From Candidatus Latescibacterota bacterium (GTDB lineage Bacteria > Latescibacterota > UBA2968 > UBA8231), in contig OZ242005.1 of the NCBI GenBank assembly GCA_965204725.1, forward strand, positions 2,496,001 through 2,560,000: 64,000 nt of DNA, given 5' to 3'. A model generated the notes under the pieces. It saw only the letters and a list, made by a program, of their open reading frames with translations, was not told the DNA's origin and ran no database searches. The position numbers and the translations under genes were made by a program. The first letter of the stretch is position 1; each line of letters starts with the position of its first letter. This document shows positions 1 through 64,000 of this stretch, piece by piece.

Positions 1-51
1 GCAAACAGGCCCGTATTTTTGCGATAAATAGCACCCTATTGGGAGGAACCC

Positions 52-366
52 ATGGCTTACTACATCACCGAAACCTGCATCGACGTCAAAGACAAGGCCT
101 GCGTCGAGGTTTGCCCGGTCGATTGCATCCATCCAATCGACGGCGAAGGCGAGCCCATGCTCTACATCGACCCGGACGAATGCATCGATTGCGGCGCCTG
201 CGAGCCGGAGTGCCCGGTCGAGGCGATCTTCGCCGAAGAGGATGTGCCCGAGGACCAAGACCGCTTCGTCGAGATCAATACCAAGTACTTTGAGCTGCGC
301 AACGACGCCGAAGAGTGGAACCAATGGAAGCAGGAACACGCCGCCGAATTTGAAAAAACCAGCTAG
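52..366 (+). CDS. fdxA: Ferredoxin (7Fe/FdxA-type)
   Basis: CIDVKDKACVEVCPVDC and CIDCGACEPECP motifs; GGAGG RBS upstream. Confidence 0.9.
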   Translation: MAYYITETCIDVKDKACVEVCPVDCIHPIDGEGEPMLYIDPDECIDCGACEPECPVEAIFAEEDVPEDQDRFVEINTKYFELRNDAEEWNQWKQEHAAEFEKTS

Positions 367-380
367 GCCGCTCGCTCTTT

Positions 381-427
381 GCGCGAAAAAGCCGGGACGC
401 CCCACGGGTTTCCCGGCTTTTTCGCGC
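381..427. terminator. Intrinsic terminator, possibly bidirectional
   Basis: Perfect 17-bp inverted repeat gcgcgaaaaagccggga / tcccggctttttcgcgc containing A/T tracts, immediately after the fdxA stop. Confidence 0.8.
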
Positions 428-491
428 TTGACGCTATCGCACCCACCCCGCTTATTTTTTCCCCCAACGAGCATTGCCGGAGATCGACTAC

Positions 492-1502
492 ATGGCCAAG
501 ACAACTGCCCGCAAAAAACCGAAAGCCAAGAAAACCAAGCTCCGGGCCGCGCCCGACAAGCTGTGGTTTATGTACCGCAAGATGTCCGAGATCCGCCTCT
601 TTGAAGAACACGTCTGGGATGTCTATACCCGTGGCCTGATGCCCGGCCTAGCCCACCTCTACATCGGCGAGGAGGGCGTGGCTGTCGGCACGTGCGCGGC
701 CCTCCGCGACTCCGACTACATCACCAGCACGCACCGCGGGCACGGGCATTGTCTAGCCAAGGGCGGCCAACTCGACCGCATGATGGCCGAGATCATGGGC
801 AAGGAGGCCGGCTATTGCCGCGGCAAGGGCGGCTCCATGCACATCGCCGATATGTCCGTGGGCATCCTCGGCGCCAACGGCATTGTCGGCGGCGGCTTCG
901 GCATCTGCACCGGCGCGGGCCTCTCGGCCAAGCTGCGGGGGACCGATCAGGTGGGCGTCTGCTTCTTCGGCGACGGCGCGGCCAACCAAGGCATCATGCT
1001 CGAAACGATCAACATGGCCGTAATCTGGAACCTGCCGGTCATCTACGTTTGCGAGAACAACCAATACGGCGAGCACACGCCCTACGAGCACGTCACCGGC
1101 GTCACCGACATCGCCGACCGCGCCAAAGGTCTCGGCCTCGAAGGGGTTATCGCCGACGGCGCGGATGTGCTGGAGATGTACGAAAAAGTAACCGCGGCCG
1201 TGGCCAAAGCGCGCCAAGGCGACGGCCCGAGCCTGATCGAAGCCAAAACCTACCGCTACCACGGCCATCACGTCGGCGACGCCCAGACCTACCGCACCCG
1301 CGACGAGGTCGGCTGGTGGTCTGAGAACAAGGACCCCATTCGCCTGTTGGGCCAATACATGGTCGCCAACAGGGTGGCTAAGCAGGCCGAGCTCGACGCC
1401 CTGTACGAGCAAGTAGAGCGCGAGGTCCTCGACGCCATCGAGTTCGGCAAAGAAGCCTCCTTTCCTCCGCCAGAACAAGCTTTTGAGGATATATATGCCT
1501 GA
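492..1502 (+). CDS. TPP-dependent 2-oxoacid/acetoin dehydrogenase E1 alpha subunit
   Basis: HLYIGEE, STHRGHGH, GKGGSMH, GDGA...N TPP motif, YRYHGH; ATG at 492 chosen over the TTG at 474. Confidence 0.9.
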   Translation: MAKTTARKKPKAKKTKLRAAPDKLWFMYRKMSEIRLFEEHVWDVYTRGLMPGLAHLYIGEEGVAVGTCAALRDSDYITSTHRGHGHCLAKGGQLDRMMAEIMGKEAGYCRGKGGSMHIADMSVGILGANGIVGGGFGICTGAGLSAKLRGTDQVGVCFFGDGAANQGIMLETINMAVIWNLPVIYVCENNQYGEHTPYEHVTGVTDIADRAKGLGLEGVIADGADVLEMYEKVTAAVAKARQGDGPSLIEAKTYRYHGHHVGDAQTYRTRDEVGWWSENKDPIRLLGQYMVANRVAKQAELDALYEQVEREVLDAIEFGKEASFPPPEQAFEDIYA

Positions 1503-2478
1503 TCGGGACATGCTGTTTAGAGAAGCGATTGGCCTCGCCACGGCCGAGGAGATGCGACGCGACGCGACCGTCTTTGTCATGGGCGAGGACGTGGGGGCCT
1601 CGGGCGGCATCTTCAAATGCTGCGAGGGCCTCTTCGAGGAGTTCGGCGCGGAGCGCGTCATCGACACCCCCATTGCCGAGGCGGGCTATATCGGCCTCGG
1701 CGTCGGGGCCGCCATGACCGGCATGCGCCCGCTGTGCGAGCTGATGTTCGGCGACTTTTCCCTGTTGACCATGGACCAGATCGTCAATCAGGCCGCCAAA
1801 ATTCGCTACATGTCGGGCGGCCAGTGCAAGGTGCCGCTGACGATCCGGCTGTCGATGGGGGCCGGGCGCTCTTCGGCCGCGCAGCACTCGCAGAGCTTGC
1901 ACGCGCTTTTTGCCCACATTCCCGGGCTCAAAGTCGCCATCCCCGCGACGCCACGCGACGCCAAGGGCCTGCTCAAGACCGCGATCCGCGACGACAACCC
2001 CGTGCTTTTCTTTGAAGACAAGATGATGTACAACGACTCCGGCCCCGTGCCCGAAGACGACGATTTCCTCATCCCTTTTGGCGCGGCCGAGATCAAACGC
2101 GCCGGCACCGACCTGACCCTCGTCGCCACCTCTAGCATGGTCGGCGTCGCCTTGGCCGCGGCCGAAGCGCTCGCCGCCCAAGGGCTAGAAGCCGAGGTCG
2201 TCGATCCGCGCACCCTAGTACCGCTCGACAAAACAACCCTGCTCGCCTCGGTGCGCAAAACCGGCTATGCGGTCGTAATAGACGAAGGCGTTGAGCGCTA
2301 CGGCACCACGGCCGAGCTCGCTTCCATCCTCAACGCCGAGGCATTCGACTGGCTCGACGCGCCCGTCTTGCGCATCGGCGCGGCCGACGTGCCCATCCCC
2401 TTCAGCCCAGCCCTCGAGATGCCGACCATTCCCAGCCAAGAGCGCATCGTCGAGACCGTCCTGTCCCAGCGAGGGTAG
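1495..2478 (+). CDS. 2-oxoacid/acetoin dehydrogenase E1 beta subunit
   Basis: MGEDVG, DTPIAE, AQHSQS, DPRTLVPLD; overlaps the alpha subunit stop. Confidence 0.9.
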   Translation: MPDRDMLFREAIGLATAEEMRRDATVFVMGEDVGASGGIFKCCEGLFEEFGAERVIDTPIAEAGYIGLGVGAAMTGMRPLCELMFGDFSLLTMDQIVNQAAKIRYMSGGQCKVPLTIRLSMGAGRSSAAQHSQSLHALFAHIPGLKVAIPATPRDAKGLLKTAIRDDNPVLFFEDKMMYNDSGPVPEDDDFLIPFGAAEIKRAGTDLTLVATSSMVGVALAAAEALAAQGLEAEVVDPRTLVPLDKTTLLASVRKTGYAVVIDEGVERYGTTAELASILNAEAFDWLDAPVLRIGAADVPIPFSPALEMPTIPSQERIVETVLSQRG

Positions 2479-2481
2479 GCT

Positions 2482-3387
2482 TTGTCGCGCCCGGCGTGCT
2501 TGGTCACGGGCTCTTCGAGCGGGATTGGCGCGGCCATCGTCCGCCAATTCGCGGCTCAAGGCTACGACGTGGTGGTCCACTACAACGCCGGAGAGGAACG
2601 CGCCGCGCAAATTGCCGCGGCCATTCGCGCCGAGTACGCCGTTGAGTCCTTGGTCCTCGGGGCCGATCTCTCGCAGCCAGCGGCCCCTTTCGACTTGGTC
2701 GACCGCACCTTCGCGCACTTTGGCCGCCTCGACGTAGCGGTTAGCAACAGCGGCGTGGCCAACTACGTGGCCGACGAACAGGGCCAGCTTGCGCGCTACC
2801 GCTTCAGCGACACCCCGGTCGAGCACCTCGACAAGGAGATGGCTCGCGTCCTCAGCCTCAACCTCATGGGGGCCTACCGGCTGACTCAACGCGCCCTCAA
2901 GCTCATGGCGACTCAAGCCGCGCAAGAAGCCGATCCCCTTCACCGCAGCATCCTCTTGATTACCTCCATCTCGGATACGGCCCCGGAGAGCACCCGCATT
3001 CCCTACGGCGTCAGCAAAGCCGGCCTCAATCACGTGGTCGCGGGGGCGGCCTTCGACGGCGGGCCTCATAATATCACGGTCAACGCCCTGCGCCCCGGCG
3101 TCGTCGATACGCCGATGACGAGCCGCCCTTCGGGCGTGGAGGATCCGCAATCGGGCCGCGAATTCAGCGTGGCCGAGATCTACGGTTTGATGGCCGCCGG
3201 GGGTTCCCAACCCATTCGCCGCATCGGACGCCCCGAGGACATCGCCTTCGCCGCCTACGCCTTCACCCAGATCCCCTACATGACCGGCCAACTCATCGCC
3301 GTTGACGGCGGCTTTACCCTGCCCGGCAATTTTCCCAACCGCGAAGTCTTTCTCCAAGAGGGTCTGCGCAAGCGACGATCTGGTTAG
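2482..3387 (+). CDS. Short-chain dehydrogenase/reductase (SDR)
   Basis: TGSSSGIG Rossmann motif, YGVSK catalytic YxxxK, VNALRPG, TGQLIAVDGG. Confidence 0.9.
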   Translation: MSRPACLVTGSSSGIGAAIVRQFAAQGYDVVVHYNAGEERAAQIAAAIRAEYAVESLVLGADLSQPAAPFDLVDRTFAHFGRLDVAVSNSGVANYVADEQGQLARYRFSDTPVEHLDKEMARVLSLNLMGAYRLTQRALKLMATQAAQEADPLHRSILLITSISDTAPESTRIPYGVSKAGLNHVVAGAAFDGGPHNITVNALRPGVVDTPMTSRPSGVEDPQSGREFSVAEIYGLMAAGGSQPIRRIGRPEDIAFAAYAFTQIPYMTGQLIAVDGGFTLPGNFPNREVFLQEGLRKRRSG

Positions 3388-3444
3388 CAGCATTCGGCAG
3401 CCATGCTCGGCGCGCCGTTTACCCCATCCCCACGGAGGATCGCC

Positions 3445-4716
3445 ATGATTCGCTTCGTCCTTTTTGTCCTCGTCCTCGCCTTCGTCGCCTGCTCCGACCC
3501 GGCCCCGGTAGCCCCGCACTCTGCGGGCAAAGCCAACTGCGCCTTGTGTGGGTTTTTGGGCGACGACCGCTACACCGCTACCGACCTGCTTTTCGCCGAC
3601 GCCAATCTGGATCGGGCGGTGCGACAGGCGTTGGGCCGCCCGCAAGGACGCCTTACCTCAGAGGACCTCGCTTCTCTGACCGCGCTTTCGGCTAGCAGTA
3701 AAGATATTCGTAGCTTGGGGGGCCTTAGACAACTTACGGGCCTACAAACGCTCACTCTGAGCGACAACCAGATAGCCGATATAACCCCATTGACCCAACT
3801 GACCAACCTGAAACGGCTAGACCTGAAGAACAACCAAATAGCCGATATAACCCCACTCGCCGACCTGACGAACCTGCTTTTACTAGACCTGAGCAATAAC
3901 CAGATCGTCGATATAACTCCACTGACCCAACTGACCGAGCTGTCAAAGCTGTATCTGAACGGCAATCGGATCGCCGATATAATCCCGCTAGCCCAAATGA
4001 CCAATCTGTCAGATCTACATCTGAACTGGAACCAGATTGTCGATCTAACCCCGCTGGCTCAAATGACTGAGCTAAAAGATCTGAAACTAAGGGGCAACCA
4101 GATCGCCGACCTGACCCCGTTGACCACCTTAGACCCGAACTGGCTAGACCTAAGTTTCAACCAGATTGTCGATCTAACCCCACTGAGCGTCTTAGACCTC
4201 TTAACCCTACAGCTAAGAGGCAACCAAATTGCCGACCTAACCCCGCTGACCACCTTGAAAAGCCTGTATTGGCTCGATCTGGGCAATAACCAGATCGCCG
4301 ACCTGACCCCGCTGGCCGCCTTGAAACATCTACACACACTATTTCTGGATAACAATCAGCTATCCGATCTAACCCCGCTGGCCCAAATGATCCGCCTAGG
4401 TTGGCTGTATCTGGAACATAACCAGATAGTTGACCTAACCCCGCTGGCCTCACTGACCCAACTGACAGGACTGCTTCTGAACGACAATCAGATCGTCGAT
4501 CTAACCCCACTGACCCAACTGACCAACCTGAATAGGCTGCATCTGCACAACAATCGAATTGCAGACTTGGCCCCCTTAGTCGCCAATCCCGGCATAGATG
4601 AAGGCGTTCCGGGGTGGGTGGATTGGGTAGTTTTGCGAGGAAACCCTCTCAACAGCCAAGCTCTTACCCAACAGATTCCCGCCTTGAGAGCAAGGGGCGT
4701 CAACGTCGAATACTAG
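3445..4716 (+). CDS. Internalin-like LRR lipoprotein (~14 repeats)
   Basis: GGAGG RBS, signal peptide with FVAC lipobox, 22-aa LxxLxLxxNQIxDLTPL repeats, N-cap FADANL and C-cap IPALRARGVNVEY. Confidence 0.85.
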   Translation: MIRFVLFVLVLAFVACSDPAPVAPHSAGKANCALCGFLGDDRYTATDLLFADANLDRAVRQALGRPQGRLTSEDLASLTALSASSKDIRSLGGLRQLTGLQTLTLSDNQIADITPLTQLTNLKRLDLKNNQIADITPLADLTNLLLLDLSNNQIVDITPLTQLTELSKLYLNGNRIADIIPLAQMTNLSDLHLNWNQIVDLTPLAQMTELKDLKLRGNQIADLTPLTTLDPNWLDLSFNQIVDLTPLSVLDLLTLQLRGNQIADLTPLTTLKSLYWLDLGNNQIADLTPLAALKHLHTLFLDNNQLSDLTPLAQMIRLGWLYLEHNQIVDLTPLASLTQLTGLLLNDNQIVDLTPLTQLTNLNRLHLHNNRIADLAPLVANPGIDEGVPGWVDWVVLRGNPLNSQALTQQIPALRARGVNVEY

Positions 4717-4816
4717 CCCCTCCTCAGCGAAAGGTCCTACCGTGAAAGCCCAACGTCCGCTGGGTCTGGCCCTGCCGATCTAGCCCCATTTTATCCCATC
4801 CCCAAGGAGCATCGCC

Positions 4817-5923
4817 ATGATTCGCTTCCTTTTTGTCTTCGTCCTTACCCTCGTCGCCTGCTCCGACCCGGCCCCGGTAGCCCCTCCTCCCGCCGGCAAA
4901 GCCAACTGTGCTTTGTGCGGTTTCTTGGGTGACGACAAGTACACCATTGCCGAAGGGCAAGGGGGCCATGAAAGCCCCGACAGCTCGGCCGAAGCCGATA
5001 GTACACAAGCAGACGCCGAAACCGATACCGATACCGATACCGATACCGATACCGATAGCACACAAACCGACACCTCTTCGTCCTCGGCCTCCGATCTAGA
5101 AAGTTTTTTGGGGGACGACCGCTATACCGCTACCGACCAGTCTTTCGCCGACGCCGGTCTGGAGCGGGTGGTGCGACAGGCGTTGGACCGACCGCAAGGA
5201 CGCCTTACACCAGAGGACTTTGCTTCCCTGACTCGGCTCAACGCTAAACATAAGAACATTCAAAGTTTGGTCGGCCTCCAACACCTTACGGCCCTGCAAT
5301 GGTTGAACTTGCATGACAACTACATTACCGATGTGGGGCCGCTGGCCAGCCTGACCCACCTAGATACGCTATGGCTGTGGGACAACTACATTACCGATGT
5401 GGGGCCGCTAGCCAGCCTAACCAATCTGAAAGTACTGAGTCTGGATGAAAACCAAGTTGCCAATGTGGGGCCGCTGGCCAATATGACCAACCTGAAAGAA
5501 CTGTGGCTGAGTGACAACCGGGTTGCGGATGTGGGGCCGCTGGCCGGATTGACCAATCTACAATGGCTGGTCTTGTCGTCTAACCAAGTTGCGGATGTGG
5601 GGCCGCTGGCCAGTATGACCAACCTGCAATGGCTGGATTTGCAGGGCAATAGGGAAATTGCCGATATAAGTCCACTGGCCACCCTGACTAACCTGCAAGT
5701 GCTGTGGATAACCTATAGCCGGGTTTCGGATATAGAGCCGCTCGCCAATTTGACCAGCCTACAATGGTTGGATCTGGCTGGCAACCAGATTGCGGATGTG
5801 GAGCCATTGATGGGGCTGACCAACTTAGAGGCCCTTCATTTTCAAGACAATCCCCTCAGCGACCAAGCCATCAACGAACACATCCCCGCCCTGAAAGCAA
5901 GGGGCATATCCGTCCATTACTAA
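4817..5923 (+). CDS. Internalin-like LRR lipoprotein with acidic Ser/Thr stalk (~9 repeats)
   Basis: LVAC lipobox, N-terminus near-identical to the 3445 gene, TD-repeat linker, LRR repeats, same C-cap. Confidence 0.85.
   Translation: MIRFLFVFVLTLVACSDPAPVAPPPAGKANCALCGFLGDDKYTIAEGQGGHESPDSSAEADSTQADAETDTDTDTDTDTDSTQTDTSSSSASDLESFLGDDRYTATDQSFADAGLERVVRQALDRPQGRLTPEDFASLTRLNAKHKNIQSLVGLQHLTALQWLNLHDNYITDVGPLASLTHLDTLWLWDNYITDVGPLASLTNLKVLSLDENQVANVGPLANMTNLKELWLSDNRVADVGPLAGLTNLQWLVLSSNQVADVGPLASMTNLQWLDLQGNREIADISPLATLTNLQVLWITYSRVSDIEPLANLTSLQWLDLAGNQIADVEPLMGLTNLEALHFQDNPLSDQAINEHIPALKARGISVHY
5021..5056 (+). repeat. In-frame hexanucleotide microsatellite (ACCGAT)6
   Basis: Six perfect tandem copies encoding (TD)6. 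Confidence 0.95.
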
Positions 5924-5974
5924 ACCCGCCGCCATAGATTGACGATCCTATCGTGGTCGATTATCGTTCAAGGC

Positions 5975-6705
5975 ATGGTCGATTTGCAGAAGATAAAACC
6001 TCGCTTACAACGTCCGATATTGGCCCAAGTCCTGACCCAATACCCCGTTGTCGTCGTGCATGGGGCGCGTCAGACCAGCAAGACCACCTTGGCTCAAGGG
6101 TCGCCTATAGGCCAAGGGCGCGCCTTCCTTTCCTGTGCGCGGTCCATAATGGCCGTTTGCTCAACATAGCGTCCCTCGCCACAGACGCGGGCCTCGCCGC
6201 GGCCACAGCCCGGCGCTATATCAATCTATTGGAACTTTCTTTTCAGTTGACCCGAGTACCCGCCTACGCCGTCAACCGCGGCAAACGCTTGATCAAAGCA
6301 CCTAAACTGCTGTGGACCGATACTGGACTGGCGGCTCATTTGGCCGGCATCGCCGACGCGAACAACTTGGTGAGAGGACGGGAATGGGGCTTTTGGCTAG
6401 AAAACTGGGTGGGCAACCACCTGCTGGTTTGGGCGGGGCTACACGTGCCGAGGCTCCATATAACGCACTGGCGCACGGCCGATGGCCGCGAAGTAGATTT
6501 TGTCGTTGAAACCGGCCATCGGCTTATGCCCGTGGAAGTGAAGGCTACGCCGAGGCCATCGAGCAAGGATTTGGTCGGATTGAATGCTTTTCTCGATACC
6601 TATGAGGCCGCATCCTTCGGTGTGGTCGCCTGTCCGTGCCCGGCCCCCAAGGTTTTGTCGTCCCGCGTCATTGCCCTGCCGCTGAACCAGTTGTTGCTCT
6701 GCTGA
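5975..6705 (+). pseudogene. Internally deleted AAA_14/DUF4143 ATPase
   Basis: N-terminal fragment with degenerate Walker A (GARQTSKTT) in one frame; C-terminal DUF4143 part (KRLIKAPKL..DTGL, EVDFVV, PVEVK) in another; the central portion is missing at ~6130. Confidence 0.75.
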
Positions 6706-6733
6706 GACAGGATTAATTGAAAGGAAGCTCCCC

Positions 6734-8161
6734 ATGCCGACGACGATCCTTCGATTAGGAATGCTCCTAATCTTAGCGGCCCTTGGCGTTCCAGCGGCAG
6801 CACAGACCGAATTATTCTTTGCCGCGGGCGTCGATAGCACCGGCTGGGCGCAGGCGCAAAGCAATGCCGACGGTCACGTGCTGATTGAATCGCCGCAGTA
6901 TCCGCGCGGCCTGTGGCTGCACTTGGTCGATGACGCGGGGGACGCGCTCGCTGGCCTGCAAGTGGAATACCAAGAGCAACCCGACCGCTTGGTGGCAATT
7001 CGTTGCGTCGATCCGGTTGGCGCGATGCGGGAGACGCTGGTTTGGACGCGGCCCGAAGGGGACGCCCTCCGCTTGACGCTCAAGCCGAAAGAAGCGGGCG
7101 ACCTGCCAGCGGGGCTAGCGTCCATAGACTGGCAAATCAACCCGAGCGTTGTATCGCTGCTCGATCCCGTGGAGGACATCTGGCCGGTCGGCTGGGAAGC
7201 GGTGGCGGCGTTTTTGCGAGCGCGGTGGCAGGATCAAGCCGGACGAGTCGCCATCCAACTTGATGCCAGTGCTTCCTTCGCCGTTGAGCTAGATCGCCCA
7301 GAGGCCATAGAGACGCTGGTGGCGCACCTGCAACAGGTACTGCAGTCAGCCGAGGCCGCACTCGGAGCAATCAATCCCTTGAAAATGCAAATGCAGGTAT
7401 TTGCGGGGAATCTGGGGCTGCAAGAAGGCGTGATCCTCCGCGTCTCTTGGTTCGACGACCCGAATCTGGAGCATGAGGTGGAGGCGGCACTAGGCCGACC
7501 ACAAGGCCCCTTTACACCAGAAGACTTTGCTACGCTGACCGAGCTTTCGGCTAACTCGAAAGACATTCGTAGTTTGGCGGGTATCGAGTACTTTGCGGCC
7601 CTGCGAAAGCTGGAGTTATACCTCAACCACATTGCTGATCTGACCCCACTAAGCCAACTAAAAAACCTAAATAGGCTAAACCTGAGATCCAATCAGATTG
7701 TTGATCTGACCCCGATAAGCCAACTAAACAGCCTACACGGGCTATATCTTGACGACAACCAGATTGTTGATCTGACCCCACTAAGCCAACTAAAAAACCT
7801 GAGGTGGCTATCTTTTGACGACAACCAGATTACTGATCTGACCCCGATAAGCCAACTAAACAGCCTAGAGTCGCTACGTCTGGGCGACAACCAGATTGTT
7901 GATCTGACCCCGATAAGCCAACTAAAAAACCTGAGGTGGCTATCTCTGGGCGGCAACCAGATTGACGATCTGACCCCGATAAGCCAACTAAACAGCCTAG
8001 AGTGGCTATATCTGGGCGGCAATCAGATTGTTGATCTGACCCCGATAAGCCAACTAAAAAACCTGAATAGGCTATATCTGTTCGGCAACCCCCTCAGCGA
8101 CCAAGCCCTCACTGAGCATATCCCCGCCCTGCAAGCACGAGGCGTCGAAGTCTACTACTAA
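6734..8161 (+). CDS. Secreted LRR protein with uncharacterised N-terminal domain (~8 repeats)
   Basis: Sec-type signal (AAAQ), ~220-aa N-domain shared with the next two genes, LRR array, C-cap IPALQARGVEVYY. Confidence 0.85.
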   Translation: MPTTILRLGMLLILAALGVPAAAQTELFFAAGVDSTGWAQAQSNADGHVLIESPQYPRGLWLHLVDDAGDALAGLQVEYQEQPDRLVAIRCVDPVGAMRETLVWTRPEGDALRLTLKPKEAGDLPAGLASIDWQINPSVVSLLDPVEDIWPVGWEAVAAFLRARWQDQAGRVAIQLDASASFAVELDRPEAIETLVAHLQQVLQSAEAALGAINPLKMQMQVFAGNLGLQEGVILRVSWFDDPNLEHEVEAALGRPQGPFTPEDFATLTELSANSKDIRSLAGIEYFAALRKLELYLNHIADLTPLSQLKNLNRLNLRSNQIVDLTPISQLNSLHGLYLDDNQIVDLTPLSQLKNLRWLSFDDNQITDLTPISQLNSLESLRLGDNQIVDLTPISQLKNLRWLSLGGNQIDDLTPISQLNSLEWLYLGGNQIVDLTPISQLKNLNRLYLFGNPLSDQALTEHIPALQARGVEVYY

Positions 8162-8234
8162 ACCCACCCCCACCCGTCCCTCCGCTGCGAAAGGCCGCGC
8201 CGATTTTGGTATCCCTATCGCATTTATCGTATTA

Positions 8235-8361
8235 TCCCAATAGACCAAACGCGCTCGGCCGGCGTCATAATAGATCGAAGGGCGCGTCTCCACGTTAAAC
8301 GTCACAGGCTGGGAAACCGAGTAGGGAACCTTGTCATGTACCTGTCCATCCTTCGATTAGG
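8235..8361 (+). repeat. Direct repeat copy 1 (upstream region and start of LRR gene)
   Basis: Near-identical to 10028-10154 (tcccaatagaccaaacgcgctcggccggcgtcataat...accttgtcatgtacctgtcc). Confidence 0.9.
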
Positions 8362-10036
8362 AATGCTCCTAACACTGGCGGCAGGCGTTCCAGCCGTAGC
8401 ACAGCCCGAATTATTCTTTGCCGCGGGCGTCGATAGCACCGGCTGGGCACAGGCGCGAAGCAATGCCGATGGCCACGTGCTGATTGAATCGCCGCAGTAT
8501 CAACGGGGTCTGTGGCTGCACTTGGTCGATGACGCGGGGGACGCGCTCGCCGGCCTGCAAGTGGAATACCAAGAGCAACCCGACAGCTTGATTGCCATTC
8601 GCTGCGTCGATCCGGTTGGCGCGATGCGGGAGACGCTAATTTGGACTCGGCCCGAAGCAGACGCCCTCCGCTTGACGCTCAAGCCGAAAGAAGCGGGCGA
8701 CCTGCCGGCGGGGCTCAGCCGCATGGACTGGCGCATTGATCCAACTGCTGAAGCACTGTTGGAGCCGGTGGCGGAAATCCGGCGGATTGGATGGGAAGCG
8801 GTGGCGGCGTTTTTGCGAGCGCATTGGCAGAATCAAGCCGGACGAGTGGCAGTGCAGTTCAATGCCCGCACCTTGGCGATTGAAGTGGATCACCCAGAGG
8901 ACGTCGAGACGCTGGTGACGCACCTGCAACAGACACCGCAGCCAGCCGATGCCGCGCTCGGAACAATCAATCTCTTGGCAATGCAGGTATTTGCGGGGAA
9001 TCTGGGGCTACAAGAAGGCGCGATCCTTCTCCGCATCCCTTTGTTCGACGACCCGAATCTGGAGAGCGTGGTGAGGAAGGCACTAGGCCGACCACAAGGC
9101 CCCTTTACACCAGAGGATTTTGCTTCTCTGACCGAACTTTCGGCCATCAGGAAATCCATTCTTAGTTTGGCGGGTATCGAGTACTTTGCGGCCCTGCGAA
9201 AGCTAGTGTTATACGGCAACCTGATTACTGATCTGACCCCAATAGGTCAATTAAAAAGCCTAGATACGCTAGGGCTGGGCGAGAACCGGATCGTTGACCT
9301 GAACCCAATTAGCCAACTAAACAGCCTGAAACTGCTATCTCTTGCCTACAACCAGATCATCGACTTGACCCCACTAAACGAACTAAAAAGCCTGAATGCG
9401 CTATATCTTGGCGAGAACCGGATCGTTGACCTGACCCCAATTAGCCAATTAAAAAACCTGCGATTCCTAGAGCTGTCCCATAACGAGACTGACGACCTGA
9501 CCCTAATTAGCCAACTAAATAGCCTAGAGTGGCTCGGCCTGTCCGGCAACCAGATTGACGATCTAACCCCAATTAGCCAGTTAAAAAACCTGAATAGGCT
9601 ATGGCTGTCCCATAACGAGATTGACGACCTGAACCCAATTAGCCAATTAAAAAACCTGCAATACCTATTCCTGAGCAGAAACCGGATCGTTGACCTGAAC
9701 CCATTAAACCAACTAAAAAGCCTGCAACACCTACGTCTGGACGAGAACCGGATCGTTGACCTGAACCCAATTAGCCAACTAAAAAACCTGCAATACCTAT
9801 TTCTGAACAGAAACCGGATCGTTGACCTGAACCCAATTAGCCAACTAGACAGCCTGAAGCACCTAAGACTGTCCCGCAACCCGATTACCGACCTAAGCCC
9901 TCTAGTCGCTCATTCCGGGCTAGGAGACGGTGATGAGGTGTATTTGGAAAGCATTATCCTCAGCGACCAAGCCCTTACCGAACATATCCCCGCTCTGAAA
10001 GCGCGAGGCGTCACTGTTTACTATACTTCCCAATAG
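8336..10036 (+). CDS. Secreted LRR protein paralog (~12 repeats)
   Basis: Same signal peptide, N-domain and LRR caps as the 6734 gene. Confidence 0.85.
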   Translation: MYLSILRLGMLLTLAAGVPAVAQPELFFAAGVDSTGWAQARSNADGHVLIESPQYQRGLWLHLVDDAGDALAGLQVEYQEQPDSLIAIRCVDPVGAMRETLIWTRPEADALRLTLKPKEAGDLPAGLSRMDWRIDPTAEALLEPVAEIRRIGWEAVAAFLRAHWQNQAGRVAVQFNARTLAIEVDHPEDVETLVTHLQQTPQPADAALGTINLLAMQVFAGNLGLQEGAILLRIPLFDDPNLESVVRKALGRPQGPFTPEDFASLTELSAIRKSILSLAGIEYFAALRKLVLYGNLITDLTPIGQLKSLDTLGLGENRIVDLNPISQLNSLKLLSLAYNQIIDLTPLNELKSLNALYLGENRIVDLTPISQLKNLRFLELSHNETDDLTLISQLNSLEWLGLSGNQIDDLTPISQLKNLNRLWLSHNEIDDLNPISQLKNLQYLFLSRNRIVDLNPLNQLKSLQHLRLDENRIVDLNPISQLKNLQYLFLNRNRIVDLNPISQLDSLKHLRLSRNPITDLSPLVAHSGLGDGDEVYLESIILSDQALTEHIPALKARGVTVYYTSQ

Positions 10037-10154
10037 ACCAAACGCGCTCGGCCGGCGTCATAATGGATCGAAGGGCGCGTCTCCACGTTAAACGTCACAG
10101 GCTGGGAAACCGAGTAGGGAACCTTGTCATGTACCTGTCCATCCTTCGATTAGG
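10028..10154 (+). repeat. Direct repeat copy 2
   Basis: Near-identical to 8235-8361. Confidence 0.9.
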
Positions 10155-11685
10155 GATGCTCCTAACACTAGCGGCGCTTGGCGTCCCAGCGGCAGCGCAG
10201 CCCGAATTATTCTTTGCCGCGGGCGTCGATAGCACCGGCTGGGCGCAGGCGCAAAGCAATGCCGACGGCCATGTGCTGATTGAATCGCCGCAGTACCAAC
10301 GGGGTCTGTGGCTGCACTTGGTCGATGACGCGGGAGACGCGCTCGTCGGCCTTCAGGTCGAATACCAAGAGCGTCCCGACCGCTTGGTGGCGATTCGCTG
10401 CGTCGATCCGGCCAGAAAGGTGCGGGAGACGCTAATTTGGACTCGACCCGAAGGCGATGCCCTCCGCTTGACGCTCAAGCCGAAAGAAGGCGGCGACCTG
10501 CCAGCGGGGCTAGCGTCCATAGACTGGCAAATCGACCCGAGTGTTGAATCGCTGCTCGATCCAGTGGAAGAGACCCGGCTGATCGGCTGGGAAGCGGTGG
10601 GGGCATTTCTGCGGGAACGCTGGCAGAATCAAGCCGGACGAGTGGCGGTGCAGTTCAATGCCCGTACCTTGGCGATTGAGGTGGATCACCCGGAGAGCGC
10701 AGAGACGCTGGTGGCACACCTGCAACAGGCACAGCAGCCAGCCGAGGCCGCGCTCGGAGCAATCAGCCCCTTGAAAATGCAAATGCAGATATTTGCGGGG
10801 AATCTTGGTCTGCAAGAAGGCGTCATCCTCGACGTCTCTTTATTCGATGACCCGAATCTGGAGCGTATGGTGAGAGCAGCACTAGGCCGACCGCAAGGCC
10901 CTTTTACACCAGAGGATTTTGCTACGCTGACCGAGCTTGGACCTGGCGGGCAAGATATTCGTAGTTTGGCGGGTATCGAGTACTTTGCGGCCCTGCTAAC
11001 GCTGGATTTACACCGCAACCAGATTACTGACCTGACCCCACTAAACCAACTAAAAAACCTGATGCGGCTATGGCTGGGCCGAAACCAGATTGACGACCTG
11101 ACCCCACTAAACCAATTGAAAAACCTGAATGCGCTAAATCTGTGGGGCAATCAGATCGTTGATCTGACTCCAATTAGCCAATTAAAAAACCTGCAAGACC
11201 TAGATCTAGACGACAACCAGATTGTTGACCTGACCCCAATCAGCCAATTGAAAAACCTAGATACGCTAGCCCTGGGCCGAAACCAGATTGTTGACCTGAC
11301 CCCACTAAACCAACTAAAAAACCTGAATGCGCTATGGCTGTACAGCAATCAGATCGTTGATCTGACTCCAATTAGCCAATTAAAAAACCTGAATACGCTA
11401 GTCCTGAGCCGAAACCAGATTGTTGACCTGACCCCACTAAACCAATTAAAAAACCTGAATAGGCTATTCCTGAGCTACAACCAGATTGTTGACCTGACCC
11501 CACTAAACCAATTAAAAAACCTGCAATACCTAGGTCTAGAAGACAACCAGATTGTTGACCTGACCCCGATAAGCCAACTAAAAAACCTGAATAGGCTATA
11601 TCTGTACGACAACCCCCTCAGCGACCAAGCCCTAACCGAACAGATCCCCGCCCTAGAGGCAAGGGGCGTCACCGTCTCCTACTAA
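10129..11685 (+). CDS. Secreted LRR protein paralog (~10 repeats)
   Basis: Start assigned by identity with the 8336 start context; same architecture. Confidence 0.85.
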   Translation: MYLSILRLGMLLTLAALGVPAAAQPELFFAAGVDSTGWAQAQSNADGHVLIESPQYQRGLWLHLVDDAGDALVGLQVEYQERPDRLVAIRCVDPARKVRETLIWTRPEGDALRLTLKPKEGGDLPAGLASIDWQIDPSVESLLDPVEETRLIGWEAVGAFLRERWQNQAGRVAVQFNARTLAIEVDHPESAETLVAHLQQAQQPAEAALGAISPLKMQMQIFAGNLGLQEGVILDVSLFDDPNLERMVRAALGRPQGPFTPEDFATLTELGPGGQDIRSLAGIEYFAALLTLDLHRNQITDLTPLNQLKNLMRLWLGRNQIDDLTPLNQLKNLNALNLWGNQIVDLTPISQLKNLQDLDLDDNQIVDLTPISQLKNLDTLALGRNQIVDLTPLNQLKNLNALWLYSNQIVDLTPISQLKNLNTLVLSRNQIVDLTPLNQLKNLNRLFLSYNQIVDLTPLNQLKNLQYLGLEDNQIVDLTPISQLKNLNRLYLYDNPLSDQALTEQIPALEARGVTVSY

Positions 11686-11722
11686 CCCCCCATCCGTCCC
11701 CCTTCACCGAAAGGCCCCCACC

Positions 11723-14029
11723 ATGAAAGCCCAACTCACCCTCCTCCTCGCCCTACTGGCCCCCCTCCCCGCCCTCAGCATCGGCTACGTGTACACCGGC
11801 GTGGGCGACGACGGCCGCCAGAACCTCGAACTGACCTCGGTCACCGTCGAGGTGCAGATCGACGAGCGCATCGCCCGCACGCGCACCGACCAGATCTTCA
11901 CCAATCACGCCGAATGGGAGGTGGAAGGCATCTACGAATTCACCTTGCCCGAAGGGGCCATCATCACCGATCTGGTGCTGTGGATCGACGACAAGCGGAT
12001 ACAGGGGCTCATCCTCGAAAAGGAAGAGGCGCGTCAGACGTATGACGCCATCGTGGCCCAGCGCATCGACCCGGCCCTAATTGAGCAGTTGGCCCCCAAC
12101 CAATTTCGCCTGAGCATCTTCCCCTTTCCGGCCAACGGCAGCCGCCGCGTCGAATTCGAGTACATGCAGCTCCTCGAAGCCCGCAGCGGCCGCCTCAACT
12201 ACACCTTCCCGCTCGCCCCCGAGACCGACCAACCCCTGCAAATGGAGCTATTCGTGCTGCGCGCCCAAGTGCGTAGCCAGCACGCCTTTGAGGCGACGAC
12301 CTCGGGCCTGCCGCGGCTCACCGAGATAAACCGGCCCGACGCGCACCACGCCAACATCTTCTTCGGCGACGAGCAGATCAGGCCCCGCGAGGACTTCACC
12401 CTGACCATCCGCCAGACGGACGACGAGCCCAAGCCCACCGTGCTCAGCTTCGCGCCGCAAGGCAACGACTCCTTGGGCTACTACGCCCTGTGGCTGCCGC
12501 CCCTGCCCGAGTTGACCCAAGGCGACCCCTTGCCGCAAAGCCTGACCTTTGTCATCGACATCTCGTCGAGCATGCAGCAGGGCAAGCTCCAAGCCGTCAA
12601 AGGCGCACTCGCCGCGGCCATTGACGAGCTAGACGCAACGGATTTGTTCAACATCGTCGTCTTCTCCCACCGGGCCGACTCCTTTGCCGCGGCCCCGGTG
12701 CCCGCCGATCCGGCCAACAAGAAGGCGGCCACGGCCTTCATCAACCAGCAAGACGCGCTCGGCGTGAGCAATTTTGAGGCGGGCTTGGGCCGCGCCATGC
12801 AGCAAGCCTTCCCCGCCAGCCGGGTCAATCACGTCATCTTCCTCACCGACGGCCTGCCCACCCTCGGCGAAGTTGAGTTGGAACCCTTGAGTGAGCTGGT
12901 GGGCCAGTGGGCCGCCGACCGAGCGCGCCTTTTCACCATCGGCGTGGGGCGGGACGTGGACCGAGGTTTTTTGACCGGCTTGGCCGAGGAGCAGCGCGGC
13001 GAGGCGTACTTCCTCTCGGAAGAAGGCGATATTGAAGCCGCGCTCCAAGAACTGTTTGAGTCCTTGGTCTTTCCCGTCTTGCTGCTCGACGAGCTGCGCT
13101 TCGACCCAGTGGAAATCCACGACGTCCACCCGCGCGGGGTGGAGGCCCTAGCGGCCGGCCGCGAGTTGTTCCAAGTGGGCCGCTATCGGGGCGGCGGGGC
13201 CCTTACGTTGAACTTGACCGGCCACGTGGGCGACGAGACGGTGAGCTTGGACTTCCCGCTGGAGTTCACCCAGACCGATGTCTCAGGCACCTTGATTCCC
13301 CGGCTGTGGGCCTACCAGAAGGTGCAGGCCCTCGAAGGGCAGATCGCCCGCTTTGGCGAGCAACAGGAACTGCTCGACGACATCCTAACGCTGGGCCTAG
13401 ACTATCGGTTGGTGACGCGGCGCACCTCCCTGTTTGCCCCGGACGACGGCGTCGAGGTCAATCCCGAACCACGCGAGGGAGAGTTGGCTTTTGATCCCGG
13501 CGACCTTTTTGGATCGACCGACATCAACGACGCCCGCCCGACGACCCATTGGTTGGGCCGCGACTTTATGCTGCAAGACGAAGTGTGGATTGACCTAGCG
13601 TATCAGCCGAGCATGCCCAAGGAGCTATACGAAGGCCGCGCCTATCAGCCGGCCGAGCTAGCCAACTTTGCCCGGTTGGGCGAAGCCATGCTGGTGGTCG
13701 TGGAAGAGCGGGCCTACGAGATCCGCCCGAATGCCCAAGGCAGCCGGCCGGTGCTCCTCCAGAACGCCCCCAACCCCTTCAACGCCTCCACGGCGATCTC
13801 CTTCCTGATACCGTTCCGCCTAGCGGACGAGGCGATCCACCTGAGCATCTACAACTTGGCCGGCCAAGTCGTGCGCGTACTACAGCCCGATACGCAGCAG
13901 GCCGGCGAGCATCGCCTGAGTTGGGATGGCCGCGACGAGCAAGGCCGCGAAGTGGCTAGCGGGGTGTATATCTATCGGCTGAATGTGGGAGGGTGGGCCG
14001 TGCATCGGCGCATGGTGCTGCTGCGCTGA
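11723..14029 (+). CDS. Secreted VIT + vWA domain protein with C-terminal FlgD-Ig/Por-like domain
   Basis: VIT (EGIYEFTLP), MIDAS DISSS and TDG, C-terminal LLQNAPNPFN...IYNLAGQVVR...WDGRD...VASGVYIYRL. Confidence 0.85.
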   Translation: MKAQLTLLLALLAPLPALSIGYVYTGVGDDGRQNLELTSVTVEVQIDERIARTRTDQIFTNHAEWEVEGIYEFTLPEGAIITDLVLWIDDKRIQGLILEKEEARQTYDAIVAQRIDPALIEQLAPNQFRLSIFPFPANGSRRVEFEYMQLLEARSGRLNYTFPLAPETDQPLQMELFVLRAQVRSQHAFEATTSGLPRLTEINRPDAHHANIFFGDEQIRPREDFTLTIRQTDDEPKPTVLSFAPQGNDSLGYYALWLPPLPELTQGDPLPQSLTFVIDISSSMQQGKLQAVKGALAAAIDELDATDLFNIVVFSHRADSFAAAPVPADPANKKAATAFINQQDALGVSNFEAGLGRAMQQAFPASRVNHVIFLTDGLPTLGEVELEPLSELVGQWAADRARLFTIGVGRDVDRGFLTGLAEEQRGEAYFLSEEGDIEAALQELFESLVFPVLLLDELRFDPVEIHDVHPRGVEALAAGRELFQVGRYRGGGALTLNLTGHVGDETVSLDFPLEFTQTDVSGTLIPRLWAYQKVQALEGQIARFGEQQELLDDILTLGLDYRLVTRRTSLFAPDDGVEVNPEPREGELAFDPGDLFGSTDINDARPTTHWLGRDFMLQDEVWIDLAYQPSMPKELYEGRAYQPAELANFARLGEAMLVVVEERAYEIRPNAQGSRPVLLQNAPNPFNASTAISFLIPFRLADEAIHLSIYNLAGQVVRVLQPDTQQAGEHRLSWDGRDEQGREVASGVYIYRLNVGGWAVHRRMVLLR

Positions 14030-14065
14030 GGGGGTGTGCTTGGCGGCAAGCTGGCGGCTGGCCTC

Positions 14066-15121
14066 TTAGTCCACCACGGGGTTTTCCAAATAAGCCAAGA
14101 GCAACCGCGCCGTGTTGACGATGCCGTCCCACGCGCAGATTTCGTATCCGTGCGTGTTGTCGCCGGGATAGCCAATCAGCGCAGCGCGCGCAATGGCACC
14201 GGACGTTTTGGCAATGGACGAGTCGCTGGAGTACGACGTGAGGACGGCCGTTTGGATGCCGAACCCGGCGGCCGCGGCTAGGGCGTCAAAGCGGTCGATG
14301 ATGCGGGCGTCGTACAGGCCGCGGCTGTCGCAGACGCCGATGATGGGGTCGCGGCTGTTGGCCGTGCCATACTCAGCCGCGACCGGCGCAATGTCGATGG
14401 CAACAGCCGCGTCAACCGGCAGCCGCCCGAGCGCGTAGAGCGCGCCGTGCCCGCCGATTTCCTCGCTGGAACTGGCCACGAGATATACGTCTTGGGCCGG
14501 TCGGTTCGCCCGCAAGTGTAGGCCCGCTTCGAGCATGGCCGCCAAGCCGGCGCGGCAATCGAGGTTGTAGCCGCAGACGCAATCGCCCAGCCGCCAGAGA
14601 GCCTTGTGCCTACCGGCGATGACCACCCGAGTGCCGGCGCGGATCCCGCGCTGGGCCAACTCCTCGGCCGAGAGCCTCGTTTCAACCCACATCTGTTCCC
14701 ATTTGAGGGGATGGCTGTCTTTGAGCCGCCCGGCCGGGCTCTCGGTGGAGACGTGCTTGGCGCCGGTGGAGAGTACGCCCGGGCAGAGACCGTCTCGCGC
14801 CATGATCTCGACCGGGCTTTCTCCGAGTGCCCAAGGGTGCAAGCCGCCCAAGGGCTGCACTCGGATTTTGCCGTCGGATTCAACGCGCTTGACGATGAGG
14901 GCGATCTCGTCCTTGTGGGCGACGGCGGCCACGGGCTGATCGTGGCGTTGGCCCTTGACGTGGATGATGATGTTGTCGGCCGCGTCCTGCCAGACGGCGT
15001 CGCCGATGGGGGCGGCGAGCTCGGTGACGAGGGCATCCATAGCGGCTTCCGCACCCGAAGGCGCGTGCGCGGCAATCAGTTGCTCGACAAAGCCGTAGAG
15101 GCGTTGGGCATCAATGGTCAT
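14066..15121 (-). CDS. M42 family metallo-aminopeptidase
   Basis: PSG.E, AHKDE, LDCR, EEIG, D and HGYE metal-ligand pattern. Confidence 0.8.
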   Translation of the reverse strand: MTIDAQRLYGFVEQLIAAHAPSGAEAAMDALVTELAAPIGDAVWQDAADNIIIHVKGQRHDQPVAAVAHKDEIALIVKRVESDGKIRVQPLGGLHPWALGESPVEIMARDGLCPGVLSTGAKHVSTESPAGRLKDSHPLKWEQMWVETRLSAEELAQRGIRAGTRVVIAGRHKALWRLGDCVCGYNLDCRAGLAAMLEAGLHLRANRPAQDVYLVASSSEEIGGHGALYALGRLPVDAAVAIDIAPVAAEYGTANSRDPIIGVCDSRGLYDARIIDRFDALAAAAGFGIQTAVLTSYSSDSSIAKTSGAIARAALIGYPGDNTHGYEICAWDGIVNTARLLLAYLENPVVD

Positions 15122-15125
15122 CGGG

Positions 15126-15935
15126 TCATTCTGCTTCCAGAACGTCCGGATCTAGCTGATACCAAAACACCGTGCCGGATTCAATGAGGTCCTGTATCCG
15201 ATCATCGCAGCGCAGACCGGCGACGGCGGGGTATGCCCGCCTATCTGTGAACTGGGTCAGTAACTTGGCGTTGCGCATGGCTCGATGGGTATCCCGTCCA
15301 TTGGCGGTGAAGGAGATTTCTACGGCAATGTAACAAAGGTCGCCATCGGAGTCGGTGGCCTCCATAATCAGGTCGGCCCGGCGGTAGCTCTTCAACTCGT
15401 TTGCGGGAATGGTCGACGTGTTGGCATGGTCGGTCAGCGTCCACAGATCATCTTGCGTGAGGTTTTTCGTCCGCCGCAGGCCCATTTCCCTAGCGATGGT
15501 AGTGGCTTCTCTGAGCGCGGCGGTGCGGGCGTGACCGCCTTTGAGTATGCCGACATCATTTTGGATAGACCTCACTTGGGTTTTGAGGGTGCTGACGTCT
15601 TCTTTCAGGGTGCTAACGTCTTCTTTGAGGGTGCTAACGTCTTTTTTCAGCGTACTGACATCTTTTTTCAGCGTACTGACGTCTTCTTGGATAACCTCTA
15701 CTTTGGTTTCAAGGGCATCGAGACGTCGGTTCGTGGCCTCGACGAAGCTGTGTATCTCGGCGACGAAGTTGTGCATCTCAGCGACGAAGCTGTGCATCTC
15801 GGCGACGAACTGAGTGAACTTTTTGGGCAGTTCGATCAATTCGCGCGACAGCAGCCGAGTGTTCAGGGCCTCAACCCAATCGGGGTTTTCGTCCAGTACG
15901 CGAAGCAAGTCTTCCATGGTATGGATCGTGGTCAT
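15126..15935 (-). CDS. Coiled-coil protein with C-terminal PD-(D/E)xK-like domain
   Basis: Heptad repeats FVAEMHS and TLK(K/E)DVS, followed by ADLIM...YIAVEISFT. Confidence 0.65.
   Translation of the reverse strand: MTTIHTMEDLLRVLDENPDWVEALNTRLLSRELIELPKKFTQFVAEMHSFVAEMHNFVAEIHSFVEATNRRLDALETKVEVIQEDVSTLKKDVSTLKKDVSTLKEDVSTLKEDVSTLKTQVRSIQNDVGILKGGHARTAALREATTIAREMGLRRTKNLTQDDLWTLTDHANTSTIPANELKSYRRADLIMEATDSDGDLCYIAVEISFTANGRDTHRAMRNAKLLTQFTDRRAYPAVAGLRCDDRIQDLIESGTVFWYQLDPDVLEAE
15582..15686. repeat. 21-bp tandem repeat x5 (coding heptad)
   Basis: Units such as tttgagggtgctgacgtcttc and tttcagcgtactgacgtcttc. Confidence 0.9.
15740..15809. repeat. 21-bp tandem repeat x3.3 (coding heptad)
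   Basis: Units such as cgacgaagctgtgcatctcgg. Confidence 0.9.
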
Positions 15936-16129
15936 AGCTTTTCCCTAGGTCTTTTAATTTTTGTCCGCATCAGAAATTCGCGGACCTATAAACGCTGCCT
16001 TTTGAGACATAGCCATTTTATTTGGCGTTTTGGAGCCAACGAATTGGTCAACTTAATCTATTATATAGGCAGGAAAGGCCCCGTCAAGCGCAAGACTCGG
16101 GCGCTCTCTTGGGCAGCGCAGAAAAGCGA

Positions 16130-16738
16130 TCAGGCCGAAGCGGCGAGCGACCCAATAACCTCTTCGGCCAGCCCGCGCAAGGTCTTTTGCAGCCGCAGGC
16201 GGCCCCGGTTGACGCGCGATTTGACCGTGCCTACGGGGCAATTAATGATCTTGGCGATTTCCTCGTACGAGAGCCCGTTCATATCGCGGAGGAGCACGGC
16301 GGCGCGAAATTCTGTGGGCAACCCCTCAATGGCATGGACGACGAGGGACTTGACGCGGTTGCCATCGGTCTGTTCGCCGGGCAGGGGGTCTTTGGCCACC
16401 GGTTCGTAAAAAGCGGCGGTCTGTTCGTCGTCACTGGGGCTGATCGGAATCCAATGCCAGCGCTTGCGGCGGCGCAGCTCGGTCTTGGCCAAGTTGCCGG
16501 CAATGGTGTAGAGCCAAGTGGAAACCTGTTCGATGGCTGGGTACTGGTGGCTGTGGCGCAGGCAGCGGAGAAAAGTCTCTTGGACGATATCCTCGGCCGT
16601 TTCCCTATCGCCGACAAAGCGATAGACGAAGTTGTACAGGGGTGTGCGGTAGCGTTTGACCAGTACGCCGAGGTGGCCTTGGTCCTCGGCGGCCCGCAGC
16701 AAAACTTCCCTATCTGTGAGCTCCTTCATTGCTTCCAT
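16130..16738 (-). CDS. ECF-family RNA polymerase sigma factor
   Basis: AEDIVQETF and STWLYTIAGN (region 2); GLSYEEIA...PVGTVKSRVNRGR (region 4); AAGGAG RBS. Confidence 0.92.
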   Translation of the reverse strand: MEAMKELTDREVLLRAAEDQGHLGVLVKRYRTPLYNFVYRFVGDRETAEDIVQETFLRCLRHSHQYPAIEQVSTWLYTIAGNLAKTELRRRKRWHWIPISPSDDEQTAAFYEPVAKDPLPGEQTDGNRVKSLVVHAIEGLPTEFRAAVLLRDMNGLSYEEIAKIINCPVGTVKSRVNRGRLRLQKTLRGLAEEVIGSLAASA

Positions 16739-16834
16739 GGTGCGCTCCTTTTCAGTGAAGTGCGCCGCTTGCTGAGGGCAAGACGACACAACTCAAGCGA
16801 TTATCGTCATGGCTATACGTCGTATTAAAACATT

Positions 16835-16850
16835 AGCAAAAACCGTGCCA
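16835..16850 (-). promoter_or_regulatory. Sigma54 (-24/-12) promoter for the ECF sigma gene
   Basis: Minus strand reads TGGCACG-GTTT-TTGCT, a full match to TGGCACG-N4-TTGCW, ~100 bp upstream of the start codon. Confidence 0.8.
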
Positions 16851-16925
16851 TTACTTTTTAGGTGAAAAAGTGCCTTTTGTCGCCCGTTTTTAGGGGGTAT
16901 TGGCAACAAAAAGCCGAATGCAGCA

Positions 16926-16958
16926 CTCAGAAATTTGAGGGTCCTCAGAAATCTGAGG
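16926..16958. promoter_or_regulatory. Tandem imperfect palindromes, candidate enhancer (UAS) sites
   Basis: CTCAGAAATTTGAGG and CTCAGAAATCTGAGG, 18 bp apart, ~75-110 bp upstream of the -24 box. Confidence 0.55.
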
Positions 16959-17039
16959 CGCGTCTTTTGACAGATACCGGGGCAAACAGTAGATTTCGCG
17001 CCGGTAAATTCGCGTAATTGCTCAAAACGGAGTGCGCTC

Positions 17040-17651
17040 GTGCAAGAGTTGGCCACGCGCTTGGAGGCATTGTGCCAAGCCAAGGGGGCCGAGAAGTTCT
17101 CGGCCGAAGAAATAGTCGAGCTGTTGGCAGACGGCGAAGAGGTAGCTTGGATCGTCGATCAAGTGCTGCCGGCAGCGGCTGAGGCCGATCGCCGCGAAAT
17201 GGGCCAAGTGCTGGCCGAGATCGCCGAGGCCGTGGCACCGGCTCCCGCCGCAGGCGAAGAGGAACCGGCTGCTGTGGAGGAGTTGGACTTGGCCCAGCTT
17301 CAGCAAGCTCTGCCGGCCGGGGTTGACGTGCAGCAGGTCGAGGACATGCTGCGCTCGCCGCAAGGGGCCTTGTTGGCCGATTTTAGTGCTTTTTGCCAAG
17401 AGCGCGGGTTCGAGGGCGAGCAAAGCGAAGCGGAGACGAACGACGCCATAAGGGAACTGCACGAAGAATGGCTACAGACGCCGCGCCCCGCGCTAGAAGG
17501 CAAAAAACCGGCCGCCGTGCTAGAGGGCGGTCGGCTCTTTCCCGGCAAGGTAGAGACCTTCCGCCGCCAAACCCCCAAGGTCGGTCGCAACGACCCATGC
17601 CCCTGCGGCAGCGGCAAGAAATTCAAAAGATGCTGCGGCAAGGCCGCTTGA
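17040..17651 (+). CDS. SEC-C motif protein
   Basis: C-terminal [21 protein letters not shown]; GTG start with GGAG RBS. Confidence 0.8.
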
Positions 17652-17652
17652 A

Positions 17653-18192
17653 ATGACCCAACTCTGCCCCTCTACGGCCATTGAAGGCGTTTATGTCGCC
17701 GCGCTACAATCGCACGGCGACGAGCGGGGCCGCTTTACCGAGGTGTATCGCCAAGAGTGGTTTCCCCAGCACTGGGACGCCTTGCAGTGGAACCGTTCGG
17801 ACTCGCAACAGGGCGTGTTGCGCGGCCTGCACTATCACCACCACCAAATTGACTACTGGCACTGCGGCATGGGCGCGTTGCGCGTCGGGCTGCTCGATCT
17901 GCGCCGCAGCTCGCCGACCCGCGGTCGGGGGCAGGTCCTCGAATTAGGTCAAGAGCTATTGCAGGGCGTCTTTATCCCGGCGGGGGTCGCGCACGGCTTT
18001 TACGCCGTTACCAACGCAATGCTTTTTTATTTAGTCGATGCTTACTACGACGGCACGGACGAGTGGGGAGTGGCTTGGGACGATCCCGATGGGGGATTGG
18101 ACTGGGGCATTGAGGGGACGCCGATCCTCTCGCCGCGAGATCGGGCGAATCCGCGACTGCGAGACATTCCCGCCGAGGATCTGCCGAGCTAG
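17653..18192 (+). CDS. rmlC: dTDP-4-dehydrorhamnose 3,5-epimerase family
   Basis: HGDERGRFTE, GVLRGLHYH, DLRRSSPT, IPAGVAHGF, WDDP, PILSPRD. Confidence 0.85.
   Translation: MTQLCPSTAIEGVYVAALQSHGDERGRFTEVYRQEWFPQHWDALQWNRSDSQQGVLRGLHYHHHQIDYWHCGMGALRVGLLDLRRSSPTRGRGQVLELGQELLQGVFIPAGVAHGFYAVTNAMLFYLVDAYYDGTDEWGVAWDDPDGGLDWGIEGTPILSPRDRANPRLRDIPAEDLPS
18111..18192 (+). repeat. Left copy of duplicated rmlC 3' end (att-like)
   Basis: 55/60 identity with 23204-23263 over the first 60 nt. Confidence 0.9.
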
Positions 18193-18419
18193 GATACGTT
18201 GTTCGACCGCCGAGTACTGATCCCTTATTGAAGTTCAAACCGCTCAATCTAACATAGATGATATGGTGGTATGGGAGTGGACGGAAATCTCCCATGTACC
18301 CTATTATTGAATAGATAATCTAAAGCGAATGAATCCGTTAGTTCGTGGGTGAAATTAGCCTGAATTGGCTGCCCGTGCTCATGCCGATGTGAGTACAAGG
18401 TTACAAAGGAGGTCCCCGA

Positions 18420-19289
18420 ATGATTGCAGAGACGAGCACCGTAGTCTATCGAGCCATCAGCTTGGGTGCAGGAGCCCAGAGTTCAGTCCTAGCACTTCTC
18501 TTGTCGCGGTCTGACCCTCGCTTGGTCGAACTTGGGTACCCCAAGCCGGACGTCGCTATATTCGCCGACACCGGATGGGAGCCGGACTATGTGTACCGTC
18601 ACTTGGACTGGCTTGAGGAGCAACTTGAGTATCCATTGCTTCGAGTGTCAGATGGCGACCTGAAGACCAACTTAAAAAAAGGACGCACGGTATCGAACCA
18701 TCGCTTTATCGATGTCCCTTTGTTTATGGTCAATCAGGATGGCAAGAAGGGCATGCTGCGACGACAATGCACCAACCACTACAAGATCAGACCTATCTAT
18801 CGTCGGATCAGGGAAGAGGCAGGTGGCCGGCGTGGCCGGCCATTCCCAAAGGGTGAACACGCCGAAATGTGGCTTGGGATTTCACTAGACGAGGTAGGCC
18901 GCATGAAGCCGAGTAGGGAATCTTGGGTTGAGCATCGCTGGCCGCTTGTGGATCTCGGCATGTCGCGCCGCGATTGCGTTGCGTGGTTCTCCGCTGAGTA
19001 TCCAGGCCGCCACTTGCCTCGATCGGCCTGTGTAATATGCCCGTACCGATCCGACGAACATTGGCTCGAACTAAAGAGGTCAGAACCAGCCAGTTACGAC
19101 GAAGCCGTAGAGTTCGACCGTTGGCTACGACGAAGCAAAAAGACGCCTGTACGCAAGCTGCTGAATGGCCGCCCATACCTTCACGCCGCACGGCGGCCTC
19201 TTAGCAGTATCATAGAAGAACGGGAGACGGAAGGCGCGAACGAGATCAACAACTTCAATAACGAGTGCGAGGGCCTCTGCGGTGTCTGA
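18420..19289 (+). CDS. PP-loop/PAPS-reductase-like adenine nucleotide alpha-hydrolase with Cys motifs
   Basis: ISLGAGAQSS PP-loop variant, IFADTGWEP, RRQCT..YKI.PI, WLGIS.DE..R, SACVICPY, C-terminal ECEGLCGV; AAGGAGG RBS. Confidence 0.75.
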   Translation: MIAETSTVVYRAISLGAGAQSSVLALLLSRSDPRLVELGYPKPDVAIFADTGWEPDYVYRHLDWLEEQLEYPLLRVSDGDLKTNLKKGRTVSNHRFIDVPLFMVNQDGKKGMLRRQCTNHYKIRPIYRRIREEAGGRRGRPFPKGEHAEMWLGISLDEVGRMKPSRESWVEHRWPLVDLGMSRRDCVAWFSAEYPGRHLPRSACVICPYRSDEHWLELKRSEPASYDEAVEFDRWLRRSKKTPVRKLLNGRPYLHAARRPLSSIIEERETEGANEINNFNNECEGLCGV

Positions 19290-20529
19290 AACAGGGCTGA
19301 TAACGGTCAGTCCTAAGTTTCCGCTATATTCCTATCAGCGGCAGGTGCTGGCTGACATCGTCCGTGCCCTATCATCTCCTGAGCGTCGAGCTGTCGCTCA
19401 TCTTCCCACCGGTGCCGGAAAGACCAGAATCGCAGCCCATACAGCCTGTCACTTGCTGAACGAGAAAGATACCAATGATTCCCTTGTCATCTGGTTGGCG
19501 GCTACAGAGGAACTTTGCGAACAGGCGGCAGCCCAACTCTCAGAGGCTTGGACTCATCTGGGACGGCGAGATGCCTGCATTCATCGACACTGGGGAAATC
19601 GGTCGCTTGATCTAAGGCGTCTGCCATCTGGGTTCTTAGTGACAGGTCTTGCCAAACTGCGTTCTGCTGCATTCCAAGACAACACCCTTCTTGCCCACCT
19701 TGCACACTGTGCCGCGGCCATCATCTTTGACGAAGCTCATCAGGCCGTTGCGAAAACCTACTCCTTTATAACTGAGCAGCTATGCAGTGTAAGGCCGCCG
19801 CTTCTCGGCCTTACGGCCACGCCGGGACGCTCAGCGCATCTGACTGAGGACGACTATCGACTTGCCAGCATGTTCAATCACAACAAAGTTTCGATAGATC
19901 CACGAGGACACGACAATCCCGTCACCTATCTCATCCAAAACCGCTATTTGGCCGACCCGCGCTTTGTGCCAGTCAGCTTCGAGTCTGATGCTACCATCGC
20001 AGACCCGCAGCCCGGCATGGATTACAGTACAGATGATCTCGACCGCCTAGGCCGCAACCATGAACGCACACTCAAGATCGCCGAACTCGCAAAGGCCGCG
20101 GCGGCACGTCACCCTCGTACCATTGTGTTCTGTCCGTCGGTAGAAAGTGCCTTGGAATGCAACAAACTCCTTCGAGAAAAAGAGATCGTAACTAACGTCA
20201 TTACCGCCAATACTCCTAGTGAAGACCGTCGGGCTATCATCGACTTTTTTAGAAGCGACAGCAGGGAGCATGTCGTGTTATTCAACTATGGCGTACTCAC
20301 CGCCGGCTTCGATGCGCCCCGGACGCGATGCGTCATCATCGCTCGCCCCACCACATCACTGGTACTCTACTCGCAAATGGCGGGACGAGCAATGCGCGGT
20401 CCTAGAGCGGGTGGAAATTCAAAAGCTGAGATACTCACCGTTGCCGACACGAATCTCCCGGGATTCGGGTCTGTGACTGATGCCTTCACAAATTGGGAGG
20501 AACTATGGTCGACCAACTCGCCGAACTAA
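19282..20529 (+). CDS. SF2 DEAH-box (ResIII-like) helicase
   Basis: Q motif YQ, LPTGAGKT, DEAH, TAT, LTAGFDAP, QMAGRAMR; GTG start overlaps the upstream stop. Confidence 0.9.
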   Translation: MSETGLITVSPKFPLYSYQRQVLADIVRALSSPERRAVAHLPTGAGKTRIAAHTACHLLNEKDTNDSLVIWLAATEELCEQAAAQLSEAWTHLGRRDACIHRHWGNRSLDLRRLPSGFLVTGLAKLRSAAFQDNTLLAHLAHCAAAIIFDEAHQAVAKTYSFITEQLCSVRPPLLGLTATPGRSAHLTEDDYRLASMFNHNKVSIDPRGHDNPVTYLIQNRYLADPRFVPVSFESDATIADPQPGMDYSTDDLDRLGRNHERTLKIAELAKAAAARHPRTIVFCPSVESALECNKLLREKEIVTNVITANTPSEDRRAIIDFFRSDSREHVVLFNYGVLTAGFDAPRTRCVIIARPTTSLVLYSQMAGRAMRGPRAGGNSKAEILTVADTNLPGFGSVTDAFTNWEELWSTNSPN

Positions 20530-22358
20530 AAGATGCAGATCGCAGCCTCTTTCCGAGCGATTTAACCATACGTGCTCTACGAGATAGTCGGTATCACAAC
20601 ACCGCCTATGCCATTGCCGAACTCATCGACAACTCGGTAGAGGCGAATGCTGGACAGATTGACCTCCTCTGCATGGAAGCACCTCAGAGAGTAGGGGTAC
20701 GGACTCAGCGACGAGTTTCCGAAGTGGCAGTCCTTGACAACGGCGATGGGATGGACGTAAAGACCCTCCTTGACGCCCTCAAATTTGGCGGGGGAACCCG
20801 TCATAATTCGGATAGAGGAGTAGGGAAATACGGCATGGGCCTCCCCACCTCGTCAATGTCGCAATGCAAAAGGGTGGATGTATGGACGTGGCAGGATGGC
20901 CTAGATTCAGTATGGCACTCCAGCATCGACGCTGACGACATTGAGCAAGGGAACCACAAGGTTCCCATTCCTGATCAAGAGACACCTATACCTGAGGTCT
21001 GGAGGGAGGCCGGCAGCGACGAAATATATGAACATCGCTCGGGTACGCTTGTCGTTTGGACCAAACTGGACAAAATTCAGTGGAGAACCGGCAGCACGAT
21101 CCTCAGACACACAGCCCGAGAGGTCGGTCGGATCCATCGGCACTGGATTGATGCGGAGATGACAAAAATACGAGTCGGCTTTTTTCTTAATAACCGCCCT
21201 ACCGAAATTAAGAGCGAGGACTGTATTGTCGCAAACGATCCTCTCTACCTGATGAATCCTTCCTCTACTCCTGTGCCTTGGAGTAACGAACCGATGTTTA
21301 AAGAATGGGCCAAGAAAGAATATACGCCTACCGTGGAGGGCAAAGAGGTCACTATTGAAGTGAAGTATTCAATCGTTAAGCCTGAAGCCTTGCAGACGAA
21401 CAGAGTTACGCAGAATCCCGGTGCTGAAAAGCATGGTACTCACGCCAGACACAACATCGGCGTATCGGTTGTTCGGGAAGACAGGGAGATTGTGCTCGAA
21501 GACGCCTTTCTTAGAGAAGGTGGGAGTGCTGAGAATCCACAGAACCGCTGGTGGGGCTGTGAGGTGCATTTCCCTCGCAGTTGCGATGAGTTGTTTGGCG
21601 TAGATCACAACAAGCAGATGGCTGCAAATTTCACACATGCAGCGAAGACCCTCGCTCGTGACGACCGCCCCAATCAGGTAATACTAGACGAGATGGGAAT
21701 CGACGACGACATCATCTATACCATAGTAGGGGATATTCGAGACGAAACGCGCACCATGATGAGTCAAATAAGGCAGATGTTTGATCAGAGACGGAACCTA
21801 CAGAATGGGGGCGGCGGAAGAAGCCCCGAAAAGAAAGCCGCAAAGACCGCTACTGACGCAGACCGAGAGGCTATAGAGGCTGGTGAAGAAACACCGACTA
21901 AGACAGATAAAGACCGCGAGCAAATTCCATCCCAAGAGCGGGAGGCTCGTCTCACGCAACAGTTCATTGAATCTGGTCAAGCTGCTCAAGACGCCCAACA
22001 ACTCGCGAAGCAATTGGTACAGGAAGACCTGTCATACCAGTTCAACTCGGATCAGCTTGACGGATTCCAGATTTTTAACGTGCGCTCGAACCAAGGAGTT
22101 CTGCACATCAATCTCAACACCGATCACCCGATCTATGACCTCCTCAAGCACATTGAAAACGGCCTTCCAGAAGATATCGACGAGAGCAGCCCTGCATTCC
22201 AAGCCAGCGTTGCGATCAGATTATTGTTGTCGTCGTGGGCTCGAATGGAAGACCAGACCGAATCACGTGAAGAGCGAATACGCATTCAGGACGTTGCCAT
22301 GAATTGGGGCCGTCAGGTAGATAAGGCCATCAATCAACTGCGCGATAGAGAGGGGTAG
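20505..22358 (+). CDS. MORC-like GHKL ATPase (HATPase_c_3)
   Basis: AELIDNS, DNGDGM, GKYGMG and SGT Bergerat motifs; S5-like middle region; C-terminal INLNTDHP; GGAGG RBS. Confidence 0.85.
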   Translation: MVDQLAELKDADRSLFPSDLTIRALRDSRYHNTAYAIAELIDNSVEANAGQIDLLCMEAPQRVGVRTQRRVSEVAVLDNGDGMDVKTLLDALKFGGGTRHNSDRGVGKYGMGLPTSSMSQCKRVDVWTWQDGLDSVWHSSIDADDIEQGNHKVPIPDQETPIPEVWREAGSDEIYEHRSGTLVVWTKLDKIQWRTGSTILRHTAREVGRIHRHWIDAEMTKIRVGFFLNNRPTEIKSEDCIVANDPLYLMNPSSTPVPWSNEPMFKEWAKKEYTPTVEGKEVTIEVKYSIVKPEALQTNRVTQNPGAEKHGTHARHNIGVSVVREDREIVLEDAFLREGGSAENPQNRWWGCEVHFPRSCDELFGVDHNKQMAANFTHAAKTLARDDRPNQVILDEMGIDDDIIYTIVGDIRDETRTMMSQIRQMFDQRRNLQNGGGGRSPEKKAAKTATDADREAIEAGEETPTKTDKDREQIPSQEREARLTQQFIESGQAAQDAQQLAKQLVQEDLSYQFNSDQLDGFQIFNVRSNQGVLHINLNTDHPIYDLLKHIENGLPEDIDESSPAFQASVAIRLLLSSWARMEDQTESREERIRIQDVAMNWGRQVDKAINQLRDREG

Positions 22359-22360
22359 GA

Positions 22361-23206
22361 ATGTACGGGCGGCCCGGAGACATGTTGAGCAGTGTTTGTT
22401 CAGGTGCCCAACATCTCATCATCGCGGCACCGTACATCAAGGCTGATGCTCTTACTAAAGTTCTGGCCGACGTTAGTCCGGCAGCATCTCTTATATGTAT
22501 CACGAGGTGGAGTCCGCACGACCTCGCTGTGGGTGCTTCCGACACCGAATGCCGCACTATTGTCTCTGAGCGTGGAGGCTCATTCAGGCTCCACCCGTCA
22601 CTTCACGCCAAATACTATCGAGTGGATAACGTGGTCCTCATCGGGTCTGCTAATCTGACCTCTTCCGCATTGGGCTGGTCGCGCCAGCCTAATCTAGAAA
22701 TCCTCTGTCTTCCGGGAGACGACTTCGACGCGGACACCTTTCAGCAATTTCTGTTTGAGGGAGCAAGAGAAATCGGTGACGAGGAATTCGCACATTGGGA
22801 ATCCATAGCTAAGATCGGTGCTCAAGAGACGGGAAAGGCAACTGGCGGCCAACCCCGGCTTGACACTTGGCGACCGGCAACTCGCGACTTTAGGAACTTA
22901 GAACTCGCCTATCAGGGCAGAGAAGACGAGATCGCTTCATTCGACGAGCAGCGAGCGGCACAGCGCGACATCCGAGCTCTCCTAATCCCGCCTAGCTCAA
23001 CCGATGAACAGGTCCGAATGTGGGCATCGGCTTGTCTGCTTGCTGCCCCTTTCACCAACGCCGTGATACGGCTGCATGGTATAGAGGAACCAAATGCATC
23101 CCGCTCGCTGGCCGAGACCTATAATCTCGGAAGAGCTGAGGCTCGCAGGGATATGGAAACTGTCCAGAACTGGCTCACATTCCTCATGCCAGAACTACTG
23201 AACTGA
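22361..23206 (+). CDS. Phospholipase D-family nuclease (single HKD)
   Basis: AAPYI, LHAKYYRVD (HxKxxxxD), GSANLT, NLE. Confidence 0.85.
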   Translation: MYGRPGDMLSSVCSGAQHLIIAAPYIKADALTKVLADVSPAASLICITRWSPHDLAVGASDTECRTIVSERGGSFRLHPSLHAKYYRVDNVVLIGSANLTSSALGWSRQPNLEILCLPGDDFDADTFQQFLFEGAREIGDEEFAHWESIAKIGAQETGKATGGQPRLDTWRPATRDFRNLELAYQGREDEIASFDEQRAAQRDIRALLIPPSSTDEQVRMWASACLLAAPFTNAVIRLHGIEEPNASRSLAETYNLGRAEARRDMETVQNWLTFLMPELLN

Positions 23207-23286
23207 GAGGACGCCGATCCTTTCGCCGCGAGATCGGGCGAACCCGCGACTGCGGGATATTCCACAGAGAGGAACTGCTGACCTAA
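23204..23286 (+). repeat. Right copy of duplicated rmlC 3' end (displaced tail)
   Basis: Encodes RTPILSPRDRANPRLRDIP, then a 1-nt indel; ends in TAATG overlapping the next start. Confidence 0.9.
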
Positions 23287-24149
23287 TGACATTTGATTTG
23301 ATGAAAGCACTCTTGGATACTGAGGCCCTGCGTCTCGCCCCACCGGGCGAGGTGTTTTGGTACACCTCGGGCACGGTAGGCCCTTACTACCTCAACGCAC
23401 ACTATCTCTACGGCGGCCCGGCCGCAGCCACGGAATTGCTATCCTTCATCGATGCGGCCAAGGAGCAGGAGGACTTCCCCCAGCGCTTGCGGGAGCGCGT
23501 CTTGAAGCAGTGCGCCGAGGACGCCGTCTATCGCCAAGTCATTGACTCCTTAGTCGCTCAAGCACAGGCCAGCGGGGCGCGGTTTGACGCGGTGTCGGGT
23601 GGCGAGCGCCGCGACTGGTTTTTTTCGCTGGCCGTGGCCGAGCGGTTGGGCAAGCCCTCATTGCTGATCTACAAGGATCGGCGCACCGCGTTACTGGAGG
23701 GAGAAACGCTGCGCCCAGCAGCGGCCAACTCAGTAGAAACGCTGCACGTGGCCGATATGGTGACCGAAGCGTCGAGTTACCTCCGCGCTTGGATCCCGGC
23801 AGTCGCAGCCGGCGGCGGGCGGATCGCCTATGCGGCCAATGTGGTCGATCGCGGGCAAGGCGGCTTGGAGGTGCTCAAAGCCGAGGGCATTGCGGCCGGA
23901 GCACTTATGCGCGTGGATGAGGCGTTCTTTGGCCGCATAGGCGAGTTGGGGCAGGTAGATGAGGCACAACGGGCAAGGCTCATTGAGTACTACCGCGACC
24001 CACACGGGGCGATGCGGGCCTTCTTGGAAGCGCATCCCGAGTTTTTGCGGCGCGCACTCCACGGCCGCGATGCACAGGCGGCGCAGCGCGCCCGCTTGCT
24101 CATCGCCGAAAACCCCTACGCGCTCGACGAGGCCCTCTGGCAAGGCTGA
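23286..24149 (+). CDS. pyrE: Type I phosphoribosyltransferase, orotate PRTase-like
   Basis: FWYTSG..GPYY, VSGGERR, HVADMVTEASS PRPP-binding loop, VVDRGQGG. Confidence 0.6.
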   Translation: MTFDLMKALLDTEALRLAPPGEVFWYTSGTVGPYYLNAHYLYGGPAAATELLSFIDAAKEQEDFPQRLRERVLKQCAEDAVYRQVIDSLVAQAQASGARFDAVSGGERRDWFFSLAVAERLGKPSLLIYKDRRTALLEGETLRPAAANSVETLHVADMVTEASSYLRAWIPAVAAGGGRIAYAANVVDRGQGGLEVLKAEGIAAGALMRVDEAFFGRIGELGQVDEAQRARLIEYYRDPHGAMRAFLEAHPEFLRRALHGRDAQAAQRARLLIAENPYALDEALWQG

Positions 24150-24150
24150 T

Positions 24151-27100
24151 CTAGCCGGCCGCCGCTTCCAATTCTTCGCCCTCAACCCGCACCGAAACGA
24201 GCTGGGAAACCCCTTCCTCCGGCATGGTGACGCCGTGCAGCGCGTCGGCGGCCGCCATGGTGATCTTGTTGTGCGTCACCACGACGAATTGCGTTTCTCG
24301 GGCAAACTCCTTGAGCACGCGCACGAAGCGATTGATGTTCGCGTCGTCGAGCGGGGCATCGACCTCGTCGAGGATGCAGAACGGGCTGGGCTTGACTTGG
24401 TAGATGGCAAAGAGCAATGCGATCGCCGTCAGCGCCCGCTCGCCGCCCGACAGCAGGGCAATGTTTTGCAGGCGCTTGCCGCGGGGGCGGGCGATGATGT
24501 CGATGCGGGCCTCTAGGGCATCGACGTTTTCCTCGAGGCGGAGGTCGGCCTCGCCCCCGGGGAAGAAGCGGACAAAGGTCCCCTTAAACTTCGCGCGGAT
24601 CTGCTCGAAAGACTTGAGAAACATCCGCCGCGCCGTGCGGTCAATCAGGCTGAGGGTCTTCTTCAGGTCCTCGGCCGCGATCACTAGATCGTCGCGCTGG
24701 TGGCGGAGAAAGTCGTAGCGCTCCTTTTGCTCCCGGTGTTCTTCCAATACGCCCAAGTGTACCGAACCCAAGCGGTGTAGGGACTGCCGCAGTTGGTCAA
24801 TGCGCTGTTGGGCGGCTTCCTCGTCGAGGGCTTCGTCGAGGGGACCCATGGCCGCAACATCGCAGTGCTGCTCCTCCTGCAAGCGCGAGCGAATGTGCTG
24901 GGTCTGTAGCTGCAACTCGGAGACGCGCACTTCGAGGCTCGCACGCCGCTCGCGCTGGTCGTTGAGCTGCCGCTGCAGGTGGCTGATGGTTTCCTGCAAC
25001 TCGCGGTTTTGGGCATTGGCCGCGGCCCAGCGCTGACGGCGTTGGTCTTGCTCTGCGGCCAAGCCCTCGCGGTCTTGGTGCAATCCCTTGAGCTCGTCTG
25101 TCAAGGCGGCACTGCGCTCACTGCATTCGGCCTGCTGGCGCTCGGCCTCGGTCCCTTCAGCCGCTAGGCGCTCAATGTTATTGTGCAGGTTGGCGTCGAT
25201 GTTTTTTAGGCGGGTGGCGTCGCGCTCTAGCCCTTGGATTATTTCGGTGGTGCGGGCGTGTTCCACCTGTAGCGCGCCGAGTGCTTCGCGCCGCTGGTGC
25301 CGCTGGGTTTCGCTCTGTTTGAGCTCCTCTTCCAAGGTGCTACTTTCCTCGCTGAGGCGGGTGCTTGCGGCCTCGTGGTGGCGCAGGTGTTCGGCTCGCT
25401 CGGCGATGCTTTGGTCGAGGGCTTGGCGGCGCTGGGCCAAGCGGGCGCTTTCGCTGTGGAGTTGCTTTAGGCGGGCGGCGAGCCGCTCGGCGTCCGCGCG
25501 GGCGCGCTGGTGTTGGTGGACCTGCTCGCGCTCGTTGGCTCGCCAAGTTTCGCTCTCGGCGGCTAGGGCCTCTAGGCGTTGCGCGAGCGCGTCGAGTTGC
25601 TCGGTGAGCGCGTCGATCCGGGGGACTAAGGCGGCATACCGTGCGTTTTGGTGGGCGACGAGCGAGCGCAAGGTGCGAATCTCCCGCCCGCGACCGAGGA
25701 CGCCCGAATCCTCGGCTTGGCTCTGGCCGCCCGACGCGAGGCCAAAGAGATCGATGGCTTCTCCGTCGATTGTGACACAGCGCAGGTAGGCGGTCGGGTA
25801 GCGGCGCGTCAGGGCCAGCGCAGTTTGCAGGTCGTCAACCAGAAAAGTGTTGTGCAAGAGGCAGGCGATCAGCGGGGCGATGGCGGCTTCGGGCCGCACG
25901 TAATCGAGCAATGGGCCGCGGAGCCTGGGCATGGGATCGGGGACCAAAACCGGGCCGAGGGGGCGAGGGGGGGCCTCTAGCGAGAGAATGCCGACGAGGC
26001 CAGAACGCGCCCGGAGATGGGCAATGCCTTTGAGCAAGCCGCTGTCCGAATGGGCGATCAACGCCTGAAGGGCCTCGCCGAGAGCGACCTCGACCACACG
26101 GGCGCGTTCTGGATCGACTTCGACTAGGTCGCCGAGGACGCCGTGGAACAGGGCCGCGTGTGGCGATTCGAGCATCAAGGTACGCACCCCGCTCTGATAG
26201 CCTTCGTAGCCGGCGCGCACTTTTTCGAGGGCTTGGACCCGCGCTTGGTTGGCCTCAGCAGCGCGCCGGGCCGCATCGCGTTGGACGCCGAGTTCGCGGA
26301 GGTCCTGCTCGATTTGCTCGCGCTCGGCGCGGGCGGCCGTGCGCTGTTGCTCGCAGGTGGATAGCTGCTGCCGAGTGGCGGTGAGGGCGGCTTCGGCCGC
26401 GGCCGCCGCTTGCAGGGCTTGGTCGCGTTCGGCCGCGACAGGGGACTCTTCGGCGCGCATGGCACCGGCGCGTTCGTCGAGCGCGTCGCGCTCGGCCTGC
26501 TGGCGCTCGAGTGCCCGGCTTATTTCGCCTCCTTGGCGCAGGTGCTCCATGCGCCCGCGCTGGCGTTGGGCCAACTCGGCTCGGTGGCTGTTGTATGCCT
26601 CTTCGGCCTGCGTGGCGCGCTGTTGGTGAGCCTGCAAGTCGCGCTCTATACGCACAAAGTCGGCGCGCACTTGGTCGCGGTGCGCGGTATTGTCGCGGTG
26701 CTGCTGCTGCACGGCTTCGAGTTGGCGGCTGTAATCGGCGTGTTCGCGGGCCGTGCGGGCGCGGATTTGTTCGGCCGCCTCGCGCCGCTCGCGCACGGCT
26801 ACGAGGAGCTGTTCGCGCTCGTGAATGGCCTCGATGCGGCGATTGAGCTCAAGGCCCGCTTGCTGCATGGCCTTCTCGGCTTCGGTCAGCGCGAGGCGCA
26901 CCTTTTCGAGCTCGGCCTCGCGGGTGGTAAAGCGGGTGTAGCCTTCTTCGGTCGCCTTGCTGAGGGCGGCAAATTCGTCTTGCAACGGGGAGATTTGGGC
27001 ACTGAGGGCGAAGAAACGCTGGCGTCCCAAGCGCACGTCGAGTTGGTCTAGCTCCTCTTTGAGTTCGCGGTAGCGACGCGCCCGGCCCACTTGGCGGCCG

Positions 27101-27714
27101 AGATGGTCAACTTGGCGTTTGACCTCGACGATGATGTCTTCAATCCGCTGTAGATCGGCTTGGGCGGCTTCGATCCGATTCCACGTGGAGCGCCGCTGAA
27201 CCTTGTATTTGGTGATACCGGCGGCCTCTTCGAGGATGCGGCGGCGGTTGTCGGTCTTGTCGCTGATGATTTCATCGACCATGCCCTGCTCCATTACGGC
27301 ATAAGCACCTTGGCCGAGGCCGGTGTCCATGAGCAGGTTGGTGATGTCTAAGAGGCGGCAGGGAATTTTGTTGAGGAGATAATCGCTCTCGCCGGAGCGG
27401 AAAAGACGTCGGGTGAGCACGACTTCGGCAAATTCGACGGGCAGCGCGTTATCGCGGTTTTCAATTTTCAGCGCGACTTCGGCCATCCCGAGGGCCTTGC
27501 GCTGGCGGGTGCCAGCAAATATCACGTCCTCCATGCGTTGGCTGCGGAACGTGCCAGCGCGCTGTTCGCCTAAGACCCAGCGGATGGCCTCCACCACATT
27601 GGACTTGCCGCAGCCGTTGGGGCCGACGATGGCCGTAATGCCCGGCTCAAAGGGAATGACAATTTTTTGCGCAAAGGACTTAAAACCAAAAATCTCGAGT
27701 TGATTGAGGCGCAC
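24151..27714 (-). CDS. smc: Chromosome segregation protein SMC
   Basis: GFKSF, GPNGCGKSN, coiled coils with hinge, LSGGE, LDEVDAPLD. Confidence 0.97.
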   Translation of the reverse strand: MRLNQLEIFGFKSFAQKIVIPFEPGITAIVGPNGCGKSNVVEAIRWVLGEQRAGTFRSQRMEDVIFAGTRQRKALGMAEVALKIENRDNALPVEFAEVVLTRRLFRSGESDYLLNKIPCRLLDITNLLMDTGLGQGAYAVMEQGMVDEIISDKTDNRRRILEEAAGITKYKVQRRSTWNRIEAAQADLQRIEDIIVEVKRQVDHLGRQVGRARRYRELKEELDQLDVRLGRQRFFALSAQISPLQDEFAALSKATEEGYTRFTTREAELEKVRLALTEAEKAMQQAGLELNRRIEAIHEREQLLVAVRERREAAEQIRARTAREHADYSRQLEAVQQQHRDNTAHRDQVRADFVRIERDLQAHQQRATQAEEAYNSHRAELAQRQRGRMEHLRQGGEISRALERQQAERDALDERAGAMRAEESPVAAERDQALQAAAAAEAALTATRQQLSTCEQQRTAARAEREQIEQDLRELGVQRDAARRAAEANQARVQALEKVRAGYEGYQSGVRTLMLESPHAALFHGVLGDLVEVDPERARVVEVALGEALQALIAHSDSGLLKGIAHLRARSGLVGILSLEAPPRPLGPVLVPDPMPRLRGPLLDYVRPEAAIAPLIACLLHNTFLVDDLQTALALTRRYPTAYLRCVTIDGEAIDLFGLASGGQSQAEDSGVLGRGREIRTLRSLVAHQNARYAALVPRIDALTEQLDALAQRLEALAAESETWRANEREQVHQHQRARADAERLAARLKQLHSESARLAQRRQALDQSIAERAEHLRHHEAASTRLSEESSTLEEELKQSETQRHQRREALGALQVEHARTTEIIQGLERDATRLKNIDANLHNNIERLAAEGTEAERQQAECSERSAALTDELKGLHQDREGLAAEQDQRRQRWAAANAQNRELQETISHLQRQLNDQRERRASLEVRVSELQLQTQHIRSRLQEEQHCDVAAMGPLDEALDEEAAQQRIDQLRQSLHRLGSVHLGVLEEHREQKERYDFLRHQRDDLVIAAEDLKKTLSLIDRTARRMFLKSFEQIRAKFKGTFVRFFPGGEADLRLEENVDALEARIDIIARPRGKRLQNIALLSGGERALTAIALLFAIYQVKPSPFCILDEVDAPLDDANINRFVRVLKEFARETQFVVVTHNKITMAAADALHGVTMPEEGVSQLVSVRVEGEELEAAAG

Positions 27715-27862
27715 GGTCTAGCTCCTGCCGGGCGCTGGGGAGGGAGCGCTCCGCTGGGGAGAGGGTGAGGGGCGGGCAATGCTAGGGGAGTGAGAAATGG
27801 CTTGGGGGGAGCCGTTTTTAAGTACTCAAAATTGAGAACCGCTGTCAAGGCAACGGCCACGA

Positions 27863-28351
27863 TCAGAAGTCCAAGGCCGAGTCGTCCACTGCGGCCGGGT
27901 CGTCTTCCTTGCCCATGGCGATGACGTGCTCGGCGGTGATCGCTTGGCGGCCGGCGTATCCAGCGTCGAGTTCGTGCCAATAGGCCACTCGGGGTTCGCC
28001 GCGCTGCCAGCACAACAGCACCCAGCGGCCTTGGTACGTAGTGGGGAAATCGAGGAGGCCGAGTTCGAGGCCGCCGACCGGGAAGCGGATGCCCGCGGCG
28101 ATAATTTCCGCGGCTACGATGCGCTTGATGTCCGTGATTAGCTCGTCGATGGACTGGCGGTGCTGGTAGAACGCGGCGTGATCGGGATTGGTGCTGTGGG
28201 AAATCGCTGGGCCCCAAAGCGCGTCGAGAATTTGCACCTGTTGGTCGTGGTAGCGGACGGCACTCTTTTTGACCTCTAGGCGCTGGAGCACATCCTCTAG
28301 CTGAGGCAGTTGGGCGTTGGCCTCTTCAATGGTAAATGCCTTGCGCGTCAT
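27863..28351 (-). CDS. DUF2203-like protein
   Basis: FTIEEANAQLP, GLLDFP, LCWQRGE...WH...GYAGRQ. Confidence 0.75.
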   Translation of the reverse strand: MTRKAFTIEEANAQLPQLEDVLQRLEVKKSAVRYHDQQVQILDALWGPAISHSTNPDHAAFYQHRQSIDELITDIKRIVAAEIIAAGIRFPVGGLELGLLDFPTTYQGRWVLLCWQRGEPRVAYWHELDAGYAGRQAITAEHVIAMGKEDDPAAVDDSALDF

Positions 28352-28474
28352 GGCTTTGTGGGGTGAGAGTCTTTCTATATTTATGGGCCGTGCGGCAAAG
28401 TATAGGCATTGCTGGGGGCCCCTACAAGCCCTTGCGCGGCTTTTGGCGATACGTGATATTTAACCCTGTTTTAC

Positions 28475-28514
28475 GAGGCGGAAGGGGTCGGCGCAGCCAG
28501 CCCCGTCTTTTTTT
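28475..28514 (+). terminator. Terminator-like hairpin in the gatC leader
   Basis: GC-rich imperfect stem (ggggtcggc/gccagcccc) followed by T7, 20 nt before the gatC ATG. Confidence 0.4.
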
Positions 28515-28533
28515 ATTTGCTACCAAAGTTCAC

Positions 28534-28821
28534 ATGGCGGTTACTACACAAGACGTCCACCGGGTTGCCGAGTTGGCGCGGTTGCGCTTTTCGCCCGCAG
28601 AGGAGGAAAGGCTGGCCGAGGAACTCAACCGCATCTTGCAGTACATGGACAAGCTCAACGAGCTAGACACCACGGGCGTAGAGCCTACGTCCCACGTGCT
28701 GCCCCTCGCCAACGCGTTTCGCCGCGACGAGGCAATGTCCTTTCCCGCAGCGGGCGAAATCGTCGCCGCGGCCCCGCAGCGCCAAGGGGATTACTTCAAG
28801 GTTCCGCGAATCATCGATTGA
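28534..28821 (+). CDS. gatC: Asp/Glu-tRNA amidotransferase subunit C
   Basis: VHRVAELARL, LNELDT.GVEPT, RRDE, YFKVPRII. Confidence 0.92.
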   Translation: MAVTTQDVHRVAELARLRFSPAEEERLAEELNRILQYMDKLNELDTTGVEPTSHVLPLANAFRRDEAMSFPAAGEIVAAAPQRQGDYFKVPRIID

Positions 28822-28858
28822 CGCTCGAGCAGCGGGCAGTTCAAAGGAGCGCGCCAAC

Positions 28859-30646
28859 GTGGCCAAAGAATACAAAGGCCCCAAATACGTCGTCGTGACC
28901 GGCGGCGTAATAAGCGGTGTGGGCAAGGGCTTGACCACCGCTTCCATCGGCAAGATCCTGCAGCAATACGGCTACAGCACCACCGCCGTCAAGATCGATC
29001 CATACATCAACTACGACGCCGGCACCATGCGGCCCACCGAGCACGGCGAGGTGTGGGTGACGGACGACGGCGGCGAAATAGATCAAGATTTGGGCAATTA
29101 CGAGCGCTTCTTGGGGTTGGATCTGCCGCGTTCCAACAACCTGACCACCGGGCAGATTTACCTCACGGTCATTGAGCGCGAGCGGCGCGGCGAGTACCTC
29201 GGCGAGACCGTGCAGCCGATCCCCCACATTACCGACGAGATCACCCGCCGCTTGCAGGCCGCGGGCGCGGGCTACGACATCGTGCTGGTCGAGATCGGCG
29301 GGATCGTCGGCGACTACGAAAACGAGCCGTTCCTCTTCGCGGTCAAGACCTTAGAGCGCGACTTGGGCAAGGAGCACTTTGCCCACGCGCTGATTACCTA
29401 TCTCCCCATTCCGCCGCACGTCGGCGAGATGAAGACCAAGCCCACGCAGCAGGCCATTCGCATGCTCAGCGAGCACGGCATTTTTCCCGATTTCATCGTC
29501 TGTCGCGCCGAGACCGCCACCGACGAGGTCCGCAAGAAAAAGATCCAGATCGGCGCCAACGTGCCCAACGACCACATCATTTCGGCTCCAGACTCGGAGA
29601 CGATCTACAACATCCCGCTGGTTTTGGAAAAAGAAGGGCTCGGCGAAAAAATTCTCAGCAGGCTCGGCTGCACGCCCAAGCAGACGCCCGACTGGCGGCC
29701 TTGGCGCGAATTGGTCAAGCGCAGCCGGCAGCCGCGCCAGCGCGTCCGCGTGGCCATGGTCGGCAAATACGTGGGCACGGGCGATTTTCAGCTCACGGAT
29801 TCGTACATTTCGGTCAATCAATCGCTGCTGCACGTCGGCGTGGCGTCGGACGCCCAGGTCGATATCACTTGGATTGACGGCCACGAGTTTGAGCGCGGCG
29901 ACGTGGAGCTAACCCAGCTTAGTGCCTTCGACGGCATTATCGTCCCCGGGGCCTTTGGCGCCGGAGGGGCCGAGGGCGTGATTGCGGCCATTCGCTACGC
30001 CCGCGAGCACGACATCCCCTATTTGGGCCTGTGCTACGGCTTGCAGCTCGCCGTGATCGAATACGCCCGCCATGTTGCCGGAATCACCGAAGCCACTTCC
30101 GAAGAGTTCGCCGCCAACTCCGAGTGGAAGGTCATCTGCGTCCAAGAAGCGCAGAAGATCGCCCTAGAGCAAAACCGCTACGGCGGCAGCATGCGCTTGG
30201 GCGCATACGCGGCGGTGCTTAAAAACGACAGCCGCGTCCTCCAGCTCTACGAGGCATCGGGCCGCCTCGACGAAGACGCCCGTCGCATCGAGCAACTGCT
30301 GGCCAATCCCGAGCAAGCGTTCCGCGTTGGCTTGGTCATGCTGGAGCGCGACAAAGTGGCCTTAGAGCGCCACCGCCATCGCTACGAGGTCTCGCCCCGC
30401 TTCATCGAGCTACTCGAGGAGGAGGGGCTGGTCTTTTCGGGGTATCACCGCCGCGTAGATGGCACCCGCTTGATGGAATTTATCGAGTTGCCAGCACACC
30501 GCTTCTTCATCGCCACCCAAGCCCATCCCGAGTTCAAGTCGCGGATGGACAATCCCTCGCCCTTGTTTGCCGGGTTTGTCGAGGCCGCGTTGGCCTACCA
30601 ACGCGAAGGGGCCAGCCATGAGGAGGGGCAGGCGGCGGCCTCCTAG
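28859..30646 (+). CDS. pyrG: CTP synthase (divergent signature)
   Basis: TGGVISGVGKG, KIDPYIN, KTKPTQ, GLCYG (catalytic Cys), ERHRHRYE, HPEF. Confidence 0.95.
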   Translation: MAKEYKGPKYVVVTGGVISGVGKGLTTASIGKILQQYGYSTTAVKIDPYINYDAGTMRPTEHGEVWVTDDGGEIDQDLGNYERFLGLDLPRSNNLTTGQIYLTVIERERRGEYLGETVQPIPHITDEITRRLQAAGAGYDIVLVEIGGIVGDYENEPFLFAVKTLERDLGKEHFAHALITYLPIPPHVGEMKTKPTQQAIRMLSEHGIFPDFIVCRAETATDEVRKKKIQIGANVPNDHIISAPDSETIYNIPLVLEKEGLGEKILSRLGCTPKQTPDWRPWRELVKRSRQPRQRVRVAMVGKYVGTGDFQLTDSYISVNQSLLHVGVASDAQVDITWIDGHEFERGDVELTQLSAFDGIIVPGAFGAGGAEGVIAAIRYAREHDIPYLGLCYGLQLAVIEYARHVAGITEATSEEFAANSEWKVICVQEAQKIALEQNRYGGSMRLGAYAAVLKNDSRVLQLYEASGRLDEDARRIEQLLANPEQAFRVGLVMLERDKVALERHRHRYEVSPRFIELLEEEGLVFSGYHRRVDGTRLMEFIELPAHRFFIATQAHPEFKSRMDNPSPLFAGFVEAALAYQREGASHEEGQAAAS

Positions 30647-30650
30647 TGGG

Positions 30651-32471
30651 ATGGGCGGTACAATCGCTTCAGAGGGCCGCGCTTTCCCGGGGGGAGCGCG
30701 GCTTTTTCGCGTTTGCGGCGCGGCCATGCTCTGGGCCTGCGGCGCGGGAGAAGCCCCGGAAGAGCCACTGCAGATCCCCGCAGTCGATGGGGAAGCATGG
30801 GACGCGCACATCGAGATGGGACGACCCGGCCACCGCATCCAGATCCGCGCCGCTTATTGGCGCGAGTTTTCCAAGGCCCAGCGAGTCATCGCCACCGGCG
30901 GCGTAGAGGTTGCATTTCGCGGGGGGGAAGCCGCTTCCATGCTGCGGGCCGAGCGCTTGGTGCTCGAACACAAGCGAGACCGCTTTGGTTTGGCCGGCAA
31001 CGTGGTGTTGCGCGCCGGCGATAGCCTAGCGATCCACGCCGACACCCTGCTGTGGGAAGGCGCGCACGAGCAGTTGCGCATTCCGGGCGCATTGCGCGTA
31101 GAGCTCGACGAGGGGCGGGAGTGGGGGCGCAATCTCACGAGCAATTTCGCCGTGGATGCGTGGTCCTTAGAAGCGGTTGAGGGCCTTTGGCGCGGCCGGG
31201 ACGGCGCGGTCGTGGAGGTGCGCGCCCAGCGCGAAGAAAGCCGTCTCGTCGCGGGGGTGCGAGAAATAGCCTACGACAGCGTCGAGGTGCGCTACGACGG
31301 AATGCAACTGACCGGGCCGCATGCCGCGTTCCTCCCCCAGAGCCGCCGATTCAATATCAGCGGGGGAGTTGAGGGCACCGACTCGCTGGCGCGATTTGCG
31401 GCCGACGAAGTCGCAGTGGATGCCCAAAAGCAGCGGCTGGTGGCGCGGGGCGCGGTGTGCTACCGCGAGGAGGAGGCCGAGTTGCGGGCCGACGAGGTCG
31501 AGGAGGACCGCAGCGCAGGGCGCTGGCAGGCTCGCGGGGCGCCGGCGACCTTTGTGCAGGGCGAGCGGCAGATCGAGGCCCGCCAGTTGACGTATTCGCG
31601 CCCCGAGCGCACGCTCACAGCGCAGGGCGGGGTGGTCTTGCGTGCGGGGGCGCGGACGCTGACGGCCCAAACCCTCCGCTATCAGCGCGACGGCCAAGTC
31701 GAGGCCGAGGGCGCGATTGATCTAAGAGCACCCGAATTGGATGGCGCGCTCGCCGGCGATTCGCTCTTTCTCGACTTGGAGCAGGAGGCCGGGTGGGTGC
31801 GGGGAGGCCCCTCGCTGCGGCGGCGCGATGTCGCACTCTCCGCCCCTGAGTTGCGCTTCGATCTCGCGCAGGGTCGGTTGGCCGGAACCGGCGGTTTTGC
31901 CCTGCACACCGCAGGGCTGGAGATCGCGGCCGAGCGCGGTACATACCAAGCGGATTCCATCTGGGTAGCCGAGGGCGTGGTGTTGGAAGAGCGCGACGAC
32001 GAGCGCGATTACCACAGCCAGCTGATGGCCGACTCCATGGTCGTCGCACTGGCCGACAGCCAAGTCGCGTCAATCGCCATCCCCGGCTCCGTCAGCGGCA
32101 AAATTGCGGTAGGTGACCGCCACAGTTGGATTGAGGGGCGAGGCGGGCAAGTCTTTATGGCCGACGGGCGCTTGGAGCGGGTCGAAGTTCGTGCCGAGGC
32201 TGACGTGACGCACCGCCGAGCCGCAAACGAAGCGATCAATCGCTTTCGCGGGCGGCAGATGACCCTGCACTTTGACGCGACCGGCTTGCGCCGGGCCTTG
32301 GTCAAGGGCGAGGCCGAGTTGGTCTCGCGGATCCAAGACGACGACGCGATTGCCGTCAACGAGGTCGGCGGCGAAGAATTGGATATCCGCTTTGCCGATG
32401 GGGTGCTGGCCGAGGTGGGCGTCGGGCCGGAGATTGAAGGCCGGTACTATCCGCCGGCCGAGGAGCCGTAA
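30651..32471 (+). CDS. LptC/LptA(OstA)-like beta-jellyroll lipoprotein
   Basis: LWAC lipobox-like motif, repeated L.A..L.Y...A.G.V beta motifs, position directly before lptB; start uncertain. Confidence 0.6.
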   Translation: MGGTIASEGRAFPGGARLFRVCGAAMLWACGAGEAPEEPLQIPAVDGEAWDAHIEMGRPGHRIQIRAAYWREFSKAQRVIATGGVEVAFRGGEAASMLRAERLVLEHKRDRFGLAGNVVLRAGDSLAIHADTLLWEGAHEQLRIPGALRVELDEGREWGRNLTSNFAVDAWSLEAVEGLWRGRDGAVVEVRAQREESRLVAGVREIAYDSVEVRYDGMQLTGPHAAFLPQSRRFNISGGVEGTDSLARFAADEVAVDAQKQRLVARGAVCYREEEAELRADEVEEDRSAGRWQARGAPATFVQGERQIEARQLTYSRPERTLTAQGGVVLRAGARTLTAQTLRYQRDGQVEAEGAIDLRAPELDGALAGDSLFLDLEQEAGWVRGGPSLRRRDVALSAPELRFDLAQGRLAGTGGFALHTAGLEIAAERGTYQADSIWVAEGVVLEERDDERDYHSQLMADSMVVALADSQVASIAIPGSVSGKIAVGDRHSWIEGRGGQVFMADGRLERVEVRAEADVTHRRAANEAINRFRGRQMTLHFDATGLRRALVKGEAELVSRIQDDDAIAVNEVGGEELDIRFADGVLAEVGVGPEIEGRYYPPAEEP

Positions 32472-32472
32472 G

Positions 32473-33204
32473 GTGGCACTCGAAACGCACGCCTTGAGCA
32501 AGCACTACGGGGGGCGGGCCGTCGTCGACGCGGTCAGCATCCGCGTTGAGCCGGGGGAGGTCGTCGGCTTGTTGGGGCCTAATGGCGCGGGCAAGACCAC
32601 GACCTTTCACAGCATCGTCGGCTTTGCCACCCCGGACGAGGGCCACATCTTGCTCAACGGTGCGGACATTACCGAGCTGCCGATGTATCGCCGAGCGCAG
32701 ATGGGCATTGGCTACCTGCCGCAGGAGACCTCCATTTTTCGCAAGCTGAGCGTGGCCGACAACATCCGCGCCGTATTGGAGGCGCGCGGGGTCGCCAAAG
32801 CGCGCATCGCCGCTCGCCAACAGCAGCTACTGACCGAGCTGGACTTGCTCGCGCGCGCCGACCAACGCGCCGATACGCTTTCGGGCGGCGAGACGCGCCG
32901 AGTTGAAATCGCCCGGGCCTTAGCCGGCGATCCGCACTACATGCTCCTCGACGAGCCTTTTGCCGGCATTGATCCGCGCACGGTCGAAGACATCCAAAAC
33001 ATCATCGCCGAACTAAGAAGCCGGGGCCTCGGCGTGTTGATTACCGATCACAACGTCCGCGAGACCTTGGAGATCGCCGAGCGGGCCTATATTCTAGTGG
33101 ACGGTAAAATTTTAACGGCGGGCACGGCCGAAGATCTCATTGCCAACGAACAGGTGCGGCGAATCTACCTCGGCGAGCGCTTTAGTTGGCGGGTCCATCG
33201 CTAG
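32473..33204 (+). CDS. lptB: LPS export ABC ATPase
   Basis: GPNGAGKTT, YLPQE.SIFR, LSGGE.RRVEIAR, DEPFAGIDP, ITDHNVRETL. Confidence 0.95.
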   Translation: MALETHALSKHYGGRAVVDAVSIRVEPGEVVGLLGPNGAGKTTTFHSIVGFATPDEGHILLNGADITELPMYRRAQMGIGYLPQETSIFRKLSVADNIRAVLEARGVAKARIAARQQQLLTELDLLARADQRADTLSGGETRRVEIARALAGDPHYMLLDEPFAGIDPRTVEDIQNIIAELRSRGLGVLITDHNVRETLEIAERAYILVDGKILTAGTAEDLIANEQVRRIYLGERFSWRVHR

Positions 33205-33260
33205 GCCCGCGCCGCGCTTGCATCTTGACTTTTCTCTCTGCACGGGCTTGAATTTATCCA

Positions 33261-34730
33261 ATGCTTCGCCCCGAGCAAAATAACAGCTTGCGCCTCAATC
33301 AAAAGCTGGCACCGCAGCTCATCCAATCGCTGCGGGTGTTGCAGATGTCCGCCTTTGATTTGGCGCAGGAGGTCAAGAATCAGGTCAACTTCAATCCCTT
33401 GCTTGAAGAGGACATCGATCTGCGCGAAGAATGGGATGAGGACCTGCGCGAGCGAGAGGAGGGGCTCAAGGAAGAGGAGGAACTGCCCGAGGGCCTAGAG
33501 GATGTCAACTGGGACGCGCTGCTCAGCGACCAGTTCGACGCGGGCGCGTACAACAGCGAGCGCACGGAATACGATCCCCACTGGGAGAGCAATCGCGAGC
33601 CACAGGCAAACCGCATCACCGCTATGCCGCCCTTCTTAGAGCCGCTTTACGAGCAGTTGTTGTTCAGCGACCTAGGACCGGAAGAGCGCATCATTGCCGA
33701 GTACATCCTCGGCAACATGGATGAGCGCGGGTACATTGGCTGTTCGCCCGCCGCGATCGCCGCCGATCTAGAGATTGAGGTCGCGACCGTAAAAAAGGTG
33801 CTGCGCGTCATTCAGACGTTTGAGCCGCCTGGGGTCGGCGCCCGCGATTTGCGCGAGTGCCTGATAATTCAGTTGGGCCGGCGCGACGACCCGCTCAGCA
33901 AGCTGGCCATCCGGGTGGTGCGCGACCACTTAGATGACTTGGCCCGGCGGCGTTTGCGGCGCATCACCCGCGCCTTGAACATCTCCGACGAGAAGCTCAA
34001 AGAGGTGGTGCAGGTGATTGAGGACTTACAGCCGCAGCCGGTCCTGTCGGCGAGCAGCGACTACGACAAGCTCCTGACGCTCAATACCGAGGTCTCGTAC
34101 ATCACGCCGGACTTGATCGTCAGAAAAATTGGCGCGGAGTGGGTTGTCTCGCTGGCCGATGGGTCCACGCCGTCCTTAAAGATCAATTCTGCGTACCAGC
34201 ATCTGGTCAGCAACTCCCGTGGCGTCAGCAAGGACGCGGACTTGGACGCCTACGTGGCCAAAAATCTCGACGACGCCCGCTGGTTCATCACCGCCATTGA
34301 CCAGCGCCGCACGACCATGCTCAAGGTCGCCAATTACCTCTTGCAGGCGCAGTCGCCCTTTTTCGAGGAGGGGCCGACGCGGCTGCGGCCCATGGTCTTG
34401 CAGGACTTGGCCGACGCCGTGGGAATGCACGTATCGACGATTAGCCGCGTCAGCAACGGCAAGTACATCGAGACGCCGCACGGGGTTTTTGAACTGAAGT
34501 ACTTCTTCGACAACAAGCTCAACACAGACGCTGGCGAAGCGGTGTCGGTGCGCTCGGTGAAGGAGAAAATTTCCCAGCTCGTCGCGGCCGAGGACAAGGG
34601 CCAGCCGCTTTCGGACCAACAGCTCGTCGAGGAATTGAGCAAAGGCGGGTTAAAAATTGCGCGGCGGACGGTCGCCAAATACCGCGATCAGCTAAAAATC
34701 CCTGCCCAGCGATACCGCAGAGCACTGTAG
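33261..34730 (+). CDS. rpoN: RNA polymerase sigma-54 factor
   Basis: PQLIQSL..LQ, EPPGVGAR.L.ECL, HVSTISR, RpoN box ARRTVAKYR. Confidence 0.97.
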   Translation: MLRPEQNNSLRLNQKLAPQLIQSLRVLQMSAFDLAQEVKNQVNFNPLLEEDIDLREEWDEDLREREEGLKEEEELPEGLEDVNWDALLSDQFDAGAYNSERTEYDPHWESNREPQANRITAMPPFLEPLYEQLLFSDLGPEERIIAEYILGNMDERGYIGCSPAAIAADLEIEVATVKKVLRVIQTFEPPGVGARDLRECLIIQLGRRDDPLSKLAIRVVRDHLDDLARRRLRRITRALNISDEKLKEVVQVIEDLQPQPVLSASSDYDKLLTLNTEVSYITPDLIVRKIGAEWVVSLADGSTPSLKINSAYQHLVSNSRGVSKDADLDAYVAKNLDDARWFITAIDQRRTTMLKVANYLLQAQSPFFEEGPTRLRPMVLQDLADAVGMHVSTISRVSNGKYIETPHGVFELKYFFDNKLNTDAGEAVSVRSVKEKISQLVAAEDKGQPLSDQQLVEELSKGGLKIARRTVAKYRDQLKIPAQRYRRAL

Positions 34731-34826
34731 AGAGCCGAGCCAGAAATTCGCGTCACCCGCCGTATCGATCTCCTCCTTTATTCTTCATTATAGCACCATG
34801 GACACATCGTACTTGAATAAGGACGC

Positions 34827-37709
34827 ATGACGATGACAAACACACGGCAAAATTGGCCTTACCCCGGGTCGCGCTGGTGGAAGTTCGACTTCCACACGCA
34901 TACGCCGGCGTCCGCCGATACCTACTGGACTCAACAGGGTATCGACCTATCGCCGCAAGAATGGCTGCTCCGATACATGGCCGCCGAAATCGATTGTGTG
35001 GCGATCACGGACCACAATAGTGGTGGTTGGGTTGATCGCCTTAAAGCCGCTTACGAGGAGATGAAGGGGCAAGCCGATGCGGGATCGCCACCGGAAGGGT
35101 TTCGAGAACTGACGCTGTTCCCGGGAGCCGAGATTTCGGTGCAGGGAGGATTCCACCTGCTCGCCATCCTAGATCCCGATACCACTACAAGCGACATCGA
35201 TACGTTGCTGGGGCAGGTGGATTACCACGGAACCAAGGGGCGCAGCGACGGAGTGACCCGCAAGGGCGCAGCCGATGTGGTTTGTGAAATTAGGGACGCC
35301 GGAGGCATTCCGATTCCAGCCCATGCCGACCGACAAGGTGAAAATGGCAACGGCAAGGGCCTGCTCGCTGTACGTGCAGATACTCGTGAGTGCCAACTCG
35401 ACGCCAATACGGTTCGCCAAGTGCTTGACACCGAATGTTTGCTGGCGATGGAGTGGGAAGACATGGGGCATCTACTTCCTAAGTCCGTTGAGAAGCAGGT
35501 CAAAAAGTTAGCGCGGGTGCTCGGCAGTGACTGCCACAGCTTCCGAGGAACGGGTATTCCCGGATCCCGTTTCACTTGGGTCAAAATGGCAAAACCTACA
35601 TTGGAAGGGCTGCGTCTCGCGTTGCTGGATGGCGGAGGCTTCTCCATCCGCCGCAGCGACAATCCCGAACCTTTTGCACCGTTCTCCCAGCCGAAACATT
35701 GTATCGAAGCCATCGAGATCGCCGATGCACGCTACATGGGAAACGGAACGCCGGTCCGCCTCGAATTCAATCCTTGGCTCAACGCCCTAATCGGCGGGCG
35801 CGGCACCGGGAAATCCACGATCATCCACGCCTTGAGGCTTGCGGCCAGACGCGCAAAAGAGATAGATCACTTGGAAGAGCGCAGCATACCTCGCTTGACC
35901 TTTGAAAGTTTCAACCAAGTGCCATCGGGACGCTCATACGCGAATGAAGGAGGTTTGACCCCCTCGACCGAGATATTATGGACCCTGAAACGCGACGAGG
36001 TCCGCCACCGCGTACGCTGGCGAGAAGACGGAAAAGGGACAGTGGTGGAAGACGAAGTGAACGGAAGTTCTTGGAAACCATCTTCTACTGAGATCGTTAC
36101 GCCGGAGCGTTTCCCTGTTCGGATCTTCAGTCAAGGACAGATCGCCGCGTTGGCCGGCGAAAATCAGCAAGCACTATTGCAGGTGATCGATGAGGCGGCA
36201 GGAGTGGCCGCAAACCAAAGAGCGCTGATCGAAGCTCGCGATGTATTCTATGCATCGAAAGCGAAAATTCGAGCACTAGATGGCAAGCTGGCACGTCAAA
36301 CGGATCTCGAAGTCGAGTTGGAAGACGTACGTCGCAAATTAAAAAAATTCGAGGATGCGGGGCATTCATCGGCCCTCACCATTTACCGCCGGCGCGGTCG
36401 CCAACGCGAAGAAGCGAACCGGCAATTCGACTCGACAGAAGCCATGGCCAAGAGAATCGAAACGACCGCGGACGATTTGCAAATTGAAAACCCGCTCGAA
36501 AAATTGTTCGACGAAGCCTCCGTGGATGAACGCCCTATCGCAGAAAGCCTGAAGGCACTGGCCGAGGCTGTGGGTGTTGCAACCCGAGACCTGAAAAGCG
36601 TCGCCCAGCGTCTGCGAGAAAGTGTCGCGACACAGCGCCAAACATTGGGAGAGAGCGTTTGGAGCACGGCCGTCAAGCAAGCGGAGGACGACTACGCGGC
36701 CTTCGTTGAAAGGTTGAAATCGGAAGGGGTCGCTGATCCGAACGAGTACAGCCACTTGGCGCAGGACCGGCAGCGGCTCCAAAGTGAACTCGCGAACTTA
36801 AACTCCATCCGGGAAGAGCAGAGCAAACTGATAGAAGAATCGCAGCAGTATCTCCAAAAAGTTCTCGAATGTCGGCGAGCCGTAAGCGAAAGGCGAGAGG
36901 CCTTCTTGTCGCAGGCGTTGTCTGAGAACCGCTTCGTGCGCATCCGCAATCGCAGGTATGGCGACAACCCACGAGTCATTGAGCTTTCCTTTCGCGAAGC
37001 ACTAGGCGATTTCGACCACTTTGAGAGATATATCCTCAGTATGGAGAGCGGTAGTCCTAAGGGTATCGTCGCTCAACTGATCGAAAACTTGCCGGAGAAT
37101 CCAACCGAGCGGTATCGGGAAATCGAAAACCGCATTGATCATCTGAAACAACGCATCGCTGCCGCATGCGGGGGAAAAGGAGATTTCGGTGGACCATTGA
37201 ATAACTATCTCCAGCGAAATTTCGAGCGAGTGCCGGAATTTCTCGACAAGTTGCTGGCTTGGTTTCCCGACGACAGCTTGATCGTGGAGTACAGCCGTCG
37301 GGGCGACGGAGCTGACTTCCAGCCCATTGCTCAAGCCTCGGCCGGGCAACGGTCAGCGGCGATGCTGGCTTTCCTGCTGGCCCACGGCGAGGAGCCCCTA
37401 GTACTCGATCAACCTGAAGACGATCTGGACAACCACCTAATCTACGACTTGGTTGTGCGCCAAATACGGGCGAACAAGCTCAGACGGCAGATCATCGTGG
37501 TAACGCACAACCCCAATATCGTCGTGAACGGAGATGCCGACATGCTCCACGCCTTGGATTTCAAAGTCGGACAATGCAGGGTTATCCAGTCGGGATCGCT
37601 GCAAGAAGAATCCATCCGCGAAGAAGTCTGCCGGATCATGGAAGGCGGCCGAGAGGCGTTCGAGCGTCGTTACCGCAGGCTGCGATCGGAGTCGAGGCAT
37701 GTTCGATAG
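34827..37709 (+). CDS. PHP phosphoesterase + ABC/SMC-like ATPase fusion (Ppl/TrlF-like defence protein)
   Basis: DFHTHTPAS, ITDHN, AH, GSDCH; GGRGTGKST, SAGQ, LDQPEDDLD, VTHN. Confidence 0.85.
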   Translation: MTMTNTRQNWPYPGSRWWKFDFHTHTPASADTYWTQQGIDLSPQEWLLRYMAAEIDCVAITDHNSGGWVDRLKAAYEEMKGQADAGSPPEGFRELTLFPGAEISVQGGFHLLAILDPDTTTSDIDTLLGQVDYHGTKGRSDGVTRKGAADVVCEIRDAGGIPIPAHADRQGENGNGKGLLAVRADTRECQLDANTVRQVLDTECLLAMEWEDMGHLLPKSVEKQVKKLARVLGSDCHSFRGTGIPGSRFTWVKMAKPTLEGLRLALLDGGGFSIRRSDNPEPFAPFSQPKHCIEAIEIADARYMGNGTPVRLEFNPWLNALIGGRGTGKSTIIHALRLAARRAKEIDHLEERSIPRLTFESFNQVPSGRSYANEGGLTPSTEILWTLKRDEVRHRVRWREDGKGTVVEDEVNGSSWKPSSTEIVTPERFPVRIFSQGQIAALAGENQQALLQVIDEAAGVAANQRALIEARDVFYASKAKIRALDGKLARQTDLEVELEDVRRKLKKFEDAGHSSALTIYRRRGRQREEANRQFDSTEAMAKRIETTADDLQIENPLEKLFDEASVDERPIAESLKALAEAVGVATRDLKSVAQRLRESVATQRQTLGESVWSTAVKQAEDDYAAFVERLKSEGVADPNEYSHLAQDRQRLQSELANLNSIREEQSKLIEESQQYLQKVLECRRAVSERREAFLSQALSENRFVRIRNRRYGDNPRVIELSFREALGDFDHFERYILSMESGSPKGIVAQLIENLPENPTERYREIENRIDHLKQRIAAACGGKGDFGGPLNNYLQRNFERVPEFLDKLLAWFPDDSLIVEYSRRGDGADFQPIAQASAGQRSAAMLAFLLAHGEEPLVLDQPEDDLDNHLIYDLVVRQIRANKLRRQIIVVTHNPNIVVNGDADMLHALDFKVGQCRVIQSGSLQEESIREEVCRIMEGGREAFERRYRRLRSESRHVR

Positions 37710-38955
37710 CAAGAAGGAATTACTCGACAAAATTCGCCTTGGCGAAGACTCGTTCATTGAGTTCAAGGAGGTGCGCTTCGCCGGGCAAAGGCTTACCGCA
37801 CCGCACCGGAATTCGCTTGCGGACGAACTCGCCTCCTTCGCCAACAGTCGCGGCGGCGTCCTCGTCCTAGGCGTCCAAGATAAATCGCACGAGATTCTGG
37901 GTATCGCTCTCAGCGATCTCAGTAGCGCCGAGCTTGCCGTCCGAGAGATTTGCCGCGATGCGATCGAGCCACCGCTGGCTCCCGTAATAGAGCGACTCTG
38001 GCTGCCAACAACCAGCGAGGATGTAGCCGTCATCAAGATTGATGTGGCCCAAAGTTTGTTCGTCCATCAAAGCCCCGGAGGGTTTATCCACCGAATCGGC
38101 AGCGAGAAACGTCGCATGTCGATCGAATATATCACCCGATTAATATCGCAGCGTTCGCAGACGCGAATGATTCGCTTCGACGAAGATGTCGTTGCCAGAA
38201 GTACGCTGAACGATTTGCAGCCCGATCTATTTGAACGATTTCGCACCGACCGATCGGCCAGCGACCTTCGGCGCTTCTTGTCCAATTTGCATCTGGTGCG
38301 CTCGGACGAAAAAGGTGAACTCAGACCAACCGTAGCCGGCGTACTGATCGGCGCGTCCGATGCGCGACCTTGGTTCCCTAATGCATACATCCAAGCGGTT
38401 GCCTATCGAGGAACAAAAATCAGGGCGGGATCGGACGATCCGTACCAAATCGATGCGGAAGATATGGTCGGCCCCTTAGATCGGCAAATTGAGGACGCTT
38501 GCCGGTTCGTCGCAAAGAACATGAAGACGGCCGCTTTCAAAAACATGGGGAGATCGGACAGACCGCAGTTCGATATGTCGGCGGTCTTTGAAGCAGTCGT
38601 CAACGCAGTAGCGCACCGTGATTACTCAATCTACGGCTCAAAAATCCGAATGCGACTTTTCGAGAATCGCCTAGAACTTTATTCTCCCGGTTCGATCCCA
38701 AATTCCATGTCCGTAGAAGCTCTAAGCGATATCCAAGCGACGAGAAACGAAGTGGTCGCGAGCTTACTGGCCAAAATTCCAGTCCCGGATCGACCTTGGC
38801 TGACCACGGACCGCTCAACACTGATGGACCGGCGGGGCGAAGGTGTAAGCGTCATCTTGGACAACAGCGAGCGACTCTCTGGGAAGACGCCGGAGTATCG
38901 AATGATCGGCGGCGAAGAACTCCTTCTGACAATCTGGGCCGCAGATATATCGTAA
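37699..38955 (+). CDS. AlbA_2 (Schlafen-like) + HATPase_c_4 protein
   Basis: GEDSFIEFKE, SFANSRGGVLVLGVQD, EAVVNAVAHRDY, SPG, RN, RGEG; overlaps the upstream stop. Confidence 0.85.
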   Translation: MFDSKKELLDKIRLGEDSFIEFKEVRFAGQRLTAPHRNSLADELASFANSRGGVLVLGVQDKSHEILGIALSDLSSAELAVREICRDAIEPPLAPVIERLWLPTTSEDVAVIKIDVAQSLFVHQSPGGFIHRIGSEKRRMSIEYITRLISQRSQTRMIRFDEDVVARSTLNDLQPDLFERFRTDRSASDLRRFLSNLHLVRSDEKGELRPTVAGVLIGASDARPWFPNAYIQAVAYRGTKIRAGSDDPYQIDAEDMVGPLDRQIEDACRFVAKNMKTAAFKNMGRSDRPQFDMSAVFEAVVNAVAHRDYSIYGSKIRMRLFENRLELYSPGSIPNSMSVEALSDIQATRNEVVASLLAKIPVPDRPWLTTDRSTLMDRRGEGVSVILDNSERLSGKTPEYRMIGGEELLLTIWAADIS

Positions 38956-39058
38956 TTCAATTATCGAAAGCCGATGTGCCAGATGCGTTGCTCAAGGCGT
39001 TATTGGAGTAATCCGGCTGTCACGGCTTAGGGGTGATGTGATGTAGGCTAGCCGCGCC

Positions 39059-40303
39059 CTAGCGCAATCGCCCGGCGTCGTCAAAAGCCATCTCGGTTAG
39101 GGCGCCGGTTTGCGCTAGGTCGGGATGGTCGCCGAATTCTCGCAGCAGGCTGGCGGACAGTTGGATGTGACCGAGGTCGAGGGTGTTTTTGATGCGGACG
39201 ACGTGCGCCTGTTCGGGGTGGGCGAGGTTTTGCACCGCCAGCGCGGCCTCAATGGCGGCGCGGTCGGTTTCCATGACGACCGGGACGTACGCGCGGTTGA
39301 GGAAGGTGGTGGTGAATGCGTTGGCGTACGTGGCCTCGAAGTCAATGCGCTCGTACAGGCGGCGGGTGATGATGTCGGCGAGGCCGACGCCGTTGGCGTT
39401 GCCGTGCGTCTCGTCGGTCAGGTCGAGCACCACGATGCGGGCCGTGCCCGGCACCTCTGGCTCTTTGACGCCGGGCAGGAGCATGCGGCCGACGACGTTG
39501 GTGTCCATGCCCGTGCCCGAGATATTCTTGCCGATTTGCTCAATGATTAGCAGGTCAATGCCTTGGACCAAGAGGCGGGGCATGGCCTGCCGCGCTGCTG
39601 CCAAAAGCTGGGGCTCGCGGCTTTGGAACTGCTCGGGGCGCAGGGCCTCAACGCAGAGGGTCTCTTCATAAGCGTTTTCGACGAGGGCCACCCCGAGGAG
39701 GATCGGCACTTGGTCGAGGATGCAGCGGCCCCAAGCTGGAATCAGGCGGGCGAGGCGGTCGGCACCCCCGGCGTGGGCGATGGTCGCGCCGCGATGGCTG
39801 CCCAAGCCAATGGTCATCATCTTCATCAGGCCGCTTTCAAACGAGCCACGGAAGGAGGTGTGCGGCTTGACGCGATTGATGAGCACCACGCCATCGGCTT
39901 CGGTGGCGAGGCGGTTGAGCAGCACCGGGGTGCCGTCGCTGAGTTGACCTACTTCGACGACGTCCATGGTCGCCTCGACCGGGCAGCCCATGCTCGCGGC
40001 GTCGAGACCGTAGCTAGCTAGCACCTGCTTTTGGCCTGCGGCCGTGGCGCCGCCGTGGCTGCCCATGGCCGGCAGCAGGAAGGGCCGCCCGCCCGCCTCC
40101 TTGACCCAGTCGACGACGGTGCGGGTGATGAGCTGGATATGGGCGATGCCGCGGCTGCCGCCGGTAACGGCAATCCGGGCGTTAGGGGCGATGGCGTCGG
40201 CTAGGCCGGTGCGCGCTAGCTGGCGACGGACCTCGCCAGCCACGTCGGCGAGCGAGTCGCTGGCAAAGCGTTGCTCGACCGGGGCCATTTGCGGTAGTTG
40301 CAC
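39059..40303 (-). CDS. LarA-like/DUF362-domain protein
   Basis: GSRGI, PAMGSHGGAT, NRVKPHT.F, ESGLMKM, GKNISGTGMDTNV, GNANGVGLAD, RIKNTL. Confidence 0.75.
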   Translation of the reverse strand: MQLPQMAPVEQRFASDSLADVAGEVRRQLARTGLADAIAPNARIAVTGGSRGIAHIQLITRTVVDWVKEAGGRPFLLPAMGSHGGATAAGQKQVLASYGLDAASMGCPVEATMDVVEVGQLSDGTPVLLNRLATEADGVVLINRVKPHTSFRGSFESGLMKMMTIGLGSHRGATIAHAGGADRLARLIPAWGRCILDQVPILLGVALVENAYEETLCVEALRPEQFQSREPQLLAAARQAMPRLLVQGIDLLIIEQIGKNISGTGMDTNVVGRMLLPGVKEPEVPGTARIVVLDLTDETHGNANGVGLADIITRRLYERIDFEATYANAFTTTFLNRAYVPVVMETDRAAIEAALAVQNLAHPEQAHVVRIKNTLDLGHIQLSASLLREFGDHPDLAQTGALTEMAFDDAGRLR

Positions 40304-40313
40304 GGTGAGACCT

Positions 40314-40883
40314 CTATTCCTCGCCGACCAAGGCCGTGCGCAAACGCTGGGCGCGCTCGAGAATTGGCCGGGCCGGTTTGGGCACCGGCTCGGTCGCTGG
40401 GGCGATTTTCCAGATAAAGACGACCGGGCCTTCTTCCACAAAGTGCTGGTCGAGCTGGGCGTCGAAGTCGTCGCTGGTGTGGATGGTATAGACGCGCTGG
40501 AGGCCGGCCCCGCGGCAGATTTGCTCGTAGTCGATAAAGGCCGCGCCGGGCACGGGCTGGCTGCCGGTTACTTCGTACGTGCCGTTTTCAGTGATGACGA
40601 GGGTTAGGTTCGGGGCCGGGCGCTGGGCCAAGGTGACGAGGACGCCCAGCGACATGAGGGTGCTGCCGTCGCCGTTGAGGCACAAGACCCGGCGCTCGGG
40701 TTGGGCGATGGCCAAGCCCAGCGCAAAGTCGGCCGCGTGGCCCATGGCGCTTTCGACGTGGGCAAAGTCTAGCGGGCCGTCGGAGTGCTCGGCCCAAGGC
40801 ATGGCCACGCTCATGGTGGTGACCACGACTTCGTCCGTGCGCTGGGCGGCCAGTTTTTTGAGGCAGGTGTATTTGTCGAGCAT
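40314..40883 (-). CDS. TPP-enzyme C-terminal subunit (ComE-like sulfopyruvate/phosphonopyruvate decarboxylase beta)
   Basis: AMGHA, GDGSTLMSLG...N TPP motif, YEVTGSQP. Confidence 0.75.
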   Translation of the reverse strand: MLDKYTCLKKLAAQRTDEVVVTTMSVAMPWAEHSDGPLDFAHVESAMGHAADFALGLAIAQPERRVLCLNGDGSTLMSLGVLVTLAQRPAPNLTLVITENGTYEVTGSQPVPGAAFIDYEQICRGAGLQRVYTIHTSDDFDAQLDQHFVEEGPVVFIWKIAPATEPVPKPARPILERAQRLRTALVGEE

Positions 40884-40884
40884 C

Positions 40885-41379
40885 TCACGCAGTCTCCGCG
40901 ACTAGCAACACAGCGGTTGGCAACGAGGTCGCTTGGGCCTTGGCAAAAGCGGCGTCGATCTGGCCGCAATCGTCGTCAGTGTGCATGGCGGTGTAGGGGA
41001 TGTTCCAAGCCTTGAGGGTCGGCTCGAAGAAGGTGGCGGCCGTATCGACCCGGGGGCTTGCTGGGGCCATGGTCGCATAGCCGCGGTAGCCGACGAGCAT
41101 GACTAGGGGAATGCCCATGTTGTAGGCCGTGCCGCGGAAGGCGTCGCCGGCCTCCAAAAAGCCCGTGTTCTGGATCAGCACCAGCGGCTGGGCCCCGCCC
41201 AAATACAGGCCGGAGGCCAAGCCGTAGGCCTCGCCCTCGCGGCTGGTCAGGATCACTTCGATTGTGTCGTGGCGCCACAGGCGCTCGTACAGGACGCACG
41301 AGCCGTTGTCTGGGACGCCTAGCACGTGCGTGACGCCGTGCCGTTCGAGGGCGGCGATGATTTTGGCGGCGCGAATCAC
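40885..41379 (-). CDS. TPP-enzyme N-terminal subunit (ComD-like decarboxylase alpha)
   Basis: GVPD, SREGEA..LASG, IQNTG, IPLVMLVGYRG, EPTL. Confidence 0.75.
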   Translation of the reverse strand: MIRAAKIIAALERHGVTHVLGVPDNGSCVLYERLWRHDTIEVILTSREGEAYGLASGLYLGGAQPLVLIQNTGFLEAGDAFRGTAYNMGIPLVMLVGYRGYATMAPASPRVDTAATFFEPTLKAWNIPYTAMHTDDDCGQIDAAFAKAQATSLPTAVLLVAETA

Positions 41380-41383
41380 GGGC

Positions 41384-42580
41384 TTACTCGGCGAAGATCG
41401 CACGGGAGGAGATGCCGCTCTGGTGGCCTTCTTGCTGGATGCCGCCGATAAACTGGGCGGTGCGGCCAGCCGGGGCAGTGCCGACGTAGTACGCGCTGAA
41501 GGACTCGTTGAAGGCGGCTAGCGCGGCGCGATTTAGCGCGGAGTCGGCACCGGCCACGATGTAGGCGTTGTTGAAGACGCCGTCCTCTTTGAGGCCGGCA
41601 CCGCCAGCTTCCCTAATCCGGGCATCGAGCGTGCCGAGCTGCTCGCTGGCGTCGCGGCCGCCCACAGCCGAGAGGTGAACTTCGCACACGCCGTGGTGGC
41701 GCAAGCCCGCCCAAGTCGAGAAGCCGTCCTCTAACTGCCCCGAGCGCACGATTTCGACTTCGCCGGATACTACCCGCGGCTGCGGCTCGAGTATCCCGTC
41801 GAGATTGGGGATCCGCGACACCGGGTAGATCAAGCCGGCCGGGCGGTCGTCGCCGTAGTAGTCTGCAAAGACTTGGCGGGTGATCTCGACGCGCTCCCAC
41901 GTTTTGTCTGGAGCGTCATCTACGGCCACGAGGATCTCCATAAATACGGTCTGCTTTTTGAAGTCAATGCCTTGTTCGGCAAAGGGCTTGGCGTATTGCT
42001 CGTCGAGGATAAACCGCATTTCTTCGGCCAAGTCGGAGCCGAGCGTGGTGATGGTTTCGCCATCTCGCTGGTGCATGACCGACGCACCCGAGGGCTGGTG
42101 ATCGACCCACGTGCCGTAGTCGATTTTGCCGCTGCTGACGGAGACGGTCTCGCCCGCACAGGCCTTGATTTGCACCTCGAAGAGCGCCGCCGGATCCGGG
42201 AAGCCCTCGGGGTGCGTGAAGCGGGCCATGCGGTTGGAGCGCAAGGGGCCGCCGGTGACGGCCGCGATCATGGCCCCGTAGCAGGCGTTGAAGTCGTTTT
42301 TGCGCTGGTCGCATTCGCGGCGGTCCGCAGAAGGGGTGGTCCACAAGACGTCGGTCTTGTACACGTCAGACCAGTGGACGCCGCAAATTTCGAGGCCCTT
42401 GTTGAGGTTTTCGATGGTGCCGAACCACTCCGAGCCGACGTCGTTGGCGTATTGGGTGCCGACATTGCCCGAAGGCTCAACTAGGCGCACGACGTGGCCG
42501 TTGTCGTCGGTGATGAGTACTTCCGTGGGGTTGGAAAAGATGGCGATGGGGTTGTGGCGGACGATGTTGACTTGGGCCAT
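41384..42580 (-). CDS. Protein with three tandem YjgF/RidA-like domains (putative)
   Basis: Three ~130-aa segments each with Rid-like motifs (e.g. SGNVG..ENL..G..WSDV.KT.V..FN..Y..R..P.ALFEV); GAGGAG RBS. Confidence 0.55.
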   Translation of the reverse strand: MAQVNIVRHNPIAIFSNPTEVLITDDNGHVVRLVEPSGNVGTQYANDVGSEWFGTIENLNKGLEICGVHWSDVYKTDVLWTTPSADRRECDQRKNDFNACYGAMIAAVTGGPLRSNRMARFTHPEGFPDPAALFEVQIKACAGETVSVSSGKIDYGTWVDHQPSGASVMHQRDGETITTLGSDLAEEMRFILDEQYAKPFAEQGIDFKKQTVFMEILVAVDDAPDKTWERVEITRQVFADYYGDDRPAGLIYPVSRIPNLDGILEPQPRVVSGEVEIVRSGQLEDGFSTWAGLRHHGVCEVHLSAVGGRDASEQLGTLDARIREAGGAGLKEDGVFNNAYIVAGADSALNRAALAAFNESFSAYYVGTAPAGRTAQFIGGIQQEGHQSGISSRAIFAE

Positions 42581-42673
42581 GAGCTCCTCGGCTGATTTGT
42601 GATTGTGAAGGGTTGCGCGAATTATATGCAGAAAATAGGCGGTCGGCCGACGATAGACAATAGGGAGGAATAG

Positions 42674-43354
42674 ATGGCTACCTGCGCGGTACTCTTTGCC
42701 AAAAAACCAGCCCCCGGAGCGGTCAAAACCCGGCTCCAGAGCCAGTTGAGTGCCTCTGAAGCGGCGCGCCTGTACGAGGCCCTGCTGCTCGATTGCGCCA
42801 CGGCACTGTCTGCGACCCAAGCCGCGGCCAAGCTGGTGGCCTTTGCCCCGGCCCATGCCGAAGACGCCCTGCGCGCCCTGCTGGCCCCGATTGGCGAATT
42901 CGAGTACGTGCCGCAGATAGAAGCCGATCTAGGGCAGCGGATGGAGGCCCTAATGCAGTGGGCCTTTGCGCGCGGGGCCGAGCGAGTCGTCCTCGTCGGC
43001 TCAGACAGCCCTTCTCTGCCAGCCGCGTACATCGACGAAGGGCTGGAACTCTTGCGCGAGAAGGAAGTGGTCTTAGGCCCCAGCACGGACGGCGGCTACT
43101 ACTTGGTGGGCCGGCGAAAAGGGGATAGCCGGATATTCCAAGACGTGGCTTGGAGCACCGGAATGGTATTAGAGCAAACCCTAACGCGCTTGGGGACGCA
43201 GACCCTCGGCCTGCTGCCGCCTTGGTACGATGTGGATACGCCGGCCGAGGCCGGGTTCCTCAAGGTACACCTCGAAGCCTTGGCGCGGGCGGGCAGCACC
43301 CAAGGGCGGCACAGCTTGGCCGTGCTGCGCGACCTCGCGCTGCCGCGGCCCTAG
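42674..43354 (+). CDS. DUF2064/TIGR04282-type glycosyltransferase-like (CofC-related) protein
   Basis: FAKKP.PG.VKTRL, DLGQRM, GSDSP, LGPS.DGGYYL.G, WST, DVDT. Confidence 0.85.
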   Translation: MATCAVLFAKKPAPGAVKTRLQSQLSASEAARLYEALLLDCATALSATQAAAKLVAFAPAHAEDALRALLAPIGEFEYVPQIEADLGQRMEALMQWAFARGAERVVLVGSDSPSLPAAYIDEGLELLREKEVVLGPSTDGGYYLVGRRKGDSRIFQDVAWSTGMVLEQTLTRLGTQTLGLLPPWYDVDTPAEAGFLKVHLEALARAGSTQGRHSLAVLRDLALPRP

Positions 43355-43881
43355 CGGTCGGCTCTTCTGCGGAACAAGGCTTCCCAGCGATCGAGTTCGC
43401 CCGGGTCGAGGGACGGGTGCGATTCAGTGCCGTCGCAGGTCGGCGCAGGGGGGTTCGACGCTTGGACAGGTCCGGTCAGTTCGTCGAGAAAATCCTCCGA
43501 ACCGGTCCAGCGGATCCGATGGCGCTCGGCACTGCGCTGCACGGCGCGGTCGGAGCTGATGACCCGCAGCCACTTGGCACCGTGTTTTTTTGCCACCGCC
43601 TGCGCGATCAGGTCGTCGGCCTGCTGAGGGTAGCGCGAGAATTCTATGGTCAGGTGGGAGCTGCTTGGTTCTGCCGCACGCGGCGCGGTGCCGGTGCCGT
43701 CGTAGTACAGGGTAATGCGCTTGTTGGCGCGGCGGGCGTAGGCGGCGAGATCCTGCTGCAAGCGGCCCCGCGCTTGGTTTAGCGCGTCGCCGTGGCCTTG
43801 GAACAACCCGCTCGATTTGATGAGGTTGTAGCCGTCTATGAGCAGATGCTCTCTTTTGGCGTCCACCGCGGCCATCCTCAC
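43351..43881 (-). CDS. NYN-domain (YacP/Rae1-like) ribonuclease
   Basis: LIDGYNL, YDG, ADD.I, SSDR. Confidence 0.8.
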   Translation of the reverse strand: MRMAAVDAKREHLLIDGYNLIKSSGLFQGHGDALNQARGRLQQDLAAYARRANKRITLYYDGTGTAPRAAEPSSSHLTIEFSRYPQQADDLIAQAVAKKHGAKWLRVISSDRAVQRSAERHRIRWTGSEDFLDELTGPVQASNPPAPTCDGTESHPSLDPGELDRWEALFRRRADR

Positions 43882-45725
43882 GCGAACTGAATGCCTTGGG
43901 CGTTTAGCTGATAGGCGACTACGCTGCTTTTGGCAAAGGCCGCGCGTTGGCGCAACGTGTCGAGCCGAGCGCGCAATGCGGCCGCTTGCCCCTCGGCCGC
44001 GATGAGGAGCGCAAAGCCACCGCCGCCCGCCCCGGTGATCAGCCCGCCCTCGGTCAGGTCGGTGATCTGCGGATTTTCAAAAAGGTGTTGCAAGGCGTCG
44101 TTGGTGGCTTGGGGGTCGAGGATGCAGCGCAACCGCCAGTAGCGGTCAGCCAGCTGCCCCAGATCGGCGTACGCGCCCGCGCACAACGCGGCCACCATGT
44201 CGTCGTGAATGGCCAGCGACTCGCGGATGGCCGCATAGCGCGAGTGATCCCGCGACAGATAGACATCGAGAACGACATTGAGGCCGCGGGTGGCCGACCG
44301 CGACACCCCCGTGTCGAAGAGCACGACCCGCTCGGTGAACAAGCCCTCTTCTACCTCGGTGAGGAACGTGCGCTCGGGCGCGGGCAGGCCGTCGGTCGGG
44401 GGAGCGTAGAAGTTCTTGATGGCCGAAGGGCCGCCGCTGGCGCCGCGCGCGTCCTGCCAACCGCTGTTGAGGCCGAGGCTTTGTTCGAGCATGAGGCTTT
44501 GGTCGTACAGGCTGGGGTACTCGCACGCCGGCGCGGCATAGGGGTGGCCGGAGAGGTGGTAGAGCATTTTGAGGATCGCGGCGGACAAGATGCCGCTGGT
44601 TCCGAGTCCCGACCCTTGTGGCACCTTGCTACTAGTGGTGATTTCCAAGCCGCCGCCGCCAGCAAAGGCCGCGATGTCTTCAATGACGTCTGGGGAGTTT
44701 GGCCGCACGATGCCGGCGTGTACCAGCCCTTGCTTGACCAAGCGCAGGGCTTCGTCGCCGCTGCGGCGGTAGGCAAAAAATAACTCGCTGACGGTCGCGG
44801 CCGCGCTGTGTTGGTTGGCCTCAAAGTCGGCCTTGAAGTCCTGCGAGCGGGAGCGGAGGATGAGCTGGGGTTCGGCCAGCCTGCGGGCGGTAACTTCCAA
44901 CGGCGGCTGGGCGCGCTCTTGTCCGCCCTGTTGCAGGTTGACGGCGATATTGAGCGTCTTGCCGCCCTGTTCCTTGCTGCGCAGGTGATTGTCCGAGGCA
45001 TTGGCGCTGGAGATGCCCAAGCGCAGGGGCGATTGGATGCAAAAGGTTTGCTCGTAGGCCGATTCGATCATCCTCGGCCCGGTCGTGCGGCCCTTGCGGT
45101 CGAGGGCGGCCAAACTGCGCTGGAGGTCCATGCTCTGCAACTGGTTGATCCGCGCCTCGTAGGCCGCGGCCAGCTCGTCGATACGCTTGGCTTCTTTGAG
45201 TTGGACGAGGGCTGGGCCGTCAATGCAGCAGGGCGGCAGCGCACGCCGCCAAGCCCGCGACTCAGCGGCGAGCATCCGGTAGATGTCGGCCATGATGCGG
45301 GCGACGCGCATGCCGCGCATGCCGCGGACCGCGACATCGCATTCTTCTAGATAGGCATTGAGGCGTTTGAGCACCTGCAAGAGGGTCTTGGAGGGTTGGG
45401 ACGGTCGCAGCCGCAGCAATTGGCGGTGATCGAGATCGACCAAACCATCGACTACATCAACCATGAGTTGGGGCAGCTCTTTGGCGACCGCAGCGCCGAA
45501 GAGCGCGTCCCACTCGCGGGGCGTGGTCGCCGCTAGGAGCGCGTTGATGGCGGCCGGGGTCTCTAGGCTGGACAAAAGCACCCGGTTGAAGAGCAGGGCG
45601 CGGAGGAAGCGGTGCTTTTCTTCGGGTTTGCCGCCGGACCGCGCCCCATCGAGGATGTGATCGATGAGCGATTGGACTTCGCGCAAATCAGCGGCTTGTT
45701 CGAGACGTGCGAGGAATGCTTTCAT
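43878..45725 (-). CDS. GHMP-family sugar kinase (fucokinase/HddA-like) with N-terminal helical domain
   Basis: SPLRL, VPQGSGLGTSG, GWQD, TGAGGGGF. Confidence 0.7.
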   Translation of the reverse strand: MKAFLARLEQAADLREVQSLIDHILDGARSGGKPEEKHRFLRALLFNRVLLSSLETPAAINALLAATTPREWDALFGAAVAKELPQLMVDVVDGLVDLDHRQLLRLRPSQPSKTLLQVLKRLNAYLEECDVAVRGMRGMRVARIMADIYRMLAAESRAWRRALPPCCIDGPALVQLKEAKRIDELAAAYEARINQLQSMDLQRSLAALDRKGRTTGPRMIESAYEQTFCIQSPLRLGISSANASDNHLRSKEQGGKTLNIAVNLQQGGQERAQPPLEVTARRLAEPQLILRSRSQDFKADFEANQHSAAATVSELFFAYRRSGDEALRLVKQGLVHAGIVRPNSPDVIEDIAAFAGGGGLEITTSSKVPQGSGLGTSGILSAAILKMLYHLSGHPYAAPACEYPSLYDQSLMLEQSLGLNSGWQDARGASGGPSAIKNFYAPPTDGLPAPERTFLTEVEEGLFTERVVLFDTGVSRSATRGLNVVLDVYLSRDHSRYAAIRESLAIHDDMVAALCAGAYADLGQLADRYWRLRCILDPQATNDALQHLFENPQITDLTEGGLITGAGGGGFALLIAAEGQAAALRARLDTLRQRAAFAKSSVVAYQLNAQGIQFA

Positions 45726-45782
45726 GCGGCTCAGGGGGCGCGGGTGCGCTGAAAATTATACGCAAAAAACGCGCATCGCGCA

Positions 45783-46388
45783 TCAGCGGGGGGCGGCAGC
45801 GGGCCTTAGCTCGCCGGCTTCCACGGCAAAATCGAGGTGGTTTTGTCGCGGGGGCAGCGGGCAAATATAGGTGGGATTGTACGCGCAGTATGGATTATAA
45901 GCATTGTTGAAATCAAGGACGTACAGGCCATCGTCCGCCCGCGTCAGGCGCGCGTAGCGTCCGCCCTGATAGGTGGTATGGCCGTTGGTTGGATCCTTAA
46001 AGAAAACCTCTGCTTCGCCGGTTTGCGGGCTGCGGTACACCTCCAGCCAAAAATCGTTCTCGCCAAAGGCCGCGACAAAGCGCCCAAAGCGCTCGAGCTC
46101 GGTGGTAGTGCCGTCGGTATTGGGGAGTTCGACGATGCGCTGGCGGCCGTAAATATGCAACTCGCCCTTCACGCGATAGCGCAGGTCAATGGGATAGTAC
46201 GCAAGCCGCTCAAAGCGAGCGCGCTGCGCGGGCAGCAGCGGCGAATCCTCGCTTTTGAGCAGGCTATCCTTGTCGGCGCGAAGGGCTTCGATCTGGGCGC
46301 GGATGGCGTCGTCCGCCGAAGCCGGGCCAAAGGACGGGCACAGATAGCAGGCGATGCAGGCGATGATAATGAATAGGCTCACAGGCAT
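45783..46388 (-). CDS. DUF1684 exported protein
   Basis: SPL, YYPID, FKDPTNG..TY.GGRY, LDFNNAYNPYCAYN..CPLPP..NHL. Confidence 0.85.
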   Translation of the reverse strand: MPVSLFIIIACIACYLCPSFGPASADDAIRAQIEALRADKDSLLKSEDSPLLPAQRARFERLAYYPIDLRYRVKGELHIYGRQRIVELPNTDGTTTELERFGRFVAAFGENDFWLEVYRSPQTGEAEVFFKDPTNGHTTYQGGRYARLTRADDGLYVLDFNNAYNPYCAYNPTYICPLPPRQNHLDFAVEAGELRPAAAPR

Positions 46389-46564
46389 GACAAATTCTCC
46401 GCTCGATCTATTTTAGCGTCAACCTGCGGCCGCATCAAATTTGTCCCTCCTTTCTGGCCGCCCTACCTTTCTGCGACAAACAGGAGGAAAACCATGCGTC
46501 ACCGGAGGAAGTTCGGGACGGCACTGCCTATGGCTGGGGGTTGGTTCGCGCCGGTCTTTTAGCC

Positions 46565-47395
46565 ATGGGCGAAGGTTGGTCCATCGTCGAAGCGAGCCGC
46601 GTCGGGGGCAGGTCGCGGTTGACGTCCTGCTTGGCCGTCGCGCCGCTGAAAATTTTCAGCCCCAAACCCGAGGCCGATTACACCGCCGCCGTGCTTTCGA
46701 GCTATGGCGGCGGCTTGGTCGCCGGCGATTCCACCCGGCTGCGCGTGCGCTGCGGCCGCGAGGCCAAGCTCTTTTTGGGCACCCAAGCCTTTACCAAAGT
46801 GTACAAAGCCACCGACGGGCAGGTCGCGCACCAAACGCTCGCCGGGCGCGTCGAATCCGGTGCTTGCGTAGTATCGCTGCCCGACCCGGTGGTGCCCTAT
46901 GCCGACAGCGTCTTTGTACAGGAGCAGGTCTGGCATCTCGACGCGAAAGCCTTGCTGGTCTTGCTCGACAGCGGCACTGCCGGCCGGGGCGCACGAGGCG
47001 AGCGGTTCCACTATCGCTCTTATACCTCTAATACGTCCATCTACTGGGCAAGCGAATTGGTGCTGGCGGAACGCTTGAGTTTGCAGCCCCAGCGGCAGTG
47101 CCCCGACCGCATTGGAGCTTTCGGCCAATACACTGCCTTCGCCAACGCCTTTATCGTCGGTGGCCCAGCCCGCGCTGCCATCGAGCAAGTGCTGCGCCGT
47201 GTTCTAGCGCCGATGCTCACCCGCCAGCGGAGCGGGGCCACTCTGGTCTCACTCGCCACACCTCGTCCCGGAGTGCTCGCGCTCCGCGCCTTGGGGCGTA
47301 CCCATGGCGATCTAGCCGACATCTTGCACGCGCTGGCCACCGCCGTATCGCTCCCCCAAGTCCTAGGCGAAAACCCACTGCGCCGAAAGTACTGA
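46565..47395 (+). CDS. ureD: Urease accessory protein UreD
   Basis: PLK, YGGGLVAGD, TQAFTKVYK, LPDPVVPY, GRGARGERF. Confidence 0.85.
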   Translation: MGEGWSIVEASRVGGRSRLTSCLAVAPLKIFSPKPEADYTAAVLSSYGGGLVAGDSTRLRVRCGREAKLFLGTQAFTKVYKATDGQVAHQTLAGRVESGACVVSLPDPVVPYADSVFVQEQVWHLDAKALLVLLDSGTAGRGARGERFHYRSYTSNTSIYWASELVLAERLSLQPQRQCPDRIGAFGQYTAFANAFIVGGPARAAIEQVLRRVLAPMLTRQRSGATLVSLATPRPGVLALRALGRTHGDLADILHALATAVSLPQVLGENPLRRKY

Positions 47396-47710
47396 TCGCT
47401 TCAGCAGCCAACCCACAAAACACCACACTTTTGTCTTTTTTACGTATTCCCCCTAGCCGCAGCGTACTGCGGATGGTCAATTCGTCCCACCACAAGGCGT
47501 CTAAAAACGACATATATGTCTTTTGTAAATTCACAAAATAGCATTTTTGTCGTCAATCCATTGGAAAAACCAAGCAGCAAATCGCCAAAAATGCCATTTA
47601 CGTAGAAAAATTAAACAAAATTACAAATCGCGTATCTCTTTGGTACATAAAGATATAGTACCAAAAATGTTCCCTCCTGTTCCGTATCTGGGCTGCTGCG
47701 GCCGCCGTTC

Positions 47711-47726
47711 TGGTATCCTTTTTGCA
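47711..47726 (+). promoter_or_regulatory. Sigma54-type promoter of the urt/urease operon
   Basis: TGGTATC-CTTT-TTGCA with GG-N10-GC spacing, ~90 bp upstream of urtA. Confidence 0.6.
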
Positions 47727-47815
47727 ATAAGGGTGCAGCATCGGTCAGAGCGGACTACCGGAACGGTGCGTTCAGACCGCTTAACACCACAACCACCACA
47801 TCTTGGAGGGATTCA

Positions 47816-49090
47816 ATGGGAAGACCAAATACGTTCTGGATTGCATTTGTCGCCTTAGTGCTCATCGTCGTCGGAACGCATTCGAGCGCGAAGGCAGAGG
47901 AGGCGGTCAAAGTAGGCGTCCTGCATTCGCTCAGCGGCACGATGGCTATCTCGGAGGTATCGCTGCGCGACGCCGTGCTGATGGCGGTCGAGGAAATCAA
48001 TTCCAACGGCGGCGTTCTGGGGCGCAAAATTGAGCCGGTGGTCGTCGATCCGGCGTCCGACTGGGACCTATTCGCCGAAAAGTCCAAAGAGCTGTTGCTA
48101 GAGCACGAGGTGGCATCCGTCTTCGGCTGCTGGACCTCGGTGTCGCGCAAGTCGGTGCTGCCGGTTTTTGAAGAAAACGGGGGGTTGCTGTTCTATCCGG
48201 TCCAGTACGAAGGCGAGGAGTGTTCGCGCAACATCATCTATACAGGGGCCACTCCCAACCAGCAGTTAATCCCGGCCGCCCAGTATCTGATGAGCGAGGA
48301 AGGCGGCGGGTACGAGAAGTTCTACCTGCTCGGCACGGACTACGTATTCCCGCGCACGGCCAACAAAATCCTGCGGGCCTATCTCCTCGATCAAGGAGTG
48401 CCCGAGGCGAACATCATGGAGGAGTACACGCCCTTCCACCATCAGGATTACCAGACCATCGTGCAGAAGATCAAGCGCTTCGCCGCCGATGGTACGGCCG
48501 CGGTATTGAGTACGATCAACGGCGATTCCAACGTGCCCTTCTACAAGGAATTTGCCAATCAGGGGCTGACTTCGGCGCTGTGCCCGATCATGGCCTTTTC
48601 AGTGGCCGAAGACGAGCTGCGGGCGATGGATACCGAGTTTCTGGTCGGCCATCTGGCGGCTTGGAACTACTTCCAGTCGGTCGCCAGCAAAGAAAACCGG
48701 GATTTCGTCAAGAGCTTCAAGCAGTACTGCGAGGCCAACGGCTTGCCCGGCGGGCTAAGGCGCGTCACCGATGACCCGATTCTCTGGGCCTATACGGGGG
48801 TCTATTTGTGGAAGGGTGCGGTCGAAAAAGCCGGTTCCTTCGACGTGGAAAAGGTGCGGCCGGCGCTGTATGGGCTGGCGTTTGATTCGCCGGGCGGCCC
48901 CGTGATGATGGACGAGCGCAATCACCATCTGCACAAGCCCGTCTATATCGGCGAGATCAAAAAGAACGGCCAGTTCAAGATCGTCTATGAATCGGATGGC
49001 CTAGTAGCCCCTGATCCATGGGACGACATCACCAGTGCCGACAAGGACTGCGACCACGTCAATTACATGGGTACTTATACCCTAGAGTAA
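47816..49090 (+). CDS. urtA: Urea ABC transporter substrate-binding protein
   Basis: KVGVLHSLSGTMAISE, FGCWTSVSRKSVLP, YPVQYEG.E, GTDYVFPR, STINGDSN. Confidence 0.95.
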   Translation: MGRPNTFWIAFVALVLIVVGTHSSAKAEEAVKVGVLHSLSGTMAISEVSLRDAVLMAVEEINSNGGVLGRKIEPVVVDPASDWDLFAEKSKELLLEHEVASVFGCWTSVSRKSVLPVFEENGGLLFYPVQYEGEECSRNIIYTGATPNQQLIPAAQYLMSEEGGGYEKFYLLGTDYVFPRTANKILRAYLLDQGVPEANIMEEYTPFHHQDYQTIVQKIKRFAADGTAAVLSTINGDSNVPFYKEFANQGLTSALCPIMAFSVAEDELRAMDTEFLVGHLAAWNYFQSVASKENRDFVKSFKQYCEANGLPGGLRRVTDDPILWAYTGVYLWKGAVEKAGSFDVEKVRPALYGLAFDSPGGPVMMDERNHHLHKPVYIGEIKKNGQFKIVYESDGLVAPDPWDDITSADKDCDHVNYMGTYTLE

Positions 49091-49121
49091 TACTCTATCT
49101 AGCGCAGAAGGACACAAACCA

Positions 49122-50066
49122 ATGAACAAGAAAGTTGCAGCACTCGCACTGGCGATTTTTGCCGCCCAGACAGTATCCGCCGAGGTCACATTCTCTGGGT
49201 TTGTCGATATGAGCGCGTTCAGCGACGATGGAAACGCGAGCATGTCGCTGGACCAGTTTGAGTTGGATGTCTCGACGGACCTCGGGGGCGGGATCTCCAT
49301 GAGGGCGGATGTCAATGCCCTCGGGCCGACCGCCCCGGTCGAGCTAGAGCAGGCCTTCATCGCGTACGACACCGGCGCGGGCTTGGCGCTCACTGTGGGC
49401 AAGTTTCTTAGCTGCACCGGCTTTGAAGCGGCTGAACCCACGGGGTTGTATCAGTATTCGTATTCTGCCACCTTGGTGTACGGCGGCTATCAGAATGGGA
49501 TCGCGGCCTCTTATAGCTCGGATAAGTTCGGCCTGTATGGGGCGGTTGTTTCCAGCGTCTGGGATGGCGCGGAGACCGACCTCTCAGGGGATGATTTCGG
49601 TATAGAGGTCCAAGCAACGCTTACTCCCATCAGTGGCTTGACCGCCAAAGCCGCGCTCGCATGGGAGGGCGGTTTTGAGCACGCGACGCAGACCGAGCCT
49701 TTTGACCGGGCACTGCTCAACATCTGGGCGGCCTACGCGACCGGCCCGCTGACTTTGGCGGTTGAACTGAACGGGCTGGGCAACTGGGAAGGCGGCACTA
49801 TGCTTTACGAATCCGGTGGTGGGCTACTGGCGATGGCCAATTATGGGATCAGCGACAAAGTGGGCGTGACCGGCCGAATTTCCGGGATGACCTTGACGGA
49901 TGCCGTCGTCAAAGACGCGGCCGATTACGAGCTCAGCGAACTCACCATCGCCCCGAGCTACGCGGTCTCCGACAACTGGAGCCTCATCGGCGAGGTCAAG
50001 TGGCTCACCGAGGGCGACGCCGACGCTGTGACGCAAATCGCGCTGGAGTCGCTGCTAACGTTTTAG
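49122..50066 (+). CDS. Outer-membrane beta-barrel porin (putative)
   Basis: Signal peptide, FSGFVD, LEQAFIAY, GKF...GFE, YQYS, alternating beta strands, C-terminal F. Confidence 0.75.
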   Translation: MNKKVAALALAIFAAQTVSAEVTFSGFVDMSAFSDDGNASMSLDQFELDVSTDLGGGISMRADVNALGPTAPVELEQAFIAYDTGAGLALTVGKFLSCTGFEAAEPTGLYQYSYSATLVYGGYQNGIAASYSSDKFGLYGAVVSSVWDGAETDLSGDDFGIEVQATLTPISGLTAKAALAWEGGFEHATQTEPFDRALLNIWAAYATGPLTLAVELNGLGNWEGGTMLYESGGGLLAMANYGISDKVGVTGRISGMTLTDAVVKDAADYELSELTIAPSYAVSDNWSLIGEVKWLTEGDADAVTQIALESLLTF

Positions 50067-50071
50067 GGGGT

Positions 50072-50170
50072 GGAGCGGAGACGGCCGCTTCGTAGTTTAG
50101 CAACTGGTACGGTAAAAGGTAAAAATAAAGGTAAAGGTACATGGTAACTAGGCCGTCTCCGCTCCGTTTT
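50072..50170 (+). other. Long intercistronic hairpin
   Basis: Perfect 15-bp stem ggagcggagacggcc (50072-50086) / ggccgtctccgctcc (50151-50165) enclosing a purine-rich GGTAAA repeat, followed by GTTTT. Confidence 0.7.
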
Positions 50171-50194
50171 ACGGGGCGGAGTTCAATTTTGTCC

Positions 50195-51868
50195 ATGGGA
50201 ATTCTAAAGGTGCTGGCGGTGTGGGTCTTAGCGGCTGGAGCGGCTGGAGCAGGTCCGTGGGACGAGGAGCAGTTTGCGCGGCTGGCCAGCGGCGATGGCG
50301 AGGCGATTCAACAGGCCGCAACCGCGTTGGCCGCTCGCTACGACCAAGCCCATTACGCATTGATGCAGGGGTTGTTCAGCGGGGCGGTCTATTGCTGGAG
50401 TGAGCGCGCCGAGCAGAGCGGCTTGGTGCTCATCGGCGACGAGGAAATGGACGAGTACGGCGATTCGATCGCGCCGCTCTTTACGGCCTATCCCGAGCGC
50501 GTCCCCATCCTCGCCGAGGATGGTACGCCCGTCAAAATTTCGCTTTACGACCTAGCGGAGGTCGAGACCAATCGGAAGATCCGGGCGCTGACCCAGCCCT
50601 ACTTGCTACAGATGGAACTGGTCCACCCGGACGCCGACAAACGGCGGATTGCCGCTGAAAATATCGGCAATAAAGGCACGGCCGCGGCCATTCCAGCGTT
50701 GCTCCGCTCCATCGAGCCGGAGACGGACGGGTCGATACGGCGGTTGAAGCGCGTGTCGTTGGCCAAGCTGCAATTGGCCGACGCACAGGCCGGGGTGCGC
50801 TTGTCGGCGGTGGCCGCCTTGAAGGAACTGCGTAGTCCGTTGGCTATACCCGTCTTGGAGGAACTCCTGAGTACAGACGAGTCCGGGGCCTTTGCCGAAC
50901 CGGACGAGCGGGTGCGGGAGCGGGCGGTCGCGGCCCTGACTAGCTTGCGGCGTTTTAGTTCCTTCATGCAGGCGCTACAGACGATTTTCATTGGTCTGAG
51001 CTTGGGGTCCATCCTAGTCTTGATGTCGCTGGGGCTGGCGATTATTTACGGCCAGATGGGGGTGATTAACATGGCGCACGGCGAGTTTATGATGATCGGC
51101 GCCTACACTACTTTCGTGGTGCAGAACCTGTGCTTGGGCGTGCTGCCGCCGGAGTACGGCGACCTCTTTTTCGCCCTCTCCTTTCCGCTGGCCTTCCTAG
51201 TCGCTGGCGGCGTCGGGTTCCTGCTCGAAGCGTCGATTATCTGCCGGCTATACAGCCGACCGCTTGAAAGCCTGCTCGCCACTTGGGGCATCAGTCTGGT
51301 GCTGATCCAGGCGGCGCGCAGCGTCTTTGGCGATCTGACGGCGGTGAAATTGCCGCAGCTTCTGAGCGGCGGCTGGGAAATGGCGCCCCAAGTGGTGTTG
51401 CCCTATAACCGCATGTTCATCATGGCGCTGGCCGCGGCGATTGTCGGGCTGCTTTTGGCGCTTTTTTTTCGTACGCGCTTTGGCCTCAAGCTGCGGGCTA
51501 CCACCCAAAACCGGGCGATGAGTGCCTGCGTCGGCGTGCCGGTGCGGCGCATTGACTCCATGGCTTTTGCCTTGGGTACGGGGATTGCCGGCGTGGCCGG
51601 TTGGGCGATGACCTTGGTGGGCAATGTCGTACCCAACATGGGCCAGACCTACATCGTCGATTCGTTCCTCGTAGTCGTCACGGGCGGAGTCGGCAAGTTG
51701 GTCGGCACGATCAGTGCCGGGCTGGGGATCGGCATTTTCAACAAGATGCTCGAGCCGCTCTTTGAAGCCGTGTACGGCAAGGTCATCCTGCTAGGCTTGA
51801 TCATCGTCTTTTTGCAGTCGCGTCCGACCGGCCTCTTCCCGGCCAAAGGACGGAGCGCGGAACTATGA
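50195..51868 (+). CDS. urtB: Urea ABC transporter permease UrtB with N-terminal HEAT-like extension
   Basis: LGLAIIYGQMGVINMAHGEF, RPLESLLATWG, YIVDSF; start uncertain (50141 or 50195). Confidence 0.9.
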   Translation: MGILKVLAVWVLAAGAAGAGPWDEEQFARLASGDGEAIQQAATALAARYDQAHYALMQGLFSGAVYCWSERAEQSGLVLIGDEEMDEYGDSIAPLFTAYPERVPILAEDGTPVKISLYDLAEVETNRKIRALTQPYLLQMELVHPDADKRRIAAENIGNKGTAAAIPALLRSIEPETDGSIRRLKRVSLAKLQLADAQAGVRLSAVAALKELRSPLAIPVLEELLSTDESGAFAEPDERVRERAVAALTSLRRFSSFMQALQTIFIGLSLGSILVLMSLGLAIIYGQMGVINMAHGEFMMIGAYTTFVVQNLCLGVLPPEYGDLFFALSFPLAFLVAGGVGFLLEASIICRLYSRPLESLLATWGISLVLIQAARSVFGDLTAVKLPQLLSGGWEMAPQVVLPYNRMFIMALAAAIVGLLLALFFRTRFGLKLRATTQNRAMSACVGVPVRRIDSMAFALGTGIAGVAGWAMTLVGNVVPNMGQTYIVDSFLVVVTGGVGKLVGTISAGLGIGIFNKMLEPLFEAVYGKVILLGLIIVFLQSRPTGLFPAKGRSAEL

Positions 51869-52923
51869 CCCCATCTAAGCACCACCTCATCGCTGGTTCG
51901 CTGTTCGCCTTTTTTGGGGTGCTAGTCCCCTTGCTCAACCATCTCGGCCTAGTCGCCGATACGACCCTGAACCTGTGGGGGCGCTATTTTTGTTTCGCTA
52001 TCGTCGCCTTGGGGATGGACCTGATTTGGGGATTTACCGGCATTCTGTCGCTGTGCCAAGCGTTTTTCTTTTGCTTGGGTGGCTACGCCATGGGGATGCA
52101 TCTGCTGCTCAAGACCGGGACTCAGGGCGTGTACGGCAGCGCCTTGCCCGACTTCATGGTCTGGAATCGGGTCGAGGAGCTGCCGCTTTTTTGGCAGCCG
52201 TTTCACAGTTTGCCGCTAACCTTAATCCTCGGGCTGCTGGTGCCGGGATTGGCCGCGCTGGTCTTTGGTTTTCTCGCCTTCCGCAGCCGCATCAAGGGCG
52301 TGTATTTGGCCATTATCACCCAAGCACTGGCACTGGCGATGTGGCTGCTTTTCTTGCGCAACGAGACCATGTTGGGAGGGACCAACGGGCTGACGGATTT
52401 CAAGACCCTGCTGGGGTTTGAATTGGCCGCGCCCGCGACCAAGCGCGGGCTCTACGTGGTGGCCTGTGCCGCGCTCGTGGGGGCGTATTATCTCTGCCGC
52501 TATATCGTCGGCTCCAAGTTGGGCAAATTGCTCGTCGCCATCCGCGACAGCGAACACCGCCTGCGCTTTATCGGCTACCCCATCACCCGCTACAAGCTCT
52601 TCGTCTTTGTCGTCGCCAGCGCCTTGGCCGGCTTGGGGGGGATGCTCTACGTGCCGCAGACCGGCATTATCACCCCGGGGCGGATGGACGTTCAGGCTTC
52701 GATTGAGATCGTGGTGTGGACGGCGGTCGGCGGCCGAGGGACGTTGGTGGGCGCGATCGTCGGGGCCGTGCTGGTCAACTTGCTCTACAGCTTCCTCACC
52801 GGCGCGTTCCCCGGCACTTGGCTCTACTTTCTCGGGGCACTTTTTGTCGGGGTGGTGCTGTTCTTTCCCGACGGCGTCGCCGGCCTAGTCGGGCGTTTGC
52901 GCCGGCCGCCAAAGACCGCGTAA
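51865..52923 (+). CDS. urtC: Urea ABC transporter permease UrtC
   Basis: DLIWGFTGILSL, LPDFMVW, SRIKGVY..IITQA, GGTNGLT. Confidence 0.92.
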   Translation: MTPSKHHLIAGSLFAFFGVLVPLLNHLGLVADTTLNLWGRYFCFAIVALGMDLIWGFTGILSLCQAFFFCLGGYAMGMHLLLKTGTQGVYGSALPDFMVWNRVEELPLFWQPFHSLPLTLILGLLVPGLAALVFGFLAFRSRIKGVYLAIITQALALAMWLLFLRNETMLGGTNGLTDFKTLLGFELAAPATKRGLYVVACAALVGAYYLCRYIVGSKLGKLLVAIRDSEHRLRFIGYPITRYKLFVFVVASALAGLGGMLYVPQTGIITPGRMDVQASIEIVVWTAVGGRGTLVGAIVGAVLVNLLYSFLTGAFPGTWLYFLGALFVGVVLFFPDGVAGLVGRLRRPPKTA

Positions 52924-52936
52924 CGAGGGGTGAGCC

Positions 52937-53698
52937 ATGGACCACCTATACGTGCAGAAGTTGAGTGTGTCGTTCGACGGCTTCAAGGCGCTGGATATCG
53001 ACATCTTTGAGGTGGCCCAAAACGAGCTGCGGGTGGTCATTGGTCCCAACGGCGCGGGCAAGACGACCCTGCTCGACGTGCTCTGCGGCCGGGCTAGGCC
53101 CGATGTCGGACACGCCTATTTCAAGGATCAAGACCTGACCAAGCTAAGCGAAGACGAGATCGTCGCGCTCGGGGTGGGGCGCAAGTTCCAAACGCCGACG
53201 GTTTTTACTTCCCTGACCGTCGCCGACAATTTGCTGCTGGCCGTCAAGGCCAACCGAGGGGTATTCGCCTCCCTGTTCCACCGGCTCCAAGCGACCGAGC
53301 GTCGCCGGATTGAGGAGGTGGCCGAGCGCACCGGGCTGGAGGATGCGCTGGACGAGGTCGCTGGGACGCTGTCGCACGGGCAGAAGCAGTGGTTGGAGAT
53401 CGCCATGGTCATCTTGCAGGACCCCACGCTCTTTTTGGTCGATGAGCCCGCCGCGGGCATGACCGACCAAGAGGCTTTCCGCACCGGGGAGATTCTCCAA
53501 GGGCTCGCCGAAGATCACGCCCTGATCGTCATTGAGCACGACATGGAATTTGTGCGGCAAATCGCTCGCAAAGTAACCGTGCTACACGAGGGCAAAATCC
53601 TAGTTGAGGGGCCGATGGCCGCGGTGCAGAGCGATCCGCGCGTCATTGAGTGCTATCTGGGAACGGCCATGGAACGGGAGGAACCCAGTGCCCGTTGA
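52937..53698 (+). CDS. urtD: Urea ABC transporter ATPase UrtD
   Basis: VSFDGFKAL, GPNGAGKTT, GRKFQTP, LSHGQKQWLEI. Confidence 0.92.
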   Translation: MDHLYVQKLSVSFDGFKALDIDIFEVAQNELRVVIGPNGAGKTTLLDVLCGRARPDVGHAYFKDQDLTKLSEDEIVALGVGRKFQTPTVFTSLTVADNLLLAVKANRGVFASLFHRLQATERRRIEEVAERTGLEDALDEVAGTLSHGQKQWLEIAMVILQDPTLFLVDEPAAGMTDQEAFRTGEILQGLAEDHALIVIEHDMEFVRQIARKVTVLHEGKILVEGPMAAVQSDPRVIECYLGTAMEREEPSAR

Positions 53699-54395
53699 AA
53701 CCGTGCTGGCGGTGGAAAACTTAGAAGTCCACTACGGGGGCAGCCGCATCTTGCGGGACATTAGCTTGCAGGTTCCCAGCGGCTCGATTGTGGCGGTGAT
53801 GGGGCGCAACGGCGTTGGCAAAACGACGCTGCTCAAGGCGATCATGGGGCTGTTGACGCCGAGCAAGGGGCGGGTGTTTTTCGCCAGCGAGGACGTCACG
53901 TTGCTGACGGCGGACGAGCGCACTCGGCGGGGGTTGGGGTACGTGCCGCAGGGCCGCGAGATTTTTCCGCAGTTGACGGTGCGGGAAAACTTGGAAATCG
54001 GCCTAGCGGCGTGCGCGGGTGCTGGTCGGGTTCCCGAAGAGGTCTTCGCGCTCTTTCCGGTGTTGGCGGACATGCAGGAGCGGCTGGGCGGCAATTTGAG
54101 CGGCGGCCAGCAACAGCAGTTGGCCATTGCGCGGGCGCTGGTCGGCCAACCCAAGGTCCTGATGCTCGACGAACCGACCGAAGGGATTCAGCCGTCGATC
54201 ATCTTGGCCATAGAAAAGGTGTTGCTCCAGCTCAAGGAGCGGGGCGAATTCGCCATCGTCCTAGTCGAGCAATACTTCGACTTCGCGCGGCAGATCGCCG
54301 ATTACTTCTTTCTCATGGACCGCGGCCGTATCTTGTTGCAGGGGACAGCCGCCGAGCTGTCGGACGAAAGCATCAAGACCCATCTGACGTTTTGA
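53688..54395 (+). CDS. urtE: Urea ABC transporter ATPase UrtE
   Basis: [50 protein letters not shown]. Confidence 0.92.
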
Positions 54396-54405
54396 AGGAG
54401 GATTC

Positions 54406-55161
54406 ATGCGACTTTCCCCGCGGGAAATCGACAAGCTAGTGCTGCACAACGCCGGGTTTGTCGCGCAAAAGCGCTATGCCCGCGGCCTGCGGCTCAACTA
54501 TCCAGAGGCGACCGCGCTGATCGCGGCGCAGTTGCTCGAGTTTATCCGCGATGGCGAGCGGGTCGCCACCTTGATGGACAAGGGCAAGCAATTGCTCGGG
54601 ATTGAAGAGGTGCTGCCGGGGGTGCCGGAGCTGGTCCACGAGGTGCAGGTCGAGGGTACGTTCCCCGACGGCACCAAGCTGGTGACGGTCCATCAGCCGA
54701 TCTGCCGGGAGCGCGGCAACGCCGAGTTGGCGCTCTATGGGTCGGGGCTGGTGCGCGAGGGGCCGACGTGGTCGCCGGACAATGCGTCCCGCGCGGCCGT
54801 TGGGGAAACGCTGGTGGCGGCTGACGAGCTCGCGCTCAATACAGGCCGCGAAAGGGTCGCGCTCGAAGTGGTCAACACGGGCGACCGCCCCGTGCAGGTG
54901 GGGTCGCACTTTCCCTTTTTTGAGGCCAACGCCGAGCTGCGTTTCGACCGCGCCCGAGCCTATGGTTTTCGCCTCGACATTCCCTCGGGAACGGCGGTGC
55001 GTTTCGAGCCGGGAGAGACCCAGACGGTGACGCTGGTCGCTGTCGCGGGCCAGCGCGTCGTCCAAGGCGGCAGCGGTTTGATTGGCGGGGCCTTGAGCGA
55101 TTCCAACAAGCAGGCGGCACTAGCCCGTGCGAAAGAGCGCGGCTTTTTGGGAGTGGAGTAG
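54406..55161 (+). CDS. ureA: Urease gamma/beta fusion subunit
   Basis: [24 protein letters not shown], then [12 protein letters not shown] and [15 protein letters not shown]. Confidence 0.93.
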
Positions 55162-55163
55162 CT

Positions 55164-56867
55164 ATGCGGATGGATCGACGCGCTTATGCGGATATGTACG
55201 GCCCCACCACCGGCGACCGGGTGCGGCTGGGCGACACGGATTTGGTCGTCGAGGTGGAAAAGGATCACACCGTATATGGCGAGGAGTGCAAGTTTGGCGG
55301 CGGCAAAGTGTTGCGCGACGGCATGGGGCAGCAGAGCGGCGCGAGCCAAAAAGAAGCGCTGGACTTGGTAATCACCAACGCGCTGGTGCTCGACTACACG
55401 GGCATCTACAAAGCCGATCTCGGCGTCAAGGACGGGCGTATCGCCGGGATTGGCAAGGCGGGCAACCCAGACATCATGCCGGGGGTGACCGAGCGGATGA
55501 TCGTCGGCGCGACCACCGAAGTGGTGGCCGGAGAAAAGCTGATTTTGACGGCCGGCGCACTGGACGTCCACGTCCACTTCATCTGCCCGCAGCAAGTGGA
55601 AGAGGCCATCGCCTCGGGCATCACCACGATGCTCGGCGGCGGCACCGGCCCGGCGACCGGAACGAATGCCACCACTTGTACCCCCGGTGCTTTTTACATC
55701 CGCACGATGCTACAGGCGGCCGATGCTTGGCCGCTCAACTTTGGCTTTTTGGGCAAGGGCAATTCGTCGGCGCGCCCAGGGCTGGCGGCGCAAATTGAGG
55801 CGGGGGCCTGCGGGCTCAAGCTGCACGAGGACTGGGGCACGACGCCAGCGACCATTGATGCGTGTCTGGCCGTCGCCGAAGAATTTGACGTGCAGGTTTG
55901 CATCCACACCGACACGCTCAACGAGTCCGGCTTTGTCGAGGCGTCGCGGGCGGCGTTCAAAAACCGGACGATTCACACCTACCACACCGAGGGGGCCGGC
56001 GGCGGCCACGCGCCCGACATTATGCGGCTTTGCGGCGAGGCCAATGTGCTGCCCTCCTCGACCAACCCGACGCGGCCCTTCACGGTCAACACGATCGACG
56101 AACACTTGGACATGCTGATGGTCTGTCACCACCTCGACAAGAACATTCCCGAGGACGTGGCGTTTGCCGAGAGCCGGATCCGCCAAGAGACCATCGCGGC
56201 CGAAGACGTTTTGCACGACTTGGGTGCGCTGTCGATTATCGCCTCGGACAGCCAAGCCATGGGCCGCGTGGGGGAGGTGGTGTGCCGAACTTGGCAGACG
56301 GCGCACAAGATGAGCCAACAGCGGGGCCGGTTGCCCCAAGACCCGGGCGGCAGCGACAACTATCGCGCCCGCCGCTACATCGCCAAATACACCATCAACC
56401 CGGCCCTCGCCCACGGGCTCTCGCCCCACATCGGCTCGGTGGAGACGGGCAAGCTGGCCGATCTGGTGTTGTGGCAGCCGGCTTTTTTCGGGGTCAAGCC
56501 CGAGCTCGTGATCAAAGGCGGGGTAATCGCCTACGCGCAAATGGGCGACGCCAATGCGTCCATCCCCACGCCGCAGCCCGTGTATCCGCGCCCCATGTTC
56601 GGCTCCTACGGCAACGCGGTGGGGCCGACCGGTCTGGCGTTTGTTTCACAGGCGTCGTGCGAGCAGGTGGGGGAGTACGGGTTGGCCAAAGAGATCGTGC
56701 CGGTTGCACATTGCCGCGACATTGGCAAGGCCGATATGCGGCTCAACGACGCCATGCCCAACCTAGAAGTGGACCCAGAGACCTATAAGGTGCGCATCGA
56801 TGGCCGAGAGATTACCTGCGCCCCGGCGGAAAAACTGCCGCTGGCGCAATTGTATCACCTGTTCTAA
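55164..56867 (+). CDS. ureC: Urease alpha subunit
   Basis: [53 protein letters not shown]. Confidence 0.97.
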
Positions 56868-56868
56868 G

Positions 56869-57521
56869 ATGAATCGCCTCTATCCGCTAATGCACCTCGC
56901 CGACAGCGCACTGCCGGCCGGCGGTTATGCCTTTTCCAATGGCTTGGAAGGGGCCTATCAGTTGGGCTTGCTCAATGCGTGCGGGGCGCTTGAAGAGTTC
57001 GTGCGCTCAGCACTAATGGCCGCGGCTTACGGCGAGATGCCCTTCATCCATTCCTGTTATGCCGAATCCGACGACGAGGCCCTAGCGGACATGCTGCATT
57101 TCTACGACGCGCTCATCGCGGCCCCAGCCATGCGCCGAGCGAGCTTGGTTTTGGGCAAGAACTGGTTGCGGCTGATGGCTGGCTTGTACCCGGAGGTCGA
57201 GTTTACAACCTTGCGGCCGGCCCCAGCGCATTATACGGTGGTTTTTGGGCTGGCGTTGAAGGCCACGGGCTTTGCCCAAGCCGACGCCCAGCGGCTTTAC
57301 ATGTTTCAGGTTCTCAGGGATCAACTGAGTGCTGCGGTGCGTCTCGGGGTCGTCGGGCCGCTGGAGGCCACGCGCAAGCAGTGGGGCCTGTATGGGCATT
57401 GCGAGGAATTGCTGGCGGAAGTGGCGGGCCGACCCTACGCCCAAGCGACGCGCTGTGCGCCCCAGCTCGACATCGCCCAGAGCACCCACGACGACCTCTA
57501 CTCGCGCCTTTTCCAAAGTTG

Positions 57522-57522
<1 letters not shown>
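56869..57522 (+). CDS. ureF: Urease accessory protein UreF
   Basis: [31 protein letters not shown]. Confidence 0.9.
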
Positions 57523-58226
<704 letters not shown>

Positions 58227-58629
58227 GCCACACCACCTATCCGCTTGGCGCAACCGATTGAAGGAAGCGGAGCAGCGGCTGCAAGACGCCCAAGCGCAAG
58301 GCGACAACCCGGCGGTCTTATTGGCGCAGTACAAGGTCTCCAATCTAAAGCACCGAATCGGCCAATGGCCGTTGCCGTACTGGGAGCCGAAGGACTTCAG
58401 CCCCCGACGGCTAAAGCCGACCAGCGGCGATTTTGCGGTATGTCTTGGCCTGTCCCGCGGTGTTGGAAAGCCCTAGTATAAACCCAATCGGAGATTTTTT
58501 GGGCGGGATAGTAGCGGCTTTTGTGCGGATTGGCTTTTTGTGCGTTCAATAGTTCATTCACGGAGGAGATGAAGGGGGCTGCTGCGTCAGTATGGTGGCC
58601 GCCAGTGAACGGATCGGAAAGGACCGGCT

Positions 58630-59424
58630 ATGCGTGAAGCGTCACAGCCTCTCAACGCTTTGCCGCAAGGTTATCGGCTACAAGAATACGAACTGGTACG
58701 CGTGTTGGGCTTTGGCGGCTTCGGCATGACCTATTTGGGCTTTGACCACAACTTGGACAAGCCCGTCGCTATCAAGGAATATCTGCCGTCGGATATTGCT
58801 ACTCGCACTGCCGACCGTAGTGTCGCCGCGCAAGCCAGCGAGGTTCGGGGCGATTTTCAATGGGGGCTGGAGCGGTTCGTGGACGAGGCGCGTACCTTAG
58901 CTCGCTTTGATCATCGCCACATTATCAAGGTGCATCGTTTTTTTGAGGCGCATGGTACGGCCTATATCGTGATGGAATATGCCGAGGGCGAGACCTTATC
59001 GGCATATCTTGAGCGCAAGGGGTCGCTGAGCGAAGCGGAACTCAAAGCGATTCTGTATCCGCTGTTGGATGGGTTGGCGGTGGTGCATGGGGCGGACTTT
59101 CTGCACCGGGACATTAAGCCGGGCAACATCGTCTTGCGGGATGTGGATGGTTCGCCCGTGCTGTTGGACTTTGGGGCAGTACGTCAGGCGATTGGGGCGA
59201 AGAGTCGGTCGGTCACGTCTATCGTGACGCCCGGGTATGCGCCGATTGAACAGTATTCGACTCGGGGGCGTCAAGGGGCGTGGACGGATATATATGCGTT
59301 GGGGGGCGTGTGCTATCGGGCGTTGACGGGGGATGTGCCGGAGGATGCGACGGATGTTGGCATGGGTTGGTGTGTCGGACCGCTCAGGGGGTGTCTGGGG
59401 GGACGACAGGGCGGTGGTGGTTGA
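58630..59424 (+). pseudogene. C-terminally truncated Hanks-type Ser/Thr kinase
   Basis: GFGGFG, VAIKE, HRDIKPGN, DFG, YAPIE, DIYALG; similarity stops abruptly at EDATD (~59355), lacking subdomain XI and any sensor domain. Confidence 0.7.
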
Positions 59425-59551
59425 GTTCATGACGAGCTTGGGGGTTGGCTTATCAGAAAAGGTCTCCGGGGCACCTTTTTGTGTCGATTGTGGTTTTTGT
59501 GTCTTTTTTCGTGGTTTTTGTGCTAAAAATCTTAACGTAGGAGGAGTGGTT

Positions 59552-59914
59552 ATGGTTGGTATGAGCAAGTCGGATGCGCGGGCGGAGTTGGATAGTCTGG
59601 GTATCGACTATACGGACGTGGATAAGTTTTTTGATTTGTTGGAGGAGGGCGCCTTAGCGCTTGGGGGGGCGGGCAACTTCGCGGTTGTCAAGCTGTTTGT
59701 GGTGGCGGGGATGGATGTGGACGCGAAGGACAGGGACGGCGGTACGGCGTTGCACTGGGCGGCGGATAGGGGTCGTTTGGATATAGTCAAGTTTTTGAAG
59801 TGTGCGGGAGCGAGTCTGCGAGATAGGGATGACGCTGGCTTGACGCCTCGGGGTAGGGCGGTAAGGAGGGGCCATACGGCGGTGGTGGATTATTTGGAGT
59901 CTGTGGGCGGGTAG
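59552..59914 (+). CDS. Small ankyrin-repeat protein
   Basis: GGAGGAG RBS; VVKLFVVAG, GGTALHWAA..GRLDIVKFL, GLTP...A...GHTAVVDYL. Confidence 0.75.
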   Translation: MVGMSKSDARAELDSLGIDYTDVDKFFDLLEEGALALGGAGNFAVVKLFVVAGMDVDAKDRDGGTALHWAADRGRLDIVKFLKCAGASLRDRDDAGLTPRGRAVRRGHTAVVDYLESVGG

Positions 59915-60265
59915 GCTATCAGGGTCTTTCTACCGCTTGCGCGGACGGCTTGGTTGGTGTGTTGCTACATAGGTTGGGATGCAGGACCGCTTAGGAGGCG
60001 ACCTGGGGCGCGTGGGGGCGAGCGGGAGTTATCCACACGCTTCGAGTGACGGGGGGCGGGGGGGATCGGAAAGTGAATCGGCCTTGTGGGTGGAGATCGG
60101 ATGGCGGCGTTGGGTGTTTTTCGCGCAGGACTTCGGGTCAGGGTCGGGCGGGTTTGAATTTTTGAAAAAGTTATTTTTGGGGAAATTGTGTTTTTTGTGC
60201 GAATTGTGTCTTTTGTGCATTTTCGGCAGTCATTCATTGATCACTTCATACAGGGAGATTTAGTA

Positions 60266-61999
60266 ATGCGCTTTTTGCTGATGGTGTTGGTTGGCTTCGT
60301 GCTCAGTTGTGGCGATGGGGATCGGTCTGTTCAGGGACCGTCTGGTAAGGTGTCGGCGGATTGTTCGTTGGTGGAGATTTTTTCTGGTAAAGAGGGGTGT
60401 CAAGCGGATCCTTCATTAGATGAGGTGCCGGAGGGGTATGTGGCTCCAGTGGACAGCACGGAGACCGCGGATGCGGACAGTACGGCGGCTGGGTCTGAGA
60501 CTGAGACCGCGCCTTCGGACAGCACGGGTACTGAGACGGGTACTGCGCCTTCGGATACGACTGGGACTGAGACAGCACCCGCGGACAGCACTGAGCCTGC
60601 GGCTGAGACGCCTTCGGATACGTCTGGTTCTGATCCTGTGGTTCCTGAGCCTGTGATTATTCATGTGCCTGTGGAGGAGGAGCCTGATCCCGAAACGGCG
60701 CGGTCTGAGGCGGAGCCTGAGGACGAATCGTTGACGGCTGAACAAGCGCGGGCGCAGTTGGATAGTCTGGGTATTGCTTATACGGGCGCGGCGTTTCGTT
60801 TGGCGGCTCAGTCTGGCAACCTAGAGGTTGTTCAACTGTTCGTACAGGCGGGTATGTCTCTTGAGGAGGTGGATGACTACGACTGGACGGCGTTGTCCGA
60901 GGCGGCGTATGCAGGTCGCTTGGAGACCGTCAAGTATCTCGTGGGTCAAGGGGCGAATATCGAGGCCCGTGACGAGGACGGCTGGACGGTGTTGATGAAT
61001 GCGGCAGGCATAACGAACAACTTGTCGGTGGTTCGTTTTCTCGTGGAGTCTGGCGCGGATGTGCTCGCGGTTGGCGATGACCAACGGACGACCGCTTGGT
61101 CTGTGGCAATGACGGTGGGTAATACGGCGATTGCGGACTACTTGAAATCGCTGACCAACGCGGGAGATTCGGTTCCTCTATCGCGGGAAGAGGCCCGTGC
61201 GGAGTTGAGGCGGCTGGGTATTGATTATTCGGAAAATACGTTTTTTAGAGCGGCTGCGGGTGACGTATTAAACGCTTATGGTCAAGGTGTTAGTGGGGCT
61301 TATGGTTACGTTGGTGGGGCGAGCAATTTAGATGTTGTCAAATTGTTCGTGTGGGCCGGTTGGTCGGCAGATTATAGGGGCAGCAACTACGGCGAGACGG
61401 CGTTGCACAACGCGGCGGCGGGTGGTCATTTGGCGGCGGTTCGTTATCTCGTTGAGCAGGGGGCGGACCTTGAGGCTACGCGCTACGATGACTATACGGC
61501 GTTGCACAACGCGGCGGCGGGTGGTCATTTGGCGGTGGTTCGTTATCTCGTTGAGCAGGGGGCGGACCTTGAGGCTAAGAGCCGTTATGACTTTACGGCG
61601 TTGCTCTCTGCGGCGTATAGGGGTCATTGGGAGGTTGTAAAATTCTTAGTGGGTGCGGGTGCGGACCTTGAGGCTGCGTACTCCAGAGATTTGAGAAGCC
61701 GCAATGGTTTTACGGCGTTGCTCTTTGCGGTGGTGGGTGGTCGCTTGGATATGGTCAAGGTGTTAGTGGGTGCGGGGGCGGACGTGAATGTTAGGGCCAG
61801 AGAGTGGCCCTACTATCCGGCGTTGCATTATGCGGCGGTGGGTGGTCGCTTGGATATGGTCAAGGTGTTAGTGGGTGCGGGGGCGGACGTGAAAGCTACG
61901 ACCCACGTTGACAATACGGCGCGGGACGTGGCGAGGTCGAGTGGTCATACGGCGGTAGTGAATTATTTTGATTCGCTGGACGAGGACGATGACGAGTAG
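60266..61999 (+). CDS. Ankyrin-repeat lipoprotein with acidic Ser/Thr stalk
   Basis: VLSC lipobox, DST-rich linker, two ankyrin stacks (TALHNAA.GGH), acidic tail. Confidence 0.85.
   Translation: MRFLLMVLVGFVLSCGDGDRSVQGPSGKVSADCSLVEIFSGKEGCQADPSLDEVPEGYVAPVDSTETADADSTAAGSETETAPSDSTGTETGTAPSDTTGTETAPADSTEPAAETPSDTSGSDPVVPEPVIIHVPVEEEPDPETARSEAEPEDESLTAEQARAQLDSLGIAYTGAAFRLAAQSGNLEVVQLFVQAGMSLEEVDDYDWTALSEAAYAGRLETVKYLVGQGANIEARDEDGWTVLMNAAGITNNLSVVRFLVESGADVLAVGDDQRTTAWSVAMTVGNTAIADYLKSLTNAGDSVPLSREEARAELRRLGIDYSENTFFRAAAGDVLNAYGQGVSGAYGYVGGASNLDVVKLFVWAGWSADYRGSNYGETALHNAAAGGHLAAVRYLVEQGADLEATRYDDYTALHNAAAGGHLAVVRYLVEQGADLEAKSRYDFTALLSAAYRGHWEVVKFLVGAGADLEAAYSRDLRSRNGFTALLFAVVGGRLDMVKVLVGAGADVNVRAREWPYYPALHYAAVGGRLDMVKVLVGAGADVKATTHVDNTARDVARSSGHTAVVNYFDSLDEDDDE
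61397..61577 (+). repeat. Recent ankyrin-unit duplication (99-bp period)
   Basis: 82-bp copies at 61397-61478 and 61496-61577 differ at one position. Confidence 0.9.
61726..61893 (+). repeat. Second ankyrin-unit duplication (105-bp period)
   Basis: 63-bp copies at 61726-61788 and 61831-61893, near-identical. Confidence 0.9.
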
Positions 62000-62031
62000 G
62001 TCTGTTTGTCTTATTCGTTGGTAGTTTCGGT

Positions 62032-62074
62032 ATAGGTCGGTGCTCGGTGGTATGGGGTGCCGACCTATTTTTTT
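62032..62074 (+). terminator. Intrinsic terminator
   Basis: ataggtcggtgc.../...gtgccgacctat stem followed by a T-tract. Confidence 0.7.
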
Positions 62075-62436
62075 GCTTGTTTTGTGCGTTTTGTGCATAT
62101 CTAGGCAAATTTTTGTATGTCGGAAATGGAAAGTTTTCCAAATCCGACACGGATTGAGGCTGTTTGAGGCTGTAAAAAACTGTTTTTTATGGTGTGGGTC
62201 GGGTGAAAACTCGGTTTTTTTTTGTACCGATTCGTTTTTGCAGTGGGACATGGTGTCAACGGTTGTGCGGGCTGGCGGGGGGGGCTTTATCGGGTGCTCG
62301 ACTAGGCGACTAGGCGAATTGTGGCTTTTGTGCGAATTGTGCGTCTTGTGCGTCTTGGGTCTGTTGCGCGGTCAGGAACGTGTTTACAATTATGGTTCGA
62401 TTGTATCTCAATAATTTTACACAAAGGAGTGTTGCG

Positions 62437-63705
62437 GTGAAATCGCTATTGGGAATTTTGGCGTGTCTGTCGGTGTTGGTGATTGGTTGCGGTGAGGATA
62501 CGAAGCGGTCGGTGGGACCGTCAGCGGCGAAGGTGGCAAGTTCGACGCCTGAAACGGTGTGGACCAGTCTGAAGGCCGATGGCAAGTACACTACCGCAGG
62601 GTCGGCACTTGCGGCGTTTATCATGGCGGCGGCGGCGGGCGATCTGGCGGCGGTCAAGTTGTTTGTACAGGCTGGGGTCGATAAAGAGGGGCAATCTATT
62701 GTCAACATAGCGGGTATTGGTCGGTCACGGACTGCGCTTCATGCGGCGGCTCGTGGCGGTCATCGCGCTGTGGTTACGTACCTTCTTGGTCAGGGTGCGA
62801 GCGTTTCGTCCACGGACGGGTATGAGGACACGCCGCTTCATTCGGCGGTTGAGGCAGGAAATTTTTTGATGGTGCGGGAGCTTGTCGGTCAAGGGGCGAG
62901 TGTCGATGCTAAGAACACAGCGAGCGAGACCCCGTTGCATGTCGCGGTGGGCTATGGGCACTTGATGATTGTGAAGTATCTGGAAGGGCAAGGTGCCGAT
63001 CTTACAATCGCCTCCAGTGACGGCTTGACGCCCTGGGAGTTGGCGAAGCTTTGGGATAGTAGTACGGCGATAGTGACGTTCTTGGATTCGACGACGGCGC
63101 GGGCGTTTGTTGATTCGGCTGGGGCGGGCAACTTAGAAGTTGTCAAGTCATTGGTAACGGCGGGTATGCCGGTTGAGACTAAGGTCGAATACTATGACGG
63201 GCGCGATAGTCCAAGCTGGACGGCACTGCTTAGGGCGGCGTGGAAGGGTCATCTGGCTGTGGTTGAGTATCTGATCGGGAAGGAGGCGGATGTGGATGAG
63301 GTGGTCGGGTTCTTCCGTGCTGACGGTTCATATATTGCTACCTCTTATGGCGAGACAGCTCTGTACTTGGCGGCGGCGGGTGGTCATACGGCGGTGGCGA
63401 AGGCGTTGTTGGCTGCGGGTGCGACGGTGGATGCTAGGACCTATTTTTCCTATACCCCTTTGCACCTAGCGGCGTGGAATGGTCATCTGGCTATCGTCCA
63501 GTATCTGATTAGTTACGGGGCGGATGTGAATACTCCGACCGGCGGCACTGGCAGGACGCCTCGTTACTTCGCGGAGGATTGCATAAGGCAGGATGCGGCT
63601 ATGCTTCCCGACAAAGCTGCCCGTTGCCGGTTGGTGGTGGCTTATTTAGACACGCTGCTGCCCGATGACGATGACGATGACGACGACGATGACGACGACG
63701 AGTAG
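62437..63705 (+). CDS. Ankyrin-repeat lipoprotein with poly-Asp tail
   Basis: AAGGAG RBS, GTG start, VIGC lipobox, TPLH/TALH ankyrin repeats, C-terminal Asp run. Confidence 0.85.
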   Translation: MKSLLGILACLSVLVIGCGEDTKRSVGPSAAKVASSTPETVWTSLKADGKYTTAGSALAAFIMAAAAGDLAAVKLFVQAGVDKEGQSIVNIAGIGRSRTALHAAARGGHRAVVTYLLGQGASVSSTDGYEDTPLHSAVEAGNFLMVRELVGQGASVDAKNTASETPLHVAVGYGHLMIVKYLEGQGADLTIASSDGLTPWELAKLWDSSTAIVTFLDSTTARAFVDSAGAGNLEVVKSLVTAGMPVETKVEYYDGRDSPSWTALLRAAWKGHLAVVEYLIGKEADVDEVVGFFRADGSYIATSYGETALYLAAAGGHTAVAKALLAAGATVDARTYFSYTPLHLAAWNGHLAIVQYLISYGADVNTPTGGTGRTPRYFAEDCIRQDAAMLPDKAARCRLVVAYLDTLLPDDDDDDDDDDDDE

Positions 63706-63739
63706 GTTAGTCTGTCTTATTCGTTGGTAGGTTAGGTTT

Positions 63740-63779
63740 AGGTCGGCACTCGATGTTTATCGGGTGTCGGCTTTTTTTT
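63740..63779 (+). terminator. Intrinsic terminator
   Basis: aggtcggcactcgat / atcgggtgtcggctt stem (with GU pairs) followed by T8; homologous to 62032-62074. Confidence 0.75.
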
Positions 63780-64000
63780 GTTTTGGCGGAAGGACATGCA
63801 GGGGACCTTGATTTTTGAGGGGCGGCGACCAAAGTCTGTTGGCCAACGGAGTTTGGTCGATGGATTGTGCTTTTTGTGCATCTGAGGGGGGATTCGGCTT
63901 GCGGCGTCATTATTGATTGATCTGCATAATTATCGGCGGTTTTTTCATCGAGGATCGCCGGTCTACCGTGGTTTGGCCCTTTTTAAGAATAATTATCAAT

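Follow-up and report, generated by a model that had tools for sequence, protein, structure and literature searches.

The window, a 64,000-nucleotide stretch of a Candidatus Latescibacterota genome, carries at positions 18420-23206 four genes, here called A to D, which in the ORF map all lie on the + strand and overlap or abut. Alignment to a cassette-free genome of the same genus (L054) sets the limits of the insert at approximately 18236 and 23267. The locus is laid out as follows:

18236..18419, + strand: upstream non-coding part of the insert; homology to cassette-free L054 stops at about 18235
18420..19289, + strand: gene A, 289 aa, probable Fe-S protein of PAPS-reductase fold (phrog_424 profile)
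19282..20529, + strand: gene B, 415 aa, SF2 DEAH helicase core, RadD/PbeA-like (ResIII and Helicase_C)
20493/20505..22358, + strand: gene C, 621 or 617 aa, MORC-like GHKL ATPase (HATPase_c_3, Foldseek)
22361..23206, + strand: gene D, 281 aa, single-HKD PLD-fold protein (PLDc_2 and HKD motif)
23207..23267, + strand: downstream end of the insert; homology to L054 picks up again at about 23268

Genes A and B overlap by 8 bp, and C and D are separated by 2 bp. Gene C starts at either TTG 20493 or ATG 20505, giving an overlap with B of 37 or 25 bp, respectively. The original prediction, made from the letters alone, of four co-directional, coupled genes with 8-bp and 25-bp overlaps and a 2-bp gap agrees with these coordinates, and the AT-rich island that it described is reflected in a GC content of 0.537 for the cassette versus 0.622 for its flanks. 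The insert is flanked by housekeeping genes, its neighbours being RmlC, a SEC-C protein, a conserved hypothetical gene and SMC. An AGGAGG ribosome-binding site lies 7 nt 5' of the A start codon. A single sigma-70-like match upstream of A (18278-18307) is not above chance, as 3.6 were expected by shuffling.

Sequence analysis of A showed a strong match to the phrog_424 profile "PAPS reductase" (5.5e-39, residues 12-289 on profile positions 164-412 of 460) and a match to Pfam PAPS_reduct below the gathering score (E=3.4e-3). The AF2 model of A (pLDDT 91.9) finds as its best Foldseek matches the CysH PAPS reductase 6vpu and the [4Fe-4S] enzyme LarE 8cp4, at E of about 4e-4 and TM of 0.4-0.5, and on this predicted structure the PP-loop/PAPS-reductase fold can be assigned with confidence. 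The loop reads SLGAGAQSS in A and SLGAG(A/V)QSS across the family, and the cysteine set is C117...C204xxC207...C283xxxC287, ending at the C-terminus; both show little or no variation in an alignment of 50 family members, where the invariant residues are G16, G18, Q20, S21, D50, E54, R115, C117, C204, C207, C283 and C287. The features singled out in the original prediction, a 289-aa protein with SLGAGAQSS in place of SGGKDS and a C...CxxC...CxxxC set running to the C-terminus, are all present in A, and its assignment to a phage/mobile-element type is borne out by the phrog_424 match and by viral Atlas clusters. The cysteine topology is that of true SspD (RxCT ... SxCxxC ... CxxxC at the C-terminus) and probably comprises a [4Fe-4S] site and a reactive tail cysteine; the C-terminal tail, EC..GL, is CysH-like. 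A lacks the SGGKDS loop of SspD and DndC, so it may not adenylate anything.

An identity of A with SspD was rejected: A scores 46.1 bits (1.3e-12) on the PADLOC SspD model PDLC02782 versus 457 bits for Pannonibacter SspD, and the SGGKDS loop is missing, yet the cysteine pattern is common to both. An identity with DndC was likewise rejected, as A has no NCBIfam match at E<=0.1, DndC (TIGR03183) included, and a true DndC (344.8 bits) sits 1.3 Mb away in a separate DndA + DndC locus. No match of A to BrxP was found in PADLOC at the same threshold.

Gene B aligns to ResIII (5.8e-20) and Helicase_C (6.9e-15) in Pfam and to RadD 6jde (7.9e-20), and its best PADLOC match is the helicase part of PbeA (6.7e-19). 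Gene C matches HATPase_c_3 (2.4e-21, 76.6 bits against a cut-off of 25) and comprises a GHKL domain, a transducer/S5-like domain and a helical C-terminal region. By sequence it matches MORC2 at 1.5e-4, while its AF2 model (pLDDT 80.8) finds SMCHD1 6mw7 and MORC2/3/4 as best Foldseek matches (E 1e-11 to 1e-9, 400-475 columns). The MORC-specific S5 motif GhXhhpXXRhl, as given in the part of Iyer 2008 cited here (PMC2292703), had no clear match when the C translation was scanned by eye. Gene D matches PLDc_2 at 3.6e-5 (24.1 bits, below the gathering cut-off of 27) and contains an HxKx4Dx6GSxN motif, read from the translation as LHAKYYRVDNVVLIGSANLT. Wherever one of the genes B, C and D is present, its catalytic motifs are kept: in B, motif I PTGAGKT in 30/30 loci and DEAH in 29/29; in C, the N-box and G2 box in 28/28, with the G1 box also conserved; and in D, the H, K and GSAN of the HKD motif in 27/27. 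We propose that B is the translocase and D the nuclease or nickase of an effector module.

Related loci were all found with A as query, so that cassettes without A are invisible to the count; the order A-B-C-D is kept in 27 of these 31. The four loci short of the full set are two at contig ends (L010, L031) and two that are decayed (L015, L021). Cassette hosts belong to at least six phyla (Latescibacterota, Chloroflexota, Binatia, Alphaproteobacteria, Spirochaetia and a Rhodothermaceae MAG), A is 66-96% identical among cassette loci, and all four genes are stop-free and at least 90% full length in 22 of the 31. No flanking gene family common to the cassette loci was found, the neighbours being unrelated metabolic genes, and in 26 of 27 loci the cassette is lower in GC than its flanks. 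The co-occurrence of the four families elsewhere, which the original prediction had named as a check, was therefore seen, and the constant order, unshared flanks and low GC support a view of the four genes as a self-contained module, one that moves horizontally. The two decayed loci still carry full-length A, and A is also full length in four loci where C is shortened or interrupted (L004, L008, L011 and L020), by an in-frame stop in L004. Tree comparison indicates that A has recombined with B-C-D lineages that are far diverged (L006), the behaviour to be expected if the modules are separable. At one further site (G131) nothing is left but a 266-bp relic.

The strongest clue to the role of the trio came from its orthologues in other genomes. 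Helicase, GHKL and PLD genes follow one another in the order of the cassette in six plasmid loci and eight loci of the window's own phylum. In blastp, the proteins of Ssp-linked trios are 40-43% (B) and 34-39% (C) identical to those of the cassette over the full length and 27-40% identical for D, while the SspD proteins of trio-linked loci are 21-23% identical to A. Among 13 records with a full-length C match, seven plasmid loci were examined, and in six of these, all from cultured bacteria, a PAPS-reductase-family gene adjoins the helicase, GHKL and PLD genes. Three plasmid loci (Trichormus variabilis ATCC 29413 plasmid A, Pannonibacter phragmitetus BB and Mesorhizobium onobrychidis) carry the full set of DUF4007, large ATPase, PAPS reductase and cysteine desulfurase genes beside the trio; PADLOC identifies the Pannonibacter genes as SspA (2.7e-115), SspB (2.9e-106), SspC (1316 bits) and SspD. 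Within the phylum, 24 of 168 genomes carry C-like genes. A C at least 76% identical is present in 11 of them, the very 11 in which A is found, and eight of nine fetched loci with divergent C-like genes have SspB/SspC/SspD next to helicase and GHKL genes. The position of B-C-D orthologues directly beside canonical sspABCD suggests that the trio is an Ssp-linked effector (restriction) module working with a DNA backbone mark. PADLOC 2.0.0 has no model for the trio, and no name or description of it as an Ssp-linked unit was found in the literature searched.

As the original prediction had noted, the cassette contains no methyltransferase, cysteine desulfurase, DndD/E or SspB/C/E. Nor did tblastn find SspB, SspC or SspD in the window's own genome (94% complete) with three to four queries each, drawn from Pannonibacter, Trichormus and the same genus. 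A would be the only possible Ssp-type writer in this genome, whether in cis or in trans. The genome does contain four cysteine-desulfurase loci, and its separate DndA + DndC locus means that another sulfur mark may exist in the cell. A PF13182 search of the genome was blank, and its control also matched nowhere.

Outside the cassette, A-type genes occur without the trio. Genes 30-44% identical to A are found in Pelagibacter phage HTVC034P, Thermus phage P23-77, Salisaeta phage SSIP-1 and prophages of M. abscessus, as well as on many plasmids of alphaproteobacteria. Coupling to B-C-D is confined to a clade whose members share at least 66% identity with A; the other phrog_424 relatives stand alone in replication or anti-restriction regions. 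Neither C nor D was found near any of 80 stand-alone metagenome loci, and the activity of A is thus not tied to the trio. In 13 of the 80, a member of a DNA-methyltransferase cluster lies within 3 kb, mostly abutting the A-type gene; one plasmid gene is a Dcm-methyltransferase/A fusion, and on conjugative plasmids A-type genes adjoin ArdC-like genes. The A family comprises 4123 clusters at 50% identity (E<=1e-3), and no reported function for phrog_424 was found in the literature searched.

The cassette shares with Ssp systems (SspABCD with SspE or SspFGH) the logic of writer plus effector, and A is a distant SspD relative with the same cysteines; it differs in lacking SspA, SspB and SspC. Its B-C-D proteins are neither SspE (DUF262-DUF1524) nor SspFGH, in which SspF carries a Walker-A motif and SspH is FtsK-like (PMC8092258, in the part cited), and had no match to the PADLOC SspE/F/G/H models. 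In the sections of the EcoSal review cited here (PMC12707154), known phosphorothioate (PT) writers always need an ATPase and a DNA-binding or nicking partner beside the PAPS-reductase-like enzyme; A has neither in cis. The DndD/DndE partners that, with DndC (TIGR03183), define Dnd were not found in it. BREX type 4 (BrxP, PglZ, BrxC, BrxL) was rejected on the missing BrxP match and on the flanking genes listed above. Operons of MORC-like GHKL ATPase, SF2 helicase and HKD nuclease were described in 2008 by Iyer, Abhiman and Aravind as predicted ATP-dependent restriction systems, so the theme itself is not new; that paper ties the operons to DNA methylases and contains no occurrence of PAPS reductase or phosphorothioation (PMC2292703). 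The Dnd-linked, PT-linked effector PbeABCD, as described in the cited part of PMC10853773, includes PbeA, an HKD endoDNase fused to an SF2 helicase, and so resembles the cassette in pairing these two activities. In the cassette, however, the two are separate, with the GHKL gene between them, and PbeC (CxC ABC ATPase) and PbeD (DndE-like) are missing. D has the PLD fold of DISARM DrmC and matches DrmC models in PADLOC and NCBIfam weakly; DISARM was rejected (20.3 bits on NF038319 versus a cut-off of 133, with no DrmA/B match among the cassette proteins). C shares a GHKL N-terminal domain with MzaB, and Mza was rejected as well (63.7 bits on NF041932 versus a cut-off of 850, with MzaA/C/D/E not nearby). 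A PADLOC run named no system, in keeping with the original prediction, which did not recognise the combination as a named one.

The gene content and coupling, the conservation, folds and motifs, the tie between the trio and Ssp genes and a genome without SspB, SspC and SspD, all observed directly, have led us to a model in which the insert is a mobile, minimal phosphorothioate-type (Ssp-like) restriction-modification cassette with A as single-gene writer; on sequence evidence, we give this a little better than an even chance. A alone would stand in for the whole SspABCD writer, without a nickase or ATPase of its own, and would take sulfur from a housekeeping cysteine desulfurase of the genome to give host DNA a phosphorothioate mark or one closely related to it. 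Helicase B and the ATP-driven MORC-like clamp C would load on and scan DNA, and the HKD nuclease D would nick or cut DNA without the mark and spare DNA that carries it. The original prediction had the same logic, with A marking and the helicase/MORC/PLD genes restricting, and the B-C-D orthologues beside sspABCD in many genomes lend it strong contextual support. Its claim of a new system stands as regards an unnamed, self-contained module; it does not stand as regards a wholly new kind, as the cassette would be a compact Ssp-type variant.

DndFGH and SspFGH cut unmarked DNA. The effector might instead be activated by an A-dependent host mark, as SspE is by phosphorothioate, or attack marked foreign DNA, in which case A would be an activating signal rather than protection. 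SspE, the best-studied Ssp partner, is PT-sensing and inactive without the mark (PMC8092258, in the part cited), and phages own A-type genes, making marked invader DNA a possible target. We consider this unlikely: helicase plus HKD resembles ATP-dependent restriction enzymes and PbeA (PMC10853773, as cited above), and the decay pattern follows restriction-modification logic, with A outlasting the loss of B, C or D, which fits a protective writer better. It is about as improbable that the substrate of A is not DNA but a protein, nucleotide or small molecule (by adenylation, thiolation or sulfonucleotide reduction), with A serving as a sensor, regulator or second effector. The loop and CysH-like tail of A, nearest solved folds (CysH, LarE) that act on small molecules and 80/80 stand-alone loci with no need of B-C-D all point that way, and the QueC-like PP-loop enzymes in Qat and type IV CBASS systems have proteins as their substrates. 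Yet A, with its SspD cysteine signature, sits where SspABCD sits beside the orthologous trio, and its stand-alone relatives have DNA methyltransferases as immediate neighbours or fusion partners.

Less likely again is a modification-only machine in which A (SspD analogue), C (SspC/DndD-like ATPase), D (SspB-like nickase) and B together write the mark and restrict nothing. The cassette could indeed supply analogues of the PT-writer enzyme, ATPase and nicking protein (PMC12707154, in the sections cited), but the trio also occurs on top of complete SspA-B-C-D, which already has an ATPase and a nickase, arguing that it is not the writer's accessory; the recombination of A with divergent B-C-D lineages also speaks for separable modules. 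That the locus is a chance neighbourhood or dead relic is very improbable. The stop in C of L004, the truncated L015 and L021 and the G131 relic show that cassettes do decay, but the order recurs across phyla with catalytic motifs intact, A is well conserved and the junctions overlap.

A broader extension of the restriction-modification model is possible but doubtful as a whole. It would hold jointly that a lone phrog_424 enzyme, Fe-S and PAPS-reductase-like, suffices to write a phosphorothioate or a new sulfur/phosphoryl adduct without desulfurase, nickase or ATPase; that orphan writers hide phage and conjugative-plasmid DNA from mark-reading restriction, like orphan methyltransferases; and that the trio, common to canonical Ssp systems and the minimal cassette, is a further PT-reading restriction class not described before. 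If true, this would give the phrog_424 family a function, point to backbone marking as a counter-defence of phages and provide a tool that modifies the DNA backbone with one gene; the cassette suggests that a multi-protein writer may be replaceable by a single small enzyme from a phage/plasmid family of very large size. Current accounts of phosphorothioate defence recognise three effector branches, namely DndFGH/SspFGH, SspE and PbeABCD (PMC12707154, in the sections cited), and about 84% of sspBCD clusters had no known restriction partner in the part of the 2021 SspFGH paper cited here (PMC8092258). The helicase-GHKL-PLD trio is a candidate for one such missing partner. A bacterial MORC-like ATPase paired with a mark-dependent nuclease would also make a tractable model for MORC mechanism. 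Examples of the trio next to sspABCD come from cyanobacteria, alphaproteobacteria, Bacteroidota and Latescibacterota, and it can be tested in cultured strains.

The cassette is a genuine, widespread and mobile defence-type module. Its four genes, encoding a PAPS-reductase-like protein (A), an SF2 DEAH helicase (B), a MORC-like GHKL ATPase (C) and a single-HKD PLD protein (D), are arranged in the window as follows:

18420-19289, plus strand: gene A, 289-aa ORF
19282-20529, plus strand: gene B, 415-aa ORF
20493 (TTG) or 20505 (ATG) to 22358, plus strand: gene C, ORF
22361-23206, plus strand: gene D, 281-aa ORF

These coordinates reproduce the junctions originally described, an 8-bp A/B overlap, a 25-bp B/C overlap and a 2-bp C/D gap, with the B/C overlap extending to 37 bp if C starts at the TTG at 20493. 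The AT-rich island was likewise recovered, GC being 0.537 in the cassette and 0.622 in the flanks. A promoter and terminator scan yielded no signal exceeding shuffle expectation, and the window contains no tRNA. The flanking genes are of the housekeeping type: the dTDP-sugar epimerase RmlC, a SEC-C-motif protein, a conserved hypothetical gene, SMC and GatC. An ORF at 23286-24149 was considered as a fifth cassette gene and rejected, since it adjoins RmlC/SMC in cassette-free genomes of the same genus. This conserved ORF (plus strand, 287 aa) matches no family in Pfam, PHROG or elsewhere and is syntenic beside SMC in same-genus genomes whether the cassette is present or absent.

Two same-genus genomes define the insert. 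At the same site in G131 (L054 9001-9266), the sole cassette remnant is a relic of 266 bp that matches window positions 20305-20569 at 87% identity; this segment spans the final 74 codons of B and the beginning of C. At the equivalent intergenic site between RmlC and the conserved ORF in G136 (L053 8325-9190), the cassette is replaced by a toxin-antitoxin pair consisting of an MNT nucleotidyltransferase (Polbeta, 4.1e-16) and a HepT-like HEPN RNase (1.5e-26). Together, the relic and the MNT/HepT pair bound the insert at approximately 18236-23267 and indicate that the cassette has been gained and lost at a site that serves as a variable hotspot for accessory modules.

A survey using A as the query, with one genome per species, returned 31 loci. 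The co-occurrence on which the original prediction depended was borne out, as 27 of these loci carry the four genes together and identically ordered; the remaining four comprise two contig ends and two decayed loci. All four genes are at least 90% full length and stop-free in 22 of the 31, and in 26 of 27 loci the AT content of the cassette exceeds that of its flanks. The hosts belong to Latescibacterota, several classes of Chloroflexota, Binatia, Alphaproteobacteria and Spirochaetia, along with one Rhodothermaceae MAG; several host contigs are closed chromosomes, while MAG contig assignments (e.g. L005) may be binning errors. A is present in 11 of 168 genomes of the window's phylum and in 4 of 30 other genomes of its own genus. 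All-against-all clustering of flanking ORFs across the 31 loci revealed no family common beyond close relatives, and thus no extra conserved partner or mobility gene; the recurrent flanking families were aldo-keto reductases, ABC transporters, FGGY kinases and a xylose-isomerase-like protein. One Latescibacterota chromosome carries two A-B-C-D copies (L004 and L030). In A and C, the L030 copy is near-identical to that of L005, a 9-kb Rhodothermaceae MAG contig, a likeness that reflects either transfer between phyla in the very recent past or misbinning. In a Spirochaetia MAG (L020 11731-13954), the C match is short (558 of 621 aa) and ends about 2.2 kb before D, which suggests an insertion into the cassette. 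Sequencing runs labelled sponge or marine metagenome contain at least half of the sampled words, a mere hint of habitat; none of the listed runs containing the sequence is of RNA.

In maximum-likelihood trees, the A proteins of loci L006 and L009 are sisters (support 100/99), but in a quick-version tree whose long branches were flagged, C of L006 has a long branch and falls outside the clade containing C of L009. These discordant positions indicate that the writer (DNA-marking) and effector (restriction) modules recombine, as in restriction-modification systems. A is full length in the cassettes showing decay (L015, L021, L004, L008, L011 and L020), all of which were retrieved with A as the query; C of L004 contains an in-frame TAA.

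Sequence and structure comparisons place B, C and D in familiar families. B consists of no more than an SF2 DEAH helicase core, closest to RadD (7.9e-20) and to the helicase part of PbeA. C contains a GHKL domain (HATPase_c_3, 2.4e-21), and its structural model (pLDDT 80.8) aligns with SMCHD1 and MORC2/3/4 across 400-475 columns, so that the label “MORC-like” is fair. D contains a single, canonical HKD motif. The catalytic motifs of all three proteins are kept in every locus holding the respective gene. As originally anticipated, PADLOC assigns the cassette to no named system: the PADLOC, NCBIfam and Pfam matches of the four proteins are only domain-level or far below threshold, and Dnd, BREX type 4, DISARM, Mza, PbeABCD and SspFGH were each rejected as its identity.

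When C and D were searched against plasmids from cultured bacteria, full-length B, C and D orthologues were found in the same order, with blastp identities of 40-43% (B), 34-39% (C) and 27-40% (D). According to RefSeq annotation, this trio adjoins phosphorothioation (PT) genes in six of the seven plasmid loci examined; in the seventh, from Agrobacterium CFBP7129, no PAPS reductase lies within the region displayed. The six loci are organized as follows:

Trichormus variabilis ATCC 29413 plasmid A: DUF4007, 1168-aa ATPase, PAPS reductase, two small ORFs, DndB-like gene, helicase, GHKL, PLD, cysteine desulfurase
Pannonibacter phragmitetus BB (p.BB_2): sspA | DUF4007, ATPase, PAPS reductase, helicase, GHKL, PLD
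Mesorhizobium onobrychidis, Geminocystis NIES-3709, Hymenobacter GOD-10R and Roseobacter litoralis: trio beside phosphorothioation genes

At the Pannonibacter locus, PADLOC recognizes full-length SspA, SspB, SspC and SspD with very strong scores, and the trio gives only partial PbeA, MzaB and ZacB/DrmC matches, as do B, C and D. C-like genes occur in 24 of the 168 genomes of the window's phylum. The 11 with a C at least 76% identical are exactly those holding A; in the class at 33-44% identity (nine loci fetched), SspB/SspC/SspD adjoin the helicase and GHKL genes in eight, and a PLD match is found in eight. Across the plasmid and phylum loci, the trio thus repeatedly accompanies the SspABCD writer. 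It differs both from SspE (DUF262-DUF1524) and from SspFGH, which includes an FtsK-like SspH and an SspF with a Walker A motif (PMC8092258).

Ssp-linked trio loci on plasmids also contain a recurrent small ORF (170-176 aa, no Pfam match) between the PAPS reductase gene and the helicase or DndB-like gene (L045 10200-10712; L044 10026-10556; L042 3601-4131); the three show no mutual similarity by blastp at E<=1e-3. DndB-like/DGQHR genes are recurrent in such loci as well. The same-genus genome G134 carries, in addition to an A-B-C-D cassette, a second, divergent helicase-GHKL-PLD trio (L139, G134:C1:3811000-3830999), with no Ssp genes detected near it in the 20 kb fetched.

Protein A is related to the SspD enzyme of these loci at a distance (21-23% identity, E ~1e-7). 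It scores 17.9 bits against Pfam PAPS_reduct, under threshold, has no NCBIfam match, and matches PADLOC SspD weakly (46 bits) but the phage/plasmid family PHROG 424 “PAPS reductase” strongly (5.5e-39). Its AlphaFold model (pLDDT 91.9, from a 50-sequence alignment) most closely resembles the CysH PAPS reductases and the [4Fe-4S] LarE among solved folds, with modest TM values of 0.4-0.5. The SLGAGAQSS loop and the C...CxxC...CxxxC set reaching the C-terminus, remarked on initially, are indeed present, and the residues invariant in the 50-sequence alignment include the G-x-G-x-Q-S loop (SLGAG[A/V]QSS), R115-x-C117, C204-x-x-C207 and the C-terminal C283-x-x-x-C287, together with D50 and E54. Trio-linked SspD shares this topology (RWCT ... 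SGCxFC ... CxxC at the C-terminus), whereas its PP-loop reads SGGKDS where A has SLGAG[A/V]QSS. The ECEGLCGV tail of A is similar to that of the assimilatory reductase encoded by the same genome, where the tail reads CC ... CxxC ... ECGLH. A predicted A-B complex scored 0.00 (mark 0.32), which counts neither for nor against contact between the two proteins.

Several tblastn queries, including same-genus sequences, found no SspB, SspC or SspD in the window's own genome (94% complete), leaving A as the sole writer candidate in the cassette; the genome contains four cysteine-desulfurase loci. On balance, we lean towards reading the cassette as a new, minimal form of Ssp-type phosphorothioate defence with a one-gene writer. 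It is not categorically new, in contrast to the original prediction. We infer each step of the chemistry: C117, C204, C207 and one tail cysteine of A would hold a [4Fe-4S] cluster, the other tail cysteine would take sulfur from a housekeeping desulfurase, and A would mark DNA backbone positions; B would translocate, C would clamp while cycling on ATP, and D, acting as an HKD dimer, would nick or cut unmarked DNA. The missing SGGKDS loop and the lack of a nickase/ATPase partner are real objections. Less probable alternatives are that the mark is something other than the one proposed, that A acts on a substrate other than DNA, or that the trio is stimulated by the mark.

The A family comprises 4123 clusters at 50% identity (E<=1e-3), mostly viral or plasmid-borne. 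Across 80 metagenome loci, stand-alone relatives neighbour DNA polymerase (16), DNA methyltransferase (13, mostly abutting the A-type gene) and a nucleotide-kinase-like ORF (11), with C or D near none. A Dcm methyltransferase and an A domain are fused in one plasmid gene, and ArdC-like anti-restriction genes adjoin A-type genes on conjugative plasmids. Through guilt by association, these links point to DNA as the probable substrate and to protection from restriction as the likely benefit. The closest outgroup of A consists of ~545-aa fusions of an N-terminal DUF6339 (PF19866) to an A-type domain (P0128-P0143, P0165, P0174 and P0226 of the representative library). For their context, a single-protein metagenome scan was empty and an alignment-based scan gave stand-alone A-type genes only; a plasmid search matched the A half only.

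Both the helicase/MORC-like/PLD effector trio and the one-gene phage-type writer appear undescribed in the searchable literature. A 2025 review lists only dndFGH/sspFGH, sspE and pbeABCD as PT effector branches (PMC12707154), the main text of a 2024 reappraisal of PT machinery contains no occurrence of MORC, GHKL or PLD (PMC10853773), and none of the searched terms occurs in a BREX type 4 gut paper (PMC12914056). No paper describing the four-gene combination was found in a search of the main texts of open papers; the supplementary neighbourhood datasets of PMC10853773 and PMC12839542 may include the trio.

The window's own genome also contains a second sulfur-modification-like locus outside the window (G000:C1:3831000-3837000; L041 5168-10780, minus strand). 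No DndD or DndE was found among the ten ORFs scanned there; the locus encodes a DndA/SspA cysteine desulfurase (5.6e-158), a 400-aa DndC (TIGR03183, 344.8 bits, above cut-off), a DUF262-type protein (3.5e-69; PADLOC HEC-06/Orf5/SspE) and a ZorD/DpdE-like SNF2 helicase (3.8e-58).
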